A stretch of 64,000 nt of DNA from Terriglobia bacterium (GTDB taxonomy: Bacteria > Acidobacteriota > Terriglobia > JAJPHL01 > JAPKYU01), in NCBI GenBank assembly GCA_965206645.1, contig CBDBKE010000004.1:1728001-1792000 (forward strand), given 5' to 3'. Both the position numbers and the translations under genes were made by a program. This document shows positions 1-64,000 of the stretch, one piece after another (the first letter of the stretch is position 1; the number at the start of each line of letters is the position of its first letter). A model generated the notes under the pieces. That model worked only from the letters and a program-made list of their open reading frames with translations. It did no database searches and was not told the origin of the DNA.

Positions 1-644
1 CCCACCACCACCAGGGCGTCCACAGCCGGCAACAGCCGCTCGAGCGCCTGCTGCCGCTCACGGGTGGGACGGCAGACGGTGTCCACGAACCGGATCTCGG
101 TGGTGGGATTCTTGGCCTGCACCGCCCGCAGCACCGCGCGAAGCAGCGCATCAGGGGTGGTCGTCTGGCAGATCACCCCAAGCCGCTCGGCCGGGTAGCT
201 ACGGACCTCGGCCGGCGATTCCACCACCTCGCAGCGACGAAGGTCCCCCACCAGCCCCCGCACTTCCACGTGCCCCCGTCGCCCGATCACCAGCACCAGG
301 CAGCCTTCGGCATCCAGCCGCAGCGCAGCCTGGTGCGCCCGGCGCACGAGGGGACAGGTGGTGTCCAGCAGGCGGCGGTCGGTGGACTCGAGCCGCGCGC
401 GCTCCGCGTTGCTGATGCCGTGCGCGGTGATCAGCACCACCGGCGTTTCCGGCACTGCCTGCTTCCGGCTGTGCTCGGTAAGCTGCCGAAAGCCGCGCTC
501 CGCCAGCCTTCGGTTCACTTCCTGGTTGTGCACCAGCTCACCGTAGACGGTGACGTGGTGCGGTTCGGGGACTGCGGCGATGGATTCCAGCGCGTCGCGG
601 ACCCCGAAACAGAGTCCCATGGCCTCGGCGCGGATGACTTGCAT
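1..644 (-). CDS. ispH: 4-hydroxy-3-methylbut-2-enyl diphosphate reductase (3' end runs off the window)
   Basis: Not in the ORF track. Manual minus-strand translation from ATG 644 gives MQVIRAEAMGLCFGVRDA...GELVHN...ITAHG...DTTCPLV...IGRRGHVEV...ICQTT...DTVC, the IspH/LytB motifs. GGAGG RBS upstream. Confidence 0.9.
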   Translation of the reverse strand, partial: MQVIRAEAMGLCFGVRDALESIAAVPEPHHVTVYGELVHNQEVNRRLAERGFRQLTEHSRKQAVPETPVVLITAHGISNAERARLESTDRRLLDTTCPLVRRAHQAALRLDAEGCLVLVIGRRGHVEVRGLVGDLRRCEVVESPAEVRSYPAERLGVICQTTTPDALLRAVLRAVQAKNPTTEIRFVDTVCRPTRERQQALERLLPAVDALVVV

Positions 645-686
645 GGAGAACCTCCGTGTTGGGAACGTACTTTACACTATGTAGGC

Positions 687-701
687 CTCTGTAATGCAAA
701 G
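687..701. promoter_or_regulatory. Degenerate copy of the CTTTGCR-N-YGCAAAG operator upstream of ispH
   Basis: CTCTGTA-A-TGCAAAG, similar to the perfect palindrome at 1766-1780. Confidence 0.5.
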
Positions 702-723
702 TTGAATGCCACAAAAAAACGGC

Positions 724-1152
724 TCAGGCCGGCACCCAGCCGCTGGAGGCGGCCAACGCCTCTCCCTTCCGGGGCTTGCGGGAATGCTTCAGCAGCGCCC
801 TGCGGGTAGCGGCCGCGTCCTGCACCACTTCTTCCAACACCGTCAGGTAAGCCAGGAACCGCTCACGGCCTTGTCGGGAGAGGCGGCAAAGTGTCTGCGG
901 GCGCCGGTTCTCAAACCGCTTCCAGACCTCGACTAGGCCCGCCTCGTACAGCACCTGCAGGTGGCGGCTGAGGTTGCCGTCGGTGAGCGCGCAGAGTTCC
1001 TTCAGGTCAGAGAACAGCACGCCGTCCGGGCGAGTGGCCAGAGTGGTCAGAATTCCCAGGCGCGCGCGTTCGTGCAGCAGCCGGTCCAAGCCTTCGTAGG
1101 CAAAGCGTCCGCCGGTCGGTTGGGTTTCAGACTGCTTCCTCTTCCGAGCCAT
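724..1152 (-). CDS. Winged-helix transcriptional regulator (ArsR/MarR-like, HTH_34 type)
   Basis: LDRLLHERARLGIL...FSDLKELCALTDGNLSRHLQVLYEAGLV...GRERFLAYL. Start moved to MARKRKQ (ATG 1152). Confidence 0.85.
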   Translation of the reverse strand: MARKRKQSETQPTGGRFAYEGLDRLLHERARLGILTTLATRPDGVLFSDLKELCALTDGNLSRHLQVLYEAGLVEVWKRFENRRPQTLCRLSRQGRERFLAYLTVLEEVVQDAAATRRALLKHSRKPRKGEALAASSGWVPA

Positions 1153-1756
1153 TTCTCTCCAGATTCCAGTAGAGCACCATCGCGGCTGCCAACTGGCCGA
1201 CGCCGAAGGTTGCCCCCATAACCCACGGTGCCAGCGCCTCCCGTCCGGGCAAGTAGTGCAGGATCGCGGCCCCACACACTAAGTAGTACAGGCCCACCCA
1301 GCCGATGGTTCGCGGCAGGTGACGCCGAGAGGCAAATACGCCCAGGCTGACTAGCATCGCCCACAGGCCCGGCAACAAGGCCACCAAATCGGGGTGCCGC
1401 CAAGTCAGGATCCAGGTCAGCAACGCGCCGGTCGTCAGCGAGGGCAGCAGTTGCCCCACCACGATTCGCGTGGTGGGGCGCCGGTGGGCCGAGGCACAGT
1501 TCAGATAGCCATGCAACATTTGCGCGCCAACGCCGGCCGCGCACAGCACCGCGGCCCCCACCCACAGCATGACGTACCACACAGGCTGAACCACGGGGTC
1601 GCCGGCCAACGTCGGCTGCGCCAGCGCCGCCAGCAGCGCTACTACGCCGGTGGCCGCGGCAGGCACGGCTCGGTAGCCGCGGAAGGTTTCCGCAGTCACC
1701 AGGTGCCCGCGGATCGCGCTGATCTGCTCCAGTGCCTCGTGCAGTTCCGGCGGCAT
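1127..1756 (-). CDS. Polytopic membrane protein (~6 TM), co-transcribed with the regulator
   Basis: Start MPPELHEALEQISAIR at ATG 1756, hydrophobic segments, overlaps the regulator start. The ORF-track extension to 2278 is antisense to the radical SAM gene. Confidence 0.75.
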   Translation of the reverse strand: MPPELHEALEQISAIRGHLVTAETFRGYRAVPAAATGVVALLAALAQPTLAGDPVVQPVWYVMLWVGAAVLCAAGVGAQMLHGYLNCASAHRRPTTRIVVGQLLPSLTTGALLTWILTWRHPDLVALLPGLWAMLVSLGVFASRRHLPRTIGWVGLYYLVCGAAILHYLPGREALAPWVMGATFGVGQLAAAMVLYWNLERNGSEEEAV

Positions 1757-1765
1757 AGCTTTATG

Positions 1766-1780
1766 CTTTGCGTCGCAAAG
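1766..1780. promoter_or_regulatory. Perfect palindromic operator CTTTGCG-T-CGCAAAG
   Basis: Inverted repeat between the minus-strand promoter and ATG 1756. Confidence 0.7.
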
Positions 1781-1788
1781 TATAACAA

Positions 1789-1817
1789 AGTATATGCAGG
1801 CTGCCTTCCGTATGCAA
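1789..1817 (-). promoter_or_regulatory. Sigma70-type promoter TTGCAT-N17-TATACT
   Basis: -35 at 1817-1812 and -10 at 1794-1789. A second TGnTATACT lies at 1787-1779. Confidence 0.6.
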
Positions 1818-1897
1818 GCAGAAATTCTTGCCCGCCTGCGGGCAGGCCGCTGGGTTTTGCTATCATGAACGGGAGCGCGCCTGGGAGCCGCCGCCGC

Positions 1898-3298
1898 ATG
1901 AGTCCGGAAGTCGTTCTCATTTCGACCTACGAGCTGGGGCGCCAGCCCTTCGGGCTGGCTTCGCCCGCCGCCTGGCTGCGACAGGCCGGGGCTTCGGTCA
2001 CCTGCCTGGACCTTTCCCGGGAGAAGCTGCGGGAAGAGCCGGTGCGCTCGGCCAACCTGGTGGCGTTCTATGTCCCCATGCACACGGCGACTCGCATCGC
2101 GGCGCGGGCCGTGGAAACCGTCCGTCGCCTGAACCCGCGCGCGCACCTCTGCTTCTACGGTCTCTACGCGCCGCTCAATGAGCGCTACCTTCGTGGGCTG
2201 GGCGCGGAAACGATTCTGGGGGGCGAGTTCGAACAGGGTATGGTTCGGATCCTCGAGCAGTTGCCGGACGGAACCCATGCGCAGAAAGAGCGTCTAGTCT
2301 CGCTGGCGCGCCAAACTTTCCTCGTGCCGGACCGCAGCGGCCTGCCCGGGTTGTCCTCCTACGCGCAGCTAAGGGACGGCCAGGGGCGGCTGCGCACGGT
2401 CGGTTACACCGAGGCCACTCGCGGTTGCAAGCACCTGTGCCGCCACTGCCCCGTTGTTCCGGTCTACAACGGCGCCTTCCGGGTGGTGCAACGGGACGTG
2501 GTGCTGGAGGACATTCGCCGCCAGGTCGCGGCGGGCGCCGAACACATCACCTTCGGCGACCCCGATTTCCTAAACGGCGTCAGGCACTCGCTGGAAATTG
2601 TGCGAACTCTACACCGCGAGTTTCCCCGGCTCACCTACGATGTGACCACCAAGGTGGAGCACCTGCGGAAGCACGCCGCCGCGCTGCCGGTTCTGGCCGA
2701 AACCGGCTGCCAGTTTGTTACCAGCGCCGTCGAATCGGTGGACGACCGCGTATTGCAGCTGCTGGACAAGGGGCACACCCGCGCCGATTTGTACGACGTC
2801 GTGGCGCTATGCCGGCGCACAGGCCTGGTGCTGGCGCCGACCTTTGTCGCCTTTACGCCGTGGATCACGCTGCGAGGCTACTGCGACCTACTGGCGGTAC
2901 TGGACGAGCTGGAGCTGGTCGAGCAGGTGGCGCCCGTCCAGCTCGCCATCCGGCTGCTGATCCCCACCGGTTCACGGCTGCTGGAATTGGAGGAGGTGCG
3001 GCAGCTCGTCGCTGGCGGCTTCGATGAGGCCGCGTTGAGTTACCGCTGGAAGCATCCCGACCTGCGGGTGGACCGCATGTGTGATCAAGTCCAGCGGGCA
3101 GTCTGGCAGGCTGAAAAGCAGGGTCGCTCGCGGCGGGCAATTTTCTCCCAAGTCTGGGAGCTGGCGCATCAGGCGGCAGGCATTTCTACGCAGGCGCTGC
3201 AAGTTCCCGACCCCTACCAGCGCACTACCGTGCCCTACCTGAACGAGCCCTGGTATTGTTGAGCCGAACCCACCGAAGAGCAGTTTGCTCTTGTATGA
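1898..3298 (+). CDS. CUAEP-tail radical SAM selenoprotein (N-terminal B12-binding-like domain), Sec at TGA 3260-3262
   Basis: CxxxCxxC motif (GCKHLCRHCP). Sequence continues in frame after TGA: PYLNEPWYC-U-AEPTEEQFALV* (stop 3296-3298). Start taken as ATG 1898 because ATG 1865 overlaps the extended -10 TGCTATCAT. Confidence 0.88.
3276..3292 (+). promoter_or_regulatory. Candidate bacterial SECIS hairpin
   Basis: AAGAGC-AGTTT-GCTCTT: perfect 6-bp stem with G in the apical loop, starting 13 nt after the UGA. Confidence 0.65.
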
Positions 3299-3321
3299 AG
3301 CAAGCCTTGTATGAAGCAAGC
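3290..3321 (+). repeat. 16-bp perfect tandem duplication CTTGTATGAAGCAAGC x2
   Basis: Copies at 3290-3305 and 3306-3321, spanning the rSAM stop and ATP-grasp start. Confidence 0.95.
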
Positions 3322-4624
3322 AATGACGCCCCGGCTCCTTCTTCTCGCCACCACCACCGGCTACCAGACGCAAGCGTTTGCCGAAGCGGCGCGTGGCCTG
3401 GGGTTGGAGGTGGTGTTAGGCACCGACCGCTGCCACGTGCTGGAAGACCCCTGGCAGGACGCTGCGCTGCCTCTGCGCTTTGAAGATCCTGCGCACGCGG
3501 CCGATGAGATTTGCCACTACGCCCGCGAGCATCCCATCCAGGCTATGACGGCGGTGGGCGACAAGCCCACAGTGACGGCTGCGGTAGCCTGCCGTTCACT
3601 GGGAATTACCTGGCACAGCCCCGAGGGGGCCGAAGCCTGCCACAACAAGTTCCTTGCCCGGCAGCGGTTCGAGGAAGCGGGGCTGAACGTGCCTGCCTAT
3701 GCCCGCTATTCCACTCGCGACGGGCCGCCTCCGACCGACGGCGGGAGCGTGTCTTGCGTCCCGTTCCCCTGCGTGCTGAAGCCGGTGTCGCTAGCCGCCA
3801 GCCGGGGCGTCATTCGCGCTGACAACCCGGAGCAATTCGCGGCCGCCTTCCACCGCATCGCCGCGCTGCTGGCTAGCCCCGAAATCCAGGTGAAGAAGGA
3901 GGCTGAGACCGAGCAGATTCTGGTGGAGGAGTTTGTTCCCGGGTCCGAATTTGCGGTGGAAGGGCTCATGTGGCGGGGCAGGCTGCGGGTTCTGGCCATC
4001 TTCGACAAGCCTGACCCGTTGGAAGGTCCCTACTTCGAAGAGACAATTTACGTGACGCCCTCGCGACTGCCTGTGAGCGAGCAGGCGGCCCTGACCGAGT
4101 GTTTGGAGCGTGCTGTGCGCGCTCTGGGGCTGTTCCACGGCCCCGTGCACGCCGAGTTCCGCTTGAATGACGGCGGCCCTTGGGTGTTGGATGTGGCTGC
4201 GCGGCCCATCGGCGGCCTTTGCTCGCGCGCCCTCCGCTTCGGTGCGGGTATGTCTCTGGAGGAGCTGGTCATTCTCAATGCCCTGGGCCGGCGCAATGCC
4301 CTGAGCCAGCGCAATGCCCGGGGCGAGTCGCTCGACGGGATTGCCCGGGAAAGTGCAGCGGCAGGGGTCATGATGATTCCCATCCCCGGCGCCGGGGTTT
4401 TCGAGGGAGTGGAAGGGGTGGAAGACGCCTTGCGGGTGCCAGGCGTCGAAGAGGTCCACGTTACCGCCAAGCTGCACCAGAAGCTGGTGCCTTGGCCGGA
4501 GGGCGCCAGCTATCCGGGCTTCCTGTTTGCCCGCGCTTCCTCCCCAGCGGCCGTGGAGGAGGCGTTGCGCGAAGCTCACCGGCGCCTGCGCTTCCGAATC
4601 TCGCCGATGCTCGCGGTTGTCTAA
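3311..4624 (+). CDS. ATP-grasp domain ligase (L-amino-acid-ligase-like)
   Basis: CHNKFLARQRF, FPCVLKPVSLAASRGV, ILVEEFVPGSEFAVEG, GPVHAEFRL, AARPIGG. Confidence 0.88.
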   Translation: MKQAMTPRLLLLATTTGYQTQAFAEAARGLGLEVVLGTDRCHVLEDPWQDAALPLRFEDPAHAADEICHYAREHPIQAMTAVGDKPTVTAAVACRSLGITWHSPEGAEACHNKFLARQRFEEAGLNVPAYARYSTRDGPPPTDGGSVSCVPFPCVLKPVSLAASRGVIRADNPEQFAAAFHRIAALLASPEIQVKKEAETEQILVEEFVPGSEFAVEGLMWRGRLRVLAIFDKPDPLEGPYFEETIYVTPSRLPVSEQAALTECLERAVRALGLFHGPVHAEFRLNDGGPWVLDVAARPIGGLCSRALRFGAGMSLEELVILNALGRRNALSQRNARGESLDGIARESAAAGVMMIPIPGAGVFEGVEGVEDALRVPGVEEVHVTAKLHQKLVPWPEGASYPGFLFARASSPAAVEEALREAHRRLRFRISPMLAVV

Positions 4625-4635
4625 GCGCTGCTTTC

Positions 4636-4914
4636 TCAGCTCTTGGCCTGGGGTGGGACGTAACCGGGTGGGAGGGCGGCTCCTTCGCCAAAAAAGAATT
4701 GCTCCATCTGCCCCTCGATGAGCTTCTGCGCTTCCGGATCGGCCGGGAAGAGCCGGTATTCATTGATGACCATCTTCAGGTGTTCCAGCCACAGCTTCCA
4801 GGCGTCCTGCGAGATATTGTCGTAGACCCGCTGCCCCAGTTCGCCGCTCCAGGGCGGCGCGTCCAGCCCGGGGAGCTCTTTCTGAAACTTAACGCACTTT
4901 ACTTTGTGTGCCAT
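4636..4914 (-). CDS. yggX: Fe(II)-trafficking / oxidative damage protection protein
   Basis: [51 protein letters not shown]...MEQFFFG. Confidence 0.9.
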
Positions 4915-5090
4915 TGGCTGTGTGCCATTCGCTACGGCCTTTCCTGAGGGTTCCGGAAATCAGTATTTCCGTGGCGGCTCGGGGACCGGCCGCCCACTCC
5001 AAGCTAGCATAGATCGGGACCGGGCGCCACATCGTTCCCCCTTTGTCGTTTCGTTGTATTCGTTGTATTCTTGGTATTCAGGAGAGGAGG

Positions 5091-5426
5091 ATGAACGTGT
5101 CAGAACTGGCCGCAAAGACTTGCATACCGTGTCGCGGCGGAGTCCCGCCGCTCAAAGGGCCGGAACTAGAGGGGCTCAACCGGCAGGTCCCTGGCTGGAA
5201 TGTCGTTGAGGAGCACCACCTCGAGAAAACCTTCCGCTTCCCTGATTTCCGAAGAGCCCTGGAGTTTGTGAATCGGGTAGGAAACCTGGCCGAAGAGCAG
5301 GGGCATCACCCGGATATCTTTCTCGCCTGGGGAAAGGTGGGGGTCAAGATCTGGACGCACAAGATTGACGGGCTGACGGAAAGCGATTTCATTCTGGCCG
5401 CCAAGATTGACGCACTGAGCTCGTAA
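5091..5426 (+). CDS. phhB: Pterin-4-alpha-carbinolamine dehydratase
   Basis: CIPCRGG, FRFPDF, AEEQGHHPDI, WTHKIDGLTESDFILAAKID. GGAGAGGAGG RBS directly before ATG 5091. Confidence 0.9.
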   Translation: MNVSELAAKTCIPCRGGVPPLKGPELEGLNRQVPGWNVVEEHHLEKTFRFPDFRRALEFVNRVGNLAEEQGHHPDIFLAWGKVGVKIWTHKIDGLTESDFILAAKIDALSS

Positions 5427-5457
5427 GCGACCGGGGGCGGAGTAGGAGGCAACGAGC

Positions 5458-6171
5458 ATGAGCGACAGAAAAGAACTGGAGCTTCGCTTCTGTGAGTAGC
5501 TTGGCTTGACCAGGAGGCCGGTGGCAGTGAGCTTTCTCCCCGAGGAACCGACTCAGCTTCCCAGGTTCAGCGGGAGCGAGCCCTCCGGGTGCAGCTTCTG
5601 GCGCCTGGCTGCTGAGGGGCGCACCTTTCACACGGTTCCGGCGGACCACTACAACTGTGCGGTGGGCAGCTACACCCATAACGTCGAGCTTCCGCCGGAG
5701 CGCGCCCGGGAACTGGACGAGACGCTGGGGCTGATGACCTCGGTGGGCTACCTGAGCCTGGACGAGATTCCAAGGATTCCGCGTTTACCCCGGCCGCCGG
5801 CGGCGGTCCTCTATTCGCCGCTGGCCGACGCGCCTATGGCCCCGCAGGTGGTCCTGTTCGCCTGCCGGCCGGCGGCCGCCATGTTGCTCAGCGAGGCGGC
5901 GGCACGCGCCGGTGCGAACTCTTCGCTGCCGGCGCTGGGACGGCCCACGTGCATGGCCCTGCCTGCCGCGCTTTCCGCTGCCGGCGCCGTCACCAGTTTG
6001 GGTTGCATCGGGAACCGGGTATACACGGGGTTGAGCGAAGATGAGTTGTACGTGGTGATTCCCGGTCCCGCCCTGCCGGGTGTAGCCGAGGCCCTGGAAA
6101 CCATCGTCTCCGCCAACCGAAATCTTGCCGCCTATGCCGAGAATCGCCGCCGCGCGCTGGCCTCCGAATAA
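5458..6171 (+). pseudogene. DUF169-family Cys-rich protein with an in-frame TAG at codon 14 (5497-5499)
   Basis: AGGAGG RBS then ATG 5458: MSDRKELELRFCE*LGLTRRPVAVSF...GCSFW...HYNCAVG...RPTC...SLGCIGNRVY. Could be expressed from TTG 5506 or GTG 5527. Confidence 0.7.
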
Positions 6172-6250
6172 GTCGTTGGGGAACGAGACGAGGGGGCTCC
6201 GCCCCCCGTCAGGGGCCGGCCAATGTCCATCACGTTCCTGGCGGCCACTC

Positions 6251-6280
6251 TTGAGCGCCAAGGGGCGTTCCTGCTATGAT
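6251..6280 (+). promoter_or_regulatory. Promoter TTGAGC-N18-TATGAT (extended -10) for the HNH operon
   Basis: TG-C-TATGAT at 6272-6280. Confidence 0.5.
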
Positions 6281-6433
6281 TCTTAGGAAGCTGGGAGAAA
6301 CGGCCGAGTCATGACGCAGGTCCTGGATTTCCGAAGTCTGAGGCCCCGCTGGTCGGGGCTTGATCCACGCCTGCCCGTTGCAGCCTTCGCCTTTCGCCTT
6401 CCCAACTCCAAAGCGAAAAGTTGAACCATTTCA

Positions 6434-6952
6434 ATGAGCGAGCTGCACATTCCTGTTCTGGTTCTCAATGCCACCTACGAGCCCATCAACGTCTGTGCCG
6501 CTCGCCGGGCCGTGGTGCTGATCCTGAAAGGGGTTGCCTCCGCTGAGGAGGAAAGCCGGGCTTACTTTCACTCCCCGTCGCGCAGGGTACGTGTGCCCTC
6601 CGTGATCCGTCTATTGGGATACCGGCGCATCCCTTTCCAGGGCCGGGCTCTGTCACGCAAGAACATCCTGATGCGGGACCGCAACACCTGCCAGTTCTGC
6701 GGCGGGGCCTTTCCGGCCTCGGAATTGACGCTGGACCACATTGTTCCGCGCTCGCGGGGCGGCGATTCCAGTTGGGAGAATCTGGTGGCCTGCTGCCATC
6801 CCTGCAACAACCAGAAAGGTGACCGCCTGCCGGAGGAAGCCGGCATGAGGCTCATCGGCCGACCACGCTCCTTCACCCTGCATACCAGCCGCCACCTGAT
6901 GCACCAGATGGGCAGGTCCGACGCCGCCTGGCGGAAGTACTTGTTCTTCTGA
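6434..6952 (+). CDS. HNH endonuclease (McrA-like)
   Basis: [55 protein letters not shown]. Confidence 0.92.
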
Positions 6953-6976
6953 GCCGCTTGGGCCGAGAAAACGCAG

Positions 6977-7486
6977 GTGCCGACCAAACCGATCCTGTTG
7001 CTTCTGGGGGCCTGGATGGGTGGCACGTTGCTGATCTGGCTGGTGGCTACGGTCAGCTTCCGCAACGTGGACCGCGTGCTCAGCCGACCGACGCCGGAGG
7101 CGGCGCCGACGCTGCTCTCCGTTCCGGAAGCCGCGCGACGCCCGGTCTTGCGGCACTTGGCTTCGGAGTTCAACCGCTGGTTGTTCCGGCTGTGGGGCGC
7201 TCTGCAACTAGTGTTGGGCGCGGCCGTGCTAGTGCTGTTGCTAAGACAAACGCCGCGCACTCCGGCCAACCTCACCCTCGCCGGCCTCCTGCTGGTGCTG
7301 GTGGTGGTGATGCTGGGCGTCATTACTCCGGCCATGAGCAACCTCGGACGCACCCTGGATTTTGTTCCACGCAGCCCGCCTCCCCCGCAAATGGCCGCTT
7401 TCGGCAAGCTCCATGCCGCTTATGGCTTCCTGGACCTGATCAAGCTGGTGCTGGCAGGCATCCTGGCCTGGCGTGTTGGGCGCTAA
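6977..7486 (+). CDS. DUF4149-like 4-TM membrane protein
   Basis: Four hydrophobic helices; AWMGG near the N-terminus and FGKLH near the C-terminus. Confidence 0.7.
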   Translation: MPTKPILLLLGAWMGGTLLIWLVATVSFRNVDRVLSRPTPEAAPTLLSVPEAARRPVLRHLASEFNRWLFRLWGALQLVLGAAVLVLLLRQTPRTPANLTLAGLLLVLVVVMLGVITPAMSNLGRTLDFVPRSPPPPQMAAFGKLHAAYGFLDLIKLVLAGILAWRVGR

Positions 7487-7518
7487 TACCGTGACTGGTC
7501 CTCGCTGAGCGACTCAGA

Positions 7519-9003
7519 CTAACTTCTGGAAAGTACGCGGGCGACGGCTTGCTTCCAGCCGGCGTAGAGTTCTTCGCGGCGCCCTGGGTCCAGGCGTGGA
7601 TCAAAGACGCGTTCCTGCTTCCATAGCGTTTCCAGTTCGTCAGTGGTTTCCCAGACGCCCACCGCCAGGCCGGCCAGGTAGGCGGCGCCCAGCGCGGTGG
7701 TTTCAGTGTAGGCGGGGCGAACGACGCGGGCGCCCAACAGGTCAGCCTGAAATTGGAGCAGGAAATCGTTGCGGGCTGCGGCGCCATCCACCCGCAGTTC
7801 GCGGATTTCGACCTGCGCGTCGCGCTGCATGGCTTCGACGAGGTCCCGGGTCTGGTAGGCGATGGACTCCAGCGTGGCGCGTGCGATGTGGGCGGCGGTG
7901 GTGCCGCGCGAAAGGCCCAGGATTGCCCCGCGAGCGTGCGGGTCCCAGTAAGGCGCTCCCAGACCCACAAACGCCGGCACCACGTAGACGCCACCGCTGG
8001 AGGCGACCGACTGCGCCAGCTCCCCGCTGGCAGCCGTGTCGGGAAACAGCCGCAGCGTGTCGCGCATCCAATCCAGTGCCGCGCCCGCCATGAACACGCT
8101 GCCTTCCAATGCATAGGCACGCTGGCCTGCCGGGGAGCAGGCTACGGTGGAAACCAGCCGGTGCCGGGACGGCACCGGCTGGCTGCCGGTGTGCAGCAGC
8201 AGGAAGGTGCCAGTGCCATAGGTGTTTTTCGCCATTCCCGTCCGGAAACAGGCTTGGCCGAAGAGCGCTGCTTGCTGGTCGCCGCCAATGCCGGCGATGG
8301 GAATGGGCGCTCCAAACCATTCCGGATCGCTTTCCCCGCACACCTCCGAGGAGCCGCGTACCGAGGGCAGCACTTCGGCGGGCACCTTGAGCATGTCCAG
8401 CAGGCGTTCGTCCCAGCGGCGCTCCTTGAGGTTAAACAGCAGAGTACGCGAGGCGTTCGAGGCATCGGTGGCGTGCAGGCGCCCCTTGGTCAGCTTGTAG
8501 AGCAGCCAGCAATCCACCGTGCCGAACAGCAGTTCTCCGCCGGCCGCGCGGTGACGCAGGCCGGGCATCGAGTCCAGCAGCCAGCGCAGCTTGGTGCCGG
8601 AGAAATAGGGATCGGCCAGCAGCCCGCTGCAACGCGTGAGTTCCGCCTCCCGCCCATCACGCCGCAATTGCTCGCACAGGTCCGCGGTGCGACGGTCCTG
8701 CCAGACAATGGCGGGGGCCACCGCGCGCCCGCTCTTGCGTTCCCAAAGCAAAGTGGTCTCGCGCTGGTTGCTAATGCCCAGCGCGGCCACCTCGCGCGCT
8801 TGGACGCCGGCGCTGGCCAGCGCCTGGCGGGCGGCTTCCAGCTGCGCCTCCCAGATTTGCTCGGCGGCCTGCTCGACCCACCCCTCGCGGGGATACCGGC
8901 ACTGGATGGGCCGGCTGGCGATGGCTCGTTGCGCTCCCTGCTCGTCAAACAGAATCGCCCGCGCGGTGGTCGTACCTTCGTCCAGTGCCAGTACGTAGCG
9001 CAT
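7519..9003 (-). CDS. glpK: Glycerol kinase
   Basis: MRYVLALDEGTTT, GISNQRET, AIVWQDRRT, DPYFSGTK, GDQQAALFGQ, KNTYGTG, LGAPYWD. Confidence 0.96.
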   Translation of the reverse strand: MRYVLALDEGTTTARAILFDEQGAQRAIASRPIQCRYPREGWVEQAAEQIWEAQLEAARQALASAGVQAREVAALGISNQRETTLLWERKSGRAVAPAIVWQDRRTADLCEQLRRDGREAELTRCSGLLADPYFSGTKLRWLLDSMPGLRHRAAGGELLFGTVDCWLLYKLTKGRLHATDASNASRTLLFNLKERRWDERLLDMLKVPAEVLPSVRGSSEVCGESDPEWFGAPIPIAGIGGDQQAALFGQACFRTGMAKNTYGTGTFLLLHTGSQPVPSRHRLVSTVACSPAGQRAYALEGSVFMAGAALDWMRDTLRLFPDTAASGELAQSVASSGGVYVVPAFVGLGAPYWDPHARGAILGLSRGTTAAHIARATLESIAYQTRDLVEAMQRDAQVEIRELRVDGAAARNDFLLQFQADLLGARVVRPAYTETTALGAAYLAGLAVGVWETTDELETLWKQERVFDPRLDPGRREELYAGWKQAVARVLSRS

Positions 9004-9087
9004 GCGGGCGCTATCAAAGCATGTTTTGGCTGCCTCGTCCACCGCCCCGATGAGGAATCGCCTGCCCGCTGGTGGGCCTTTCGCTGA

Positions 9088-9147
9088 CGCGCGCGGCTCG
9101 GAATCTTCCAACTGCCAGAACGCAAAGGGACTGCCGAGCGTCGCGCG
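9088..9147. repeat. GC-rich REP-like inverted repeat
   Basis: CGCGCGCGGCTCGG (9088-9101) and CCGAGCGTCGCGCG (9134-9147) are 12/14 complementary. Confidence 0.5.
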
Positions 9148-9209
9148 AGTGCGTTTGCGCTTGATTGGCGCCTCGAAGGCGGTGGTCGCAACGCGGTGGA
9201 GAATTGCGG

Positions 9210-9500
9210 CTAGATCTCGTAGTCCACGGCCGCGACGGATTCGCAGCATGGCCGGACCCGCTCGCCCACCGACACATGGTTGGGGTGCTTCTGGTAGCGG
9301 GCCAGCGCAGCTCGGTCCTCGAAGCCGAAGACGAGCGCGACGTCGTAGGAGCGCGGCGACTTCTGGAAGTCTTCTCCAACTTCCGGCTTGAGAATCCCCG
9401 GAACCCGTTCCGGCAGAGCTTTCAGGCGAGCGACGATGTCGGCCCGATCGGCCTCGTTCACATCCGCTTTGAACTTGAAGAACACGACGTGGCGAACCAA
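9210..9500 (-). CDS. Dabb-family stress-responsive alpha/beta-barrel protein
   Basis: VRHVVFFKFK...LKALPERVPGI...FEDRAALARYQKHPNH...AVDYE. TTG start after GGAGG. Confidence 0.85.
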   Translation of the reverse strand: MVRHVVFFKFKADVNEADRADIVARLKALPERVPGILKPEVGEDFQKSPRSYDVALVFGFEDRAALARYQKHPNHVSVGERVRPCCESVAAVDYEI

Positions 9501-9629
9501 GAGCACCTCCCGTAAATTGTGGCGGCAAATTGTGGCAGGGCTGACTGCTCGACCTCCCGCGAGCAAGAGGCTACATTCTACCTGCCTTGTTTCGAAACAA
9601 ATTGGGTCTGGCAGCCGCGCGCGCAGGCT

Positions 9630-10115
9630 TCAGCGGGTGTACTGGGTCGGGTGCGGACCTTCCTCTAGTATCTGACGGTCCCAGATGGCGCCCTCGCGGG
9701 TGTAGTTGGCCAGCTCAAAGTCCTGGGTCAATTCCAGCGCATCGGTTGGGCAGGCGTCTTCGCAGAGGCCGCAGAACATGCAGCGGGAGGTGTCGTAGAT
9801 GAAGGTCGTCAGCAGCTTACGTCCCTTGCCACCCTCGCGATGCCAGCCCACTACGATCAGGTTCTCTGGGCAGGCCAGCGCGCACAGGTCGCAGGCGATG
9901 CACAGCGTCTCGCCATTCTCCGGGCTGATGTTCAGCCGCGGCGCTCCGCGATAGCGCTCCGCCACCTCCGGCCGAACCTTCGGATACTCTTCGGTGCAGA
10001 TGTTCTTCGGGTGCTGGTAGCGGAAGGTGACCGCCAGACCCTTCAGCAGGTCCACCATGAAAATCTTCCGCAGCCACTCGGAGAGGCGGAAGCCGTTGGT
10101 GAGCTTTTCGGCCAT
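9630..10115 (-). CDS. nuoI: NADH-quinone oxidoreductase subunit I (2x[4Fe-4S])
   Basis: YP...RYRG, CIACDLCALACP, CMFCGLCEDACPTDAL. Confidence 0.9.
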   Translation of the reverse strand: MAEKLTNGFRLSEWLRKIFMVDLLKGLAVTFRYQHPKNICTEEYPKVRPEVAERYRGAPRLNISPENGETLCIACDLCALACPENLIVVGWHREGGKGRKLLTTFIYDTSRCMFCGLCEDACPTDALELTQDFELANYTREGAIWDRQILEEGPHPTQYTR

Positions 10116-10210
10116 TACTAACCTGCTCTAGTATGCAATGGAAACGCTGCTGACGCAAGTATGCACTATCAGATGAGCCCGCCATTGGCCAAAGGTGAGG
10201 AAGCAGTCCG

Positions 10211-12109
10211 TCAAGCGCGGACTTCCTGATCCCTGTATTGCAACTGGTAGAGCTTCCAATAGATGCCGCGGACGGCGAGCAACTCCTGGTGGGTGCCGGA
10301 CTCGCGCAGCCGCCCCTTGTGCATCACCAGAATGCAGGCGGCGCGCTGCACGGTGGAAAGCCGGTGGGCGATGATGATCGAGGTGCGGCCCATCACCATG
10401 CGGTCGAGCGCCTCGCGCACCCGTATTTCGGTTTCCGTATCCACACTGGAGGTGGCCTCGTCCAGCACCAGGATTCGCGGGCGATGCGCCAGCGCGCGGG
10501 CGAAGCTGATGAGCTGCTTCTGGCCGGTTGACAACGTCGCCCCCCGCTCGCGGACCTCCTCGTGGAAGCCGCCGGGCAGCGAGCGGATGAAATCCGCCAG
10601 GTTCACCTGTTCGACAGCCTCTTCCAGGTCGCCCAGCTCCAGATGTTCGCTGCCCAGACGGATGTTGCGCTCCACGGTGCCGGAGAACAGGAACGGGTCC
10701 TGCAGCACGACGCCGAACAGGCGGCGCAGCTCGGTCAGCTCCAACTGGCGAAGATCCACGCCGTCCAGCAGAATCTGGCCGCGCTGCACGTCGTAGAATC
10801 GCAGCAGCAGGCTGCTCAGGGTGGTCTTACCCGCGCCGGTGTGCCCGACAATGGCCACCGTTTCGCCCGGAGCAATGGTGAAGGAAACATCCTTTAGCAC
10901 CCACTCCGGCTCGGCGGGCGGGTTCCCGTCGCCCGCCGGCACCTTTTCCGATCGCCGGCTGGGCGCGCCCCGGTAGGCAAACCAGACGTTGCGGAACTCG
11001 ATTCGTCCCTTTACGTGGTCCAGTCGGACAGGAGTGGCCGGCGAGGTCACCTCCACGGGAGTATCCAGCAATTTGAAGACGCGCTCGGCGCTGGCCATGG
11101 CCCCTTGCAGGATGTTGTACTTCTCGCTCAAATCCATGATCGGCCGGTAGAAGCGCTGCGCATACTGGATGAACGCCACCACCACCCCCAGCGTCAGCGT
11201 CTCGTCCAGCACTCGCAGCCCGCCGTACCACAGAACTAGTCCGATGGCCACGGCGCTCAGGATTTCCACCGTCGGGTAGAACAGGGCGTGGGCGAAGATG
11301 GCGTCCTTGAAAGCCCCCATGTGCCGCCGATTGACTGTCTTGAATTCCCGGAAGCTTTTCTCCTCCCGGTTAAACAGTTGCACCACGGCCATGCCGCTGA
11401 TGTGTTCCTGCAGATACGCATTGATGCGCGCGATGGCGGTGCGGATCCGCCGGTAGGAATCGCGCACCCGCTTGCGAAACAGCGCCGTGGCCAGCGCGAT
11501 CAGGGGCAGCACGGCGAAGGTGACCAGGGCCAGGGGCGCATTCATCCACAGCATAACCACCATGATCGCTGTCAGCGTGAAGCAGTCGCCGAAGATGGCG
11601 ATCACACCCGAGGCGAACATTTCGTTAAGGGCGTCAATGTCGGTCGTCAGCCGGGTCACCAGCCGCCCGACCGGATTGCGGTCAAAGAAGCCCACGTGCA
11701 GCCGTTGCAGGTGGCTGAAAATCTGCATCCGCAGGTCAAACATCGCCTTCTGTCCGGCCAGCTGCATCGTATAGGTCTGCAAGAACTCGACGGCAAAGGA
11801 GGTCACCAGAACCAGGATGTAGAGGATGGCAATCTGGGTGAGGCCGCGGAAGGTGTCAGGGCTCAGGTAGGCGTCCAGGAAGGTGAGGCGTTGGCCGGAC
11901 GACTCGGTCAGGTAGCGGTCCACCGCCACCTTCGTTAGAAAAGGCCCGACCGCCTGCAAGACGGCGTGCACCAGGATGGCGCCCAGGGCCAGCGCCGCCA
12001 GGAAGACGTAGGGGCGCAGGTAGCGCAGCAGGCGCTTCATCAGGCGCGCGTCGTACGCCTTGCCCAGGACCTCTTCTTCGTGGTGGCCGCTCATTTCAGA
12101 TTGGCTCAT
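10211..12109 (-). CDS. ABC exporter TMD-NBD subunit (MdlB-like)
   Basis: 6-TM domain, GHTGAGKT, degenerate signature LSTGQKQ, LDEATSS. Confidence 0.92.
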   Translation of the reverse strand: MSQSEMSGHHEEEVLGKAYDARLMKRLLRYLRPYVFLAALALGAILVHAVLQAVGPFLTKVAVDRYLTESSGQRLTFLDAYLSPDTFRGLTQIAILYILVLVTSFAVEFLQTYTMQLAGQKAMFDLRMQIFSHLQRLHVGFFDRNPVGRLVTRLTTDIDALNEMFASGVIAIFGDCFTLTAIMVVMLWMNAPLALVTFAVLPLIALATALFRKRVRDSYRRIRTAIARINAYLQEHISGMAVVQLFNREEKSFREFKTVNRRHMGAFKDAIFAHALFYPTVEILSAVAIGLVLWYGGLRVLDETLTLGVVVAFIQYAQRFYRPIMDLSEKYNILQGAMASAERVFKLLDTPVEVTSPATPVRLDHVKGRIEFRNVWFAYRGAPSRRSEKVPAGDGNPPAEPEWVLKDVSFTIAPGETVAIVGHTGAGKTTLSSLLLRFYDVQRGQILLDGVDLRQLELTELRRLFGVVLQDPFLFSGTVERNIRLGSEHLELGDLEEAVEQVNLADFIRSLPGGFHEEVRERGATLSTGQKQLISFARALAHRPRILVLDEATSSVDTETEIRVREALDRMVMGRTSIIIAHRLSTVQRAACILVMHKGRLRESGTHQELLAVRGIYWKLYQLQYRDQEVRA

Positions 12110-12181
12110 TGCCCATTGGACGATTGAGGATTTTCGTCAATGCCCCCGTCAATAACCCAATGATTCAAACGTTCATTGATA

Positions 12182-13936
12182 CTATGCTTTCTCTAGTTCC
12201 TCCTCGAGCAGTTGCTTCTGATAAAGATCGGCGTAATAGCCGCCACGCGCCAGCAATTCGTCGTGGGTGCCGCCCTCGACGATTTCCCCCTGCTCCAGCA
12301 CCACGATCCAGTCGGCGGCGCGGACGGTGGAGACGCGGTGGGAAATCAGAATGGAGGTCCGCCCCCGCATCATTTCTGCCAGCCGAGTCAGGATGCGCTC
12401 CTCGGTGTAGGTGTCCACGCTGGACAGCGCGTCGTCCAGCACCAGAATGCGGGGGTCGCGCACCAGGGCGCGGGCGATGGCGGTGCGCTGCTTCTGTCCG
12501 CCGCTCAGGGTGATGCCGCGCTCGCCGACCAGCGTCTGGAACTTCTCCGGAAACTCCTCGACGTCGGGCAGCAGCCCGGCGACTTCGGCTGCCCAGCGCA
12601 CGCTGGCATCCTCAGCTTCCGGGGCCCCGAAGGCGATGTTCTCCCGGAGAGTGTCGCTGAACAGGAACGTCTCCTGAGGCACGAAGCCGATTTGGCGCCG
12701 CAGCGCTTCCAGCGACCACTGGCGGATGTCTACGCCGTCCAGCAGCACGGTGCCTGGCGGGGCATCGAACAGACGAGGGATCAAGTTCACCAGCGTGGTC
12801 TTGCCCGAGCCGGTGTGGCCGACGACGGCCACGGTCTGGCCGGCGGGGATCCGCAGGTTCACGTTGCGCAACACTGGCCGGCCGTCGTAGGCGAAGCTCA
12901 AGTTGCGGAACTCAATCTCGCCGTGAATCTCGCCCAGCCGCGCCGGTTCTGCGGGGGAAGCGATTTCGACCGGCTCTTCCAGGATTTGGCGGATGCGCCC
13001 GGTGGATGCAGCGCCGCGCTCGGCCAGATTGACCACCCAGCCCAGCGCGATCATCGGCCAGGTGAGCTGCACCAGGTAGACGTTGAAGGCCACAAACGAG
13101 CCGAGCGAGATGCGCTCCGCGTCGACCGCCAGCCCGCCCATCCATAGCACGATCACGAACGCCAGCCCGATCAGCACCTGCAGCAGCGGATAAAACATCC
13201 CCCATAACTTGACCAGCCCGATGTTGTGCCTGACGAACTCCTGACTGGCTGCGCGGAACTGGGCGATTTCGGCCTCCTCCTGCGCATACGCCTTCACCAC
13301 CCGCATGCCGGAGAGGTTCTCCTGCACGCGGGCGCTCAGCTCGCTGAACATGGCCTGGATGCGCTCAAAGCGGTCGTGGATACGCCGGCCGAAGTAGATC
13401 ACCGCCAGGGTGACGGCCGGAACCGGCGTGAACGCCATCAAGGTCAGCCGCCAGTCCAGCCGCAGCATGATGGCCATCGCGAAGACCATCACCATCAGGG
13501 TGTTGGCCGAATACATGATGCCGGGGCCGAGCAGCATGCGGGCGGCGTTCAGGTCGTTGGTGGCCCGCGCCATGATGTCGCCGGTACGGTTGCGGTGGTA
13601 GTAGGCGAGCGAGAGGCGCTCCAGGTGGCGGAACAGGTCGTTGCGCAGGTCGTACTCGATGTCGCGAGAGATGCCAATCAAGATCCAACGCATCCAGTAT
13701 TGGAAGAAGCCCTTGGCGCAGGCGACCCCGATCAGCGCCAGCGCGTAGAACATCAGCTTCTCATGGGGCAGCGATTGGGTTTGGGTCAGGCTGTCAACGG
13801 CTGCCTTCAGCAGCAGCGGCATGGCCAGCCAAGCGACGTTGTTAGCCACCAGAGCCAGCGCGCCTGGCACGTAGCGCCAGCGGTAGCGTCGCAGGTAGGG
13901 GAACAGTAGCCGGACGGCTTCAATCTTGCGTTTCAT
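12182..13936 (-). CDS. ABC exporter TMD-NBD subunit (MdlA-like)
   Basis: GHTGSGKT, LSGGQKQR, degenerate Walker B LDDALS. Start MKRKIE after GAGGG. Confidence 0.92.
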   Translation of the reverse strand: MKRKIEAVRLLFPYLRRYRWRYVPGALALVANNVAWLAMPLLLKAAVDSLTQTQSLPHEKLMFYALALIGVACAKGFFQYWMRWILIGISRDIEYDLRNDLFRHLERLSLAYYHRNRTGDIMARATNDLNAARMLLGPGIMYSANTLMVMVFAMAIMLRLDWRLTLMAFTPVPAVTLAVIYFGRRIHDRFERIQAMFSELSARVQENLSGMRVVKAYAQEEAEIAQFRAASQEFVRHNIGLVKLWGMFYPLLQVLIGLAFVIVLWMGGLAVDAERISLGSFVAFNVYLVQLTWPMIALGWVVNLAERGAASTGRIRQILEEPVEIASPAEPARLGEIHGEIEFRNLSFAYDGRPVLRNVNLRIPAGQTVAVVGHTGSGKTTLVNLIPRLFDAPPGTVLLDGVDIRQWSLEALRRQIGFVPQETFLFSDTLRENIAFGAPEAEDASVRWAAEVAGLLPDVEEFPEKFQTLVGERGITLSGGQKQRTAIARALVRDPRILVLDDALSSVDTYTEERILTRLAEMMRGRTSILISHRVSTVRAADWIVVLEQGEIVEGGTHDELLARGGYYADLYQKQLLEEELEKA

Positions 13937-14171
13937 CCCGCCCTCAAAAGAAAAAGTATACCGTAGCGACAGGCATTCTTGCCTGTTGGCGTCGAACCTA
14001 CCGTGGAAACTGCCGGGCCGGGGGCTAGCCTCTCCGGGCATGTCTCGGCATGCTTTGCGTGCTCAGCTGTCCGTGAATGGCGGCATCCTGCTTTGGAGCG
14101 CTGCACCAACGTCGTTCGGAGTTCGTGCTAACATACATACGGAGAATGTTTTTCTGAGCACGGCAAGAGGC

Positions 14172-15137
14172 GTGGTGGGGTTGTCCGAGGCGATTGCTAT
14201 CCCGGAGAATCAAGCGCCGCCGGGCCCGGTGGCCGGGCGGCGCATCGGCATTCATACGTCCATCGCGGGCGCGCTCTCAAGATCCGCCGAACGCGCTCAC
14301 CACCTCGGTTGCAACACGTTCCGGATTTTCTCCTCCAGCCCCCGCCAATGGAAGCAGTCACGAGTGGATCCGGCCGAAGCGCGCTCCCTGTGGCGGTTGC
14401 GCGAAACCTATGACCTCTATCCGCTGGTCATTCATGACAACTACCTAATCCACCTGGCCTCGTCGGACCCGCGGATTCGCCAGAAATCCATTGAAGCCTT
14501 CCGCGGGGAACTGGAGCGCGCCGTGACCCTGGGTGCAGAATACCTGGTCACGCATCCGGGAAGCGCGGGCAATAGCGACCGCCGCGGTGCCCTTCTTCGG
14601 TTCATCACAGGACTGGAAGAGGCAGCACAGGGAAGAAAAAGGGGCCGGTTGCGCGTGTTGCTTGAGAACACCGCCGGGGGCGGAGGCACGCTGGGATCCG
14701 ACTTCGAGGAGCTACGCACCATCCTGGAGTTGACCGACAGTGTGCCCCTCGGCTGCTGCCTGGACACGGCGCATTGTTACCAGGCCGGCTTCGACCTCTC
14801 CACGGCGAAAGGCCTGGCTGACCTGCAGGCCCGCGTGGAGCGGACCGTGGGCCTGGACTCGGTCCGCGTTGTCCACACGAACGACTCGCGCACCGCGCTC
14901 GGCTCGCGCGCGGACCGCCACGAGCACATCGGATGCGGCGGCATCGGCCTGGCCGGGTTCCGCCGCATCCTGAACCACCCGCGGTTGCGCAACAAAGCCT
15001 TCATCCTGGAGACCCCAATCGAGCGGGAAGGCGACGATCTGCGGAACCTGCAAACCGTGCGCCGCCTGGTCCGGCTGGGAAAAGACAACACGAAGACACA
15101 AAGCCGCAAAGTTCATAAAGGAGGGCTCCGGAATTGA
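14172..15137 (+). CDS. nfo: Endonuclease IV
   Basis: IGIHTSIAG, THPG, LENTAG, CLDTAH, HTNDS, DRHEHIG, ILETP. Start approximate (GTG 14172). Confidence 0.92.
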   Translation: MVGLSEAIAIPENQAPPGPVAGRRIGIHTSIAGALSRSAERAHHLGCNTFRIFSSSPRQWKQSRVDPAEARSLWRLRETYDLYPLVIHDNYLIHLASSDPRIRQKSIEAFRGELERAVTLGAEYLVTHPGSAGNSDRRGALLRFITGLEEAAQGRKRGRLRVLLENTAGGGGTLGSDFEELRTILELTDSVPLGCCLDTAHCYQAGFDLSTAKGLADLQARVERTVGLDSVRVVHTNDSRTALGSRADRHEHIGCGGIGLAGFRRILNHPRLRNKAFILETPIEREGDDLRNLQTVRRLVRLGKDNTKTQSRKVHKGGLRN

Positions 15138-15236
15138 GCTGGAGTACGTCTGCAGATTGCGCAGATTACGATAAGGCCTGCGTGCCCAGTTCTTGCGAAA
15201 TCTGCGGATAGGCGAGCACGGTTTCACAAAACGCGC

Positions 15237-17756
15237 ATGGCAGAGCGAGACTATAACCCGCAGGAAATCGAGCCCAAGTGGCAAAAGCTGTTTGAACAGG
15301 AAAACCTGTACCGGGCCGAGCCAGACCCCAGCCGGCCGAAGTACTACGTGCTGGAGATGCTGCCCTACCCCTCGGGCACACTCCACATGGGGCACGTGCG
15401 CAACTACTCGATCGGCGACGCACTAGCGCGCTACAAGTGGATGCGCGGCCATAACGTGCTGCATCCGATGGGATGGGACGCCTTCGGGCTGCCGGCGGAA
15501 AACGCGGCCATCCAAAACCAGACCCACCCCCGCAACTGGACGCGCGCCAACATCACGTCCATGAAGCAGCAGTTACGCCGGTTCGGGTTTGCTTACGACT
15601 GGAGTAAGGAAATCTCCACCTGCGAGCCGGAATATTACCGCTGGAACCAGTGGTTTTTCCTTCGCATGTATGAGCGCGGCCTGGCCTACCGCAAGCACAG
15701 CCGGGTGAACTGGTGTCCGAAGTGCCAGACGGTGCTGGCCAACGAGCAGGTCAGGGATGGCAACTGCTGGCGCCACGAAGACACCGCAGTCGGCGAGAAA
15801 GAACTGGAGCAGTGGTTCCTGCGCATCACCGACTACGCAGACCAGTTACTGGAAGATGTCGGCAAGCTGAAGCGCTGGCCCGAAAAGGTGCTGACCATGC
15901 AGCGCAACTGGATCGGCCGCTCGGTGGGCGCCCAGATCCAGTTCCGGCTGGCGGACGATCAGGAGACCGCCATCGAAATCTTCACCACCCGCCTGGACAC
16001 GATCTACGGCGCCACCGCGGTGCTGCTGGCCCCTGAACATCCCCTGGTGGAAAAGCTGATCGGCAACACCCCGTGGAGCGCAGGCATGAGAGCCCAGGCG
16101 CAGAAGCTAGTTGCCAGTCGCGGCGAGGGGGAAGGCGAGTTTGAGAAAGAAGGCGTCTTCACTGGGAAATTTGCGGTCAACCCCTTCAACGAGGAGCAGC
16201 TGCCAATCTGGATCGGCAATTTCGTGCTGATGGGGTACGGCACCGGGGCCATCATGGCCGTTCCAGCGCACGATCAGCGCGACTACGAGTTTTGCACCAA
16301 ATACCGCATTCCCGTCCGAACGGTGATTTTCCCGCTGGAAGGGCAACCCCGGGAAGGCGCGGCCTTCATTGACTACGGGCGACTGGTGGAATCGGGCGAG
16401 TTCAGCGGGCACACCTCAGAGCAGGCCATCCGGCGGATGACCGAGCACGTCGAGCGGCACGGGTTCGGCAAAGGCACCATCACCTACCGGCTCCGCGACT
16501 GGGGCATCTCCCGCCAGCGCTACTGGGGGACCCCCATCCCCATCATTTACTGCCCAAGCTGCGGCACCGTTCCGGTGCCTGACGAGCAACTGCCGGTGGT
16601 GCTGCCGCTGGACGTGACCGTCACCGGGACGGGGGGATCGCCACTGGCGCGGGTCGACGAATTTGCCCGCACCAACTGTCCGCGCTGCTCCGGCCCGGCA
16701 CGCCGCGAGACCGATACGATGGACACCTTCGTGGATTCGTCCTGGTACTTTTACCGCTATACCAACCCGGCGGAAGCCGATGGGCCCGTAGACCCACGTG
16801 CAGTCAGCTACTGGTTCCCGATCGATCAGTACATCGGCGGTGTCGAGCACGCCATCCTGCACCTGATCTACTCCCGTTTCTGGGCGAAGATGATGCGCGA
16901 TCTGGGGTTGGTGCCCCACGATGAGCCGGTGGAACGGCTCTTCACCCAGGGCATGGTCATCCGCGAAGGCGCCAAGATGTCCAAGTCGAAGGGCAACGTC
17001 GTGGACCCGGACGTGATGGTGGCCCGTTACGGCGCAGATGCCACCCGCCTCTACACGATGTTCGCCGCTCCGCCGGCCAAAGACCTGGACTGGAACGAGT
17101 CAGGCATCGAGGGCATCGACCGTTTCATGCAGCGGGCCTACCGCTTCGCGGTGCGCAACGCCAGCAAGGCCTGCGGCGGCCAAGTTTCTCGGCAAGTTCC
17201 CGCCACTTCCAAAGTCAGGCGTGCCCGCGACGACGGCAATCCGGTCGCCGCGGTGCAAACTGCCGCCGACCGGGCCACGCAGCGCCGGCTCCATCAGACC
17301 ATCCGGCGCATCACCGACGACTTCGAGGAGCGCTGGCACTTCAACACTTCCATCGCCGCGCTGATGGAACTGTTGAACGAACTATATGCCTCCGAGGAAC
17401 AGCTTTCCCCCGCCGTGTTGCGCGAAGCCCTCGAAAGCTTTGTGCTGCTGCTGGCGCCTTTCGCTCCCTACCTGGCGCAGGAACTGCGGAGTATACTGGG
17501 GCACGACGGCTTGCTCCTGCGGGAGTCCTGGCCCAGCTACAACGCCGAGCTGGCCAGGGAGGAGGAGTTCGAAATCGTGGTGCAGGTGAATGGACGCTTG
17601 CGCAGCCGCCTGGTCGCGGCAGCCGGCACCAGCCAGGAGGAGATTGAACAGCGGGCCCTGGCTGACCCCCGCGTGGCCCAGTTCATGGTCGGCAAGCAAC
17701 TGGTCCGGACCATTGTAGTCCCCAATAAGCTGGTGAACATCGTGGTGCGCGGATGA
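15237..17756 (+). CDS. leuS: Leucine--tRNA ligase
   Basis: MLPYPSG, HMGH, FTTRLDT editing domain, KMSKS, VQVNG. Confidence 0.97.
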   Translation: MAERDYNPQEIEPKWQKLFEQENLYRAEPDPSRPKYYVLEMLPYPSGTLHMGHVRNYSIGDALARYKWMRGHNVLHPMGWDAFGLPAENAAIQNQTHPRNWTRANITSMKQQLRRFGFAYDWSKEISTCEPEYYRWNQWFFLRMYERGLAYRKHSRVNWCPKCQTVLANEQVRDGNCWRHEDTAVGEKELEQWFLRITDYADQLLEDVGKLKRWPEKVLTMQRNWIGRSVGAQIQFRLADDQETAIEIFTTRLDTIYGATAVLLAPEHPLVEKLIGNTPWSAGMRAQAQKLVASRGEGEGEFEKEGVFTGKFAVNPFNEEQLPIWIGNFVLMGYGTGAIMAVPAHDQRDYEFCTKYRIPVRTVIFPLEGQPREGAAFIDYGRLVESGEFSGHTSEQAIRRMTEHVERHGFGKGTITYRLRDWGISRQRYWGTPIPIIYCPSCGTVPVPDEQLPVVLPLDVTVTGTGGSPLARVDEFARTNCPRCSGPARRETDTMDTFVDSSWYFYRYTNPAEADGPVDPRAVSYWFPIDQYIGGVEHAILHLIYSRFWAKMMRDLGLVPHDEPVERLFTQGMVIREGAKMSKSKGNVVDPDVMVARYGADATRLYTMFAAPPAKDLDWNESGIEGIDRFMQRAYRFAVRNASKACGGQVSRQVPATSKVRRARDDGNPVAAVQTAADRATQRRLHQTIRRITDDFEERWHFNTSIAALMELLNELYASEEQLSPAVLREALESFVLLLAPFAPYLAQELRSILGHDGLLLRESWPSYNAELAREEEFEIVVQVNGRLRSRLVAAAGTSQEEIEQRALADPRVAQFMVGKQLVRTIVVPNKLVNIVVRG

Positions 17757-17865
17757 AGATCGCCTGCCCGGGAATCCCTGCTTGGAAATCAAGGAAATCG
17801 AATATTGAGAAACGGAGCAGGTGAAGAGCAAGGTCCCAGGCGACCACCTCACGGCCGCTCCCCCA

Positions 17866-17910
17866 ATTTCTAGGCCATTTTCTAGGCTATTTTCTAGACC
17901 GTTTTCTGGA
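17866..17910 (+). repeat. 12-bp degenerate tandem repeat (TTTTCTAGGCYA, ~3.7 copies) upstream of ldh
   Basis: atttctaggcca ttttctaggcta ttttctagaccg ttttctgga. Confidence 0.85.
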
Positions 17911-17930
17911 TCGGGGTCGCTTCGAACGTC

Positions 17931-18863
17931 ATGAAGATCGGTATCGTCGGAGCCGGATTGGTCGGCAGCACCGCCGCCTACGCCATGGTCATGCGTGGGG
18001 TGGGTAGTGAATTGGTGCTAGTCGATCTACAACGCGCTCGCGCCGAGGCGGAAGCCGAAGACATTCTGCACGCCGCTCCCTTCGCCCATCCGCTGCGGGT
18101 GCGCGCAGGCGACTACCAAGACCTCGAAGGCGCTGGCATAGTGGTGGTCGCCGCCGGGGCCAATCAGAAGCCGGGCGAGTCGCGGCTGGACCTGTTGCAG
18201 CGCAACTACAAGGTGTTCGAGCAGGTCATTGGCCGCATCGTGGCCAACGCGCCAACGGCGATCCTGCTGATTGCGACCAACCCGGTCGATGTCATGGCAC
18301 AGGCCAGCATCCGCATCTCGGGCTTCTCGCGGGAGCGGGTGATCGGCTCCGGCACCATCCTGGACACCGCCCGCTACCGGTCGCTCCTGAGCCGGCATCT
18401 GGAAATCTCGTCGCAGTCGACCCACGCCTATGTGCTGGGCGAGCATGGCGACAGCGAGGTGCTGTGCTGGTCCTCGGCCACCGCCGGGACGACCCCCGTC
18501 CGCACCCTGGCCGAGGAGTTGGGACGACCGCTGACCCCCCAAGTGATGGCCGAGATTGACCGCGGTACGCGGGCCGCCGCGGCCACCATCATCCGCGGCA
18601 AGGGGGCGACCTATTATGGAATCGGCAGCGGCATCGCCCGGTTGGCCCAGGCCGTCGTCAACGACGAGGGCACCATCCTCACCGTTTCCGCTTTGTGCGA
18701 TGGCATCGCCGGGGTCCGCAGTGTATGCCTCTCGCTGCCGCGCATCGTCGACGCGCGGGGGGTGGTGCACGATATTACCCCGGAACTCGATGCAGCGGAG
18801 CACGAGGCGCTGGCGCACAGTGCCTCGATCCTGAAGGAAGCCGCGGAGGCCATCGGCGTCTGA
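17931..18863 (+). CDS. ldh: L-lactate dehydrogenase
   Basis: GAGLVG, GANQKPGESRLDL (Gln specificity residue), TNPVD, LDTAR, GEHGDS, KGATYYGI. Confidence 0.93.
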   Translation: MKIGIVGAGLVGSTAAYAMVMRGVGSELVLVDLQRARAEAEAEDILHAAPFAHPLRVRAGDYQDLEGAGIVVVAAGANQKPGESRLDLLQRNYKVFEQVIGRIVANAPTAILLIATNPVDVMAQASIRISGFSRERVIGSGTILDTARYRSLLSRHLEISSQSTHAYVLGEHGDSEVLCWSSATAGTTPVRTLAEELGRPLTPQVMAEIDRGTRAAAATIIRGKGATYYGIGSGIARLAQAVVNDEGTILTVSALCDGIAGVRSVCLSLPRIVDARGVVHDITPELDAAEHEALAHSASILKEAAEAIGV

Positions 18864-19024
18864 CAGGCCCAGGCTCCCTCCAATCCCCAAGCCTCCCTCA
18901 GGACAGACGCGCGTTGGGCCTGCGGAGAGCCGCGCACAATCCTTCGGCAAATGCCCGGACCGCCCGCCGACCCGCCTGGACGGGTCGGGGACGGCCGAGC
19001 GTGCGGCTTCAGGCTTCTCCAGAG

Positions 19025-20443
19025 TTACAGATCGTAATAGAGGAAGAACTCGTAGGGCACAGGGCGCAGGTTCACCGGGGCCAGTTCACGTTCGCGCTTA
19101 TAGGTGAGCCAGGACTCGATCACGTCGGGCGTGAACACATCGCCGGTCAGTAGCCAGTCGTGGTCCTTCTCCAGCAAGTCCAGCACCTCGCCGAGAGAGC
19201 CCGGGGTGCTCTGGATTTTGGCGGCTTCCTCCGGTTCCAGGTCATAGAGGTCTTTGTCAATCGGCTCGCCGGGATCGATCCGGTTCTGGATTCCGTCCAG
19301 ACCTGCCATCAACTGTGCGGCAAAGCAGAGATAGGGGTTGGCCGAGGGGTCCGGAGGCCGGAACTCGATTCGCTTGGCCTTGGGGCTGGTCGAGTACATC
19401 GGAATGCGGACAGCCGCGCTGCGATTGCGGCGTGAGTAGGCTAGGTTGACCGGTGCTTCGAAGCCGGGCACCAGGCGCCGGTAGGAGTTGGTGGTGGGAG
19501 CGCAGAAGGCCAGCAGCACCGCGGCGTGCTTGAGCAGGCCGCCCGCGTACCACAGGGCCATCTGGCTCAGCCCACCGTAGAGGTCCCCGGCAAACAAGGG
19601 CTTGCCACCTTTCCACAAGCTCTGGTGGGTGTGCATGCCCGAACCGTTGTCGCCAAAGATGGGCTTGGGCATGAAGGTGGCCGTCTTGCCGTGCTTGCGG
19701 GCGACGTTGCGAATGATGTACTTGTACCACATCATGCTGTCGGCCAACTTGGTGAGGGGCCCGTACTTCATATCAATCTCGCCCTGGCCGGCGGTCCCCA
19801 CCTCGTGGTGATGCACCTCAACCGGAACGCCCACCTGTGCCAGTTTCAGGATGATTTCCGAGCGCATGTCCTGCATGCTGTCGGCCGGCGGCACGGGGAA
19901 GTAACCCTCCTTATGGCGCAGCTTGTAGCCCAGGTTGGGATTCTCCTCCCGACCTGAGTTCCAGATGCCTTCTTTGGAATCAATGAAGTAGTAACCGGAC
20001 TGTGCATTCTGGTCATAGCGGACATCGTCAAATATATAGAACTCCGCCTCTGGGCCCCAGTAGCTGGCATCGGCGATTCCGGTGCTCTTCAGGTGGTTTT
20101 CCGCCTTCTGCGCGATGTAGCGAGCATCGCGGGTGTAGCTCTGCAGCGTCACCGGGTCCTTCACGTTGCAGATCAAGTTCAGCGTGGGAACCTCCAGGGT
20201 GGGATCCATCTGGGCCGTCTCCGGGTCGGCGACCAGCAGCATGTCGCTTTCCTGGATGAGCTGGAAGCCGCGAATGCTGGAGCCATCGAAACCGATACCC
20301 TCTTCGAACAGGTCGTCGCTGAGGTCTTCAGCGGGGATGGAGAAATGCTGCCACACCCCGGGCAGGTCTACGAATCGGAAGTCCACAATTTGGGCCCCGG
20401 CGCCTTTTGCCAGTTTTCGAACATCGTCGGGAGTTTTGGCCAT
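19025..20443 (-). CDS. glnA: Glutamine synthetase type I
   Basis: [39 protein letters not shown], adenylylation site DLYDL. AAGGAGG RBS. Confidence 0.97.
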
Positions 20444-20488
20444 ACCTAGCCTCCTTAGGTAGTTCGCAGCATAGATAAGCGACCGTCG

Positions 20489-20518
20489 TTTATACAATCC
20501 CCTCTCCCGGCGAGTCAA
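20489..20518 (-). promoter_or_regulatory. glnA sigma70 promoter TTGACT-N18-TATAAA
   Basis: -35 at 20518-20513 and -10 at 20494-20489. Confidence 0.55.
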
Positions 20519-20680
20519 GGCTCTTTCTCTGATGCCATCTATTCAGGAACATAATAGACATCCAGAAAGAGATCGCTTTGTGAGCACACTCGGCCCGCCA
20601 CTTTGAAAACTATGCGGACGGGATGGTGTGGTATACTCCGCGGAGGAGATCCAAGGGCAGAAGCCATCTGAAGGGGAGTC

Positions 20681-21136
20681 ATGGGATCCGCTTATTGGAC
20701 GCTGACGGTTGTTACGGCGGTTGCCCTGTTGGCGTTGCCGGTAGGCTTGGCTGAGGAAAGCTTGGCAAACGCCCAGGACGCCGCCGGAGTGCAAATGTTC
20801 TGGCGTCCTCACACCCCCAAGAGCGACGGCTCGTTGTTCGGAGCCCTGGGAGACTTCGGGCGCAGGAGCGAGGAGGATCGGCTGTTACGCTCGAGGGGAC
20901 TGATCCGGCCCTTACACTTCCGCTACAAGAATTTTACCTACGAACGCGACTATTTCCACCTCTACAAGGGGTTCCGACTGCACAGCTTTCTGGATGGAAA
21001 GGTGGACGTGGGGTTGTACAAACACAGCCTCTACCTGGGCTTGACACCGGGCCCGGCTGGGGCCTTCCTCCCCTCCAGCTCCAAGCGTCTGGAATTGATG
21101 ATCCGCTGGAACCTCAACCAACGCAGGACGCGCTAA
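20681..21136 (+). CDS. Hypothetical exported protein
   Basis: Signal-peptide-like N-terminus, GGGGAG RBS, TGnTATACT at 20629-20637. Confidence 0.65.
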   Translation: MGSAYWTLTVVTAVALLALPVGLAEESLANAQDAAGVQMFWRPHTPKSDGSLFGALGDFGRRSEEDRLLRSRGLIRPLHFRYKNFTYERDYFHLYKGFRLHSFLDGKVDVGLYKHSLYLGLTPGPAGAFLPSSSKRLELMIRWNLNQRRTR

Positions 21137-21242
21137 GGCTACACGCTCTTCTCACTTCCCGCTGGCGACGCCACAGCCTCCGCCCTAGAGCTGCGCCTCG
21201 GAGGAAAGCCGGTTTCCTAGCCTAGCATCCTAAGAACGCAAG

Positions 21243-22514
21243 TCAGGCAGTTTGCTCTTGTGGCTTCACAGGGCGCACGGTTTCGCGCAAAGGCAGGATG
21301 CCCTCGCCGGGCTGGTGCAACCCAAGCAGAACCAGGAGCCAGCTTTGCAGATACTGGGGAAGGAGTGCGTTGGTCCGAACGTATTCTTGCGCCAAGACAC
21401 CCATGCGCGCCGCCAGAGCCCGATTGACCAGCAATTCGCGCAAGTACCAGGCGGTGCCCTCGATGGTGTTGACCAGGTAGCCTGTTTCCCCGTGGAGGAT
21501 TTGTCGACGGATGCCGCCGACATTTCCGCCGATGACCGGCTTGCATTTCCACATCGCCTCAGTCACCACCAACCCAAAGCCTTCGCGGATGGATTTTTGC
21601 ACCACCACGGTGGCGGCCCGCTGCAGGGCGTTGATCTCAAAATGGCTGTCCGGAGGTAGATCCAAAATGAAGACATTAGGATCTTCAGCAACCTGCTGCC
21701 GGACCTCGGCCAGCACCTCCTGGCCTTCCGGGTCGTCGGCCGCAGCCCCGCCAGCCAGCAGAAGCTGGCAATCCACCCATCTGCCTAGTTGCCGGTAGGC
21801 CTGGATAACTCCCACGGGGTCCTTGAGCCGATCAAAGCGCGAAACCTGCGCTACAATTGGGCGGCCCGGGTCCATGCCGAATTTCTTCAAAACATGAGTT
21901 ATTTCACTCTCAGTGAGCTCGCGGTTCTTCTCGGAAAACGGATCAATTGCCGGCGGGATGACGTACTGCTCAATGTGCAACTCCTGAGCATACTCGGGCA
22001 GGTGAAAGAGGGCCGCATTACAGCGTTCGACGTAGGGGCGAAGAAAACCCCAGACCATTGGATCCGCGTCGGAGAGATCAATGTGGCAGCGCCAGATCCA
22101 ACGGCCCGGATGCCCAGCCCGCATTTCGGCCAGCCCCGCCGGTTGAGGATCGTGCAACACGACGACGTCCGCCTTGGGATCCACCTTGGCATAGTTACTT
22201 TCCTGGACTTGCTTGTAACATTGCAGCATGGGCAGCGTGATCTGGGTGGGTTGCCCGTGCAGCCCGTTGTGAAACGCCTTCGTCACTTCGAAGAACTCCG
22301 GGGTGCCGTCGAGAACCGTCCAGGAAGCATCCAAGCCTAATTCCCGCATCAGTGGCACCAGCCGCATCAGAATTTCGGCCACGCCGCCCCCCAGCGCAGT
22401 GGAGTTGATGTGTTGTACTCGAAGCCCTTTCAAGGGAGCCGCCAGAAGCCGCAGGTCGTGGAGTTCGCCTTCGCCGACCAGTGGGGCGTAGTCCTCCAGG
22501 CGAATCGCACTCAT
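21243..22514 (-). CDS. treT: Trehalose synthase TreT-like GT4 glycosyltransferase
   Basis: HINSTALGGGVAEIL, HDPQP, WRCHID, QVSRFDRLKDP, QKSIREGFGLVVTEAMWK. ATGA overlap with the upstream gene. Confidence 0.85.
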   Translation of the reverse strand: MSAIRLEDYAPLVGEGELHDLRLLAAPLKGLRVQHINSTALGGGVAEILMRLVPLMRELGLDASWTVLDGTPEFFEVTKAFHNGLHGQPTQITLPMLQCYKQVQESNYAKVDPKADVVVLHDPQPAGLAEMRAGHPGRWIWRCHIDLSDADPMVWGFLRPYVERCNAALFHLPEYAQELHIEQYVIPPAIDPFSEKNRELTESEITHVLKKFGMDPGRPIVAQVSRFDRLKDPVGVIQAYRQLGRWVDCQLLLAGGAAADDPEGQEVLAEVRQQVAEDPNVFILDLPPDSHFEINALQRAATVVVQKSIREGFGLVVTEAMWKCKPVIGGNVGGIRRQILHGETGYLVNTIEGTAWYLRELLVNRALAARMGVLAQEYVRTNALLPQYLQSWLLVLLGLHQPGEGILPLRETVRPVKPQEQTA

Positions 22515-23191
22515 GTCCCGCACCTCTGTCGTACGAGTTCGACGATCCGGCTCCGCACTTCGGGGAGGCTATTAAAGTAGGGGCTCAGCCGATTAATTTG
22601 CGCGGCCAGTTCCCCCTCTCCGAAGACAGTTTCCAACCACAGGGAATAGTCGTTGCTGGGAAGGCCCATTCGCAGGCGCGTCTCGATGAAGTGAAAGAAC
22701 AACGAGCTCAAGCTGGACCGCTCGATGCAGGCAGCCAGTTCGCGGAGATCGTGGGCTACCAGGCCGGTGGGGAAGACAAAGCTTTTCAAGGCAAGAAACC
22801 GAAATTCTTCGCCGTCGCGGACCCGCACCGAGTACTCGCTGCTCCCGACAGCCTCCTCCAGGTAGCGGATCAACCGCTCGCGCGTGGCCCGCACGCTGCC
22901 GAACTCTAAGGGGTCAATGACCGCCAGCCGCTCGGCCAGGCGCGGCTCCTGGAAATTCATGACCACCCAGCGGGCGAAGTCATTCTTGTATTCGAAGGTG
23001 GTGAAGTGCCGCCGCCGCAGGGCGTGGAAAAAGTGGTAGAAGATGGAAGCCCCGCTGACTTTCCGAATGCATTCCAGCAGGGAGCGAAGGCTGTCGGCCC
23101 GCCGGGGGGTGTACAGGGCTAGGTTGGATTCCGTGTAGAAGCGAAACGCGTCAACCACAGCTTTTTCCCACGCCTCCTGCTCCCCTCGCAC
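22511..23191 (-). CDS. DUF5752-family protein (TreT-associated)
   Basis: Internal duplication: SIFYHF...NDFARW and SLFFHF...NDYSLW. Typical neighbour of treT. Confidence 0.75.
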   Translation of the reverse strand: MRGEQEAWEKAVVDAFRFYTESNLALYTPRRADSLRSLLECIRKVSGASIFYHFFHALRRRHFTTFEYKNDFARWVVMNFQEPRLAERLAVIDPLEFGSVRATRERLIRYLEEAVGSSEYSVRVRDGEEFRFLALKSFVFPTGLVAHDLRELAACIERSSLSSLFFHFIETRLRMGLPSNDYSLWLETVFGEGELAAQINRLSPYFNSLPEVRSRIVELVRQRCGT

Positions 23192-23529
23192 CTGTCTGAT
23201 CGCGCTGTCCCTGTGCGGCCGTTTCCGTACCAGGCAGCTCCAAGCGCGCTGGAGAAAGTCGGAGAGCTTCTCCGGACGGGTCAGCCGGACTGGTTAGGTA
23301 GAAAGGCGCGCGCGAACTGCGCACCCTCTTGCCGACCCGCACCGCGAAGCCTCCTTGCGAGACCACGGCGAAAGCCGGCTCATCGCCCACGTCGTCGCCA
23401 AAATAAAATAGCACAGAGGGGCCGCTCCATACTAGGAGCCAGCCTTCCGTCGAAATCGAAGAGTAACAGCAGGGGGGGTTGTTCAAGCTCTCGTGATATC
23501 TGCGGCCAATGCCCCCAGGGGCTCCGCAT
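23151..23529 (-). pseudogene. otsB: Trehalose-6-phosphate phosphatase remnant (large internal deletion with frameshift)
   Basis: ATG 23529 gives ...LLLLFDFDGRLAPSMERP (HAD motif I), joined out of frame near 23418 to YFGDDVGDEPAF...AVRVG (HAD motif IV). Confidence 0.8.
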
Positions 23530-25006
23530 GGCCCAGTTCCTCAGATAGATCGGAGAGCTTTTCCACGATGCGAGTAGCCCAGCAGTAAATGTTTTCCCGC
23601 GCCACCGTCTGTCGCAGTTGCCGCATGCGCAGGCGCGCCTCCTCAGGGTCCATTTCCAGGGCCCCCCGGATGGCTTCGGCAAACTCGTCGGTAGCGTAGG
23701 GATTGACCAGCACGGCCTCGCGCAGTTCTCGCGAGGCGCCGGTGAAAGGACTCAATAGCAGCACCCCGGCTTCGTCGAAACGGGCGCTGACAAATTCCTT
23801 GGCCACCAGGTTCATCCCGTCGTGCAGCGAGCTGACGATGCACAGGTCGGCCAGACGGTACAGGGCGTATAGACTGACCGGATCAAAATGCTCTTTGACG
23901 AACACGATGGGCTGCCAGCCCTCTCTCTGGTGCCTGTGGTTAATCTCCTCGACCAGCCGCTCCAGTTCTTCTTCCACCTGCTGGTACTGAGGAATGCGAG
24001 ACCGGGTGGGGACACCTGCCTGCATCAGGGTGAACCGGCCCCGGTATTCAGGGTACTTCATCAGAAACCGATCCACCGCCTGAAACCGCTCTGCGATTCC
24101 CTTCGTATAGTCCAGCCGATCGACACCGAGCGCCACGAATTGGCCCCTGAGTTGGAAGCGCCGGCGCAACCGACCCATCTCCGCACACACTTCGGCTGTC
24201 TCGGCTGCCTCCTGGATGGCCTCAAAGTCCACGCTGATCGGAAAGGAACGCACTTTCGTGGTTGCACCCTTGTAAGTCACCGCCCGCAGCTCGTTGTCCA
24301 CTCGGGCCTCCAGAACTCTGGCGACCGTGTCCAGAAAATTCATGCAGTGGTAGCGGAGATGAAAGCCCAGGATGTCGTTGCCCAGCAATCCCTCCAGGAT
24401 CTCCTCCTGCCAGGGGCAGATGCGGAAAACCTCCGGATTCGGCCAGGGAATGTGCCAGAACTGCGCGGTGATGGCGTCCGGGCAACGCTCCTTGATCATG
24501 CGCGAGAGCAAAGCCAGATGATAGTCCTGGATGAAGACAAAGGCGCGCTCCCCGCCAATCTCCTCGGCGATCGCGTCAGCAAACCGGGCATTGACCTCCT
24601 GGTAAGCTTTCCAGTGCGCTTCCTCGAAAACTGGCCGCTGGTAGACAACGTGGCACAAGGGCCACAAGGCTTGGTTCGCGAAGCCGTAATAGTACAGGTC
24701 TTCCTGTTCCTGGCTCAGCCAGACGCGCTTGAGGGTGTATCGGGGTCGCTTGGGAGGAACGGCGATCGAGTCGCGAAAGTCCACCACCTCCCGGTCCCCA
24801 TCCCCACTGCCGTGGGCCACCCACAGTCCGCGAGCCGCACGCAGGACGGGATCCAAGGCCCGGGTCACCCCACTAGCCGGCTGCACGCAAACAATCCGTC
24901 CGTCCTCCCAACGATGAACAAACGGCTCCCGGTTGGAAACCACCACGAACTTGCCACCGTTCAATCGCTCTAGGACGGTGTTCCTGAGGGTTTCCTCGGT
25001 ATGCAT
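23483..25006 (-). CDS. otsA: Trehalose-6-phosphate synthase
   Basis: VVSNREP, YYGFANQALWPLCH, QDYHL, HIPWP, GVDRLDYTKG, DGMNLVAKEF. Confidence 0.95.
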   Translation of the reverse strand: MHTEETLRNTVLERLNGGKFVVVSNREPFVHRWEDGRIVCVQPASGVTRALDPVLRAARGLWVAHGSGDGDREVVDFRDSIAVPPKRPRYTLKRVWLSQEQEDLYYYGFANQALWPLCHVVYQRPVFEEAHWKAYQEVNARFADAIAEEIGGERAFVFIQDYHLALLSRMIKERCPDAITAQFWHIPWPNPEVFRICPWQEEILEGLLGNDILGFHLRYHCMNFLDTVARVLEARVDNELRAVTYKGATTKVRSFPISVDFEAIQEAAETAEVCAEMGRLRRRFQLRGQFVALGVDRLDYTKGIAERFQAVDRFLMKYPEYRGRFTLMQAGVPTRSRIPQYQQVEEELERLVEEINHRHQREGWQPIVFVKEHFDPVSLYALYRLADLCIVSSLHDGMNLVAKEFVSARFDEAGVLLLSPFTGASRELREAVLVNPYATDEFAEAIRGALEMDPEEARLRMRQLRQTVARENIYCWATRIVEKLSDLSEELGHAEPLGALAADITRA

Positions 25007-25117
25007 ATATGATTTATTGTACTTCTGAAGGGGAGGGAGACGGGTATCGGGTGGAAGTTGTATTTTGCCAATGGGATTCCGCTACCCCAAGCAGAGGGGG
25101 TCCTACCATGGCAGTAA

Positions 25118-27169
25118 CTAGGTATTGTGCATACGAGGGTCCCGGGGATCGTCGGGAGGTGGCTGTGCCGCCACGGCCCCGGAATCCTTCACAAAGAACG
25201 CAGCCACCGCGGCTAGTTGCTCGGGCCGGCCCAGCAGCAGAACTCTATCTTCTTCCCCAATCACCTCACTGGAGGCTGGGTTCACCACCAGGTTCCCATC
25301 ACTCCGCTGAATGGCTAAGACCGTGGTCCCGGTGTTCTGTCGGATGCCGGATTCCGCCAACCGCTTGCCTACCACCCGGCTGCCAGAGTCTACGCGATAG
25401 ACCTCCATTGCCAAATTGCGGAGAAACCGCTGCACCCCTTCGGCCGGGCGGTGAGCCGCGTAGAGCGTCCGGAACATTTCGTACCCGTCCCGGCGAACCT
25501 CACCGACGCACCGCTCGATGATGTCCCTTGGAACGAGATATCGGTGAAGAACTCGGGAGAAGATCTCGATCGAAGTCTCAAACTCCTCCGGGACCACCTC
25601 GTGGGCGCCGACCGCCACCAGCGGCTCCATTTCCTGCAAGTACCGGCTTCGCACGATGATGTAGGCTGCCGGATTTAGACGGCGAGCGATGTCCGCAGTA
25701 CGCCGGCTGGCCGCCGCATCGGAAATGGCGACCACCACCACCCGAGCTTTCGCAATGCCGACGTGGCGCAGAAGATCGGCGTGCGTCGCATCCCCGTAGA
25801 CAACCGCGACACCCTTCTCGCGAGCGGCCCTGGCGACGGCCGGGTTCATTTCCAACACGATGAACGGGATCCCAACGTGCTCCAGAACACGGGCCAGGTT
25901 GCGCCCATTCAGTCCGTAGCCGATTACGACGACGTGATCTTCGAGCAGCCGCACTTTGTCCGCGTCGGCCAACGGCAGTTCCCTGCCAGTCGCCCAGCGA
26001 CCGGGAACGCGGGGCTCCAGCCAGCCGGCCAACCGGCGGGCGGCAGCGCCCAGCGCCGGCGTGAGCGCCATCGTGCCAACCGCCACAGCCAGAAACAACT
26101 GGTTCAGGCGGTCATCCAGCAGCCCCGCCTGCAGACCCACCTTGGACAACACAAACGAGAACTCGCCGATTTGTGCCAGCCCAAAACCGGTGAGCACAGC
26201 CACTCGCATGGAGAAGCCCAGAGCGAACGTCACACTGGCGGCCACGCCGGCCTTTATCACAAGAATCGCCAGCATACTTCCTACGACCGCCACCGGGGAC
26301 AACAACAGGGTGCGCACGTCAAATAGCATCCCAATGGAGATGAAGAACAGGCTGTTGAACACCTCGCGGAAAGGAAGCACCTCGCCCAGCGCCTGGTGGC
26401 TGTACTCCGACTCGGAGATAATCAGCCCGGCGATAAAGGCGCCCAAGGCCAGCGACAGGCCCACCTGGGCGGCCGCCCAGGCCGCACCCAGGCACAACAG
26501 CATGATCGTCAGAAGAAAGACCTCGCGCTTGCGGGTCTCGACCACCTGGTGGAGCAACCAGGGAATCAGATAACGGGCGCCGACTATAGCCGCGATCACG
26601 AACATGAGCGCCTTGGCGGCAACCAGGGCCACGGCAGCCACCTCTACTCCCGGTCCCGCCAAGAAAGGGGCCAGCAGGAGCATGGGGACGATGCAAAGGT
26701 CTTGGAAAATGAGAATGCCCAGAGACGTTCGACCGTGAGGGCTGTCCATCTCCCCGCGGTCGGCCAGCAGGCGCATCACGATCACCGTGCTGCTCAGAGA
26801 AACCAACATGCCTAGATAGATGGCCAACGCCAGGCTCATTCCCCACAGGCGCGCCAGTGCGAGGATGGCGGCCAGTGTCAGCGCCACCTGAAGCCCACCC
26901 CCCACTAGCAGGAAGGTCCGCAGGCGCACCAGTTTCTCGATGGAAACCTCAATCCCCACGGTAAACAGCAGGAGAACAACTCCAATCTCGGCAAGGAATT
27001 CAACTTCGTGGACACCGTCGATCAATCCAAACCCATACGGCCCGCAGACCACCCCGGTGATCAAGAAACCCACAACCGGCGGCAGATTGGCGCGATGGAA
27101 CGCAACCACCACCGCGATACTGAGGCCGAACAGGATCAGCAGATCCTGCAGGAAATTCAGTTCAGGCAT
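25118..27169 (-). CDS. CPA2/Kef-type cation:proton antiporter with TrkA-N and TrkA-C domains
   Basis: EIGVVLLLF, LSST, ILIFQD, QIGEFSFV, GYGLNG Rossmann motif, C-terminal RCK-C. Confidence 0.92.
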   Translation of the reverse strand: MPELNFLQDLLILFGLSIAVVVAFHRANLPPVVGFLITGVVCGPYGFGLIDGVHEVEFLAEIGVVLLLFTVGIEVSIEKLVRLRTFLLVGGGLQVALTLAAILALARLWGMSLALAIYLGMLVSLSSTVIVMRLLADRGEMDSPHGRTSLGILIFQDLCIVPMLLLAPFLAGPGVEVAAVALVAAKALMFVIAAIVGARYLIPWLLHQVVETRKREVFLLTIMLLCLGAAWAAAQVGLSLALGAFIAGLIISESEYSHQALGEVLPFREVFNSLFFISIGMLFDVRTLLLSPVAVVGSMLAILVIKAGVAASVTFALGFSMRVAVLTGFGLAQIGEFSFVLSKVGLQAGLLDDRLNQLFLAVAVGTMALTPALGAAARRLAGWLEPRVPGRWATGRELPLADADKVRLLEDHVVVIGYGLNGRNLARVLEHVGIPFIVLEMNPAVARAAREKGVAVVYGDATHADLLRHVGIAKARVVVVAISDAAASRRTADIARRLNPAAYIIVRSRYLQEMEPLVAVGAHEVVPEEFETSIEIFSRVLHRYLVPRDIIERCVGEVRRDGYEMFRTLYAAHRPAEGVQRFLRNLAMEVYRVDSGSRVVGKRLAESGIRQNTGTTVLAIQRSDGNLVVNPASSEVIGEEDRVLLLGRPEQLAAVAAFFVKDSGAVAAQPPPDDPRDPRMHNT

Positions 27170-27433
27170 TGCTTCCCGTTTCCCCCGACATCAGAACCGA
27201 ATGTGCTCGCGCGAGGGCTGGTACCAGAGGTGATCTTCCTACTGGGAACTGCATCTCGGGGTAGCATTGTTCCTGCCGGCGAGCGACTCCGTGTCCCTTC
27301 TGCGCAGAAGTCCAGCAGGTTACTGAATTGCTCGGAGGAACCTCTTCTTGACATGGGGAGCGCGGCCGCTGCAACAACTTCGCCGGACCGCGACCCTGAG
27401 GAAACGCGAAGGCCAGCTCGCCTCTGCAGCCTG

Positions 27434-28084
27434 CTAGGAAATCACGCCCTTGCGGACCGCGTAGAGAACAATTTCCGCCGTGCTGTGCACATCCAACTTC
27501 TCCATAATGTGGGCGCGGTGGGTTTCCACGGTGCTGACACTCAGCGAGAGCAGGTCGGCCATCTCCTTGTTGCTGTGGCCCTCAGCAATCAGTTGAAAGA
27601 TTTCCCGCTCCCGTTCCGACAGGGAATCGTAGCGATCGGTGATTCCCCGCTCGGCCAGATGGCGCACATAATCATCCAGCATCACCTTGGCCACCGCCGG
27701 GCTGAAGAACGACTTGCCTTGCCCAACGGCAGCCACTGCCCGAATCAAGTCCGCATCGGCGGAATCCTTCAGCAGGTAGCCTTTGGCGCCCGCCTGCAAG
27801 ACTTGCAGGATGTAAGCCTCGTCCGAGTACATGCTCAGGATCAGCACCCGCACTTCGGGTGCCCGGCGGGTGATCTGGCCAGTGGCTTCGATGCCGTTCA
27901 GCAAGGGCATGGCAATGTCCAGAACGGCCACATGGGGCCTGTGTTCCAGCGCCAGACGAACGGCTTCGCGTCCGTCGCCAGCTTCACCCACCACCTCCCA
28001 GTCAGGCCGCTCTTCCAGGATTTTCCGCAGGCCCTGGCGCATCAGGGTGTGGTCGTCGGCTAGCAAAATGCCAAGTTTGGCCAT
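27434..28084 (-). CDS. NarL/LuxR-family response regulator
   Basis: LADDH, LDIAMP, LSEREREI, TVETHR. Confidence 0.95.
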   Translation of the reverse strand: MAKLGILLADDHTLMRQGLRKILEERPDWEVVGEAGDGREAVRLALEHRPHVAVLDIAMPLLNGIEATGQITRRAPEVRVLILSMYSDEAYILQVLQAGAKGYLLKDSADADLIRAVAAVGQGKSFFSPAVAKVMLDDYVRHLAERGITDRYDSLSEREREIFQLIAEGHSNKEMADLLSLSVSTVETHRAHIMEKLDVHSTAEIVLYAVRKGVIS

Positions 28085-29587
28085 CTAGTCTGTATCCGCA
28101 AGCACTGCTTTGCTATGGGTGGGCACCTCGGCCGCGGCGGGCTCCTCCTTGGAAACGGCGGCAGGCAGCACCGGCAGCTCCACCGACAGGCGCGTGCCTC
28201 TGCCAGGACTGCTCTCCAGGCGAAAGGTTCCTCCCAATCCGGAGGCCCGCTCACGAATTCCCACCAGGCCCAAGCCGCGCCGCGGATTGGCCGTCTCCAA
28301 CCGCCGCGGATCAAAACCCCTTCCGTTGTCTTCGACCGTGATCAGCAGCGTGTAGGGCAGTCGTTGCAGGTAGAGGCGGCAAAGCGAGGCCTGCGCATGT
28401 CGGGCCACGTTGGTCAGCGCTTCCTGTACGATGCGATACCCGCACACCTCGACTTCCGGCGCCAGCCTTTCCTCCATCCTCTGGTGGATGAGCTCCCCCC
28501 GGATGCCAGTCCGCTTGGAGAAGCCGCGCAGATACCAATTTAGAGTGTCGGGCAAGCCCAGGTCGTCCAGCATGTTGGGATGCAACAGCTGGGAGAGATC
28601 CCGCACCGACTGCAACGCCCGGTCGGCAATCGCCCGCGCTTCCGACAGCGGCATCCGGGTCTTGCCGGAAACGTCCAAATGGCGCTCGGCCAATGCCAAT
28701 TCCATCTTGATGGCGGTCAGCGCCTGGCCGATTTCATCGTGTAACTCGCGGGCGATGTTCCGCCGCTCCTCCTCCTGGGCGCGCACCAGTTGGGCGGAAA
28801 GCCGTTGCAACTCCCGTTTGTTTTCGATGTCCTGCAGATGCTGCTGAAGAATCCGGCCCTCCAGTCTCCCGGCGTAGCGAGTCACCAGGAAGGCAATGCC
28901 CAGGCCCAGCAGCAGTGCCAGGCCGCTCGTCCACCACATCTTGTGCTGGATCTCGCGGTAGACGAGGGCCAGTTCCTGCTGTTGTCGCTGCAAGGCATCA
29001 CGATTTAAAGCCCGAATGCGCGCGGAAATGCTGATGATGATGTCGCGCTTGGGAATCACCTCGCGACGCAGGAAGGTGCGCGCTTCGAAGAATTTGCGCG
29101 TCGGGTCCCAGGAGAGTACAGGCAAGACCACATTCCAATAGTCCTCGATCTCGCTCTGCAGTACGGCCCAGTTTTCTCGCTCGAACGGCAATTCCATCAC
29201 CGGCACATATTCTTGAAGCGCCTGATCGATCTCTGTGCGGGTTGCCTGCAACCGTTCCCGATAGTAATTCGCTTCCTCAAAACCAATATCCAGCAGAGCG
29301 TCGCGCACATAGACGGCTCCCAGCAGCACCTGGGCCCGCACCGTGAACAGCAACTCCTCGCTCTTGGTAAAGCGCGCGTTGATCGCGGATGCCCGGCTTT
29401 CGACTTCCGCGAGGCGCCGCACCAAGTCGAAACCGGAGATCAGCCAAAGGCCGAAGATCAACCCGAAGCCCAGGAACAGCGCTGCCCGGATGGTCAGTGG
29501 CTCAAGAGTGTGCCTGAGAAAGGCGCGACGGTCGCGCAGCCACCTGCCGGTCCTGTCTGCCAGACCCTCACCGGGAAGCCGTCGCAT
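28085..29587 (-). CDS. HisKA_3 sensor histidine kinase with periplasmic helical domain
   Basis: Two TM helices, EEERRNIARELHDEIGQ, EALTNVARHA, DNGRGF, GLGL. Confidence 0.93.
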   Translation of the reverse strand: MRRLPGEGLADRTGRWLRDRRAFLRHTLEPLTIRAALFLGFGLIFGLWLISGFDLVRRLAEVESRASAINARFTKSEELLFTVRAQVLLGAVYVRDALLDIGFEEANYYRERLQATRTEIDQALQEYVPVMELPFERENWAVLQSEIEDYWNVVLPVLSWDPTRKFFEARTFLRREVIPKRDIIISISARIRALNRDALQRQQQELALVYREIQHKMWWTSGLALLLGLGIAFLVTRYAGRLEGRILQQHLQDIENKRELQRLSAQLVRAQEEERRNIARELHDEIGQALTAIKMELALAERHLDVSGKTRMPLSEARAIADRALQSVRDLSQLLHPNMLDDLGLPDTLNWYLRGFSKRTGIRGELIHQRMEERLAPEVEVCGYRIVQEALTNVARHAQASLCRLYLQRLPYTLLITVEDNGRGFDPRRLETANPRRGLGLVGIRERASGLGGTFRLESSPGRGTRLSVELPVLPAAVSKEEPAAAEVPTHSKAVLADTD

Positions 29588-29792
29588 GTCGCTATCTTAA
29601 CGCCGACGCTGGCTCTGGTCAAAAGGTCTCCTGCACCGGGCTCGGGGAGGAGCTGGCCGCGAAGGCTACCGACACGTTTACATACATATACATACTTTTG
29701 GGCGGTCAAATACTGTCCGGACCCGATACCCCCCAATCTTCAGCTTTCTTAGACTGGTGGGAGTAAGCAGCTGGAGCAACAAGGAGCCTGCC

Positions 29793-31031
29793 ATGGCTGA
29801 TTTCTATCAGACCGGCGTCGTCGCCACACTGCACCGACTAGGTCCAGGAAACCTGGAAAGAATGGAAAGCGAGCTGGAGCGTTTCGGCCGGCGTCACCGG
29901 ATTTCGTTGGTCCTGCCCTGCCTGTTCTCGGAGTTCTCCGGCCCGGCCATGGGGAAGATTCTTGAAGAACTCCGGACGGTCCGTTACCTGGACCAGATCG
30001 TGGTCACACTGGGCAGAACCGCCGCTGAAGAGCTAGCGCAGGCCAAGCAGTTCTTCGCCGGCTTTTCCCAAACGGTGAAGTTCGTTTGGAACGACGGCCC
30101 GCGCGTCCAGGCCCTCTACCAGTTGTTGCGGGACAATGGACTCCCGGTGGGGGAGGACGGCAAGGGCCGCTCCTGCTGGATGGCCTATGGGTACGTGCTG
30201 AGCGATCGTCCCAGCGAGGTCATTGCTCTGCACGACTGTGACATCACCACCTACAGCCGGGAATTGCTGGCCCGACTGTGCTATCCGGTGGTCAACCCCA
30301 ACCTGGACTTTGAGTTTTCCAAGGGCTTCTACGCGCGCGTCAGCACCAAAATGCACGGCCGGGTCACCCGGTTGTATGTGACACCCCTGGTCCGCTCCCT
30401 GCAGGCGATCTTCGGACGTCTCCCCTTCCTGGCATACCTGGACAGCTTTCGCTATCCGTTGGCCGGCGAATTTGCCATGAAGACCGATCTGGCGCGCGTC
30501 AACCGCATCCCCGGCGATTGGGGACTGGAAGTTGGAGTCCTGGCCGAAGTCTATCGGAACTGTGCGCTCAAACGCGTCTGCCAGACCGAATTGTGCGAAA
30601 ACTATGACCACAAGCACCAAAGCCTCTCAGCCGAAGACCCCCAACAGGGTCTGCTGAGGATGTCCATTGACATCGGAAAGATTCTGCTCCGCACCCTGGC
30701 TGGGGAAGGCGTGCTCTTCAGTGAAGGAGGCTTCCGCACTCTCCAGGTCCATTACATCCGCACCGCCCAAGACACCATAACCCGCTACTATGCCGACGCG
30801 GCAATCAATAGCTTATCGTTCGACCGGCACGAGGAAGAGAACGCCGTGGCCACCTTTTCCCGGGGCTTGAGGATCGCTGGCCAGCAATACCTGGAAGACC
30901 CCACCGGCGCGCCCCTCATCCCCAACTGGAATCGCATTACGTCGGCGATCCCGGACTTTCTGGACATGCTGCACGAGGCGGTGGAGCAGGACAGTGCAAT
31001 TGCCACCTACGCGGGAGGCATCAGCCGATGA
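29793..31031 (+). CDS. gpgS: Glucosyl-3-phosphoglycerate synthase-type glycosyltransferase
   Basis: MADFYQTG...TLH, GKGRSCW, HDCDI, FRYPLAGEF, DWGLEVG, YDHKHQ. Paired with an MpgP-type phosphatase. AAGGAG RBS. Confidence 0.8.
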   Translation: MADFYQTGVVATLHRLGPGNLERMESELERFGRRHRISLVLPCLFSEFSGPAMGKILEELRTVRYLDQIVVTLGRTAAEELAQAKQFFAGFSQTVKFVWNDGPRVQALYQLLRDNGLPVGEDGKGRSCWMAYGYVLSDRPSEVIALHDCDITTYSRELLARLCYPVVNPNLDFEFSKGFYARVSTKMHGRVTRLYVTPLVRSLQAIFGRLPFLAYLDSFRYPLAGEFAMKTDLARVNRIPGDWGLEVGVLAEVYRNCALKRVCQTELCENYDHKHQSLSAEDPQQGLLRMSIDIGKILLRTLAGEGVLFSEGGFRTLQVHYIRTAQDTITRYYADAAINSLSFDRHEEENAVATFSRGLRIAGQQYLEDPTGAPLIPNWNRITSAIPDFLDMLHEAVEQDSAIATYAGGISR

Positions 31032-31897
31032 ACTCGCCGATGAACCCACCGATGAACAATGCGAAGCGCCTGGTGGTCTTCACCGACCTGGACGGCACCT
31101 TGCTGGACCACGAGTCGTACTCCTTTACCCCCGCCGCCGAAGCGCTGGCCTTACTGGCTACGGAAGGGATTCCCCTGGTGTTATGTTCCAGCAAGACCCG
31201 CGCTGAGATTGAAATGCTGCAACAAGACCTGGAGGTCGCCCATCCCTTTCTCAGCGAGAACGGTGGGGCGCTCTTTTTGCCTAGGAGGTACTTTCCTTTC
31301 CCAATTAGCGACGGGCGTTCCATCGCTGGGTATGACGCGCTGGAATTCGGCCTGCCCTACTACCGACTGGTGGAAACCCTGCACCGGGTTGCCAACGAAT
31401 TGGACATCCCGGTAGTGGGCTTCAGCGATATGACGATTGAAGAAGTAGCCAAGGAATGCAAGCTTTCCCTGATGGTAGCTCGGCTGGCCAAGCTGCGCGA
31501 ATATGACGAGCCGTTCCGCATCCTGGACTCCGGCCTGCCAGCCCGCAGCCGGCTGTTCAAGGCCCTGCACCGCGCCGGCCTGCGCTGTACCCGGGGAGGG
31601 CGCTATAACCACCTGACAGGCGTCACCGACAAGGGCCTCGGCGTTCGGACCTTGAAGTCGCTCTACGAACGGGCCTGGGGCAAGGTTGTCGCCGTGGGGC
31701 TGGGCGACAGCCTCAATGACTTCTCCCTTCTTCAGGAGGCTGAGATTCCCGTTGTGGTACAGAACCCCGCTAGCGACGCTGCTGCCCGGTTGCTTCGCAA
31801 GGTCCCCACAGCGCGCCTCACCAGCGCGCCCGGTCCTCAGGGTTGGAACGACGCCATCCTGGAAGTGGTCAAGCGGCACCTCGTGCTGGCCAGATGA
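31028..31897 (+). CDS. mpgP: Glucosyl/mannosyl-3-phosphoglycerate phosphatase (HAD-IIB)
   Basis: FTDLDGTLLD, SSKTRAE, ENG, REYDEPF, GGRY, LGDSLND. Confidence 0.88.
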   Translation: MNSPMNPPMNNAKRLVVFTDLDGTLLDHESYSFTPAAEALALLATEGIPLVLCSSKTRAEIEMLQQDLEVAHPFLSENGGALFLPRRYFPFPISDGRSIAGYDALEFGLPYYRLVETLHRVANELDIPVVGFSDMTIEEVAKECKLSLMVARLAKLREYDEPFRILDSGLPARSRLFKALHRAGLRCTRGGRYNHLTGVTDKGLGVRTLKSLYERAWGKVVAVGLGDSLNDFSLLQEAEIPVVVQNPASDAAARLLRKVPTARLTSAPGPQGWNDAILEVVKRHLVLAR

Positions 31898-32210
31898 ACC
31901 CCCCGCGGCACAGCCGCCAGACTGCCCATCATCAGAAGAGGTCGCTTAGTCGGCTCCCAGGGAAGCCCCAGTAAAGCATGGACGCGGCCAGTTGGGTCTT
32001 GCTGCCGTTCCCATTCTCTGCTCTCAGACCCCTGGCAAGCCGGCCAGAGCCTCATCTGATGGTGGAAAAAAGGGAACTATGAACGCCGGAGCAATAATAG
32101 ACCAGGGAGCGCCGCGTAAGCGGCGGTTTCTGGCGGTGCAAAATTAGACCAGCGCAGTTCGATTCCATCAAACATTGTGATTCTGATGTGTTTTGTGAAA
32201 CACCGGAGGT

Positions 32211-33698
32211 GTGCACACAGTGGAACTCTATGCGCGTGTTCGACGAGCAGTTCAGGTTGAGGGGATCAGTGAACGGGAGGCGGCGCGGCAGTTCGGGCTA
32301 GCCCGCGAGACGGTCCGCAAGATGCTGCGGTACTCGATCCCTCCGGGCTATCGGCGGCAGCAGCCGGCGCGGCGGCCGAAGCTGGATGCCTGGGTGGGGA
32401 TCATCGACCAGATCCTGGAGCAAGATAAGGCCCAGAGCAAGAAGCAACGCCACACGGCCAAGCGGGTTTTTGAGCGGCTGCGGGAGGAGCACGGATTCCC
32501 GGGCGGATACACCATCGTGAAGGACTACGTGCGGCTGCGGAAGCTGAGCCAGCGGGAGATGTTCGTGCCGCTGGAGCATCCACCGGGGGAGGCCCAGGCC
32601 GCGCAAGTGGTGATCGGCGGGGTGGAGCGCAAGGCGCACTATTTCGTGATGGAGCTGCCGCAATCGGACGACTGCTTCGTGATGGCGTTTCCGGCTGAGA
32701 CGACCGAAGCGTTCTTAGAAGGGCACAACCAGGCGTTCGGCTACTTCGGCGGAGTGCCTCGCACGATCCTGTACGACAACACCAAGCTGGCGGTGAGGCA
32801 GATCCTGGGTGACGGAACACGGAACAAGACGCGGGCGTTCTCCGAACTGCAGAGTCACTACCTGTTTGCGGAGAAGTTCGGACGACCGGGCAAGGGCAAT
32901 GACAAAGGGAAAGTGGAAGGACTAGTGGGTTACGTGCGGCGGAACTTCCTGGTGCCGGTGCCGCGGTGTGCCAGCTGGGAGGAGTTGCACGCGAAGCTGC
33001 GGGAACAGTGCACCCGGCGGCGAGAGCGGCGTCTGCGAGGACATCAAGAGACGATCGGCGAGCGGTTCGCGAAGGATCAACAGAGGCTGCTGCCCCTGCC
33101 GGCGACGCCCTATGAGGCCTGCGACAAACGGACCACACGGGTGACGTCACTGTCGCTGGTGCGGTATCGATCCAACGACTATTCGGTGCCGGTGGCTTGG
33201 GGGCACCGGGAGGTGCTGGTGAAGGGATTCGTCGAGGAAGTGGTGATCTGTGCAGCGAGCGAAGTGATCGCACGCCATGTCCGGAGCTAGGAACGGGAAG
33301 AGATGATCTTCGATCCGTTGCACTATCTGGCGCTGCTGGAGCAGAAGCCGAACGCGTTGAACCAGGCCGCCCCCCTGGCCGGCTGGGAGTTGCCGGAAGG
33401 CTTCGCGCAACTGCGGCGGCTGATGGAGGCGCGGTTAGGCAAGAAGGGCAAGCGGGAGTATGTGCAGGTCCTGCGACGGCTGGAGACGTTCCGTTGGACG
33501 GAAGTGTCGCTGGCCGTCGAGGACGCCTTGCGGCTGGGGGCGATCTGGTCTGACGCGGTCAAGCATCTGCTGCTGGGCCGGATCGAGCAGCGGCCGGCGC
33601 GGCTGGACCTGGAGCACTATCCGCACCTGCCGGCGACGCAGGTGGCCACCACAGCCGCCGCCGACTATCTGACCCTGCTCCGGGAAGGAGTCTGCTGA
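32211..33698 (+). pseudogene. istA: IS21 transposase with in-frame TAG (33288-33290)
   Basis: HTAKRVFERL, YDN, KGKVE, YSVP. ARHVRS*EREEMIFDPLHYL continues in the same frame. Confidence 0.9.
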
Positions 33699-34462
33699 TG
33701 GACACGCCCCAGGTGTTGCTGGAACACCATCTGAAGGCCCTGCGATTACCCACCTTTTTGCGTGAGTACGACAAGGTGGCGCAGCAGTGCGCTGCCGAGG
33801 GCGTGGACTTCCCGCGCTACCTGCTGCGGTTGACGGAGCTGGAGCTGCTGGACCGGGAACGGCGCGCCACCGAGCGGCGCATTCACCAAGCCAGGTTCGA
33901 CGTGGTGAAGAGCCTCGACAGTTTCGATTTCCTGGCCCTTCCGTCGCTGAATAAGGCCTTGGTGCTCGAGCTGGCCCGAGGCGAGTTCATCGAACGCAAG
34001 GAGAACATCCTGGCTTTAGGGAACTCGGGCACGGGAAAAACCCACATTGCGTTGGCGCTGGGACTGGCCGCCTGTCAGAAAGGGTTCCGGGTCCGGTTCA
34101 CTACGGCGGCCTCCCTGGCGCATGAGCTGATCGAGGCCAAGGACGAGCGGCGCCTGATGCGGTTCCAGAAGATGCTCTCCAGTTTCGAGCTGTTGATCAT
34201 TGACGAGCTGGGTTTCGTGCCGCTATCCAAGACTGGGGCGGAGTTGCTGTTTGAGGTCTTCAGCCGGCGCTACGAACGCAGCGCCACCGTGGTGACCAGC
34301 AACCTGCCGTTCAACGAATGGACGGAGGCCTTCGGATCGGAGCGGCTGACCGGAGCCCTGCTGGATCGTCTCACCCACCATGTCCACATCCTGGAGATAA
34401 ACGGGGAAAGTTGCCGGCTCAAGGACAGCAAACGAAGGCGTTCCGGAAAGCCTCGCGCCTGA
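33698..34462 (+). CDS. istB: IS21 helper ATPase
   Basis: GNSGTGKTH, LIIDELG, TSNLPF, LLDRLTHH. Confidence 0.95.
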   Translation: MDTPQVLLEHHLKALRLPTFLREYDKVAQQCAAEGVDFPRYLLRLTELELLDRERRATERRIHQARFDVVKSLDSFDFLALPSLNKALVLELARGEFIERKENILALGNSGTGKTHIALALGLAACQKGFRVRFTTAASLAHELIEAKDERRLMRFQKMLSSFELLIIDELGFVPLSKTGAELLFEVFSRRYERSATVVTSNLPFNEWTEAFGSERLTGALLDRLTHHVHILEINGESCRLKDSKRRRSGKPRA

Positions 34463-34766
34463 TCTCACCCAATACTGGGCGACGAGTTGCGAGGGCGGCT
34501 TCCACTCCGGCCTAACCGCGCCGCCCTGCGGGCGTCGCAGGCCTCCGCTCCAACCGCCCCCGCAACTCCCTCTCAAATCAAAGCTTCCACCACCCCTGAA
34601 CTGGTCTGCTTTCTCTCCGCCGGAGTGGTCTAGTTTTACTCCGCCCTTGACAGGGAATAGCTAACCGTGAAACGAACCGTCACCGGCAACTCGTTTTGAG
34701 GTATTCTCCCGGCGATACCAGCGCCTCGAAGCCTGTCCTGGGCAACTGGGCATCTCTGGAGGAGCC

Positions 34767-35276
34767 ATGAAGGCGAAACTCACTCTGGTCGTAGTCGTGC
34801 TGCTTGTTGTCGCCTACATCGTAAGGTACTGGCCCGAACACCAGCGCCTGGTGGCGGCGAACGGTGAATTGCAGTTGGTCAGAGGGCAGCTGAACGAGGC
34901 GGAGGCGCACGTCCGAATCTGCAAACTTCAAAACCGCCTGCTTCACTTGATTGAGAAAACCGTCGCGCAAGACTACGGAGAAGCGCAAGAACTTTCCACT
35001 CAGTTCTTCGACCAGGTACGTCTGGAAATGCCGCGGAATACCCAGCCGCAGCTGCAGTCCGCTCTAGGGTCGGTCCTACGGATGCGCGATTCCGTGACGG
35101 TGGGCCTGACCAAGGGAGACCCCGCTACGCTCGATTTGCTGCAGCAGATGATGAGACAGTTCCGCCAGGCTGTCGCCCCGGAGACGCCAGGCGATGCGGC
35201 GCGTGTGGAAACACCAGCGCCTCCAGCTCCGGCTCCGGAAACCCCTGCACCAGCCGCAGATCAAACGCAGCCCTAG
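34767..35276 (+). CDS. Hypothetical membrane-anchored helical protein with Pro-rich tail
   Basis: GGAGGAG RBS, N-terminal TM, coiled-coil-like body, ETPAPPAPAPETPAP tail. Confidence 0.75.
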   Translation: MKAKLTLVVVVLLVVAYIVRYWPEHQRLVAANGELQLVRGQLNEAEAHVRICKLQNRLLHLIEKTVAQDYGEAQELSTQFFDQVRLEMPRNTQPQLQSALGSVLRMRDSVTVGLTKGDPATLDLLQQMMRQFRQAVAPETPGDAARVETPAPPAPAPETPAPAADQTQP

Positions 35277-35388
35277 AGGCGTCCCCGCCATTGCGCAGCA
35301 ACGCCAAGCGGACGGCAAAGGTGGCAACGTTGATGGAGTCCAACGCTCGGCGCTCTTTGAGCCATTCGTGGTGGCAGACCGACCCCGT

Positions 35389-35417
35389 TTGCCGCGTGCA
35401 TCGGCCGAGGTTATACT
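35389..35417 (+). promoter_or_regulatory. Promoter TTGCCG-N17-TATACT
   Basis: -35 at 35389-35394 and -10 at 35412-35417, which favours ATG 35517 over ATG 35418 as the start. Confidence 0.5.
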
Positions 35418-35516
35418 ATGGCTGGAGATGGCAAGGGCCAGACTCCAGTTGAAGTCGAGTCGCACGGCGTCAGTAACGGGTACTCCCCTCGTAACAATGG
35501 GGGACCAAGAAATTTC

Positions 35517-37079
35517 ATGCCACCCACTCCTTGGCCTCGGTCTCTAGCTACTTTGCTGGTGGCCTCGGTTCTTTTGCCTCCTGTAGGACTTGTACTGCTC
35601 TGGTTGCGCTCTGAAACGCGTTTGCGGCGCAAGGTCCTTGGGTCCGCAGTGATTCTGGTGCTCGGGGTCGTGTATCTCCAGGTGTTCTTCAGCCTCCGGA
35701 TGGAACGGGACGGCAGCGGCCTCTACCCGATCTTCTCCTTTCACAAGCGCGACCACTACACGGAACTGGAACGGAGTCGCGCTGAACATCGTGCCGTGAA
35801 TGTTGAAGCTCAGCCAGCACCGGGCAGTCCTGTTCGTGGAACAGCGAGCGGCACAGGAATAGATACGGTCGCCGCGGAAACTGCAACGACGGTTCCCGCG
35901 GGGACCACTTCAGCGTCTGCTCTCGGCTCCTACTGGACAGACTATCGCGGACCGAAACGTGATGGCCGCTACGAGAAGCAAATCCTTACGGATTGGCCGT
36001 CCGGAGGGCTCCCCCTGCTCTGGAAGCAACCGATCGGGGGCGGTTACGCCTCATTTGTCATAGCAGAAGGGAGAGCTTTCACAATCGAGCAACGCCGACG
36101 CCGAGAGATCGTGGCTGCCTATGACATCGAGACCGGCCGCGAGTTGTGGACGCACGCCTGGAACGCAGAGTTCCGTGAGGCCATGGGCGGGGACGGACCG
36201 CGGGCCACCCCGACCTGGCATGAAGGACGCCTCTACGCGCTAGGTGCCATCGGCGAGCTTCGCTGCCTGGAGGCGACATCGGGCAGGCTGATCTGGTCGC
36301 GCAATATCCTGACCGACAACCAAAGCCAGAACCTGACCTGGGGAATGTCCGCCTCGCCACTCGTCGTGGACGAGAAAGTAATTGTGCTTCCCGGTGGCAC
36401 GGGCAAGTCGGTGGTCGCCTACCACAAGCTTACCGGAAAACCCCTCTGGAAGGCGCTCAACGACAAACAGGCCTACACTTCACCGATGCTAGTCACGCTG
36501 GCCGGTCAGAGGCAAATCCTTGTCGTGAGCGCTCGCCGGGCGATGGGCCTGGCGGTGGAAGATGGCTCGTTGCTGTGGGACTACCCGTGGGTCACCAGCT
36601 ATGACATTAATGCCGCCCAGCCCATCGTGCTGGATGAAAAGCGTTTTTTCCTGTCGGCCGGCTACGGGCACGGTGCGACAGTAGTGGAAGTGGCCAGGAC
36701 CGGAAACGGCTTTCGCGCCCGGACCGTTTGGGAAAACAATTCGATGAAGAATAAGTTTAACAGTTCGGTGCTCTATGCAGGCCACATCTTTGGCCTGGAC
36801 GAGGGGATCCTCGCGTGCATCAATGCGGAAACGGGACAGCGCGCGTGGAAGGGGGGACGCTACGGCTACGGCCAGTTGCTGCTAGCTAGCGGCCACCTCA
36901 TTGTCCTCAGTGAACAGGGAGACGTAGCGCTAGTCAAGGCTACTCCCGAGCGACACCTGGAACTGGCCCGCTTTTCAGCCATTAGCGGAAAGACGTGGAA
37001 TAATCCAGCCATGGACGGAGGCCGACTCCTGGTCCGCAACGGCACGGAAATGGCGTGCTTTAGAATCTCGGCGGATTAA
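35517..37079 (+). CDS. Membrane-anchored PQQ-like (BamB-like) beta-propeller protein A
   Basis: Two N-terminal TMs, WTDYRGP, repeated (D/E)xxTGxxxW blades. Confidence 0.85.
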   Translation: MPPTPWPRSLATLLVASVLLPPVGLVLLWLRSETRLRRKVLGSAVILVLGVVYLQVFFSLRMERDGSGLYPIFSFHKRDHYTELERSRAEHRAVNVEAQPAPGSPVRGTASGTGIDTVAAETATTVPAGTTSASALGSYWTDYRGPKRDGRYEKQILTDWPSGGLPLLWKQPIGGGYASFVIAEGRAFTIEQRRRREIVAAYDIETGRELWTHAWNAEFREAMGGDGPRATPTWHEGRLYALGAIGELRCLEATSGRLIWSRNILTDNQSQNLTWGMSASPLVVDEKVIVLPGGTGKSVVAYHKLTGKPLWKALNDKQAYTSPMLVTLAGQRQILVVSARRAMGLAVEDGSLLWDYPWVTSYDINAAQPIVLDEKRFFLSAGYGHGATVVEVARTGNGFRARTVWENNSMKNKFNSSVLYAGHIFGLDEGILACINAETGQRAWKGGRYGYGQLLLASGHLIVLSEQGDVALVKATPERHLELARFSAISGKTWNNPAMDGGRLLVRNGTEMACFRISAD

Positions 37080-37145
37080 ACCCCGCTTCTCCCCAAGCCG
37101 GGATTCGCTCAACAGTCAGCGGATGCCCCCGGAATTGTTCACCCC

Positions 37146-40100
37146 CTAGAATAAAAGTTTCAGACCAAATTGGATGCGACGTGGATTCTGCGCTGACAAA
37201 ATACGGCCAAAAGTGGGCGAACCCACAAAGATATCCGGCAGATCAAAATTGGCTCGGTTGAAAAGGTTGAAGGTCTCAGCCCGTATTTGGAACGTCCAGC
37301 CCTCCTTGAGGACTATGTTCTTGAGCAGCGACAAATTGACGGTCTGAAGGCCAGGCCCTTCCAAGATATTCCTGCCGGAATTCCCAAAACGACCCCGGGG
37401 CGGAATGGAAAAAGCGTCTGTGTTGAACCAGCGTTCCGCTGTCGGATGATTTAGTTGTGCATCGCCCACCCGGTCGGGCCGATCATTGGCACCAAAGCCC
37501 AGTATGGACCTGCCGGTATTGCTGTTGTCGTTCTCCGGAAGCAGCGCCACAGTGAAGGGGCGCCCGCTCTGGAAGGTCAATATACCGTGAGTCTGCCAAC
37601 CTTCCAGCACGGTGGAAAGCCAACCTGAACGATTCAAAACAGCTCCCTGCGTGCCAATCGGCAGGTCGTAGGAATAACCGACGGAAAGACGGTGCCGGAC
37701 GTCGAAATTGGACCGGCCTCGTTCGGCTCGAACGTTCTCGCTGTCCTGGGGAAAGTTGGGATCGCCGGTGCTGGAGAAAAAACTGGAAGCGTCATCTAGG
37801 GATTTCGACCAGGTGTAGGCGGTTAGAAGCGACAGCCCCCGATGCAGACGCTGCTGGAATCGAACCTGGAACGCATGATAGGTGGAGTTGCTGCGCGACT
37901 CCAGAAGATTGATGTCGTCAAACTGAAGCACCGGCCGCGGATTGGGCTGCAGCGCGCTTGGGCGGGGTTGATTGATATCGCGCGCGGTCAGCAAGTTCGT
38001 TCCCTTGGAACCCACATAGGCCACCTCCAGAACGCGCCGCTCGCCCAGTTCCTGCTGGACGTTCAGATTCCAGTGCTGAACGTACGGGCTCCGCAAATCC
38101 CTCTGAAACGCCAAGGCCGAAGAAGGCAGCGGCAGCGGGAAGAATTCGGGAAACGGATCGTCCAGGGTCAGCGAAAAACCGGGGAAACCTGGAAAGAGGA
38201 AATCTGGAGGAAGGGGGAAGTAAAGCTTGAAATCAAAAAATGGGGCGTTGAAATAAAGTCCCTCTCCGGGAGCCAGCGATGCCTGATCGTAGAAGACGCC
38301 ATAGCCGGCGCGCAGGACGGTGTTCTTGTTCCCTGGTGACCAGGCGATGCCCAGTCGGGGGCCCCAGTTGTTCTTGTCGGCCTTATACCCGCTCCGCGGT
38401 ATTCCGCCCGAGCCTACCGGGACCAAAGCCTGGGTTGCCGGATCGTAGACATTGGCCCGGTCCTCCGCGTCCACTGGCGGCGAGGTATATTCATAACGGA
38501 TTCCTGCTGTAAGGGTCAGATTGGCACGGATCCGATAAGTGTCATGGACGTAGAAGTCATAGCTCTCCGTACGGAGGTGCTGATGATTGTCCACACGCGC
38601 GCCCCCGGCAAGTGTGGGAAACCCCAGCAGCAGGTCGGCGAGCGGATTTCGAGTCAGACCAACAAAGTTGAGGAAGCCTCGCGATTGCACGTCGCGAAAC
38701 GCATTCTGCTGCAGGATTCGGAAACCGAAGCCGAATTTCAACACATGTCGCCCATGCGAGTATGTGGCGTGATCCAACAATTGGAAGGTGTTCGAGACGC
38801 TATGCTGGGGATTATTAGACTCATCTCCCAGTGGAGAAAATCCGGACACGGTAATGAGACTGAGACCAAAATCTCGCGGCTTGCTGGAAAGTTCCGGCAA
38901 GCCCACCAAACGGTTTACGCTCTTTCCCAGGTTCTCATGGAAGGCGCCGGAAGCCACCCGGTTGAATCCGGCACGCACCTCGTTGATAAAGACCGGCGAG
39001 AGAACATGAATGCCGCTCAGCATCAGGTTTTGGCCTCTCTGCGGCACGTCCGTTCCGTAGCCGGGAACAGCAGCAAACCGGGGTCCGGAGAAGGGCTCGA
39101 AAAGCGTCTGGTCGGCAAGACTATAGCGGAACGACAAATCGGCAGACTGCCCCAGGGAGTGATCGAGCCGCGCGTCGAAGTGATCCTCTCGATCCCGCCG
39201 CGATGGAGAGGAAACGAAGTTCTGCGGGGTGGCAGGCCGGTTGGGCTCTGGAAACAAGGCAGCAATGCTTCGGCCAACGGGATGCAGGCGCGCTTCCGGG
39301 ATTTTGCCATCCGGAAAGGGCGCTCCGGTGAACGGATCGATTGGAACCCCCAAACGGCTCAGGGAGAAATCGCCCCCGCGTTCCTGAAGCGTCGGGACAA
39401 CGGCGCCGCTGGTGATTCCCTCGCGTACACGGCGACCTTCGTAATCGGAAAAGAAGAACGTCCGGTCCTTGCGGACGGGCCCGCCCAGCGAGAAACCAAA
39501 TTGATTCCTCTGATATTGTGGGTTCGGAGGGACGAAAAAATTGCGGGCACCCACAGCTTTGTTTCGGAGAAATGCGTATACGCTTCCATGCACCTTATTG
39601 GTGCCGGATTTCAAGACAACGTTGACCTGTCCCCCGACATTGCGTCCGAAGGAAGCGTCGTAGGTGCTGGTCAGAACCTCAAATTCCTGGATTGCGTCGA
39701 CCGGGGGATTGACATTAAGCCCGTTGAGTTCGGGATCGCCATTATAGACACCGTCCAGAAGGAAATGATTTGAGTCTTCCCGCGCCCCATTGAAATGGAT
39801 GGCGTCTCCCCGAACGGAACCGGCTGAACCCTGGGCGGCGGGAACCGCTCCCGGCAGCAGCAGACTGAGTTCGAAAAAGTTGCGACCGTCCAGGGGCAGG
39901 CCAAGGATTTGCCGGTTTTCAATCACGACGCCAAGCGCTGCCGACTGCGTTCTCAGCAGGGCGGGAGTTCCCGTCACAACCACTGTTTCCTTCACGCTAC
40001 CCAAGTGCAATGCCACTTCAATCCGTAACTCCTGGTTGACCTGCAGAACCAGATTTTGGACGTGCTTCCTGTAGCCAGCCCGTTCGGCTTCCAGGCGATA

Positions 40101-40328
40101 GGAACCAAGCGGCAGCGAGGAAATAACGAACTCGCCCTGCGCGTCACTCACCGCTGTTCGCGTCTTATTCGTGTCCTGGTGAACCAGCGTGATCCGGACC
40201 CCGGGAACAGAGGCCATCGAAGGGCCGGTGACCAGCCCGCTCACAGAACCATGGAGGGATTGAGCGCGCCCCGGAAAGGACAGCAAAGTCAGCGAAAGGA
40301 TCCAGGCGAGGCCGATTCTTGCGTGCAC
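37146..40328 (-). CDS. TonB-dependent receptor 1 (Oar-type, N-terminal carboxypeptidase-regulatory-like domain)
   Basis: [31 protein letters not shown]-terminal [15 protein letters not shown] 40328 precedes a signal peptide. Confidence 0.93.
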
Positions 40329-40338
40329 GGAGCCCTTC

Positions 40339-40367
40339 TTGACAGCGTTTTGCACGTAAGCGACAAT
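40339..40367 (+). promoter_or_regulatory. Promoter TTGACA-N17-GACAAT for the GT4-ABC operon
   Basis: Perfect -35 at 40339-40344 and -10 at 40362-40367. Confidence 0.55.
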
Positions 40368-40525
40368 GCGGGCGAAACGAACTATACCTATACTACAGCG
40401 TCCAGCAATAGTGAAGCACGTTGTCGAAGCGGACCTGCACGTAAGAACCGAAGCGTCCCGAAACACGCTGGACGCGTGAGTCCGCGACATTGTGCAATGG
40501 CATTTGATCCGGCTATCGCCTTGAG

Positions 40526-41857
40526 ATGAAGATCCTCCTGATCACCGCCGGTGCCGCCCGCATGTACTGTGGAAGCTGTCTTCGAGATAACGCTCTGGCG
40601 GCAGAGCTGATGTCCCAAGGCCATGAAGTGATCCTTCTCCCCATTTACACACCCACTCGGACCGACGAGCCGAACGTCAGCCAGAGCAGAGTGTTCTTCG
40701 GGGGAATCAATGTGTATCTTCAGCAACGCTTGGCTTTGTTTCGCAAGACGCCCTGGCTGCTGGACAGGCTGTGGGACTCTCGCCTGGTGCTGCAGGCGGC
40801 CACCCGAGGCTGGGTCCAAACCGAGCCCCGCCTGCTGGGCGAGCTCACGATCTCAGTGTTGAAGGGCGAGGAGGGCTTCCAACGTAAGGAACTCCTCAAA
40901 TTGCTGCACTGGCTCCGAACGCAGAGTCCCCCCGACGTCGTTAACCTTCCGAACTCCCTCCTGATTGGGCTGGCGCGTCCCTTGAAAAAGGAGCTGGGCT
41001 GTCCGGTCTGCTGCACCCTCCAGGGCGAGAATGTATTTCTGGAAGGTCTCGCGGAGCCCTACCGGAGCGCCGCTCTGGATTTGATTCGGGCGAACGTTGA
41101 GTTTGTGGATGCTTTTTTGCCGGTGAGCGAATACAGCGCCGAATTCATGTCCAAGTATCTGGGCATACCCGACGGCAAAATGCACGTGGTGCCATTGGGA
41201 ATCAACTTGAAAGGATATGCAGCCAGCAGGCGCCAGCGGTCCAACTGTTTCACTGTCGGCTACTTTGCTCGGATCACCCCAGAAAAAGGATTGCACGTGC
41301 TGTGCGAGTCGTACAGGCGCCTGCGGCAAGGAGACAACCTGCCCGCGGCCAGGCTGGAGGTGGCCGGTTACCTGGCCCCCGAACATCAAGACTATCTGCG
41401 TGCCATCGGGCGACAGATGGGGGAGTGGGGCCTGGACGGGGAGTTCCGCTACCGAGGTATTCTGGACAGAGACGCAAAGATCCGGTTTCTTCAAAATCTG
41501 GACGTACTTTGCGTTCCGAGCACCTACAGCGAACACAAGGGCATTTACTTGCTGGAAGCAATGGCCAACGGTGTGCCGGTGGTTCAGCCCCGGCGGGGCG
41601 CCTTCGCGGAAATCATCGCCAAAACGTCGGGGGGATTGCTGGTGGAACCGGATGATTGCGACCGTCTTGCCGAGGGGATTCTGGCCATCTGGAAAGATCC
41701 GGCCTGGGCGACAGAACTGGGGCGAAATGGCTCCAACGGAGTTCGCGAGCACTACAGCGTTGCTGGTATGGCCGGCCGCGCCCTGGAGGTCTACGCGAGC
41801 CTTCAGAGCGCGCTGAGCCAGCCTCAACAGCGCACCGCAGTAGCCGAGTGCAATTGA
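40526..41857 (+). CDS. GT4 glycosyltransferase with N-terminal CxxC motif
   Basis: [35 protein letters not shown]. Confidence 0.88.
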
Positions 41858-41885
41858 ACGAACGGCTCGACCGAGGTCTTGCCCT

Positions 41886-42551
41886 TTGCTCGAAGTCACT
41901 AACCTCACCAAAGAATATTCAGGTCCGCGGGGTCCACTATCCATCCTTTCCGGAATAAACCTTTCTCTCTCCCGCGGAGAGGCGGTCTCGATCATGGGGC
42001 CGTCAGGCAGCGGCAAGAGCACCTTGCTGTATATCCTCGGCGCCTTGGAACAGCCCAGCGCGGGAACGGTCAGCTTGGACGGCGAGAACCCGTTTGAGCT
42101 GAGCGAAAGAGAGCTGGCCGCATTCCGGAATAAGAAAATCGGGTTTGTCTTCCAGGACCACTGCCTGCTGCCGCAGTGCTCGGTTCTTGAGAACGTGCTA
42201 ACTCCGAGTTTGGTCGCAGGCCCAGGCAACGATTACGTTGCTCGGGCACAGAGGCTGCTGGAGCAGGTGGGCTTGGCGGAACGCCTCGAGCACCGCCCAG
42301 CCGAACTTTCCGGGGGTGAAAAGCAGCGGGTGGCTCTGGCGCGCGCGCTCCTCATGGAACCGTTGTTGCTGCTCTGCGACGAGCCCACGGGCAATCTGGA
42401 TCGCCGTTCGGCCCAGGGGGTAGCCTCCCTGTTGCTGGACCTGCACCAGCGTCAGGAGACCATCCTGGTGATGGTCACCCACAGCACCGAGCTGGCCGCC
42501 CGGTTCCCCGTACGATTTGAATTAGTTGGAGGACAGCTCCAACGAGCGTAA
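41886..42551 (+). CDS. LolD/MacB-type ABC ATP-binding protein
   Basis: GPSGSGKST, FRNKKIGFVFQ, LSGGEKQR, DEPTGNLD, VTHS. Confidence 0.93.
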   Translation: MLEVTNLTKEYSGPRGPLSILSGINLSLSRGEAVSIMGPSGSGKSTLLYILGALEQPSAGTVSLDGENPFELSERELAAFRNKKIGFVFQDHCLLPQCSVLENVLTPSLVAGPGNDYVARAQRLLEQVGLAERLEHRPAELSGGEKQRVALARALLMEPLLLLCDEPTGNLDRRSAQGVASLLLDLHQRQETILVMVTHSTELAARFPVRFELVGGQLQRA

Positions 42552-45500
42552 TGCGGACAGCCACCCTCCTCAAGCGTAGTCTTACCCACTGCTGGCGCAC
42601 CAACCTGGCGGTTGTGGCGGGAGTGTCCATTGGTGTGGCAGTGCTGGCTGGCGCCTTGCTGGTAGGAGATTCCGTCGGTGCCAGTTTGCGAGACTTGTTC
42701 CTGCTGCGGCTGGGAAGGGTGGACCACGCCATTTCTTCCTCCGGCTTCTTCCGCGAAAAGTTGGCCGTCGATCTGCAACTGCGTAGCAGGTTCTCGGAGG
42801 CCTTCCGGGCGGCATGCCCGCTGATTATGCTGGAAGGACTCGTTAGGCACCAGGAAAGTGGTCGCCGCGGCTCTGGCGTCCGGGTGTACGGTGTGGATGA
42901 ACGTTTTTGGAAGTTTCATGGAGATCCAGGAGCGCGACGCTTCGGCAACGGCGAGGTCTTCCTTAGCAGCACGCTGGGGCAGGAACTGGGAAGCGAGACC
43001 GGCGATTTCATTCTGGTCACAATCCAAAAGCCCGAGGCCGTTCCCGCCGAGTGGCTGCACGGCCGAAAAGGTAGCATCGGCAGTACCATCCGATTGAACC
43101 TTCGCGGGATACTTCCTGCCTCAGCCCTTGGGGAGTTTTCTATCCATCCTCAGCAGGGCCAGGTTCGCGCCGTCTTTGTCCCGTTGCGGCGGTTGCAGCA
43201 GGAGCTGGGGTTGGAAGGCAAGGTCAATACCATTCTGGTGTCGGAGAGGGATCCGAGGACGGATGCAGCCAGCGCAGCCAGGCTGGAGCTACTCGGAAAA
43301 CTTTTGAAAGACACGTTCACGCTGGAAGACCTGGGGATCCAGCTCAGCGTGCTGGAAAAGCGCCGTTCCCTGGTGCTGGAAAGCGACGGCGGACTGGTCG
43401 GCGATCCTCTGGCTCAAGCGGCCCGCGCGACAGCCAACCGCCTGCGCCTGCACAGCTCGGCTATTTTCACGTATCTGGCGAACAGTATCCGTTCCGGTTC
43501 GCGCGAAATCCCTTATTCACTAGTGACCGCAATAGATCGCAAAGGCTACGAGCAACTGCAACGCGGGGCAACACGGAAAGCGCCGCAACCATCCCCTTCC
43601 GCGTCGTTGCCGGCCCCTTCCGCGTCGTTGCCAACGATCGTGCTGAACGATTGGTCAGCGCGCGACCTGGCTGCTCGAGTCGGCCAAATTGTCTCGCTGG
43701 AATACTACGTTTGGGAAGAACAGGGGCGCCTCCTGACCCGCAGGGCGCAATTTCAACTTACTGGCATAGTTCCCATCGAAGGGGCCGCGGGTGACCCGGA
43801 TTTGGCTCCACAATATCCCGGAATTACAGACTCGGACAACCTGGGGGATTGGGCCCCCCCGTTCCCCATCGACTTGGGTCGTATCCGGCACCAGGACGAG
43901 CAGTATTGGGACCAATACGGAACTACGCCGAAAGCTTTTGTCCGGCTGGAAACGGGACAGGAGCTCTGGCAGTCGCGCTTCGGAAAGCTAACCTCGCTGC
44001 GCCTATTTGTTGAGGAGCCAGCAGTCCCGCCGACCACGGGTTCCGGCTCCGACCAGCTACAGGCAGCGCTGAAGTCCTACCGAAAGAGCCTGAAGACCGC
44101 GCTAGACCCCGTCCAGATGGGCTTCTCCATTTCCGCAGTGAGAGTTCAGGGGCTCCAGGCATCTCGAGGAGCTACCGATTTTGGAGAATATTTTCTTTAT
44201 TTCAGCTTTTTCCTGGTGATTTCCGCGCTGCTGCTTACAGGACTCTTCTTCAAATTAGGAGTGGAACAGCGTCTGGCGGAGATCGGCATTCTTCGAGCTA
44301 TTGGTTTCCCCAGTGCCAAAATTCGGGCTCTCTTTTTGAAAGAAGGTCTCACCCTGGCGACGGCCGGCAGTTTGCTGGGCCTGGTCGGCGCCCTCGCCTA
44401 CGGCTGGCTCATCATGCACGGGTTACGTACCTGGTGGGCAGCTGCGGTAGGCACCAGACTCCTGACCTTGCATATTTCTTTTACCTCGCTGGTCCTGGGC
44501 GGGGTGGGCGGCATTCTGATGGCCATCATTTCCATCGCCTGGACTCTGCGGGGCCTTCGGCCAACGACACCCCGCGGCCTGCTGAGTGGCACGGTCGAAA
44601 GTGCTCGCCAGTCTGCTTCGAAAAGCCAGAGGGCATTCTGGCTAGGTGCCGCATTCAGCCTGCTCGGTTGCGTACTTCTAGTGAGCGCGTCCAGACAATG
44701 GATTGAGCAAGTGGCCGGCTTTTTTGGCGCCGGCATTGTTCTGTTGTTGGCCCTCCTTTCTTATCAATGGGGCTGGCTTGTGAAGGGTCGAAGGTCACTT
44801 CTTAGCGGAAGTGGAGTGCAGGGCATGTCGCGGCTAGGGTTCCGCAACACAACCCATCGCCCGGGACGGAGTATCCTCTCGATCGCCCTCATTGCCTCGG
44901 CCACATTCATCATCGTTGCCGTAGGGGCCTTCCGGCCGAGCGAGCCGGCCGCTCTTGACCCAAAGTCAGGCACGGGCGGCTTTCCGCTCCTGGCAGAATC
45001 GCTCCTTCCGGTCCACTACGACTTGAACACAGATTCCGGCAAGGAAGGCCTGAATCTGTCGGTGAGCGAAACCTCGGCGCTCGAAAAGGTGACGTTCGTG
45101 CCGTTTCGGCTGAAACCCGGAGACGATGCCAGCTGCCTGAATCTGTACCGGCCTCAGAATCCGCGAATCTTGGCCGCCTCCAGCGCCTTCATCAGGAATG
45201 GTCGTTTCTCTTTTCAGAAGTCTCTGGCCAGCACTCCTGAGGAAAAGGAAAATCCCTGGCTGCTTCTCGAGACGGAGCAAGCCGACGGAGCAATCCCCGC
45301 CATCGCCGACTTCAACTCAATGGAGTACGTTCTCCATCTCAAGCTGGGCGACGAATTTCTCTTCGAGCGGGAGACGGACCGCCCGGTCCGAATGCGCATG
45401 GTTGGCGCGCTGGCAGACAGCGTTTTTCAAAGGGAACTTCTGATTTCGGAAAAGCATTTCCTGCGCCTTTTCCCGGACCAGCAGGGATCCCGCTTCTTCC

Positions 45501-46006
45501 TGCTCGACATGCCTTCTCACCAGGTCGAGCCGTTGACCGGGGTGCTGGAGGAAGGCCTGGCTGATTACGGGTTTGATGTCGTTTCAACCGAAGGTTTGCT
45601 GGCTGCTTTCCATCGCGTCGAGAACACTTACATTTCCACGTTCCAGACCCTGGGGGGCTTAGGTCTGCTGCTGGGAACGCTCGGGCTGGCCGTGGTTTTG
45701 TTGCGCAACGTTCTGGAAAGGCGACGGGAACTGGCGCTTTTGCGGGCCCTCGGGTTCCGCTCGGCGGATCTGGGTTTGATCGTGATCGCAGAGAATGCGC
45801 TGCTGCTCTTCGGCGGATTGGTGACCGGCGCAGTCTCCGCATTGCTGGCTATCGTGCCGCCATTCTTTATCCGCGGCAGTCAGTTTCCTGCCCTGTCGCT
45901 GTGCTTGACGCTGCTCGCCGTGCTTGTGACTGGGGTGGCGGCATCCGTGCTGGCAACGATGGCCGCGATACGTTCTCCCCTGTTGCCCGCCTTGCGCGCA
46001 GAGTAG
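42551..46006 (+). CDS. Large double FtsX/MacB-like ABC permease (1151 aa)
   Basis: Two permease modules (EQRLAEIGILRAIGF; ERRRELALLRALGF), each with a large periplasmic domain. TAATG overlap with the ATPase. Confidence 0.9.
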   Translation: MRTATLLKRSLTHCWRTNLAVVAGVSIGVAVLAGALLVGDSVGASLRDLFLLRLGRVDHAISSSGFFREKLAVDLQLRSRFSEAFRAACPLIMLEGLVRHQESGRRGSGVRVYGVDERFWKFHGDPGARRFGNGEVFLSSTLGQELGSETGDFILVTIQKPEAVPAEWLHGRKGSIGSTIRLNLRGILPASALGEFSIHPQQGQVRAVFVPLRRLQQELGLEGKVNTILVSERDPRTDAASAARLELLGKLLKDTFTLEDLGIQLSVLEKRRSLVLESDGGLVGDPLAQAARATANRLRLHSSAIFTYLANSIRSGSREIPYSLVTAIDRKGYEQLQRGATRKAPQPSPSASLPAPSASLPTIVLNDWSARDLAARVGQIVSLEYYVWEEQGRLLTRRAQFQLTGIVPIEGAAGDPDLAPQYPGITDSDNLGDWAPPFPIDLGRIRHQDEQYWDQYGTTPKAFVRLETGQELWQSRFGKLTSLRLFVEEPAVPPTTGSGSDQLQAALKSYRKSLKTALDPVQMGFSISAVRVQGLQASRGATDFGEYFLYFSFFLVISALLLTGLFFKLGVEQRLAEIGILRAIGFPSAKIRALFLKEGLTLATAGSLLGLVGALAYGWLIMHGLRTWWAAAVGTRLLTLHISFTSLVLGGVGGILMAIISIAWTLRGLRPTTPRGLLSGTVESARQSASKSQRAFWLGAAFSLLGCVLLVSASRQWIEQVAGFFGAGIVLLLALLSYQWGWLVKGRRSLLSGSGVQGMSRLGFRNTTHRPGRSILSIALIASATFIIVAVGAFRPSEPAALDPKSGTGGFPLLAESLLPVHYDLNTDSGKEGLNLSVSETSALEKVTFVPFRLKPGDDASCLNLYRPQNPRILAASSAFIRNGRFSFQKSLASTPEEKENPWLLLETEQADGAIPAIADFNSMEYVLHLKLGDEFLFERETDRPVRMRMVGALADSVFQRELLISEKHFLRLFPDQQGSRFFLLDMPSHQVEPLTGVLEEGLADYGFDVVSTEGLLAAFHRVENTYISTFQTLGGLGLLLGTLGLAVVLLRNVLERRRELALLRALGFRSADLGLIVIAENALLLFGGLVTGAVSALLAIVPPFFIRGSQFPALSLCLTLLAVLVTGVAASVLATMAAIRSPLLPALRAE

Positions 46007-46064
46007 TGAGTAGCCTGCTCAGAGACGAATTGGGAGTTCTTGTTTTTCCTCAAGCAACACAAGT

Positions 46065-47406
46065 ATGCTTGCCCTTGTGGAGCCGGTCAGCCGAAAAGGA
46101 AGACAATTTCCCGCCACAAGAAAACGACTACGCAATAGGAGTCTTTTTTTCTGCTCCTGTTTGGTTTTTCGACCGTCGTCCTCGCCGAGAATTGGCCGCA
46201 ATGGCGGGGCCCGCATCTAAATGGAGTGAGCGGGGAGAAGAACCTACCCGTCCGCTCTGGAGTACCGAGAAAAACATAGCGTGGAAGCTTGCGATGCCCA
46301 GTTGGAGCGCCTCCACTCCGATTATTTGGGGTGACTACGTCTTCCTCAACGTAGCAGATGGAAGCGATCTCTATCTGTGGTGTGTGGACAGAAGAAAGGG
46401 CGCGCCCATCTGGAAAAGACACCTGGGAGGCGGCAACGTCAAGACGCGGAAGCAAAATATGTCGTCTCCGTCCCCGGTCACCGATGGAAAGAACGTGTAT
46501 GTCATGAGCGGCACCGAGATTCTCAAGGGGTTTACCTTTGCTGGCAACCAACTGTGGGCGCGCGATATCCAGAAGGATTACGGCCGCTTCGGCTTGGCGC
46601 ATGGGTATGCCTCCTCGCCGCTCTTGTTTGGGGATTCTCTTTACATTCAGGTCCTGCACGGAATGAAGACCGACGATCCTTCCTACGTGCTTCGTATCGA
46701 TAGAAAGACCGGAAAGACAATATGGAGAGTGGAGCGCCCCACGCAGGCGATTCGAGAATCTCCAGATTCCTACTCGACGCCGACCCCTCTGCGCTACGGC
46801 AATCGGACGGAAATTGTGGTCTCCGGCGGCGATTGCGTCACCGGGCACGACCCGGCCACTGGAAAGGAGCTATGGCGGGGCAACGGCCTGAATCCGGACA
46901 AGGAGCCATGGTACCGCATCGTCGCTTCTCCGGTCGTGGCCGAGGGCATTGTCTACGTGCCGACCCGCGTGCGTCCTTTGCTCGCCTTTCGGGCCGGTGG
47001 GCGCGGCGATATTACCAACTCGCACCGAATCTGGTCCTTTGAAAAGGGGCCGGATGTGCCGACTCCGATCACCGACGGCAAGTACTTCTACATCGTTAAT
47101 GATCGCGGATTGATGTGGTGCCTGGATGCCAAGACCGGCCGAAAAATGTGGGAGCCAGAGCGCATCCAACCGGGAACCTATAGCTCCTCTCCCGTACTCG
47201 GTGATGGAAAGATTTATGCGACGAACGAGGATGGGCTAACGACTGTGGTCCGGGCAGGTCGCCAATTTGCGGTTCTCGCAGAAAACCACTTCAACGAGTA
47301 TTGTCTGAGTTCCCCGGCAATCTCGGACGGCCAGGTCTTCCTCCGCACCGCCCAGTATCTTTACTGCGTCGGAAGACGCGCCTCGGGCAACGCTGCTCGT
47401 CAGTAG
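46065..47406 (+). pseudogene. PQQ-like beta-propeller protein B with a frameshifted N-terminus
   Basis: Signal peptide [13 protein letters not shown] plus [23 protein letters not shown] is in a different frame from [10 protein letters not shown]. Shifts at ~46144-46150 (T7 run) and ~46256. Confidence 0.75.
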
Positions 47407-47446
47407 CTGGGGCCACCCAGGTCAATCCGCACCCTTCCGCTGGGGC

Positions 47447-50400
47447 TCAAAAGGAAATGCGCAGTCCCAATTGAATCTGCCGCGGATCGGTAACAGTCGG
47501 ACGTTCGCCACCTATGAAGCCAAACGAGGGAGAAAAAGCCACCAGACTGATGGGAGTGCCCAGGTTTACGCGGTTAAACAGATTGAAGAACTCAACCCGG
47601 AACTGGACTCTGCCGCTCTCACCCAGCCTAGACCACCGCACGTTCTTCACCAGCGCCAGGTCGAAGGTACGCAGGTTGGGACCGATCAGGGCGCCGCGGC
47701 CCAGGTTGCCCAATGTCCCGGCTGGCTGGAGAACAAAGGCGGTGGGGTCGAAATAGCCGTCCGGGTGGCCGAGGACCGCATCTTGATGGGTACGCCCTGG
47801 CGCCATGCTCGGACGGTCAAACCCCAGCCCCGGTGCCAGCGAAGGTGACCAGAGCGATCGGGAGGGGTTCCCTTGGACAAATACAGTCAGAGGGTTCCCG
47901 CTGCGCATATGGCCGATTCCTGCCAGCTCCCATCCCTCCAGGATCCTGCCCACACCACCTAGCTTCGGACCGGGGAGATTCCAGGTGAAATTCAACACCC
48001 AATTGTGCTTGACATGGAAATCGGCCAGGCCCTTGTTGTAATTCAACCCCGGAAACTCAGGAAAAGCCGAAGTCGTTCCATTCGTGGCGTCAGAGAAGAA
48101 CGTGGATGCTTGGGTGGTGTCAATGTTGCGCGAGAAAGTATAGGAGGATTGGAAACTCAAAGTTTTGCTCCACCGGCGCCTCACTTCTACAAGCAGCGCG
48201 TTATACCAGGAATTGCCATCGCTCCGCTTCAACTCGATTGTGGAGAAGGCTGAATTCGGACGTTCGCCGTCTTCGGGGAAAAATAGGGTTCCGTCGGCAA
48301 GCCTTTCGGGAGTGGCGATATTTACATCGCCGCTCCGCAACAGATGAATTCCGCGGGAACCAGCATACCCCACCGTTAGCACAGTATTCGCGCCGAGCTG
48401 CCGCTGCAGGCTTAGGTTCCACACATGCACGTTGGGATTCTTCAGCTTCCATTCGATTGGGCGGATGGAGTCCGACCCTGTCCGGTCGAAGGAAGGCACA
48501 GGAAATGTGGGCCTAAGAGGTGCGGGGATAACGACTCGGCGGGTCGCAGGCGGGTTTGTGACTGTGATGATGAGGTTCTGCTGGTTGTTTGTGTTGAAGA
48601 AAATTCCATAGCCGCTTCGCAGTGACGTTTTGCCGTCCCCAAAAACGTCCCATGCGAGTCCGACCCGGGGCGATAGGTTCCTCAACGTAGGGTTCTGGTA
48701 GAGCTGTCCAGCTGTGGGAGAGGTGTCACTTAACTGGAGTAACGTGGAGTCGCGCCCCTGGATATCGCGGGGGAGCGTGGCGAACTCATATCGAAGGCCA
48801 AGATTGAGCGTCAGCCGCCGAGCAACTCTTACGTCATCTTGCGCATAAAAACCGAATAGCGTGAAACGCCAATATCGGTCCAAGGCGCCGCCCGGAGCCA
48901 ACCCCAAGAAGAGCGCCGGCTGATTATTCAGGAAAGCCGGGAGATTAGCAAATCTGAAAATGCCCAGGGAAAAGGTGGGATTGAACATGTTGTCCTGATA
49001 GCGTTCGGCTAGCGCACCCAGCTTCAATAGATGGCGGCCGTGGCTGTGGACCAGACCGTATTCAAAGCCAAACACATTTTGGACCAGCGACACATTTACC
49101 GAAGTTTGCGGTCCAAACCTCGACACGCCCACGATCCTGATCTCTCCAACTTTATCCTGCCCGGGCACAAAGGGCTGTACCGACGCCGGGACATTTGCCT
49201 CGACATCCTGCCCAATGCAAGTTCGGCTAAAGCTCACCCGAAAGGTATTCAATGTTGTCGGCGAAAGAATCTTCTGGTACTCCGCAGTCACGAATTGATT
49301 GCGCGATAGAAAGGCCTTGGGAAATTGGGGAAGGTCTGTAGGAAGCTGCTGGTCGGCGTCGTCGTAGGTGTACCGGGCAAAGAACCGATCGGTTGTCCCT
49401 ATGTTGCGATCGACTCGCACCTGCAAGAAATCCTGATCAATTTGTTCGTTGAAACCGAATCGATGAACCGCAAGACCACCAGACAGGTTCTCTCCGTTGG
49501 GCAACGGAAACTCGTCCAGGTAGGGCCTGACAGCGTCATTAATGCCGATGTTCTCGCCATTGATGATCCCTCGGTGCGCTTCCTCGTCAGGGACGATTGC
49601 GGTGATGGTGCGGCCCTTGCGTTCCCTCAGGCCCTCGTAGCCGAAGAAGAAAAACGTCCCGTCTTTGCTTAGCGGACCGCCCAGGCTCACCCCGAACTGA
49701 TTCCGTTTAAGCTCAGGTTTTGAAATGTCGCGGAAACCCCTCGCGTCCAGGTTATCGTTGCGGTGAAAGTGGTACAGGCTCCCGTGAAAATCATTGGTCC
49801 CCGATTTGGTGAGTACGTTGATTTGGCCCCCAGAATTTCGACCGAACTCAGCGCTGTACGCGTTGGCTTCAATACGAAATTCCCGAATGGTTTCTACCCC
49901 AAGAGCGGTGCCTGCTGCGCTGCCAGCCGGCCCGTTGGTAAAATCATTTTGTGGCGTACCGTCCAGCAGGTAGACATTGGACCTCGGATCCCGCCCATTG
50001 ATGCTGGCAGCCAAACCGTGAGCAACAATCGAGCCTCCCGCCCGATGAGGAAAAGCAACCACACCTGGCTGAAGTAAGGCCAGATCGGTATAATTTCTGC
50101 CATTTAACGGCAGTTCTCGGATGGCGTTTTCGCTGACCAGGTAGCTCAGCTCGGCAGATCGGCTATTCACCAATGAGGTTTCGGCAACCACGGTGATCTC
50201 CTGATCGAGTCTCCCTATCTGCATGATCAGGTTTACCCCGGCGGTCTCCCCCACCGTCAGATGCACTCCTTTGTGAACTAACCGCCGAAACCCGGCTAGC
50301 TCCCCACGTATTTCATATGCCCCGACTGGCATTGCCGCAAACACAAAGCTTCCGTCCGCTTGACTGACCGTCGAGCGGGTGAGGCCTGTGTCCACATGCC

Positions 50401-50620
50401 GCGCTGTCAACCGCACCGCCGGCAGGACACCGCCCGTCTTGTCCCGGACCGAACCTACGATTGTGCCAGTGGTTTGTGCTCCCAGAAGTCGAACCGAGAC
50501 CAGGACTAGGCAGGCGACCAAGACCACTTTCGATCGGGCGCTCTGCCCCCAACGCAAGACTCGGGAGGAGGTAAATCGTGTGGCCCTCTCTGGACCCATT
50601 AGGAGTTCTCCGCTGGTCAT
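47447..50620 (-). CDS. TonB-dependent receptor 2 (Oar-type)
   Basis: LPLNGRNY, ETIREF, KSGTN, RNQFGVSLGGP, C-terminal PRQIQLGLRISF. Confidence 0.93.
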   Translation of the reverse strand: MTSGELLMGPERATRFTSSRVLRWGQSARSKVVLVACLVLVSVRLLGAQTTGTIVGSVRDKTGGVLPAVRLTARHVDTGLTRSTVSQADGSFVFAAMPVGAYEIRGELAGFRRLVHKGVHLTVGETAGVNLIMQIGRLDQEITVVAETSLVNSRSAELSYLVSENAIRELPLNGRNYTDLALLQPGVVAFPHRAGGSIVAHGLAASINGRDPRSNVYLLDGTPQNDFTNGPAGSAAGTALGVETIREFRIEANAYSAEFGRNSGGQINVLTKSGTNDFHGSLYHFHRNDNLDARGFRDISKPELKRNQFGVSLGGPLSKDGTFFFFGYEGLRERKGRTITAIVPDEEAHRGIINGENIGINDAVRPYLDEFPLPNGENLSGGLAVHRFGFNEQIDQDFLQVRVDRNIGTTDRFFARYTYDDADQQLPTDLPQFPKAFLSRNQFVTAEYQKILSPTTLNTFRVSFSRTCIGQDVEANVPASVQPFVPGQDKVGEIRIVGVSRFGPQTSVNVSLVQNVFGFEYGLVHSHGRHLLKLGALAERYQDNMFNPTFSLGIFRFANLPAFLNNQPALFLGLAPGGALDRYWRFTLFGFYAQDDVRVARRLTLNLGLRYEFATLPRDIQGRDSTLLQLSDTSPTAGQLYQNPTLRNLSPRVGLAWDVFGDGKTSLRSGYGIFFNTNNQQNLIITVTNPPATRRVVIPAPLRPTFPVPSFDRTGSDSIRPIEWKLKNPNVHVWNLSLQRQLGANTVLTVGYAGSRGIHLLRSGDVNIATPERLADGTLFFPEDGERPNSAFSTIELKRSDGNSWYNALLVEVRRRWSKTLSFQSSYTFSRNIDTTQASTFFSDATNGTTSAFPEFPGLNYNKGLADFHVKHNWVLNFTWNLPGPKLGGVGRILEGWELAGIGHMRSGNPLTVFVQGNPSRSLWSPSLAPGLGFDRPSMAPGRTHQDAVLGHPDGYFDPTAFVLQPAGTLGNLGRGALIGPNLRTFDLALVKNVRWSRLGESGRVQFRVEFFNLFNRVNLGTPISLVAFSPSFGFIGGERPTVTDPRQIQLGLRISF

Positions 50621-50744
50621 GCAAGAAATCTTACCAATCGATCATGGACGCTGCAACGGAACATTCCGTAGCCAGTTAGACTCAGACAGCAGCCGAAGCT
50701 TGCTGTCGCGTCCCGAACTTGGGGTACAGTAGAATTCGCCAGTA

Positions 50745-52103
50745 ATGTCGCCAGACCAACGAGCGAGAGAAACTCCGGTCCAGAGCCCTTCCCCGTTGAC
50801 CGCAACCCAATGGATGATTTGCGGAGTCGCGTGCCTGGGCTTTGCCTTCGACATTTACGAACTGTTGATGCTCCCACTCATTGTCCGGCCGGCCCTGATG
50901 GCACTGGTCCAGGCAAAGCCGGGAACGCCCGAATTCAACTATTGGGTTGGATTGCTGTTTTATGTCCCGGCTGTGGCCGGGGGCATCTTCGGCCTGCTGG
51001 GCGGGTATTTGACAGACCGCTTCGGCCGCCGGCGGATCCTGGTTTGGAGCATCTTGCTCTATGCTTTTTCCGCTTTCGCGTCAGGTTACGCCACATCGCT
51101 TCCTGCACTGCTGTTCTTTCGGTGTACAACTTTTATCGGCGTCTGTGTTGAGTTTGTCGCCGCTGTCGCCTGGCTGGCCGAACTGTTTCCCAACCCAAGA
51201 CAACGCGAATCCGTGCTGGGCTATACCCAGGCCTTCTCCTCATTGGGCGGCCTCATGGTCACCGGCGCTTATTACCTGGCCGTAACGTACGCAAACGATC
51301 TGCCATCGATCCGGGGAGGTCACGAGGCCTGGCGCTATACCCTGATGTCAGGAGTGATTCCTGCCATTCCGCTCATCATCATCCGGCCCTTTCTGCCGGA
51401 ATCACCGCTCTGGGAACAAAAGAAATCCAGAGGGGAGCTAAAGCGTCCCAGCTTGGGTGAACTTTTCCAACCCGCGTTTCGAAAAACCACCCTCGTGACC
51501 GCACTGATGGTCGCCTGCAGTTATGGAGCGGCCTTCGGCGCGATTCAGCACGTGCCGCGGATGGTTCCAGGCCTGCCGCAAGTCCAGGACCAACCACGCC
51601 TACAACAACAGCAAACCGTCAGCGCCGTCCAGTTGTATCAGGAAATGGGCGGGCTTACCGGCCGCATTTTTCTGGCTTTTCTGGCCATCCGGATCCTCTC
51701 CCGCCGCAGGCTGCTGCGGATATTCCAGGTTCCCGGCCTCCTGGTGATTCCGCTGGTGTTCTTGTTTCCGGCCACGAGCAGTCTGGAGTTGCTGAAGTGG
51801 GGCATTTTTCTGACAGGACTGTTCACGGTGGCGCAGTTCAGCTTTTGGGGAAACTACTTGCCGCGGGTCTATCCGACACATTTGCGGGGCACCGGCGAAA
51901 GTTTTTCTGCCAACGTCGGCGGACGGATGTTTGGCACATCAGCCGCTCTGCTCACGACCCAATTGGCCAATGTGATGCCGGGGCTTACGCCTTACACCCG
52001 ACTGGCCCACGCCGCTGCGGCCGTTGTCTTCCTGGTGTATCTGGTTGGATTTATCGCCAGCTTCTGGCTCCCGGAGCCACAACAGGAACAGCTGCCCGAA
52101 TGA
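50745..52103 (+). CDS. MFS transporter
   Basis: FDIYE in TM1, GYLTDRFGRRR motif A, YPTHLRGTG, ~12 TM. Confidence 0.92.
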   Translation: MSPDQRARETPVQSPSPLTATQWMICGVACLGFAFDIYELLMLPLIVRPALMALVQAKPGTPEFNYWVGLLFYVPAVAGGIFGLLGGYLTDRFGRRRILVWSILLYAFSAFASGYATSLPALLFFRCTTFIGVCVEFVAAVAWLAELFPNPRQRESVLGYTQAFSSLGGLMVTGAYYLAVTYANDLPSIRGGHEAWRYTLMSGVIPAIPLIIIRPFLPESPLWEQKKSRGELKRPSLGELFQPAFRKTTLVTALMVACSYGAAFGAIQHVPRMVPGLPQVQDQPRLQQQQTVSAVQLYQEMGGLTGRIFLAFLAIRILSRRRLLRIFQVPGLLVIPLVFLFPATSSLELLKWGIFLTGLFTVAQFSFWGNYLPRVYPTHLRGTGESFSANVGGRMFGTSAALLTTQLANVMPGLTPYTRLAHAAAAVVFLVYLVGFIASFWLPEPQQEQLPE

Positions 52104-52127
52104 GGCTTGCCTTGGGTCCATGCGCCT

Positions 52128-53264
52128 TCAGCCAAAACAGTAAAGCACGCCGTCCTGGGAGCCAATCACCAGCCGACCCGAGCTGATGGCCGGCGAGGCC
52201 GATAGTGGCGCCCCGGCGTTGAACTCCCACAGTTTCGCGCCCGTTTTTAGGTCCAGCACATACAAGCGTCCGTCGTTCGAACCCACATACACTCGCCCTC
52301 CGGCGATGGCCGGCGAAGACTCGACCCGCCCTCGAGTGGCGAACGTCCAGATCGCTTTCCCCGTCTTTGCGTTGAGGCAATGCACCATTTTGTCGCGGCC
52401 GCCAACGACTACCCTGTCCCCCGCCACTGCGGCCGAGGAGTAAAACGGGAACTGTCGCTGCTGATGCTGATACCGCCAGGCGATGCGCCGCTGGCCGAGG
52501 TTGACGGCCAGCACTTCGTTCCCAAAGGTGCCGAAAAATGCGGTCTGCGCCATCAGAGCGGGCGAGGCCCCCGTGTATCCGCCTGAGGAGACTTGGAACA
52601 TTTCTTTGCCGTCTGAGATGCGCACCCCGCGAAACACCTCATCGCATCCGGAGATGAAGGTCAGGCCGCCCGACGCTGCCGGGGTGCAATGCACCGGCCC
52701 GTTCGTTCTTAACTTCCAGATCAGCTTACCGGTGCGGGCGGAAACACAGTACAAATGCTCGTCATAGGAGCCTACCAGGACCTTCCCGTCAATGATTACT
52801 GGCGACGATTTGATCTCACCATTCGTCTCAAACGTCCATACCCGGCTGCCATCCTTCGCACTGACTGCGTGGAGAGTTCCAGAAAGGTCCCCTACAGTAA
52901 CCAAGCCATTGCGCACACAAGCAGAGGATTCGCCGATGGGCCCGCCCGCGTCATACGCCCACCGTACCTTGCCATTCCGCAGATCCAGAGCAATCAGTTC
53001 TCCGGAGTGGGCGCCTACAAAAACCACTCCGTCCGCGATCGCTGCTGAAGACTCGATGGAACTGCCGGCTTCATAGCTCCACAGAAGATTCAAGGTCTCG
53101 GGGAGCGCGGAGCCAGGGACCCCGGTCAATTCATGATTTCCGCGAAATTGGGGCCAATTCTTGTTCCCAGCACGGTTTCCAGCAGGAGCTGAATCCAGCT
53201 CCTTCCGGTTCGCCTGCGCCAGGATGAACGCGAGAACCAACAGGGAAATCAGAAACTTCCGCAC
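52128..53264 (-). CDS. PQQ-like beta-propeller protein C (regular blades)
   Basis: Signal peptide, WPQFRG, repeats of SSP...VGSxDxxLY...GxxxW. Confidence 0.9.
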   Translation of the reverse strand: MRKFLISLLVLAFILAQANRKELDSAPAGNRAGNKNWPQFRGNHELTGVPGSALPETLNLLWSYEAGSSIESSAAIADGVVFVGAHSGELIALDLRNGKVRWAYDAGGPIGESSACVRNGLVTVGDLSGTLHAVSAKDGSRVWTFETNGEIKSSPVIIDGKVLVGSYDEHLYCVSARTGKLIWKLRTNGPVHCTPAASGGLTFISGCDEVFRGVRISDGKEMFQVSSGGYTGASPALMAQTAFFGTFGNEVLAVNLGQRRIAWRYQHQQRQFPFYSSAAVAGDRVVVGGRDKMVHCLNAKTGKAIWTFATRGRVESSPAIAGGRVYVGSNDGRLYVLDLKTGAKLWEFNAGAPLSASPAISSGRLVIGSQDGVLYCFG

Positions 53265-53368
53265 TTATAGATCTCCGCGCCTATGGGAAATAGCCTTCCA
53301 CGAAATTGAAGACACACTGTCCGCGCGCGTACTCAAAGAAAAAGACGGAAGCGGCCTCCAGTAAAGGT

Positions 53369-54892
53369 TCACCGGGACAGGAAATTTCTCAGGAACCACT
53401 CTGTCAAGAGTGCGCTGACACGAGGCGAGTTGGTTTCCGCAAGGGCGAAGAGTTGACTTCGGCTGGCGATAAACAGCGCGCCGTTGGCGGGAACAGCGGT
53501 AGAGTACACCGAACTGCCCAGATTTATCTCGGCCAGCACCTTGAGCTCCTTCCCCGGTCGCAAAACGACTACGTCGCCGTCTTCATCCCCCAGATACAGC
53601 TTTCCATCGGCGACCAGCGGTGATCCCCAGACCGCCGCCAGAGTGTCATGAACCCAATAGGGCTCGCCCGTTCGGGCATCTAGACAGTGAAGGAACCCGC
53701 TGAAGTCCGGAAAATAGATCAGGCCATCACGGATTGCCGCGGTCGAGATGGATCTGCGGATTTTCTCGTAGTGCCAGACCCGGCCGGTCTCGGTAATGTC
53801 GCCGCGCTTGGTGGCGTCAATGCAGTACAGGTGTCCTACCCCCTCGCCATGTTCGGGGTCCTGGCCATTGGCGAGATAGACACGATTGTCGTAGATGACC
53901 GGCGTGCTGATAATTGAATTTCGGGTCTTGGGCCACACGGAATCCTTAGGGTTGGTGTCAAATTCCCACAGTTTCTTTCCCGTCAGCACCTCGTAGCCAC
54001 GGACCCAACCGTCCCCCTGGCCCATCACCACTTGATCTACCCCTCCAACGTTGCCCACGGCCGGCGTGGACCACTGGCCGTGCAAGATGCGGTCGCCCAC
54101 TGAATTGTCTTCCCAAACAAGCTTGCCGGTGCGTTTGTTCAACGAAATGATGCTCGGGGCTCGCGGCGAGGGAATATTTACATGGCTCGCGTCCTGTCCG
54201 TTGGACGTGCTCAGATAGATGAGATCACCAAACGGGACGGGAGAAGAGTTGGCCAGGTTGTGGGGGAACGAGCCGACTTCCTCCATCATGTCGAATTTCC
54301 AAATAATGTCGCCATCCTTTTCGCCGGTGAACTCTTCGTCTTGCAACGGACCGTCATTCTCGCCATCGCGAAAGCCTTCGGTGTCGAGACAAACCACCTC
54401 AGCGCGGTTGGAGACGTAGTAGAGACGATCTCCTTCCACTAGAGGAGAGGACGCCACACCCTGATAAGGCCAGTCGTTAACGCGGCCCGACTCCAATTTT
54501 TTTGAGGTTGCCTGCCAAAGAAATTCTCCATCGGAGGCGCGGAACGCCATGACCACCCCACGGTCACCCCCTTGTTTGGGATCGCGCAACCCCTCGTTGT
54601 TGGTCCCCACAAACACCTTGCCGCCGGCTACCACCGGGTTTCCATAGGTTTGCGAACCCAACGCAGCCACCCACTTAACGTTCTTTTTGGCATCCACATC
54701 CCAACTCGTGGGAAGCCCCTCCACGTTGGCAACCATGTTTCGGTCCGGCGTTCCGCCCCACATGGGCCAGTCCCCGGTGCCCGGGTCCGAAGCTGAGACG
54801 ACCGAACCCTCCCTCATCCATTGACCCACCGAATAAGAAGCGAGAATGACGGCGAGAAAAATCAATCCTGTACGGCAACGTGGCTGTTTCAT
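53369..54892 (-). CDS. PQQ-like beta-propeller protein D
   Basis: Signal peptide, DWPMWGG, GxxxW blades, acidic loop DTEGFRDGENDGP. Confidence 0.88.
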   Translation of the reverse strand: MKQPRCRTGLIFLAVILASYSVGQWMREGSVVSASDPGTGDWPMWGGTPDRNMVANVEGLPTSWDVDAKKNVKWVAALGSQTYGNPVVAGGKVFVGTNNEGLRDPKQGGDRGVVMAFRASDGEFLWQATSKKLESGRVNDWPYQGVASSPLVEGDRLYYVSNRAEVVCLDTEGFRDGENDGPLQDEEFTGEKDGDIIWKFDMMEEVGSFPHNLANSSPVPFGDLIYLSTSNGQDASHVNIPSPRAPSIISLNKRTGKLVWEDNSVGDRILHGQWSTPAVGNVGGVDQVVMGQGDGWVRGYEVLTGKKLWEFDTNPKDSVWPKTRNSIISTPVIYDNRVYLANGQDPEHGEGVGHLYCIDATKRGDITETGRVWHYEKIRRSISTAAIRDGLIYFPDFSGFLHCLDARTGEPYWVHDTLAAVWGSPLVADGKLYLGDEDGDVVVLRPGKELKVLAEINLGSSVYSTAVPANGALFIASRSQLFALAETNSPRVSALLTEWFLRNFLSR

Positions 54893-54927
54893 AGCTGTTT
54901 CATAGCTGGTTCATCGCTGTCTCATCG
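54884..54927 (-). repeat. 11-bp tandem repeat x4, each copy containing ATGA
   Basis: Minus strand: cgatgagacag cgatgaaccag ctatgaaacag ctatgaaacag. Confidence 0.95.
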
Positions 54928-57105
54928 CAATAGGTTCGGCCTGACTTTGAGATTGTCAAAAAAGATCTCAAACGGCGCGTTGGCGTAAAGACCTGGACTC
55001 CCTTGCAGATTGGGAATGGGATCCACGCGCTCAACGGACCAGGCCTCTGGTTCGGCCTCCTGCGCCGGCCATGCTTTTCCCCGAGCCCGAACCTTGCCGT
55101 TTGGCAGGTTCTCGACTCGAAGCTTGAGACGGTACCAAGCGTCTCCGCTCCACGGAAACGCCACAGAAACCGTGCGGGCCGTTTCCGGCTGCCAGGATTG
55201 CAGCTCCAGTCGCTGGTGGTTGCCGAAGAGCACCAGGGAATAACGCTGCGCGACCACTCCGGCATCTCCCATCTGGCGACGTTTCTCCGTTGCCCTGACA
55301 TCTACCTGAATTGTGTAATTGGACCAAGCGGAGGACCCCATATACACCCGGGCGCGCCGGAGAAAGGGATTGTCAGATAACTTGACCAGAACCTTGTTGC
55401 CATCCACCTCGCGCACGACGAACTTGCCGGTGGCACTCATCCAGTGTCGAGGTGGGCGACCGACAGCCAAAGATTGGAAATTCTCATCCCAGGGCAAAGG
55501 TGGAATCACCCGGACCCGAGCGATTCCGGAAAGTCCTTCCACCGTGGCCTTCACCTCGCCTGCCTGCGCAACCGGATCAGAAGCGGTAAGGAAGCGTCCG
55601 TCGTTCTGGATCTTACCGCGAAGCTGTTCGAGCGACCAGGCGGCCTGCCCTTCCCGAATCAAGCGGCCGCGCCGGTCAAACAGGCGGGCCCGAAAGCGGA
55701 CGCTGTCTCCGGGATACAACGCAACTTCGGTCGGCACCACCTGTACGTGGGCAACCGGCTCGCGGCCGGCAGTCGCCTCGGGCATCCTGGAACGCAGTGA
55801 AGCCTGTTTGGACTTCTTCCCTATGCAATACAGCGCCTCGCTGGAGACCAGGTACACCCGACCACGAGAAATGGCAGCGGAGGCGATGATTGGTTGGGGA
55901 GCCGCTTCGGTTCCCAGCAGGTCGGCATCGAGAATCTCGCACCTGTCCGGGCCGGGCCGCAGAATATAGAACTTTCCGTTTTGCGTGCCGACATACAGCT
56001 TGCCATCGGCCAAGACTGGGGAGGCTCTCTGGATTGTCCCAAGATTCAGAGTCCAGAGCTTCTTGCCCGAGACGATCTCGAAAGCGTACAGATTGGCGCT
56101 GTTGTCGATCTGGTAAACGCGACCGCCGTCAACGACAGGAGACGAAAACCCGGCGAGAAAACCGTGGACTCCCCACTTCACATGCTGCTTTCCCAGATTC
56201 CCCGCTGCGGCCGCGTCAATGGCGGCAATCAGACCCATCTCGCTGGAGGCCAGGTTCTCCTCACTGTGACTGACAATCGCCGTCGCACCCTTGAGGACGA
56301 CGCCGGTGTTGATGCCCCGCTTGCTCAAGGCGAATTTCCACACCGGCTCGCCGGTCTGCGGCTTCAGAGCGTGGACAGCGCCGTCACCGCCGCCGGCGAT
56401 CAGCAAACGAGTCCCGTTAATCACGGCGGAAATGGGAGTCGAGTAGGTGGTGTCATAGGGCCGCCCGCCCGGAGCGCTCACCCAGACCGTTTCGCCGGTC
56501 TTCTTCGCAAACGCCATGAACCGGTGGCGTCCGTGCGCTTGTTTTCCCCAGCCCGAGGTGACGCCGCTGACGATCACCAAATCTCCCTCAATGACAGGAG
56601 AGACAGTGCGTCCGCCGTGGGTCGTGATTTGACCAAAGTTTTCCGACAAAAAGCGCTCCCAGAGAAGCTGGCCGTCTCGGGAGAGCGCCAGCAACGTCGC
56701 CCCCACGCCAAGGGCATAGACGTTGCCTGAAGCAGGATCGGCGACAGGCGAAGCCCATCCCACCCGGTGCGGCGGCACATCGCTTGAGAAAACATTGAAG
56801 CGATGTTCCCACAGCAGCTTTCCGGTGTCGGCATGGAAACACATGACGCGTTCCTGCTGGGTTTCGCCTTCGCCCACTGAGTTCTGCAGAAACAACCGGT
56901 CCCCCAGAACGATTGGTGCGGAGCGGCCGCCGTAGGGCGCTTTCCAAGCCAGGTTCTGGCCCGCGGGTGACCACTGCGTGGGAAGCGATGTTTCCAGGGA
57001 GACCCCATCGCGCCCTGGTCCGCGCCAGTCGGGCCAGTCGCGCCCCCAGGAGGCACTCGGAAGGAAAACTGGAAAAAGAAGCAACAGGAAAAGAATGACA
57101 ACCAT
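54922..57105 (-). CDS. PQQ-like beta-propeller protein E with C-terminal Ig-like and beta-sandwich domains
   Basis: DWPDWRGP, TGxxxW blades, then VQVVPTEVAL...GEVKATVEG (Ig-like) and NYTIQVDV...WYRLKLRV...FDNLKV (ConA/LamG-like). Confidence 0.85.
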   Translation of the reverse strand: MVVILFLLLLFPVFLPSASWGRDWPDWRGPGRDGVSLETSLPTQWSPAGQNLAWKAPYGGRSAPIVLGDRLFLQNSVGEGETQQERVMCFHADTGKLLWEHRFNVFSSDVPPHRVGWASPVADPASGNVYALGVGATLLALSRDGQLLWERFLSENFGQITTHGGRTVSPVIEGDLVIVSGVTSGWGKQAHGRHRFMAFAKKTGETVWVSAPGGRPYDTTYSTPISAVINGTRLLIAGGGDGAVHALKPQTGEPVWKFALSKRGINTGVVLKGATAIVSHSEENLASSEMGLIAAIDAAAAGNLGKQHVKWGVHGFLAGFSSPVVDGGRVYQIDNSANLYAFEIVSGKKLWTLNLGTIQRASPVLADGKLYVGTQNGKFYILRPGPDRCEILDADLLGTEAAPQPIIASAAISRGRVYLVSSEALYCIGKKSKQASLRSRMPEATAGREPVAHVQVVPTEVALYPGDSVRFRARLFDRRGRLIREGQAAWSLEQLRGKIQNDGRFLTASDPVAQAGEVKATVEGLSGIARVRVIPPLPWDENFQSLAVGRPPRHWMSATGKFVVREVDGNKVLVKLSDNPFLRRARVYMGSSAWSNYTIQVDVRATEKRRQMGDAGVVAQRYSLVLFGNHQRLELQSWQPETARTVSVAFPWSGDAWYRLKLRVENLPNGKVRARGKAWPAQEAEPEAWSVERVDPIPNLQGSPGLYANAPFEIFFDNLKVRPNLLR

Positions 57106-57179
57106 GGTGGACGGCTCGGTCTACAATGACTCCAACAAGGCCAAGATATAGCCTGCTCCCATAGCAGTCAAGCACACCG

Positions 57180-57389
57180 GTGGTCATCGAGAAGGTCTGG
57201 GCCGAGATTGAAGGCGGGCAACTCTTCCTCTTGCAACGCAAGTTGCAACGCAAGCTTCGGCTCTTGCAGCGCAAGCTTCCGACCGACCACGATTTCGATT
57301 ACTTTAGTAGGATACACCCGCGCAAGGAGCTTCCAGAGGGGTGGTCGAAAAGAGGACTCCCTTTCGGAGACGAACCGCTCTGGTACTAG
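57180..57389 (+). CDS. Small hypothetical protein or gene remnant with LQRK repeats
   Basis: 69-aa ORF just upstream of malQ containing LQRKLQRKLRLLQRKL. No clear RBS. Confidence 0.3.
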   Translation: MVIEKVWAEIEGGQLFLLQRKLQRKLRLLQRKLPTDHDFDYFSRIHPRKELPEGWSKRGLPFGDEPLWY

Positions 57390-57430
57390 GACCTGCAACT
57401 GTCAGGACCTGGACTGATGGAGGTGATCGG

Positions 57431-59569
57431 TTGAACCTCAGCAAAGAGCGTCTGGATGGTCCGCTCCGGCAACTGGCACTCCTCTACGGCGTTCAAACTG
57501 CTTACTACGACGTCGTCTCCCACCGCCGCAGACAGGCGTCGGCTGAGGCACTCCTGTCCGTGCTTCGCGCGTTGGGGGCCCCCTTAGAAAACCATGGGGA
57601 TGCCGGGTCAGCCTTGCGGCAAAGGCGCCAGGACCTGTGGCAGCGCTGCCTGGAGCCGGCTACGGTTTCCTGGGACGGCGCGCCATTTCGCGTCGAGATG
57701 CGCCTGCCTGCATCGCGCGCCGGGGGCCTGGCACATTGCCGGTTGCAGCTCGAAACCGGAGAGGTGCAGCAGTGGACCTCGAACCTTGCGGGACTTCGCG
57801 CTCTGCGCTCAGCAGAAGAAGCAGGAGTACGGTACGTTGTCAAAGCTCTAAGAAGCCCCAAAAGCCTGCCCTGCGGCTATCACCGATTCACACTGGAATG
57901 GCAGGGAAACACAGCTGAGGCGCTGATCATTGCTGCACCGCTCCAGGCTTACGCGACGCGCCCACAGCGGCAGGGCAGAACCTGGGGAGTTTTCCTCCCG
58001 CTATATGCGCTTCATAGTCGCAAGAGTTGGGGAGCGGGCGATTTCTCGGACCTCGAAGCGCTGGTCGAGTGGGTCGGTCAATTGGGCGGAGGTGTGATCA
58101 GCACCTTGCCGCTGTTAGCCTCCTACCTCGATGAGCCCTTCGACCCAAGCCCGTACGCACCGGCCAGCCGGCTGTTCTGGAACGAGTTTTACCTGGACGT
58201 CACACGCATTCCGGAAGTGGAATCTTGTGCCCGCGTAAAGGAACTACTGGGCTCCGCCTGGCTCCAGGAGGAGTTGAATCTTCTGCGCTCGTCGGCCCTG
58301 GTCGACTATCGTCGCGGGATGGCTGTCAAACGGAAGGTGCTCGAGGAATTGGCAAGGCACTTTTTCGCCCAGAACTCGCAACGGATGGCGAATTTCCGGC
58401 ATTACTTGGAGGCACATCCTCGACTGGAAGATTATGCCCGCTTCCGGGCCGCCTCTGACCGCCAGCGGACTCCCTGGCCGAGTTGGCCCCAGCCACTGCG
58501 CCAGGGAGTTCTCGAACCGGGCGACTACGATGAGCAGGTACGCCGCTACTACCTTTACACCCAGTGGTTGGCGCACGAGCAGATTCAGGCCGTTTCGGAA
58601 AAAGCCCGGCGAAACGGTCCCGGCTTGTATCTGGATTTACCTTTGGGTCTCCACCCCGCGGGCTATGACGTGTGGCGCGAGCGGAACGCGTTTGCCCTGG
58701 AGGTCTCCGGTGGTGCACCTCCCGACCGTGTCTTCACCACGGGACAGAATTGGGCGTTTCGGCCGCTACAGCCAGAAAAGATCAGGGAGCAAGGCTATGG
58801 CTACTTCATCGCCTGCCTGCGCCATCAACTCCAGCACGCTGGTCTGCTGCGCATTGACCACGTGATGGCCCTGCACCGGCTGTACTGGATTCCCGACGGT
58901 TTTGAAGACCACCAGGGGGTCTATGTGCGCTACCCGGCTGAAGAACTTTACGCCATTCTGAGCCTGGAATCGCACCGGCACAAGACGAGCATCGTCGGCG
59001 AGAACCTGGGCACGGTACCCTACTACGTCAATCCGACGATGCGCCGCCACCGGGTCCAGCGGATGTACGTTGTACAATACGAGATTGCGCATCAGGCGCG
59101 CAGGGCGCTACGGGCAGTGCCTGCGTTCTCGGTGGCCGGGCTGAACACGCACGACATGCCTCCATTTGCCGCTTACTGGGAAGACCTGGATGTGGAAGAC
59201 CGGCTGGCTCTGGGCCTTCTCACCCGAAAGGGTGCCCAAAGCGAGCGCAAGACTCGCCACGCCCTTCGAAACGCTTTGGTCAGCTTCTTAAGGCGCCACG
59301 GCTGGCTGACATCCACGTCGGCGGAGACTGGCGATGTTTTGAGAGCTTGCCTGGCCTACTTGGCGGCTAGCCCGGCTCAAATCGTGCTGGTGAACTTGGA
59401 AGACCTTTGGCTGGAAACGCAGTCCCACAACGTTCCTTCAACCGGAGAGACCCGCTCCAACTGGCGTCAGAAGGCTCTCCACTCACTGGAAGCGTTTCGC
59501 CGGTTACCCGACGTCTGCGCTACACTCCGGCAACTCCGTCGGGCACGAGTGGGAGGGAAAGGCTGTTGA
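57431..59569 (+). CDS. malQ: 4-alpha-glucanotransferase (GH77)
   Basis: [45 protein letters not shown] start after GGAGGTG. Confidence 0.93.
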
Positions 59570-61554
59570 AATCCAGCCAGAACCGTACGCCGCGGACCTT
59601 CGGCTCAGACAACGCGGCCTCCACGGTGCGCTATGACGTGAGCTTGCTGACCGATCAGGACCTCCACCTGTTCAATGAAGGCAGCCACGATCGACTTTAC
59701 CAGAAGCTGGGGGCTCATCCGCTGCAGGTGGAGGGAAACGAGGGAACCTACTTTGCTACCTGGGCGCCGAACGCCAAACAGGTGTGTGTGATGGGGGACT
59801 TCAACGGATGGAATAAGTCAAGCCACCCATTGCAGCCCCGTGCCCATTCCGGCATCTCGGCTGGCATCTGGGCCGGCATCTGGGAGGGATTCATCCCTGG
59901 AGTGGGTCCAGGAGAGCTTTACAAGTATTACGTCGTCTCCCAGCATGGCGACTATCGGGTGGACAAGACCGATCCGTTCGCCTTCTTCATGGAAAATCCC
60001 CCTGGGACCGCTTCGGTGGTCTGCAACCTGGAATACTCCTGGGGAGATGGCGCCTGGATGCAAAGCCGGCATCAGCGTAATTCCCTGCGTAGCCCCATCG
60101 CCATCTATGAGGTGCACCTCGGCTCCTGGATGCGCGTCCCAGAGCAAAACAACCGCTGGCTGAGTTATCGGGAGCTGGCGCCCAAGCTGGTCGACTATGT
60201 GCGCCGGATGGGGTTCACTCACGTGGAGTTTTTACCCGTGATGGAGCACCCCTTCTACGGCTCCTGGGGCTACCAGACGACTGGCTATTTCGCCCCCACC
60301 AGCCGCTACGGAGCTCCGCAAGACTTGATGTATTTGATTGACTCCCTCCACCAGAACGGAATCGGCGTCATCCTGGACTGGGTGCCGTCACATTTTCCGG
60401 ACGACGAGCACGGCCTGGCCTACTTTGACGGGACCCACCTCTACGAGCACGCCGACCCGCGGAAAGGCTTTCATCCGGACTGGGGCAGCTACATCTTCAA
60501 CTACGAGCAGAACGAGATCCGGAGCTTCCTTCTAAGCAGCGCGTTGTTTTGGCTGGACACCTACCACGCCGACGGACTGCGGGTGGACGCGGTCTCTTCC
60601 ATGCTGTACCTGGACTACTCGCGCCCGGAAGGCGAGTGGATTCCCAACCGGTACGGGGGGCGGGAAAATCTCGAAGCTGCCCAGTTCCTGCGAGAACTGA
60701 ATCAGCACGCCTACAAGAACTACCCCGACATCCAAACGGTGGCGGAGGAGTCAACTTCCTGGCCGATGGTCTCCAGACCGACCCACCTGGGAGGTTTGGG
60801 CTTTGGCATGAAGTGGGACATGGGATGGATGCACGACACGCGGGAATACCTGTCCCAGGACCCCGGCCGCCGGAAGGACTACCATAACAAGCTGACCTTT
60901 CGAATGACCTACACCTTCACCGAAAACTTCTTGCTGCCGCTGTCGCACGACGAGGTCGTGTACGGAAAGAGCTCGCTGCTCGGCAAGATGGCAGGCGACG
61001 ATCGGCAGAAGTTCGCCAACCTCCGCCTGCTGCTCGGATACATGTACAGCCAGCCCGGAAAGAAGCTGCTGTTCATGGGAGGCGAGTTTGGCCAGTGGCG
61101 GGAATGGAACCATGAGAAAGACCTGGACTGGCACCTGTTGCAATACACTCCCCACGCGGGTTTGCAAAAGTGGGTGGAAGATTTGAATCGGCTGTACCGC
61201 AGCGAGCCAGCGCTCTATGAGCTGGACAGCGAGCCGGCAGGCTTTGAATGGATCGACTGCGATGACAGCGATCAGAGCGTACTGACATTTTTCCGCAGGG
61301 GACACTCGAGCAACGACGTTCTCGTCGTGGCCTGCAATTTCACCCCGATCCCCCATACCAATTACCGGCTTGGTGTCCCGCAGGGTGGATTCTGGCGCGA
61401 ACTGCTCAACAGCGATGCGCAGCACTACGGAGGAGGCGGCTCGGGGAATCTTGGCGGGGTGGAGGCGGGGCCGGCTTCCGTCCATGGGCGCCCCTACGCT
61501 CTGAGCATCACCCTGCCGCCGCTGGCCATTGTCTTCCTCAAGAATGGAGCGTAA
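59566..61554 (+). CDS. glgB: 1,4-alpha-glucan branching enzyme
   Basis: [48 protein letters not shown] overlap with malQ. Confidence 0.96.
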
Positions 61555-61560
61555 CTCGCG

Positions 61561-63408
61561 ATGAGCCCCGCGCTAGGCGCGACCTACCTGGGCCGCGGCC
61601 GCTGCGAGTTTCTGTTATGGGCGCCGCGCCAGGAGCAGGTCGAAGTGCGCATGATGGGCGCAGGCGAGCAGTTGGTCCCGATGCAACCGCAGCCGCGCGG
61701 CTACCATCGTGTCCTGGCGGAGGGTGTCGCCCCGGGCAGCTTGTACCTGTACCGCCTGGGCGGTGGGCAAGATAGGCCAGACCCAGCCTCCCGCTTCCAG
61801 CCGCAGGGTGTTCATGGGCCGTCCCAGGTTGTGGACCAAGCCTTTAGCTGGCAAGATCTGGAATGGCGTGGCTTCCCGCTTGAACATTACATCCTTTACG
61901 AAATCCACGTGGGAACCTTCACTCCGGAGGGAACGTTTGACGCGCTGCTGCCCTGCCTCAGTGAGCTGAAGCAGATCGGCGTCACGGCCGTGGAGTTGAT
62001 GCCGGTGGCGCAATTTCCCGGAGAGCGGAACTGGGGATACGACGGCGTCTTTCCCTTTGCAGTACAGAACTGCTACGGCGGACCCGACGGCCTGAAGAGG
62101 TTGGTCAATGCGTGCCACGAACAGGGGCTAGCCGTAGTCCTGGATGTGGTCTATAACCACGTCGGGCCGGAAGGCAACTACCTGGCCGACTTCGGACCCT
62201 ACTTCACCGAACGGCACCGTACCGCGTGGGGTGGGGCAATCAACTTCGACGGACCGCACAGCGACGAGGTCCGGCGCTTCTTTATCGAAAATGCGTTTTA
62301 CTGGATGACCGAGTTCCACGTGGATGCACTCCGCCTCGACGCCATCCACGCCATTGTGGACCCATCGGCTCAACCCTTCCTGGAAGAGCTGGCCGCGGCT
62401 GTGCAGGAGCAGGCGGAGCGGCTGGCGCGTCCCGTGTATGTGATCGCGGAAAGCGACCGGAACGACCCACGGTGCCTTCGCCCGCGCCAGGTTGGCGGCT
62501 GGGGTCTGGATGCCCAATGGAACGATGATTTCCATCACGCGCTGCACGCCCTTCTGACCGGCGAACGGAATGGTTACTACGCGGACTTTGGGCAAATCGA
62601 GCATCTGGCCCGGGCGTTCACCGAGGGCTATGTGTATTCGGGACAGTATTCGGCCTACCGCCAGCGCCGCCACGGTAACTCCTCGCGGGACATCCCGGCC
62701 TACCGGTTCGTGGTGTGCGCGCAGAACCACGATCAGGTGGGAAACCGGATGCTGGGGGAGCGGCTCAGCCAACTCACCTCCTTCGAGGAGCTGAAGCTGG
62801 CCGCCGCCGTGGTCCTGCTGTCGCCTTTCATTCCGCTGCTGTTCATGGGAGAGGAGTATGCCGAGACAGCACCCTTCCTCTATTTTGTCAGCCATTTGGA
62901 CCCTGCCCTGATTGAGGCGGTGCGCCAGGGGCGGCGCCGGGAGTTTGCCGCCTTTCAATTGCGAGGCGAGCTGGGGCGAGGCGAGCTGCCCGACCCGCAG
63001 GACGAGCGCACTTTCTTGTGCTCGAAGCTGCGCTGGGAATTACGCCAGGAGGGACCGCATCGCATCCTGCGCGACTTTTATCAGGAGCTGATCCGGCTGA
63101 GGAACCACACACCCGCCCTGACCTGCTCGAGCAAGGAGGCGCTGGAGGTCGCGGGTTATGAGAAGGAGAAGATTTTGTTCGTCCGCCGATGGAAAGATTC
63201 CAACCAGGTTTTCACGGTCTTCCACTTTGGGGATGCAGCAGCCGAGTTTTCTCTACCCATTCCGGCAGGGCATTGGCAAAAGCTACTGGATTCGTCCGAC
63301 CCACTGTGGGCTGGCGCCGGCAGCTCGATGCCAGAGAGGTTCACCACGAGCAGCGAAACCCGTTTGACGGTCGGGCCCAAGTCCGCCGTTCTGTTTCAAA
63401 TGGTGTAA
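61561..63408 (+). CDS. treZ: Malto-oligosyltrehalose trehalohydrolase
   Basis: PDPASRFQPQGVHG, WGYDG, RLDAIH, IAESD, QWNDDFHH, QNHDQVGNR. Confidence 0.95.
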   Translation: MSPALGATYLGRGRCEFLLWAPRQEQVEVRMMGAGEQLVPMQPQPRGYHRVLAEGVAPGSLYLYRLGGGQDRPDPASRFQPQGVHGPSQVVDQAFSWQDLEWRGFPLEHYILYEIHVGTFTPEGTFDALLPCLSELKQIGVTAVELMPVAQFPGERNWGYDGVFPFAVQNCYGGPDGLKRLVNACHEQGLAVVLDVVYNHVGPEGNYLADFGPYFTERHRTAWGGAINFDGPHSDEVRRFFIENAFYWMTEFHVDALRLDAIHAIVDPSAQPFLEELAAAVQEQAERLARPVYVIAESDRNDPRCLRPRQVGGWGLDAQWNDDFHHALHALLTGERNGYYADFGQIEHLARAFTEGYVYSGQYSAYRQRRHGNSSRDIPAYRFVVCAQNHDQVGNRMLGERLSQLTSFEELKLAAAVVLLSPFIPLLFMGEEYAETAPFLYFVSHLDPALIEAVRQGRRREFAAFQLRGELGRGELPDPQDERTFLCSKLRWELRQEGPHRILRDFYQELIRLRNHTPALTCSSKEALEVAGYEKEKILFVRRWKDSNQVFTVFHFGDAAAEFSLPIPAGHWQKLLDSSDPLWAGAGSSMPERFTTSSETRLTVGPKSAVLFQMV

Positions 63409-63411
63409 CCC

Positions 63412-64000
63412 ATGACGCCACGCTACATTTGTATCCATGCCCATTTCTACCAGCCTCCCCGCGAGAACCCGGGGTTGGAAGCGATCGAAATGCAAGACTC
63501 GGCCTATCCCTATCACGACTGGAACGAGCGAATCACGGCCGAGTGTTACGCGCCGAATGCGAACTCGCGCATCCTGGACGGCGAGGGGCGCATCATCAAG
63601 ATCGTCAACAACTACGCCAAACTCAGCTTCAACTTCGGCCCCACGCTGATTGCATGGCTGGAGCAACAGTCGCCGGAAGTCTATCGGGCCATTCTCGCAG
63701 CGGACCAGGAAAGCCAGGAGAGGTTTTCGGGGCACGGGTCCGCGCTGGCCCAAGCCTACAACCACATGATCCTGCCGCTGGCCAACCGCCGCGACAAGGA
63801 GACGCAAGTCATTTGGGGCATCCGCGACTTTCAGGCTCGCTTCGGCCGGCCTCCGGAAGGGATGTGGCTGCCGGAAACCGCCGTGGACCTGGAAACGCTG
63901 CGCATTCTGGTCGAGCAAGGGATCCGCTTCACCATTTTGGCGCCGACGCAGGCTCGCCGCGTTCGCCCGCCCGGCGGCCGCTGGCGCGACGTGCGCGGGG
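63412..64000 (+). CDS. GH57 / DUF3536 glycoside hydrolase (partial, runs off the window)
   Basis: Not in the ORF track. Manual translation: MTPRYICIHAHFYQPPRENP...YHDWNERI...SFNFGPTL...YNHMILPL...GMWLPETAVD. Confidence 0.9.
   Translation, partial: MTPRYICIHAHFYQPPRENPGLEAIEMQDSAYPYHDWNERITAECYAPNANSRILDGEGRIIKIVNNYAKLSFNFGPTLIAWLEQQSPEVYRAILAADQESQERFSGHGSALAQAYNHMILPLANRRDKETQVIWGIRDFQARFGRPPEGMWLPETAVDLETLRILVEQGIRFTILAPTQARRVRPPGGRWRDVRG

What the first reader, a model, noticed from the sequence alone, without database searches (positions are those of the whole stretch)
1898..3298. Hidden selenocysteine: the radical SAM enzyme ends in ...WYC-U-AEP
Seen: the ORF caller stops at TGT-TGA (3257-3262), but the frame continues GCC GAA CCC ACC GAA GAG CAG TTT GCT CTT GTA TGA, i.e. 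C-U-AEPTEEQFALV. The later stop forms an ATGA overlap at the junction with the next gene. Knowledge (from memory): a radical SAM family with a CUAEP/CCAEP tail exists, in which vicinal Cys-Sec alternates with Cys-Cys; I know of no established function. Standard annotation would truncate the likely functional tail.
Basis: partly seen in the sequence, partly recalled or inferred. Interest (0 to 1): 0.85.

Follow-up and report, generated by a model that had tools for sequence, protein, structure and literature searches.

The report
Selenocysteine-tailed radical SAM enzyme, known family
This gene encodes a radical SAM enzyme whose apparent stop codon is almost certainly read as selenocysteine; the family is already catalogued but has no known function, and it always travels with an amino-acid ligase gene.

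Summary
The frame 1898-3298 reads ...EPWYC-TGA-AEPTEEQFALV-TGA.

**Family.** The read-through protein scores 638.6 bits against NCBIfam NF040546, "CUAEP/CCAEP-tail radical SAM (seleno)protein" (cut-off 500), and the match includes the tail. So the kind is already catalogued; Haft's 2022 preprint calls it uncharacterized.

**Sec decoding** is well supported:
- selA, selB, selD and tRNA-Sec are in the genome.
- Of 99 distinct homolog tails, 72 have TGA and 27 Cys, all followed by [A/S]EP.
- A hairpin at 3276-3292 is kept in the TGA forms and weaker in most Cys forms (median -10.5 against -4.3 kcal/mol).
- Its loop CAG[T/G]T is fixed in 72 of 72 TGA forms.

One detail fails. The ATG of the "ATGA" is not in the next gene's frame; it sits in a 16-nt tandem duplicate of the junction.

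**Added here:**
- Strict co-occurrence with a downstream L-amino-acid-ligase-type ATP-grasp: 26 genomes with both, 0 with the radical SAM gene only, 1 with the ligase only, 34 with neither.
- Frequent adjacency to YggX.
- An invariant Cys271.

The closest characterized relative is ArsL (288 bits). An ArsL-like mechanism is inferred only, at about 35%.

The parts
1898..3298 (+). Radical SAM selenoprotein gene: 466 residues plus the stop TGA at 3296-3298. Member of NF040546 (CUAEP/CCAEP tail).
   Evidence: 638.6 bits against a cut-off of 500, profile positions 1-467 of 468.
2426..2449 (+). CxxxCxxC motif (Cys177, Cys181, Cys184), the ligands of the radical SAM [4Fe-4S] cluster.
   Evidence: sequence CKHLCRHC. 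Pfam PF04055 covers residues 173-310. The three Cys are present in 102 of 102 homologs.
2708..2710 (+). Codon of Cys271, an extra cysteine outside the cluster motif that is invariant in this family.
   Evidence: 102 of 102 homologs. A role as a third ligand together with Cys454 and Sec455 is inferred.
3257..3262 (+). TGT-TGA, coding Cys454-Sec455. The TGA at 3260-3262 is read as selenocysteine.
   Evidence: Homologs at this position: 72 TGA and 27 Cys among 99 distinct tails.
3276..3292 (+). SECIS-like hairpin: stem AAGAGC / GCUCUU and loop AGUUU. The loop G is at +24 and the U at +25, counted from the U of UGA.
   Evidence: The selD gene of the same genome has a hairpin at +17..+33 with loop GGU at +24-26.
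3263..3295 (+). Codons of the tail AEPTEEQFALV that follow the Sec codon.
   Evidence: [A/S]EPxxxQ is present in all 103 tails found. E457, P458 and Q462 are conserved in at least 98% of 102 homologs.
3290..3321 (+). Exact 16-nt tandem duplication of the gene junction. Copy 1 holds the radical SAM gene's stop codon; copy 2 holds the ligase gene's ATG.
   Evidence: period 16, 2.0 copies, 100% match. Diverged copies occur in two congeners.
3311..4624 (+). Partner gene: an ATP-grasp enzyme of the L-amino acid ligase type, 437 aa.
   Evidence: PF13535, PF18603 and PF18130. Closest solved structure is 3VOT, BL00235, at E 5.2e-42. Co-occurrence is shown.
4636..4914 (-). YggX-type Fe(2+)-trafficking / oxidative-damage-protection protein, 92 aa, convergent with the ligase gene.
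   Evidence: PF04362 at 123.9 bits. NF003817 at 123.3 bits against a cut-off of 74. Adjacent in 40 of 67 loci.
5506..6171 (+). DUF169 protein, an occasional member of the cluster.
   Evidence: PF02596. Present in 10 of 67 loci, and in several of them it lies between the radical SAM and ligase genes. Found in 12 of 61 relatives.

Best explanation
**What is shown or strongly supported.**
- The gene at 1898-3298 encodes a 466-residue radical SAM selenoprotein of the curated family NF040546.
- UGA 3260-3262 is recoded to selenocysteine-455. The agents are tRNA-Sec and SelB, guided by the hairpin at 3276-3292.
- Translation ends at TGA 3296-3298 and gives the tail ...WY-Cys-Sec-AEPTEEQFALV.
- The gene forms a two-gene module with the downstream ATP-grasp ligase of the L-amino-acid-ligase type. 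The module is usually placed beside the iron-trafficking gene yggX.

**What is inferred (about 35% for the chemistry).**
- Its closest characterized relative is ArsL. ArsL cleaves SAM to a 3-amino-3-carboxypropyl (ACP) radical and attaches it to As(III) held by its Cys-rich C-terminal tail.
- By analogy, I propose that this enzyme uses its [4Fe-4S] cluster (Cys177, Cys181, Cys184) to make a SAM-derived radical.
- The radical would attack a soft atom, a metalloid or a chalcogen, held between Cys454, Sec455 and the invariant Cys271.
- The product would be a methionine-like 2-amino-4-X-butanoate.
- The partner ligase would then join that amino acid to a second amino acid.
For: **Family membership.**
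- NF040546 scores 638.6 bits against a cut-off of 500, over profile positions 1-467 of 468.
- The gene is the only match over the cut-off in its own genome.

**Sec decoding.**
- selA, selB, selD and tRNA-SeC are present.
- TGA aligns with Cys in homologs: 72 TGA and 27 Cys among 99 distinct tails.
- [A/S]EPxxxQ follows in all 103 tails found.
- On a tree of 102 homologs the Sec/Cys label changes at least 11 times, 7 of them forced by well-supported branches.
- Hairpin pairing on 20 Sec forms is 85.1%, against at most 53.5% with slid partners. There are 15 double-sided changes against 5.8 +/- 2.0 in shuffles, reached by 0 of 500 shuffles.
- Hairpin energy has a median of -10.5 kcal/mol in 72 Sec forms and -4.3 in 27 Cys forms (Mann-Whitney p = 5e-12; relatives are not independent).
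- The loop CAG[T/G]T is fixed in 72 of 72 Sec forms. In the Cys forms the Gln codon is CAA in 7 of 27, one more row reads GAA there, and the next base also varies.
- The peptide over the stem changes (EEQFAL to RDQLVP) while the pairing is kept.
- selD of the same genome has a hairpin of the same geometry.

**Partner ligase.**
- Among 61 relatives: both genes in 26, the radical SAM gene only in 0, the ligase only in 1 (a 200-aa fragment), neither in 34. Five of the 26 have the two genes unlinked.
- The ligase lies in 48 of 67 loci from other species that have enough flank.
- In 10 of 14 genomes tested where it is not adjacent, a 477-641 bit ortholog lies elsewhere in the genome.

**Chemistry.**
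- ArsL (NF040542) is by far the next-best family: 288.4 bits, E 1.1e-85, profile positions 2-409 of 423. The third-best family scores 47.8 bits.
- In ArsL the tail binds As(III), and the enzyme without the tail still cleaves SAM but makes no C-As product (passages of 10.1101/2024.02.01.577332; passages of 10.64898/2026.04.29.721666).
- Cys271, Cys454 and position 455 are invariant in 102 of 102 homologs. That gives three chalcogen ligands, the same number as ArsL's CCxxC.
- The ligase's closest solved relative, BL00235, makes Met-Gly and Met-Met (Table 2 of PMC6920838).
Against: - No direct evidence of selenium incorporation exists.
- No Rfam SECIS family matches.
- RNAalifold on the 20-sequence alignment did not return the hairpin, because its register differs by one base between subgroups.
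- The ArsL score is below ArsL's own cut-off (288 against 450), and the match stops before the RCCLKC tail. The reaction may therefore differ.
- No arsenic genes, methyltransferase, exporter or self-resistance gene are conserved beside the module. The conserved flanks are housekeeping genes: aconitase, G6PD, glucokinase, PGI. This argues against an arsinothricin-like antibiotic pathway.
- Four of the 14 genomes tested showed no ligase ortholog; their completeness is unknown.
- Cys forms occur in genomes that still have selA (G039, G040, G048). Sec is therefore advantageous, not obligatory.
- The similarity of the ligase to BL00235 (E 5e-42) is too distant to transfer substrate specificity.
Confidence: 0.8

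Rival explanations
1. The TGA at 3260 is a true stop. The enzyme ends at ...WYC, either as a Cys-to-stop mutant or as a naturally short form, and the downstream codons are not translated.
For: Table 11 stops there. 119 of the 120 best database entries are annotated that way. No experimental selenium data exist.
Against: The downstream frame is conserved as protein in 103 of 106 loci, and Cys replaces the TGA in 27 distinct tails. A hairpin with compensatory changes and a fixed synonymous G follows the TGA only in the TGA forms. The complete Sec machinery is present. The family profile extends through the tail.
Confidence: 0.03
2. The Cys-Sec tail does not hold a substrate atom. It is a mobile redox or hydrogen-atom-donor arm, a selenenylsulfide pair like the GCUG tail of thioredoxin reductase (recalled). 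It would quench a substrate radical or re-reduce the active site of an enzyme that makes the usual 5'-deoxyadenosyl radical.
For: Vicinal Cys-Sec on a C-terminal extension is the same arrangement as in thioredoxin reductase (recalled, not tested). Sec/Cys interchange is typical of redox-active sites (at least 11 changes). The housekeeping and iron-stress neighbours (yggX, aconitase, G6PD) suit a redox role better than an antibiotic pathway.
Against: The only characterized close relative uses its Cys tail to hold the atom that is alkylated. The invariant Cys271 gives a three-ligand set, which a two-residue redox pair does not need. No substrate for such a reaction is suggested by the neighbours.
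Confidence: 0.25
3. Cys271, Cys454 and Sec455 (plus Cys85) bind a second iron-sulfur cluster or another metal. That cluster is consumed or damaged during catalysis, as in the sulfur-inserting radical SAM enzymes, and YggX or NfuA rebuilds it.
For: Single-copy yggX lies within 3 kb of a module gene in 23 of 26 relatives (read off the coordinates) and in 40 of 67 other loci. In 7 of those loci it is directly upstream on the same strand. A NfuA-like gene (Fe-S_biosyn + NifU) is directly upstream on the same strand in 4 loci; three are titled Latescibacterota (2) and Calditrichia (1), and L072 is titled only 'uncultured bacterium'. Four conserved chalcogen residues lie outside the CxxxCxxC motif: Cys85 in 97 of 102 and the other three in 102 of 102.
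Against: In ArsL, removing the tail does not change the iron and sulfur content. yggX is also present in 21 of 35 relatives that lack the module, so it is not specific. Fe-S helpers beside any radical SAM gene may simply serve its main cluster. I recall no natural Sec-ligated Fe-S cluster.
Confidence: 0.15

Closest known systems
NCBIfam NF040546, CUAEP/CCAEP-tail radical SAM (seleno)protein
   Same: Full-length match above the curated cut-off. It shares the CxxxCxxC motif and the C-terminal Cys-Sec-Ala-Glu-Pro. Sec alternates with Cys among members.
   Different: Nothing that excludes membership. The family has no assigned function: Haft's 2022 preprint calls it uncharacterized (passage read). 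The partner ligase, the yggX linkage, the hairpin and Cys271 described here were not found in print in my searches.
ArsL, arsinothricin biosynthesis radical SAM enzyme (NF040542, RCCLKC tail)
   Same: Closest characterized family: 288.4 bits, E 1.1e-85, over nearly the whole core. Both have a radical SAM core followed by a chalcogen-rich C-terminal tail. In ArsL the tail binds the As(III) that receives the ACP radical.
   Different: The score is below ArsL's cut-off of 450. The tail is C-U-AEP rather than RCCLKC. This family has an extra invariant Cys271, whereas ArsL is reported to have only six conserved Cys. The neighbours are an ATP-grasp ligase and yggX rather than arsM and arsQ. Sec is present.
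Thioredoxin reductase C-terminal Gly-Cys-Sec-Gly tail (recalled)
   Same: A vicinal Cys-Sec pair near the C-terminus of an enzyme, with Cys variants in other lineages.
   Different: Unrelated fold and chemistry (flavoprotein). Here 11 or more residues follow the Sec. The resemblance is recalled, not tested.
L-amino acid ligases (BL00235, BacD) for the partner gene
   Same: The ATP-grasp_4, LAL_C2 and ATPgrasp_N domains. 3VOT (BL00235) matches at E 5.2e-42 and BacD at E 3.7e-11.
   Different: No NCBIfam model reaches its cut-off (best is 95.8 bits against 625). The substrates are unknown. Known ligases of this type are not paired with a radical SAM selenoprotein.
Bacterial SECIS elements (E. 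coli fdhF type, recalled)
   Same: A hairpin starting about 13 nt after the UGA, with G and U in the apical loop at +24 and +25. I recall G23 and U24 for fdhF. The geometry matches that of this genome's selD.
   Different: No Rfam SECIS family matches. The stem is short, 6-7 bp.

Membership tests
NF040546 CUAEP/CCAEP-tail radical SAM (seleno)protein | Whole-protein HMM score at or above the curated cut-off of 500 bits | tested here: met
   638.6 bits, E 5.6e-192, profile positions 1-467 of 468. The six-frame search of the genome gives 632 bits with 1 TGA inside the match.
NF040546 CUAEP/CCAEP-tail radical SAM (seleno)protein | Radical SAM CxxxCxxC cluster motif | tested here: met
   C177-x3-C181-x2-C184. 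PF04055 matches. The motif is invariant in 102 of 102 homologs.
NF040546 CUAEP/CCAEP-tail radical SAM (seleno)protein | C-terminal Cys-(Sec/Cys)-Ala-Glu-Pro tail | tested here: met
   ...WYC-U-AEPTEEQFALV. The same tail is in 24 of 26 and 79 of 80 homologous loci; the misses are loci cut by a contig end, plus L107.
Bacterial selenoprotein (SelB-dependent UGA recoding) | In-frame UGA aligned with Cys in homologs, and coding conservation downstream of it | tested here: met
   72 TGA and 27 Cys tails, with [A/S]EPxxxQ after both.
Bacterial selenoprotein (SelB-dependent UGA recoding) | SECIS hairpin shortly downstream of the UGA, with a conserved G in the apical loop | tested here: met
   Hairpin at 3276-3292: -7.8 kcal/mol, z = -2.71. 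Compensatory changes are present. The hairpin is strong in the Sec forms only and its loop CAG[T/G]T is fixed in 72 of 72. No Rfam family matches.
Bacterial selenoprotein (SelB-dependent UGA recoding) | selA, selB, selC and selD in the genome | tested here: met
Bacterial selenoprotein (SelB-dependent UGA recoding) | Selenium actually incorporated at the position | not testable with these tools
   Needs 75Se labelling or mass spectrometry of the C-terminal peptide.
ArsL (NF040542) | HMM score at or above the cut-off of 450 bits | tested here: not met
   288.4 bits.
ArsL (NF040542) | RCCLKC (CCxxC) C-terminal arsenite-binding motif | tested here: not met
   The match ends at profile position 409 of 423, and the tail here is CUAEP.
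ArsL (NF040542) | Neighbouring arsM methyltransferase and arsQ permease (the arsQML cluster, abstract of PMC8552651 in the listing) | tested here: not met
   The Pfam scans of the neighbouring ORFs in the window, and of the conserved neighbour clusters, show a ligase, YggX, DUF169, aconitase, G6PD and others. None is a methyltransferase or permease.
ArsL (NF040542) | SAM cleaved to an ACP radical plus methylthioadenosine | not testable with these tools
   An enzymology question. It is the key unknown for the proposed mechanism.
L-amino acid ligase (partner gene 3311-4624) | ATP-grasp fold with the ligase-specific N- and C-terminal domains | tested here: met
   PF13535 at 119.8 bits, PF18603 at 54.5 bits and PF18130 at 34.7 bits. 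3VOT matches at E 5.2e-42 over residues 47-422.
L-amino acid ligase (partner gene 3311-4624) | ATP-dependent dipeptide formation from free amino acids | not testable with these tools
   Needs an enzyme assay.

The most novel reading that the evidence does not exclude
A widespread, unrecognized two-enzyme pathway of soil and groundwater bacteria. The public protein collection holds thousands of clusters, and the family occurs in Acidobacteriota, Methylomirabilota, Chloroflexota and other phyla.

In this reading, an ArsL-like radical SAM selenoenzyme forges a carbon-heteroatom bond (C-Se, C-As, C-Sb or C-S). It does so by adding a SAM-derived ACP radical to an atom clamped between Cys, Sec and Cys271. 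A dedicated L-amino-acid ligase then turns the new methionine-like amino acid into a dipeptide.

The housekeeping and iron-stress gene context suggests a protective or cofactor-like metabolite rather than an antibiotic.
Probability: 0.25. Interest if true: 0.8.

Novelty: new member of a known kind. Interest (0 to 1): 0.42.

Why it matters
**For annotation.** 119 of the 120 closest public proteins are cut at the Sec codon. These include entries that already carry the family name. Most records therefore lack the two or more residues that define the family, and probably lack its active site.

**For biology.** The family is abundant.
- 25 of 61 genomes sampled from this class hold it.

It still has no assigned function. 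ArsL has since been shown to make a C-As bond with an ACP radical on a Cys-tail-bound arsenic. Together with the strict pairing with an amino-acid ligase shown here, that gives a concrete and cheap hypothesis to test for the role of a rare vicinal Cys-Sec motif.

Tried and rejected
- **Rfam scan** of 3150-3450 at E up to 10. Only two chance-level hits (mir-645, TarB) and no SECIS family.
- **RNAalifold** on the 20 Sec-form tails returned a weak different helix (-2 kcal/mol), not the hairpin. The stem register differs by one base between subgroups (loop of 5 against loop of 4). I therefore counted a named helix and folded each sequence on its own.
- **Fused forms.** The 'longer' search gave 8 proteins, and 5 of them hold both radical SAM and ATP-grasp domains.
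  - In all 5 the junction reads as out-of-frame garble.
  - In 4 of them the region of the tail reads as out-of-frame garble. In 2 of these (P0124, P0127) the WYCCAEP tail is recognizably read one frame off. In P0130 the tail is in frame but the middle of the protein is garbled.
  - I treat them as neighbours joined by indels, not as true fusions. They show adjacency only.
- **Loci without a ligase in the flank.** I scanned 10 adjacent ORFs against Pfam and found no common alternative partner. The hits were GFO/IDH/MocA, an AAA/MoxR-like protein, NfuA-like, a molybdopterin oxidoreductase, glutamate-synthase-like, a deacetylase and Ldi.
- **selA among relatives** as a test of the Sec reading. 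19 of 20 genomes with the TGA form have selA, but so do 49 of 61 overall and all three intact Cys-form genomes. The test does not discriminate. G033 (95% complete) has a TGA form, and no selA was found there at E <= 1e-60.
- **Solved structures.** Nothing close to the radical SAM protein (best E 3.7e-4).
- **Literature searches.**
  - 'CUAEP' gave 2 papers, of which 1 is relevant.
  - 'CCAEP' gave 10 papers, of which the same 1 is relevant.
  - selenoprotein + radical SAM + Acidobacteria + selenocysteine gave 0.
  - ArsL + selenocysteine gave 97 papers; none of the 10 listed is relevant.
  - ACP radical + radical SAM + ATP-grasp gave 0.
The ArsL alignments in the supplements of the two ArsL preprints could bear on whether ArsL lacks a counterpart of Cys271. 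I rely on the main-text statement of six conserved cysteines.
- **Not done:** no structure or complex model of the read-through protein, and no look at RNA-seq or sequencing runs.
Full report
**1. The observation.**
The window reads TGT-TGA at 3257-3262. The same frame continues GCC GAA CCC ACC GAA GAG CAG TTT GCT CTT GTA and ends with TGA at 3296-3298. With TGA read as U, the ORF from ATG 1898 gives a 466-residue protein ending ...NEPWYCUAEPTEEQFALV. Table 11 ends the ORF at 3262.

The longest ORF starts at GTG 1394. The family profile and the homologs begin at the ATG at 1898, so 1898 is the likely start.

One detail of the finding fails.
- The ATG inside 'ATGA' at 3295-3298 is in frame 1.
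- The next gene, 3311-4624, is in frame 2.
- The ATGA lies in the first copy of an exact 16-nt tandem duplication, CTTGTATGAAGCAAGC x2, at 3290-3321.
- The second copy holds the ATG that is in frame with the ligase.
- Diverged versions of both copies are present in the two congeners.

A plausible reading, which is inference, is that an ancestral overlapping stop/start junction was duplicated.

**2. What it is.**
The read-through protein matches NCBIfam NF040546, 'CUAEP/CCAEP-tail radical SAM (seleno)protein'. This is an equivalog model. The score is 638.6 bits against a cut-off of 500, over profile positions 1-467 of 468, so the tail is part of the match. Pfam sees only the radical SAM core.

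Haft's 2022 preprint (10.1101/2022.07.06.499078; I read the passage) lists this family among the few selenoproteins with a Cys-Sec dipeptide. It says its structure and function are not well known. The kind is therefore already catalogued, and the window's gene is an ordinary member.

**3. Is the TGA read as Sec?**

*Machinery.*
- selA scores 553.5 bits.
- selB scores 309.5 bits, and 342.8 with its C-terminal piece.
- selD scores 354.1 bits and itself has one in-frame TGA.
- A tRNA-SeC with anticodon tca is present.

*Homologs.*
- Among 61 relatives, 25 have a match over the cut-off.
- Of 26 loci read, 20 have TGA, 4 have Cys and 2 are cut by contig ends.
- Among the 80 best loci from other species there are 56 TGA, 23 Cys and 1 with no tail found.
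- All tails continue [A/S]EPxxxQ.
- On a FastTree tree of 102 homologs, built without the tail columns, the Sec/Cys label needs at least 11 changes. Seven are forced by well-supported branches. The shuffled mean is 23.3.
- Cys forms are nested among Sec forms. The direction of change is not shown.

*RNA signal.* A hairpin follows the TGA at +17 to +33, which is 3276-3292 in the window. The stem is AAGAGC/GCUCUU and the loop is AGUUU.
- It folds at -7.8 kcal/mol, z = -2.71, and 3 of 200 shuffles fold as well.
- On 20 Sec forms the named helix is 85.1% paired, against at most 53.5% when the partners are slid.
- It has 15 cells with changes on both sides, against 5.8 +/- 2.0 in shuffles. None of 500 shuffles reaches that.
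- Subgroups swap AAGAGC/GCUCUU for GGGACC/GGUCCC. The peptide then changes from EEQFAL to RDQLVP while the pairing is kept.
- Over 99 distinct tails, the 26 nt from +13 fold with a median of -10.5 kcal/mol in 72 Sec forms and -4.3 in 27 Cys forms (p = 5e-12; relatives are not independent).
- The loop letters CAG[T/G]T are fixed in 72 of 72 Sec forms. In the Cys forms the Gln codon is CAA in 7 of 27, one more row reads GAA there, and the next base also varies.
- A synonymous site that is fixed only where the TGA is present is evidence for an RNA-level signal.
- The selD gene of the same genome has a hairpin at +17 to +33 with loop GGU at +24-26, the same geometry.
- I recall that E. coli fdhF has its loop G and U at positions 23 and 24. 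I did not check this here.

*Evidence against.*
- No Rfam SECIS family matches.
- RNAalifold did not recover the hairpin.
- There is no experimental evidence.

I put Sec decoding at about 0.9.

**4. Surroundings.**
The next gene, 3311-4624, is an ATP-grasp enzyme with the N- and C-terminal domains of L-amino acid ligases. Its closest solved relative is BL00235 (3VOT) at E 5.2e-42. A review lists the products of BL00235 as Met-Gly and Met-Met (PMC6920838, passages and Table 2).

*Co-occurrence of the two genes among 61 relatives.*

| Radical SAM gene | Ligase gene | Genomes |
|---|---|---|
| present | present | 26 |
| present | absent | 0 |
| absent | present | 1 (a 200-aa fragment in G035) |
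| absent | absent | 34 |

- The pattern is patchy across families (for example 3/6, 1/7, 2/6, 1/6) and identical for both genes.
- In five genomes the two genes are unlinked (G023, G039, G042, G046, G049).
- In 67 loci from other species with at least 1500 nt of downstream flank, the ligase is present in 48.
- Fourteen genomes had no ligase in the flank. In 10 of them a 477-641 bit ortholog lies elsewhere.
- Four of the 14 showed none: Nonomuraea had only weak hits, and three MAGs of unknown completeness had no hit.

*yggX.* A YggX-type Fe(2+)-trafficking gene lies at 4636-4914 on the minus strand.
- It is adjacent in 40 of 67 loci. It is usually convergent after the ligase. In seven loci it is directly upstream on the same strand.
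- Among the relatives, reading the coordinates, the single yggX copy lies within 3 kb of a module gene in 23 of 26 genomes.
- yggX is also present in 21 of 35 relatives without the module, so it is not specific.

*Other neighbours.*
- A NfuA-like gene is directly upstream in four loci. Three are titled Latescibacterota (2) and Calditrichia (1); L072 is titled only 'uncultured bacterium'.
- DUF169 (5506-6171) occurs in 10 of 67 loci, sometimes between the two genes. It is in 12 of 61 relatives.
- The other conserved flanks are aconitase, G6PD, glucokinase, PGI, a HAD hydrolase and Lgt. These are housekeeping synteny.

**5. How it most likely works.**

*Shown.*
- The radical SAM motif C177/C181/C184, the extra Cys271, Cys454 and position 455 are present in 102 of 102 homologs. 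Cys85 is present in 97 of 102.
- The closest characterized family is ArsL: 288.4 bits, E 1.1e-85, profile positions 2-409 of 423. The third-best family scores 47.8 bits.

*From the ArsL literature (passages read).*
- ArsL cleaves SAM to methylthioadenosine and an ACP radical and forms a C-As bond.
- Its RCCLKC tail binds As(III).
- The tail-less enzyme keeps its iron-sulfur content and still cleaves SAM, but makes only 2-aminobutyrate.
- ArsL proteins have six conserved cysteines, three for the cluster and three in the tail.

*Inferred (about 35%).* Here Cys454, Sec455 and Cys271 would form the equivalent three-ligand site for a soft atom. A SAM-derived radical would attack that atom. The methionine-like product would be taken by the ligase.

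*Against an arsinothricin-like pathway.* No methyltransferase, exporter or resistance gene is conserved nearby. The context is housekeeping.

*Rivals.*
- A thioredoxin-reductase-like redox or hydrogen-donor tail (0.25).
- A second, consumable metal cluster rebuilt by YggX or NfuA (0.15).
- A true stop codon (0.03).

**6. Comparison and novelty.**
The gene meets every sequence-level criterion of NF040546 and of a SelB-dependent selenoprotein. It fails two defining criteria of ArsL, the score and the tail, so it works perhaps like ArsL but is not an ArsL.

The Sec finding itself is known. The following items were not found in print by my searches:
- the defined hairpin with its synonymous-site constraint;
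- the strict pairing with an amino-acid ligase;
- the yggX/NfuA linkage;
- Cys271.

These would need experiments to mean anything.

**7. Practical note.**
119 of the 120 best public proteins end at ...W[Y/F]C. These include three entries named with the family name.

**8. Limits.**
- Supplements were closed.
- Relatives are not independent, so the p-values overstate.
- The completeness of genomes reached through loci is unknown.
- The 'fusion' proteins in public data are indel artefacts.

Noticed in passing
window 3290-3321: An exact 16-nt tandem duplication (CTTGTATGAAGCAAGC x2) spans the junction between the radical SAM and ligase genes. Copy 1 carries the stop codon and copy 2 carries the start codon. 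Both copies, slightly diverged, are in the two congeners, where the usable start codon differs (MKQAT.. against ..KKQAMT..).
   Followed up: partly
G000:C2:761488-762411 (locus L010, TGA at locus position 1531): The selD gene of this genome is itself a selenoprotein (...KASG-U-ASKLSP). Its hairpin lies at +17..+33 after the UGA, the same geometry as in the radical SAM gene.
   Followed up: yes
window 724-1520, minus strand: A winged-helix regulator (HTH_34, weakly ArsR/SmtB-like at 30.5 bits, below the cut-off) is preceded by what looks like a small membrane protein. That protein is the C-terminal part of the over-long ORF 1127-2278. The pair is divergent from the radical SAM gene and is conserved only within the genus.
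   Followed up: partly
G000:C3:150177-150836: A second DUF169 gene, 92% identical to the one at window 5506-6171, lies elsewhere in the genome.
   Followed up: no
window 6434-6952: An HNH endonuclease ORF (PF14279, PF01844) follows the DUF169 gene. It may be a mobile or stand-alone nuclease.
   Followed up: no
protein P0125 (public metagenome protein, 865 aa): An AMP-binding (adenylate-forming) domain is joined in one ORF to a Sec-form radical SAM protein of this family, which is cut at ...WYC. It may be another carboxylate-activating partner in place of the ATP-grasp, or an ORF-calling artefact.
   Followed up: no
loci L021, L022, L024, L026, L034 and many of L063-L141: A subgroup has a longer tail (20-35 residues after the Sec). 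The middle of the tail is variable, but the extreme C-terminus is conserved as ...(A/S/G/T)F(V/I). This suggests that the C-terminal carboxyl end docks somewhere.
   Followed up: no
locus L042 / L062 (G052:C6:536030-538529): In one relative the radical SAM gene is decayed (3 TGA and 1 TAA inside the match, with the tail in another frame) and the adjacent ligase is shortened to 364 aa. The pair may be decaying together.
   Followed up: partly

Follow-up and report, generated by a model that had tools for sequence, protein, structure and literature searches.

A radical SAM protein with a predicted selenocysteine tail, related to ArsL, and its L-amino-acid-ligase type ATP-grasp partner in a Terriglobia genome

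ArsL and the NF040546 family

The radical SAM enzyme ArsL, which serves in biosynthesis of the arsenic antibiotic arsinothricin and whose gene context is arsQML, is described as cutting SAM into MTA and an aminocarboxypropyl (ACP) species, with a C-terminal RCCLKC tail of three Cys that binds As(III) and is required for C-As bond formation. The discussion of the ArsL paper proposes an Fe-ACP species that is attacked by a nucleophile, and states that, among canonical radical SAM enzymes, ArsL alone is known to break the S-C(gamma) bond of SAM. The closest relative of ArsL is NCBIfam NF040546 (CUAEP/CCAEP-tail radical SAM (seleno)protein), which is usually Sec-dependent and much larger, with relatives in at least 580 species against the 147 sequences of the ArsL model cited in that paper. 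NF040546 is already named and still uncharacterised; it is listed as such among the few Cys-Sec (CU) families in the Haft preprint (bioRxiv 10.1101/2022.07.06.499078), where the CU motif is taken as a hint of heavy-metal interaction. The rare vicinal Cys-Sec pair is also found in HgcA, SAO-locus proteins and MerT variants, but HgcA is not homologous to the NF040546 radical SAM protein (rSAM) and differs from it in enzyme class and cofactor.

A member of this family was found in the window, by which we mean the whole 64,000-nucleotide stretch of DNA, from a soil bacterium, that was analysed. A sequence-only reading had placed an rSAM gene and an ATP-grasp gene here, and both were recovered where it put them, on the forward strand (1898-3298 for the first, ending at 4624 for the second). 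The features of the locus are:

1898..3298, + strand: rSAM selenoprotein gene with CUAEP tail, 466 aa with predicted Sec455, start ATG 1898
2426..2449, + strand: CxxxCxxC (CKHLCRHC) codons, radical SAM [4Fe-4S] ligands, invariant in 55/55 diverse family members
3257..3262, + strand: codons TGT TGA of the predicted vicinal pair Cys454-Sec455 in the tail, in-frame UGA at 3260-3262
3263..3295, + strand: AEPTEEQFALV tail downstream of the putative Sec codon, frame and AEP[TS]..Q motif kept in 81/81 loci
3276..3292, + strand: SECIS-like hairpin with 6-bp stem and loop AGUUU, starting 13 nt past the UGA (centroid fold)
3290..3321, + strand: exact 16-bp tandem duplication across the rSAM stop and ATG 3311 (TRF: period 16, 2.0 copies, 100% match)
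3311/3323..4624, + strand: ATP-grasp gene, L-amino-acid-ligase type (Pfam ATP-grasp_4, ATPgrasp_N, LAL_C2)
4636..4914, - strand: gene for a YggX-like protein of Fe(2+) trafficking / protection from oxidative damage, converging on the ligase gene (PF04362 123.9 bits, NF003817 123.3 bits)
5506..6171, + strand: DUF169 protein, recurrent third neighbour (PF02596 81.1 bits)

The stop codon of the rSAM frame is TGA 3296-3298, not 3299-3301. The predicted protein matched NF040546 with 616.6 bits (residues 5-454, model positions 1-457 of 468), above the curated cut-off of 500 bits, and Pfam Radical_SAM with 47.5 bits. It had also been called B12-binding-like, and this was weakly borne out: PF02310 gave 17.2 bits (E 0.0047) against a cut-off of 32.1, and a precomputed PF02310 label is present on some orthologues.

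The nearest characterised-type relative of the window rSAM was P0258 (34% identity, 411 residues, E 4e-81), which is an ArsL by NCBIfam NF040542 (477 bits, cut-off 450). The same model was the second match of the window rSAM, at 288.5 bits, and with this score below the cut-off the protein was rejected as a member of ArsL itself. The two models cross-match more widely: against the CUAEP model one ArsL reached 362 bits, and against the ArsL model members of the CUAEP family reached 230-341 bits. Both families have a common architecture over about 410 residues, with CxxxCxxC and a Cys-rich C-terminal tail, and in the alignment the CC/CU pair of NF040546 matches the CC in the tail of ArsL. The comparison with ArsL made in the sequence-only reading is supported in this respect. 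The tails differ. In NF040546 the tail reads EPW[YF]C[UC]AEP followed by 10-30 residues and holds two chalcogens, one usually Sec, whereas ArsL ends in RCCLKC with three Cys; the window rSAM has no RCCLKC tail, and no third conserved tail Cys was present among 55 NF040546 members.

Homology to ArsL raises the question of isofunction, in which the window rSAM would convert As(III) or methylarsenite to (hydroxy)arsinothricin, to be built into a peptide pro-drug by the ligase. In a quick tree the sole ArsL included fell within the CCAEP radiation, ArsM-like genes are common in the phylum (270/401 genomes), and ArsI, in which a vicinal Cys pair binds methylarsenite, offers an analogue. We regard isofunction as very improbable. 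Besides the shortfall against the ArsL cut-off, the tail supplies only 2/3 of the ligands, and the AU test did not reject a topology with ArsL outside the NF040546 family (p 0.54). Unlike ArsL, the window rSAM has no arsQ, arsM or ars operon around it, and the best ArsM-like match of the window genome was on another contig and below cut-off. Across the loci, the 25 Pfam families most frequent in 135 neighbouring ORFs included no ars, metalloid-transport or selenium-metabolism family. ArsM-like genes, counted by hand, were present in 55 of 71 rSAM-positive and 215 of 330 rSAM-negative genomes, which points neither way. A gene-neighbourhood link to ars genes, for which the sequence-only reading had proposed a check, did not appear, and nothing ties the locus to arsenic or another metalloid.

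The Cys-Sec tail

Comparison of 81 loci, the window included, found TGA at the codon for position 455 in 70 and TGT or TGC in 11. In 69 Sec loci, 90-92% of the stem cells of the downstream hairpin were paired and compensatory changes occurred, as against 45-47% of stem cells paired in the 11 Cys loci. The window genome carries selA, selB, selD and tRNA-Sec. Because the frame is kept past the TGA, Cys orthologues exist, the hairpin is Sec-specific and the sel genes and tRNA-Sec are present, reading of the UGA as selenocysteine is supported beyond chance, and the Cys-Sec tail of the sequence-only reading is upheld as a prediction. The predicted C-terminus is ...EPWYC-U-AEPTEEQFALV.

A C-[U/C]-A-E-P motif follows the CxxxCxxC core in all 81 loci and in all 31 full-length CC representatives, and the wider context E-x-W-[FY]-C-[CU]-A-E-P is strictly conserved. 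The only Cys residues invariant among the 55 diverse members are those of CxxxCxxC and the C-C/U pair; in all 55 representatives C454 is invariant and position 455 is either C or the point of truncation.

A vicinal Cys-Sec near the C-terminus is the redox motif of thioredoxin reductase (GCUG), and ribonucleotide reductase uses a C-terminal Cys pair as a redox tail. In NF040546 as in the former, a flexible C-terminal extension bears the adjacent Cys and Sec, though the fold is unrelated and the NF040546 pair is followed by AEP[TS]..Q and up to about 30 residues. The tail may be a redox or hydrogen-donor arm: the rSAM would act on a small substrate, perhaps a dipeptide already made by the ligase, by ordinary 5'-deoxyadenosyl radical chemistry, and the selenenylsulfide would be re-reduced afterwards. 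Only two invariant chalcogens in the tail, and a canonical CxxxCxxC and Pfam Radical_SAM match, would suit such an arm. Against it, ArsL is also a canonical-looking rSAM and is described as cleaving SAM the other way, its tail Cys holding the substrate, and the strict sequence context around the pair seems more that of a docking and binding element than of a simple redox pair. We consider the redox arm unlikely, but more plausible than isofunction with ArsL.

The ligase and its association with the radical SAM protein

The second gene is, judged by its domains, an ATP-grasp of the L-amino-acid-ligase (LAL) type, as the sequence-only reading had it. ATP-grasp_4 (PF13535, 119.8 bits), LAL_C2 (PF18603, 54.5 bits) and ATPgrasp_N (PF18130, 34.7 bits) were all above their Pfam cut-offs, and the top phmmer matches in the PDB were BL00235 (3VOT; E 5.2e-42, 147 bits) and BacD (E about 4e-11). 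This three-domain architecture is common to BL00235 (3VOT) and BacD/YwfE (3VMM). The window ligase is nevertheless distant from them: no NCBIfam model reached its cut-off, the best being PRK02186 (95.8 bits vs 625), with BacD and DdaF among the other matches. Unlike them, it also co-occurs with an rSAM selenoprotein and lies convergent to yggX or nfu. Residues are kept across the whole domain in 33 orthologues. Alignments to orthologues begin at query residue 2-8. The start conserved among orthologues is probably ATG 3323 rather than 3311; in the closest relative (L018) the second copy of the 16-bp repeat has diverged and ATG 3311 is missing.

Coupling between rSAM and ligase is strong and extends across phyla. 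A ligase gene was located near the rSAM in 58 of the 81 loci, each time on the rSAM strand: directly downstream in 43, downstream at 600-1000 nt in 10, upstream in 4 and at 6.8 kb in 1. The order varies between phyla, the upstream cases being L028 (labelled NC10), L050 (Latescibacterota), L091 (Actinomycetota) and the unlabelled L030. In a sample of 401 genomes of the phylum, the rSAM was found in 71, the ligase in 81 and both in 68; among these 68 the distance was below 5 kb in 40 and 5-15 kb in 2, and in 26 the two genes were elsewhere in the genome from each other. In further genomes without adjacency, 7 of 10 carried a ligase orthologue elsewhere (47-60% identity), and none was found in the rSAM genomes G034, G401, G406 and G407. 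The sequence-only reading had taken the two as conserved partners, and adjacency in 58/81 loci together with co-occurrence in 68/71 rSAM-positive genomes agrees with this; that both enzymes act in one process is very likely.

The dependence is not symmetrical. Thirteen of the 81 ligase-positive genomes, including all 4 sampled members of family f27 (one of them, G024, unpublished), lack the rSAM, and the product of the rSAM is thus not strictly needed by the ligase. Only 3 genomes of the sample have the rSAM without the ligase, and this imbalance fits an order in which the ligase acts first, as would be expected if the Cys-Sec tail were a hydrogen-donor arm working on a finished dipeptide.

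Pairs of rSAM and ATP-grasp enzymes also occur in RiPP clusters, where they modify a ribosomal precursor peptide. For the present pair, a RiPP system can hardly be expected. The architecture and relatives of the ligase are LAL and not graspetide-type, and the two genes are unlinked in the 26 genomes given above. In the window, the gaps are 141 nt 5' of the pair, 12-24 nt between rSAM and ligase and 11 nt to the stop of the convergent yggX, too small for a precursor gene, so the statement that no precursor peptide is visible holds for the window. Across loci, clustering of ORFs of at least 90 aa found none conserved besides YggX and DUF169.

The neighbours of the pair in the window are an HTH_34/ArsR-superfamily regulator, a membrane protein, YggX, PCD and DUF169. 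Among the 81 loci, a YggX gene was present in 46. In 43 of these it converges on the ligase gene, and in 3 (L020 and L048, labelled Methylomirabilota or Methylomirabilales, and L082, Methylomirabilis) it lies immediately upstream, on the same strand as the rSAM. Other neighbours were aconitase, zwf, glk and pterin dehydratase. The locus has an ordinary, native GC content and sits in housekeeping synteny, unlike a typical antibiotic gene cluster.

This setting suggests another role, in which the product would be a metal-binding dipeptide, or a thiol or selenol of low molecular weight, serving iron/Fe-S cluster homeostasis or protection from oxidative stress, and not an antimetabolite. The frequency of the YggX-like Fe(2+)-trafficking gene, the native GC and the synteny all favour it. 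YggX also remains beside the ligase where the rSAM is unlinked (L101, L102), and in three ligase-positive f27 genomes without the rSAM an Nfu/NifU scaffold takes its place as convergent neighbour. Of the loci L018-L065, at least 10 have aconitase on the upstream side. However, synteny inside one phylum may be mere inheritance, and a patchy spread (71/401 genomes) is unusual for a core redox buffer. We hold this role to be improbable, less so than isofunction with ArsL.

A possible two-step pathway

The locus pair is probably an uncharacterised small-molecule pathway. Our preferred reading, at a probability of roughly 0.4, is that the two enzymes, joined at some loci by DUF169 as a third member, act on small molecules and do not modify a peptide. 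We infer ACP chemistry, what the tail does, which step comes first and which atom serves as substrate, as follows. In the first step, the rSAM would move the ACP group of SAM onto an atom held by the Cys-Sec pair, as in ArsL; the acceptor could be the selenolate itself, acting as a covalent relay, or a metalloid or chalcogen bound there. This would yield a 2-aminobutyrate substituted at the gamma position and analogous to methionine, homocysteine or glutamate. In the second step, the ligase would activate a carboxylate with ATP and couple this amino acid to a second one, giving a dipeptide. The transfer is proposed because of the homology to ArsL, and dipeptide formation because of the LAL family membership. 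By analogy with ArsL, ACP transfer by the window rSAM is a serious possibility somewhat short of even odds, and arsenic or antimony as the acceptor atom is decidedly doubtful.

Methionine is itself a gamma-substituted 2-aminobutyrate. Met-Gly and Met-Met are among the listed products of BL00235. The logic of the proposed pathway resembles that of bacilysin, rhizocticin, dapdiamide and tabtoxin, in which an unusual amino acid is made and then hidden in a dipeptide by a LAL. These four are made by dedicated clusters with resistance and export genes, whereas the rSAM/ligase pair lies in housekeeping synteny and is often unlinked, and the commonest Pfam families of the neighbouring ORFs include no conserved exporter or resistance gene.

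The sequence-only reading had proposed that the tail presents a metal(loid), that the rSAM makes an unusual amino acid and that the ligase peptidylates it, as an undescribed system. The gene coupling, the kinship with ArsL, which has no such ATP-grasp partner, and the type of ligase survive from this proposal; the ars or metalloid link found no support. As to novelty, the rSAM family is named in NCBIfam and mentioned by Haft, but no mention of its pairing with the ligase was found in literature searches. With a fixed ligase partner in several phyla, what was a database label becomes a two-step pathway open to testing, for which the natural Cys-Cys orthologues are available as expression candidates. 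If the chemistry is ArsL-like, the rare Cys-Sec motif would be explained, and dipeptides of a new class, with organo-element or modified amino acids, would be common in soil bacteria; if it is not, comparison with ArsL would reveal what decides which way SAM is cleaved.

A wider and quite unlikely extension is that NF040546 is a sister or parent group to ArsL, large and for the most part dependent on selenium, which forges C-As, C-Sb, C-Se, C-Te or C-S bonds by passing the ACP group of SAM to an atom that is bound to the Cys-Sec pair or belongs to it, the ligase then forming an organo-element dipeptide and DUF169 serving as an element carrier common to the HgcAB-like/CpaM corrinoid methylation system. 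If true, hundreds of species of soil and groundwater bacteria would make such dipeptides, and an unrecognised organo-element metabolism would exist in Acidobacteriota, Methylomirabilota, Chloroflexota and other phyla. DUF169 was found in 14 of the 81 loci, between rSAM and ligase in 7 of these, and it adjoins or is near the rSAM in all 4 genomes without a found ligase orthologue. The HgcA-type link of the rSAM consists of this common neighbour and of two ligase-less loci, in which the rSAM is accompanied by DUF169, CpaM and an HgcAB-like fusion protein.

Genes of the radical SAM-ligase pair

Analysis of the window revealed two consecutive genes on the forward strand, a radical SAM selenoprotein gene with a CUAEP tail (rSAM) and an ATP-grasp gene of the L-amino-acid ligase type (ligase).

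Features of the rSAM-ligase pair (window coordinates)
1898-3298, + strand: radical SAM gene; CKHLCRHC at residues 177-184, stop codon TGA at 3296-3298
3260-3262, + strand: TGA in the rSAM C-terminal end, which reads ...LNEPWYC, TGA, AEPTEEQFALV
3276-3292, + strand: predicted hairpin beginning 13 nt past the UGA, loop AGUUU
3311 or 3323 to 4624, + strand: ATP-grasp gene, beginning 12-24 nt past rSAM

The two-gene observation made in the sequence-only reading was real. The rSAM scored 616.6 bits against the NCBIfam model NF040546, 'CUAEP/CCAEP-tail radical SAM (seleno)protein' (cut-off 500), and the Pfam domains ATP-grasp_4, ATPgrasp_N and LAL_C2 were each found above threshold in the ligase, for which no NCBIfam model reached its cut-off. 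BL00235 (E 5.2e-42) and BacD, both L-amino-acid ligases, were the solved proteins nearest to the ligase, and the residues invariant among 33 ligase orthologues were distributed throughout the domain. The table of a review gives Met-Gly and Met-Met as products of BL00235, which by analogy may be a lead to the substrate of the window ligase. A RiPP system is unlikely.

An exact tandem duplication of 16 bp (CTTGTATGAAGCAAGC x2) at 3290-3321 overlaps the rSAM stop codon and generates the ATG at 3311 before the ligase. The nearest relative locus has a diverged second copy and lacks an ATG equivalent to 3311, and alignments of ligase orthologues start at residues 2-8; both points favour ATG 3323 as the start. 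Of the fetched loci, the closest, a Terriglobia MAG by its label, shows 93% protein identity. The GC content was even across window positions 1-12000 (0.62-0.68). Neither an Rfam match at gathering scores nor a tRNA was found in the window, and a scan of 1500-5300 was uninformative, with no promoter-like site and with 3 terminator-like sites versus 2.8 expected. Contigs from RNA libraries (4 runs, one study) cover both genes, mostly at 99% or more, and two of them span the UGA; none bridges the rSAM-ligase junction by 31 nt. Such libraries can contain DNA, and these contigs are at most a weak hint that both genes are expressed. Divergent from rSAM are a winged-helix regulator (727-1152, - strand; HTH_34, with weak ArsR/MarR matches) and a 209 aa membrane protein (1130-1756, - strand) with no Pfam family.

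The selenocysteine tail and its relation to ArsL

Comparison of 81 loci (80 fetched and the window) found that the frame and an AEP[TS]..Q motif run on beyond codon 455 in all of them, with TGA at this codon in 70 loci and TGT or TGC in 11. In 69 selenocysteine (Sec) loci, 89.7% of cells in the stem of the predicted hairpin were paired in one register (43 sequences) and 92.0% in the other (25 distinct sequences), with G-C, A-U and C-G exchanges, versus 45-47% for the same columns in the 11 Cys loci. A single-sequence fold of 3250-3330 was not significant (z 0.05), so the hairpin claim rests on the comparison of loci. The genome of the window also encodes the Sec machinery, with matches to selA (553 bits), selB (309 bits), selD (354 bits) and tRNA-Sec (78.5 bits). 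Conserved frame, hairpin and machinery support decoding of the UGA as Sec. The selD match itself (G000:C2:761488-762411) includes one in-frame TGA, and thus SelD of this genome looks like a selenoprotein too.

By its sequence, the rSAM belongs to a family that is catalogued yet unstudied. The Haft 2022 preprint (bioRxiv 10.1101/2022.07.06.499078) lists NF040546 as uncharacterised and counts it among the handful of selenoprotein families that contain a CU motif, a motif tied there to heavy-metal interaction; no other relevant paper mentioning 'CUAEP' or 'CCAEP' was found in the literature searched. The genome collection contains at least 580 species that encode relatives, and 621 clusters matched at E 1e-30 or better among 1.84 billion representatives searched. 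Among the 93 representatives listed that are at least 420 residues long, one terminates in the tail typical of the arsinothricin enzyme ArsL (RCCIKC). Where the C-terminus is intact, the protein finishes with E-x-W-[FY]-C(C)AEP or halts at the Cys preceding Sec, and the remainder terminate in unrelated or out-of-frame sequence.

The second match of the rSAM was the ArsL model NF040542 (288.5 bits, missing the cut-off of 450). An ArsL representative (P0258), itself above that cut-off with 477 bits, is 34% identical to the window rSAM across 411 residues, and the CC of the ArsL tail aligns with the Cys-Cys/Sec pair of the rSAM family. When 55 diverse members were aligned with one ArsL, the only invariant cysteines were those of CxxxCxxC and C454, the Cys of the pair, with position 455 being C or a truncation. 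C36, C85 and C271 of the window rSAM were not conserved, and an auxiliary cluster is therefore unlikely. A quick tree with four outgroups placed ArsL inside the family, beside the representative P0247, at a point where long branches converge. However, a family clade excluding ArsL was not rejected by an AU test (p 0.54), the constrained tree being better by 2.67 log-likelihood units, so that the position of ArsL outside the family is also allowed.

Pairing of the two genes and the proposed chemistry

A ligase was found near rSAM in 58 of the 81 loci, on the rSAM strand every time: it follows rSAM directly in 43 and at 600-1000 nt in 10 (with a DUF169 gene in between in 7), precedes it in 4 and is found at 6.8 kb in 1. 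Among the ligase-free loci, 16 had adequate flank and the other 7 had less than 1.3 kb of downstream flank. In a sample of 401 genomes across the phylum, rSAM was present in 71 (68 over the cut-off and 3 fragments) and a ligase orthologue (E 1e-60 or better) in 81; both genes were found in 68 genomes, rSAM only in 3 and ligase only in 13. No probability is attached to these co-occurrence counts, because related genomes in the sample are not independent. The distance between the genes in the 68 genomes was below 5 kb in 40 and 5-15 kb in 2; in the other 26 the ligase was elsewhere, including complete single-contig genomes with the genes hundreds of kilobases apart. Whole-genome search of 10 further genomes with ligase-free loci found an orthologue elsewhere in 7 (47-60% identity), with Entotheonella, Chloroflexota, Dormiibacterota and Bryobacterales among their labels, and none in the other 3 (Nonomuraea, a Pyrinomonadaceae MAG and an Acidobacteriaceae MAG). 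The two genes are thus conserved neighbours, as had been predicted, with a ligase in 68 of the 71 rSAM-positive genomes, and are obligate-looking partners. The claim of an undescribed system holds in part: the rSAM family was already catalogued as NF040546, whereas its pairing with the ligase appears unreported in the literature searched, as do its looser ties to DUF169, YggX/Nfu and HgcAB-like/CpaM genes.

A search for longer proteins gave 8 matches, 5 of them labelled with both radical SAM and ATP-grasp Pfam domains; these had junk linkers with the CC/CU-AEP motif out of frame, and were rejected as adjacent genes that had been merged or frameshifted in gene calling. In one protein (P0274, 865 aa, on a 431-kb contig), a CUAEP rSAM was joined by the gene call to a PaaK-like adenylate-forming enzyme. 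In this single case the linker resembles a read-through of two adjacent genes, and a true fusion was rejected; the PaaK-like enzyme may be an alternative carboxylate-activating partner of rSAM.

According to the ArsL literature, ArsL is a canonical-looking radical SAM enzyme, yet yields MTA together with an aminocarboxypropyl (ACP) species when it cleaves SAM. As(III) is bound by three Cys at its C-terminus; without this tail, SAM is still cleaved but no C-As bond is formed. An Fe-ACP organometallic species, attacked by the arsenic nucleophile, has been proposed in a 2026 preprint. The genes studied here are coupled, the rSAM is homologous to ArsL, and its UGA is decoded as Sec. We infer which way SAM is cleaved, which acceptor is used and in what order the steps run; the most economical reading, by analogy, is an ArsL-like ACP transfer followed by dipeptide ligation. 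The ACP group would be transferred onto a soft atom held out by the Cys-Sec tail, and the product, a 2-amino-4-X-butanoate, would then be ligated into a dipeptide. The main rival is that the Cys-Sec pair serves as a redox or H-donor arm in ordinary 5'-dA chemistry, possibly on the ligase product. Such a ligase-first order is compatible with the excess of ligase-only over rSAM-only genomes, as is a toxic rSAM product that always needs ligation.

For the soft atom of ACP transfer, the metalloid proposed in the sequence-only reading is possible but unsupported. The 25 Pfam families found most often in 135 neighbouring ORFs of loci L018-L064, a set from which 11 long near-duplicates had been removed, included none related to ars. 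ArsM-like genes occurred in 55/71 rSAM-positive versus 215/330 rSAM-negative genomes, a co-occurrence that is uninformative given their high frequency across the phylum (270/401); the best ArsM-like gene in the genome of the window lies on another contig and is below the cut-off. The upstream HTH_34/ArsR-superfamily regulator is not specific as a pointer to arsenic.

Other recurrent neighbours

Gene calls in the fetched loci were ORF picks in high-GC DNA, and ORFs of at least 90 aa were compared. A gene for a YggX-like Fe(2+)-trafficking protein was found in 46 of the 81 loci. In 43 of these it follows the ligase in convergent orientation, and in the other 3, labelled Methylomirabilota, Methylomirabilales or Methylomirabilis, it lies upstream of rSAM and in the same direction. 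YggX remains beside the ligase where rSAM is elsewhere, and in three genomes of a sampled family with ligase and without rSAM (f27) its usual place is taken by a gene for an Nfu/NifU Fe-S scaffold, convergent with the ligase. Given this synteny, an iron- or Fe-S-related small thiol or selenol is another possible product.

Nfu/NifU genes in f27 (frames at 68-71% GC chosen by GC3)
L098: 6006-6590
L099: 7954-8874
L100: 7626-8246

DUF169 was present in 14 of the 81 loci, and beside or near rSAM in all four genomes without a detected ligase orthologue (G034/L111, L054, L052 and L086). As a family-wide partner it was rejected, the association being weak (any DUF169 in 23/71 rSAM-positive versus 73/330 rSAM-negative genomes, counted by hand); a lower-scoring DUF169 subgroup alone seems linked to rSAM. 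Comparison of DUF169 with PDB gave no match (best E 0.29). In two of the four genomes, rSAM and DUF169 are followed by the corrinoid protein-associated methyltransferase CpaM (NF043040, 245 bits) and an HgcAB-like fusion protein (NF043039, 332 bits).

rSAM-DUF169-CpaM-HgcAB-like loci (genomes without a detected ligase orthologue)
L054: 8001-13909
L111: 6573-13475

L054 also carries an additional B12-binding/radical SAM protein. In a Tara Oceans preprint, the legend of one figure describes DUF169 and a UbiE-type methyltransferase adjoining Nitrospina HgcA-like genes; for CpaM and HgcAB-like proteins, the literature searched gave unrelated papers only.

In the window, a pterin-4a-carbinolamine dehydratase gene (5043-5426) separates yggX from DUF169, and just downstream comes an HNH endonuclease gene (6434-6952). 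Pterin_4a matches were seen in 3 ORFs among the 135 neighbours scanned. The other neighbours were housekeeping genes, namely aconitase, zwf, glk and pterin dehydratase. An aconitase of about 890 aa lies on the opposite strand upstream of rSAM in at least 10 of loci L018-L065, with identity of at least 72% to L056:5173-7851 and in agreement with Pfam. Downstream, 20 loci have zwf and 19 have glk, and the aconitase/zwf/glk arrangement is conserved housekeeping synteny.
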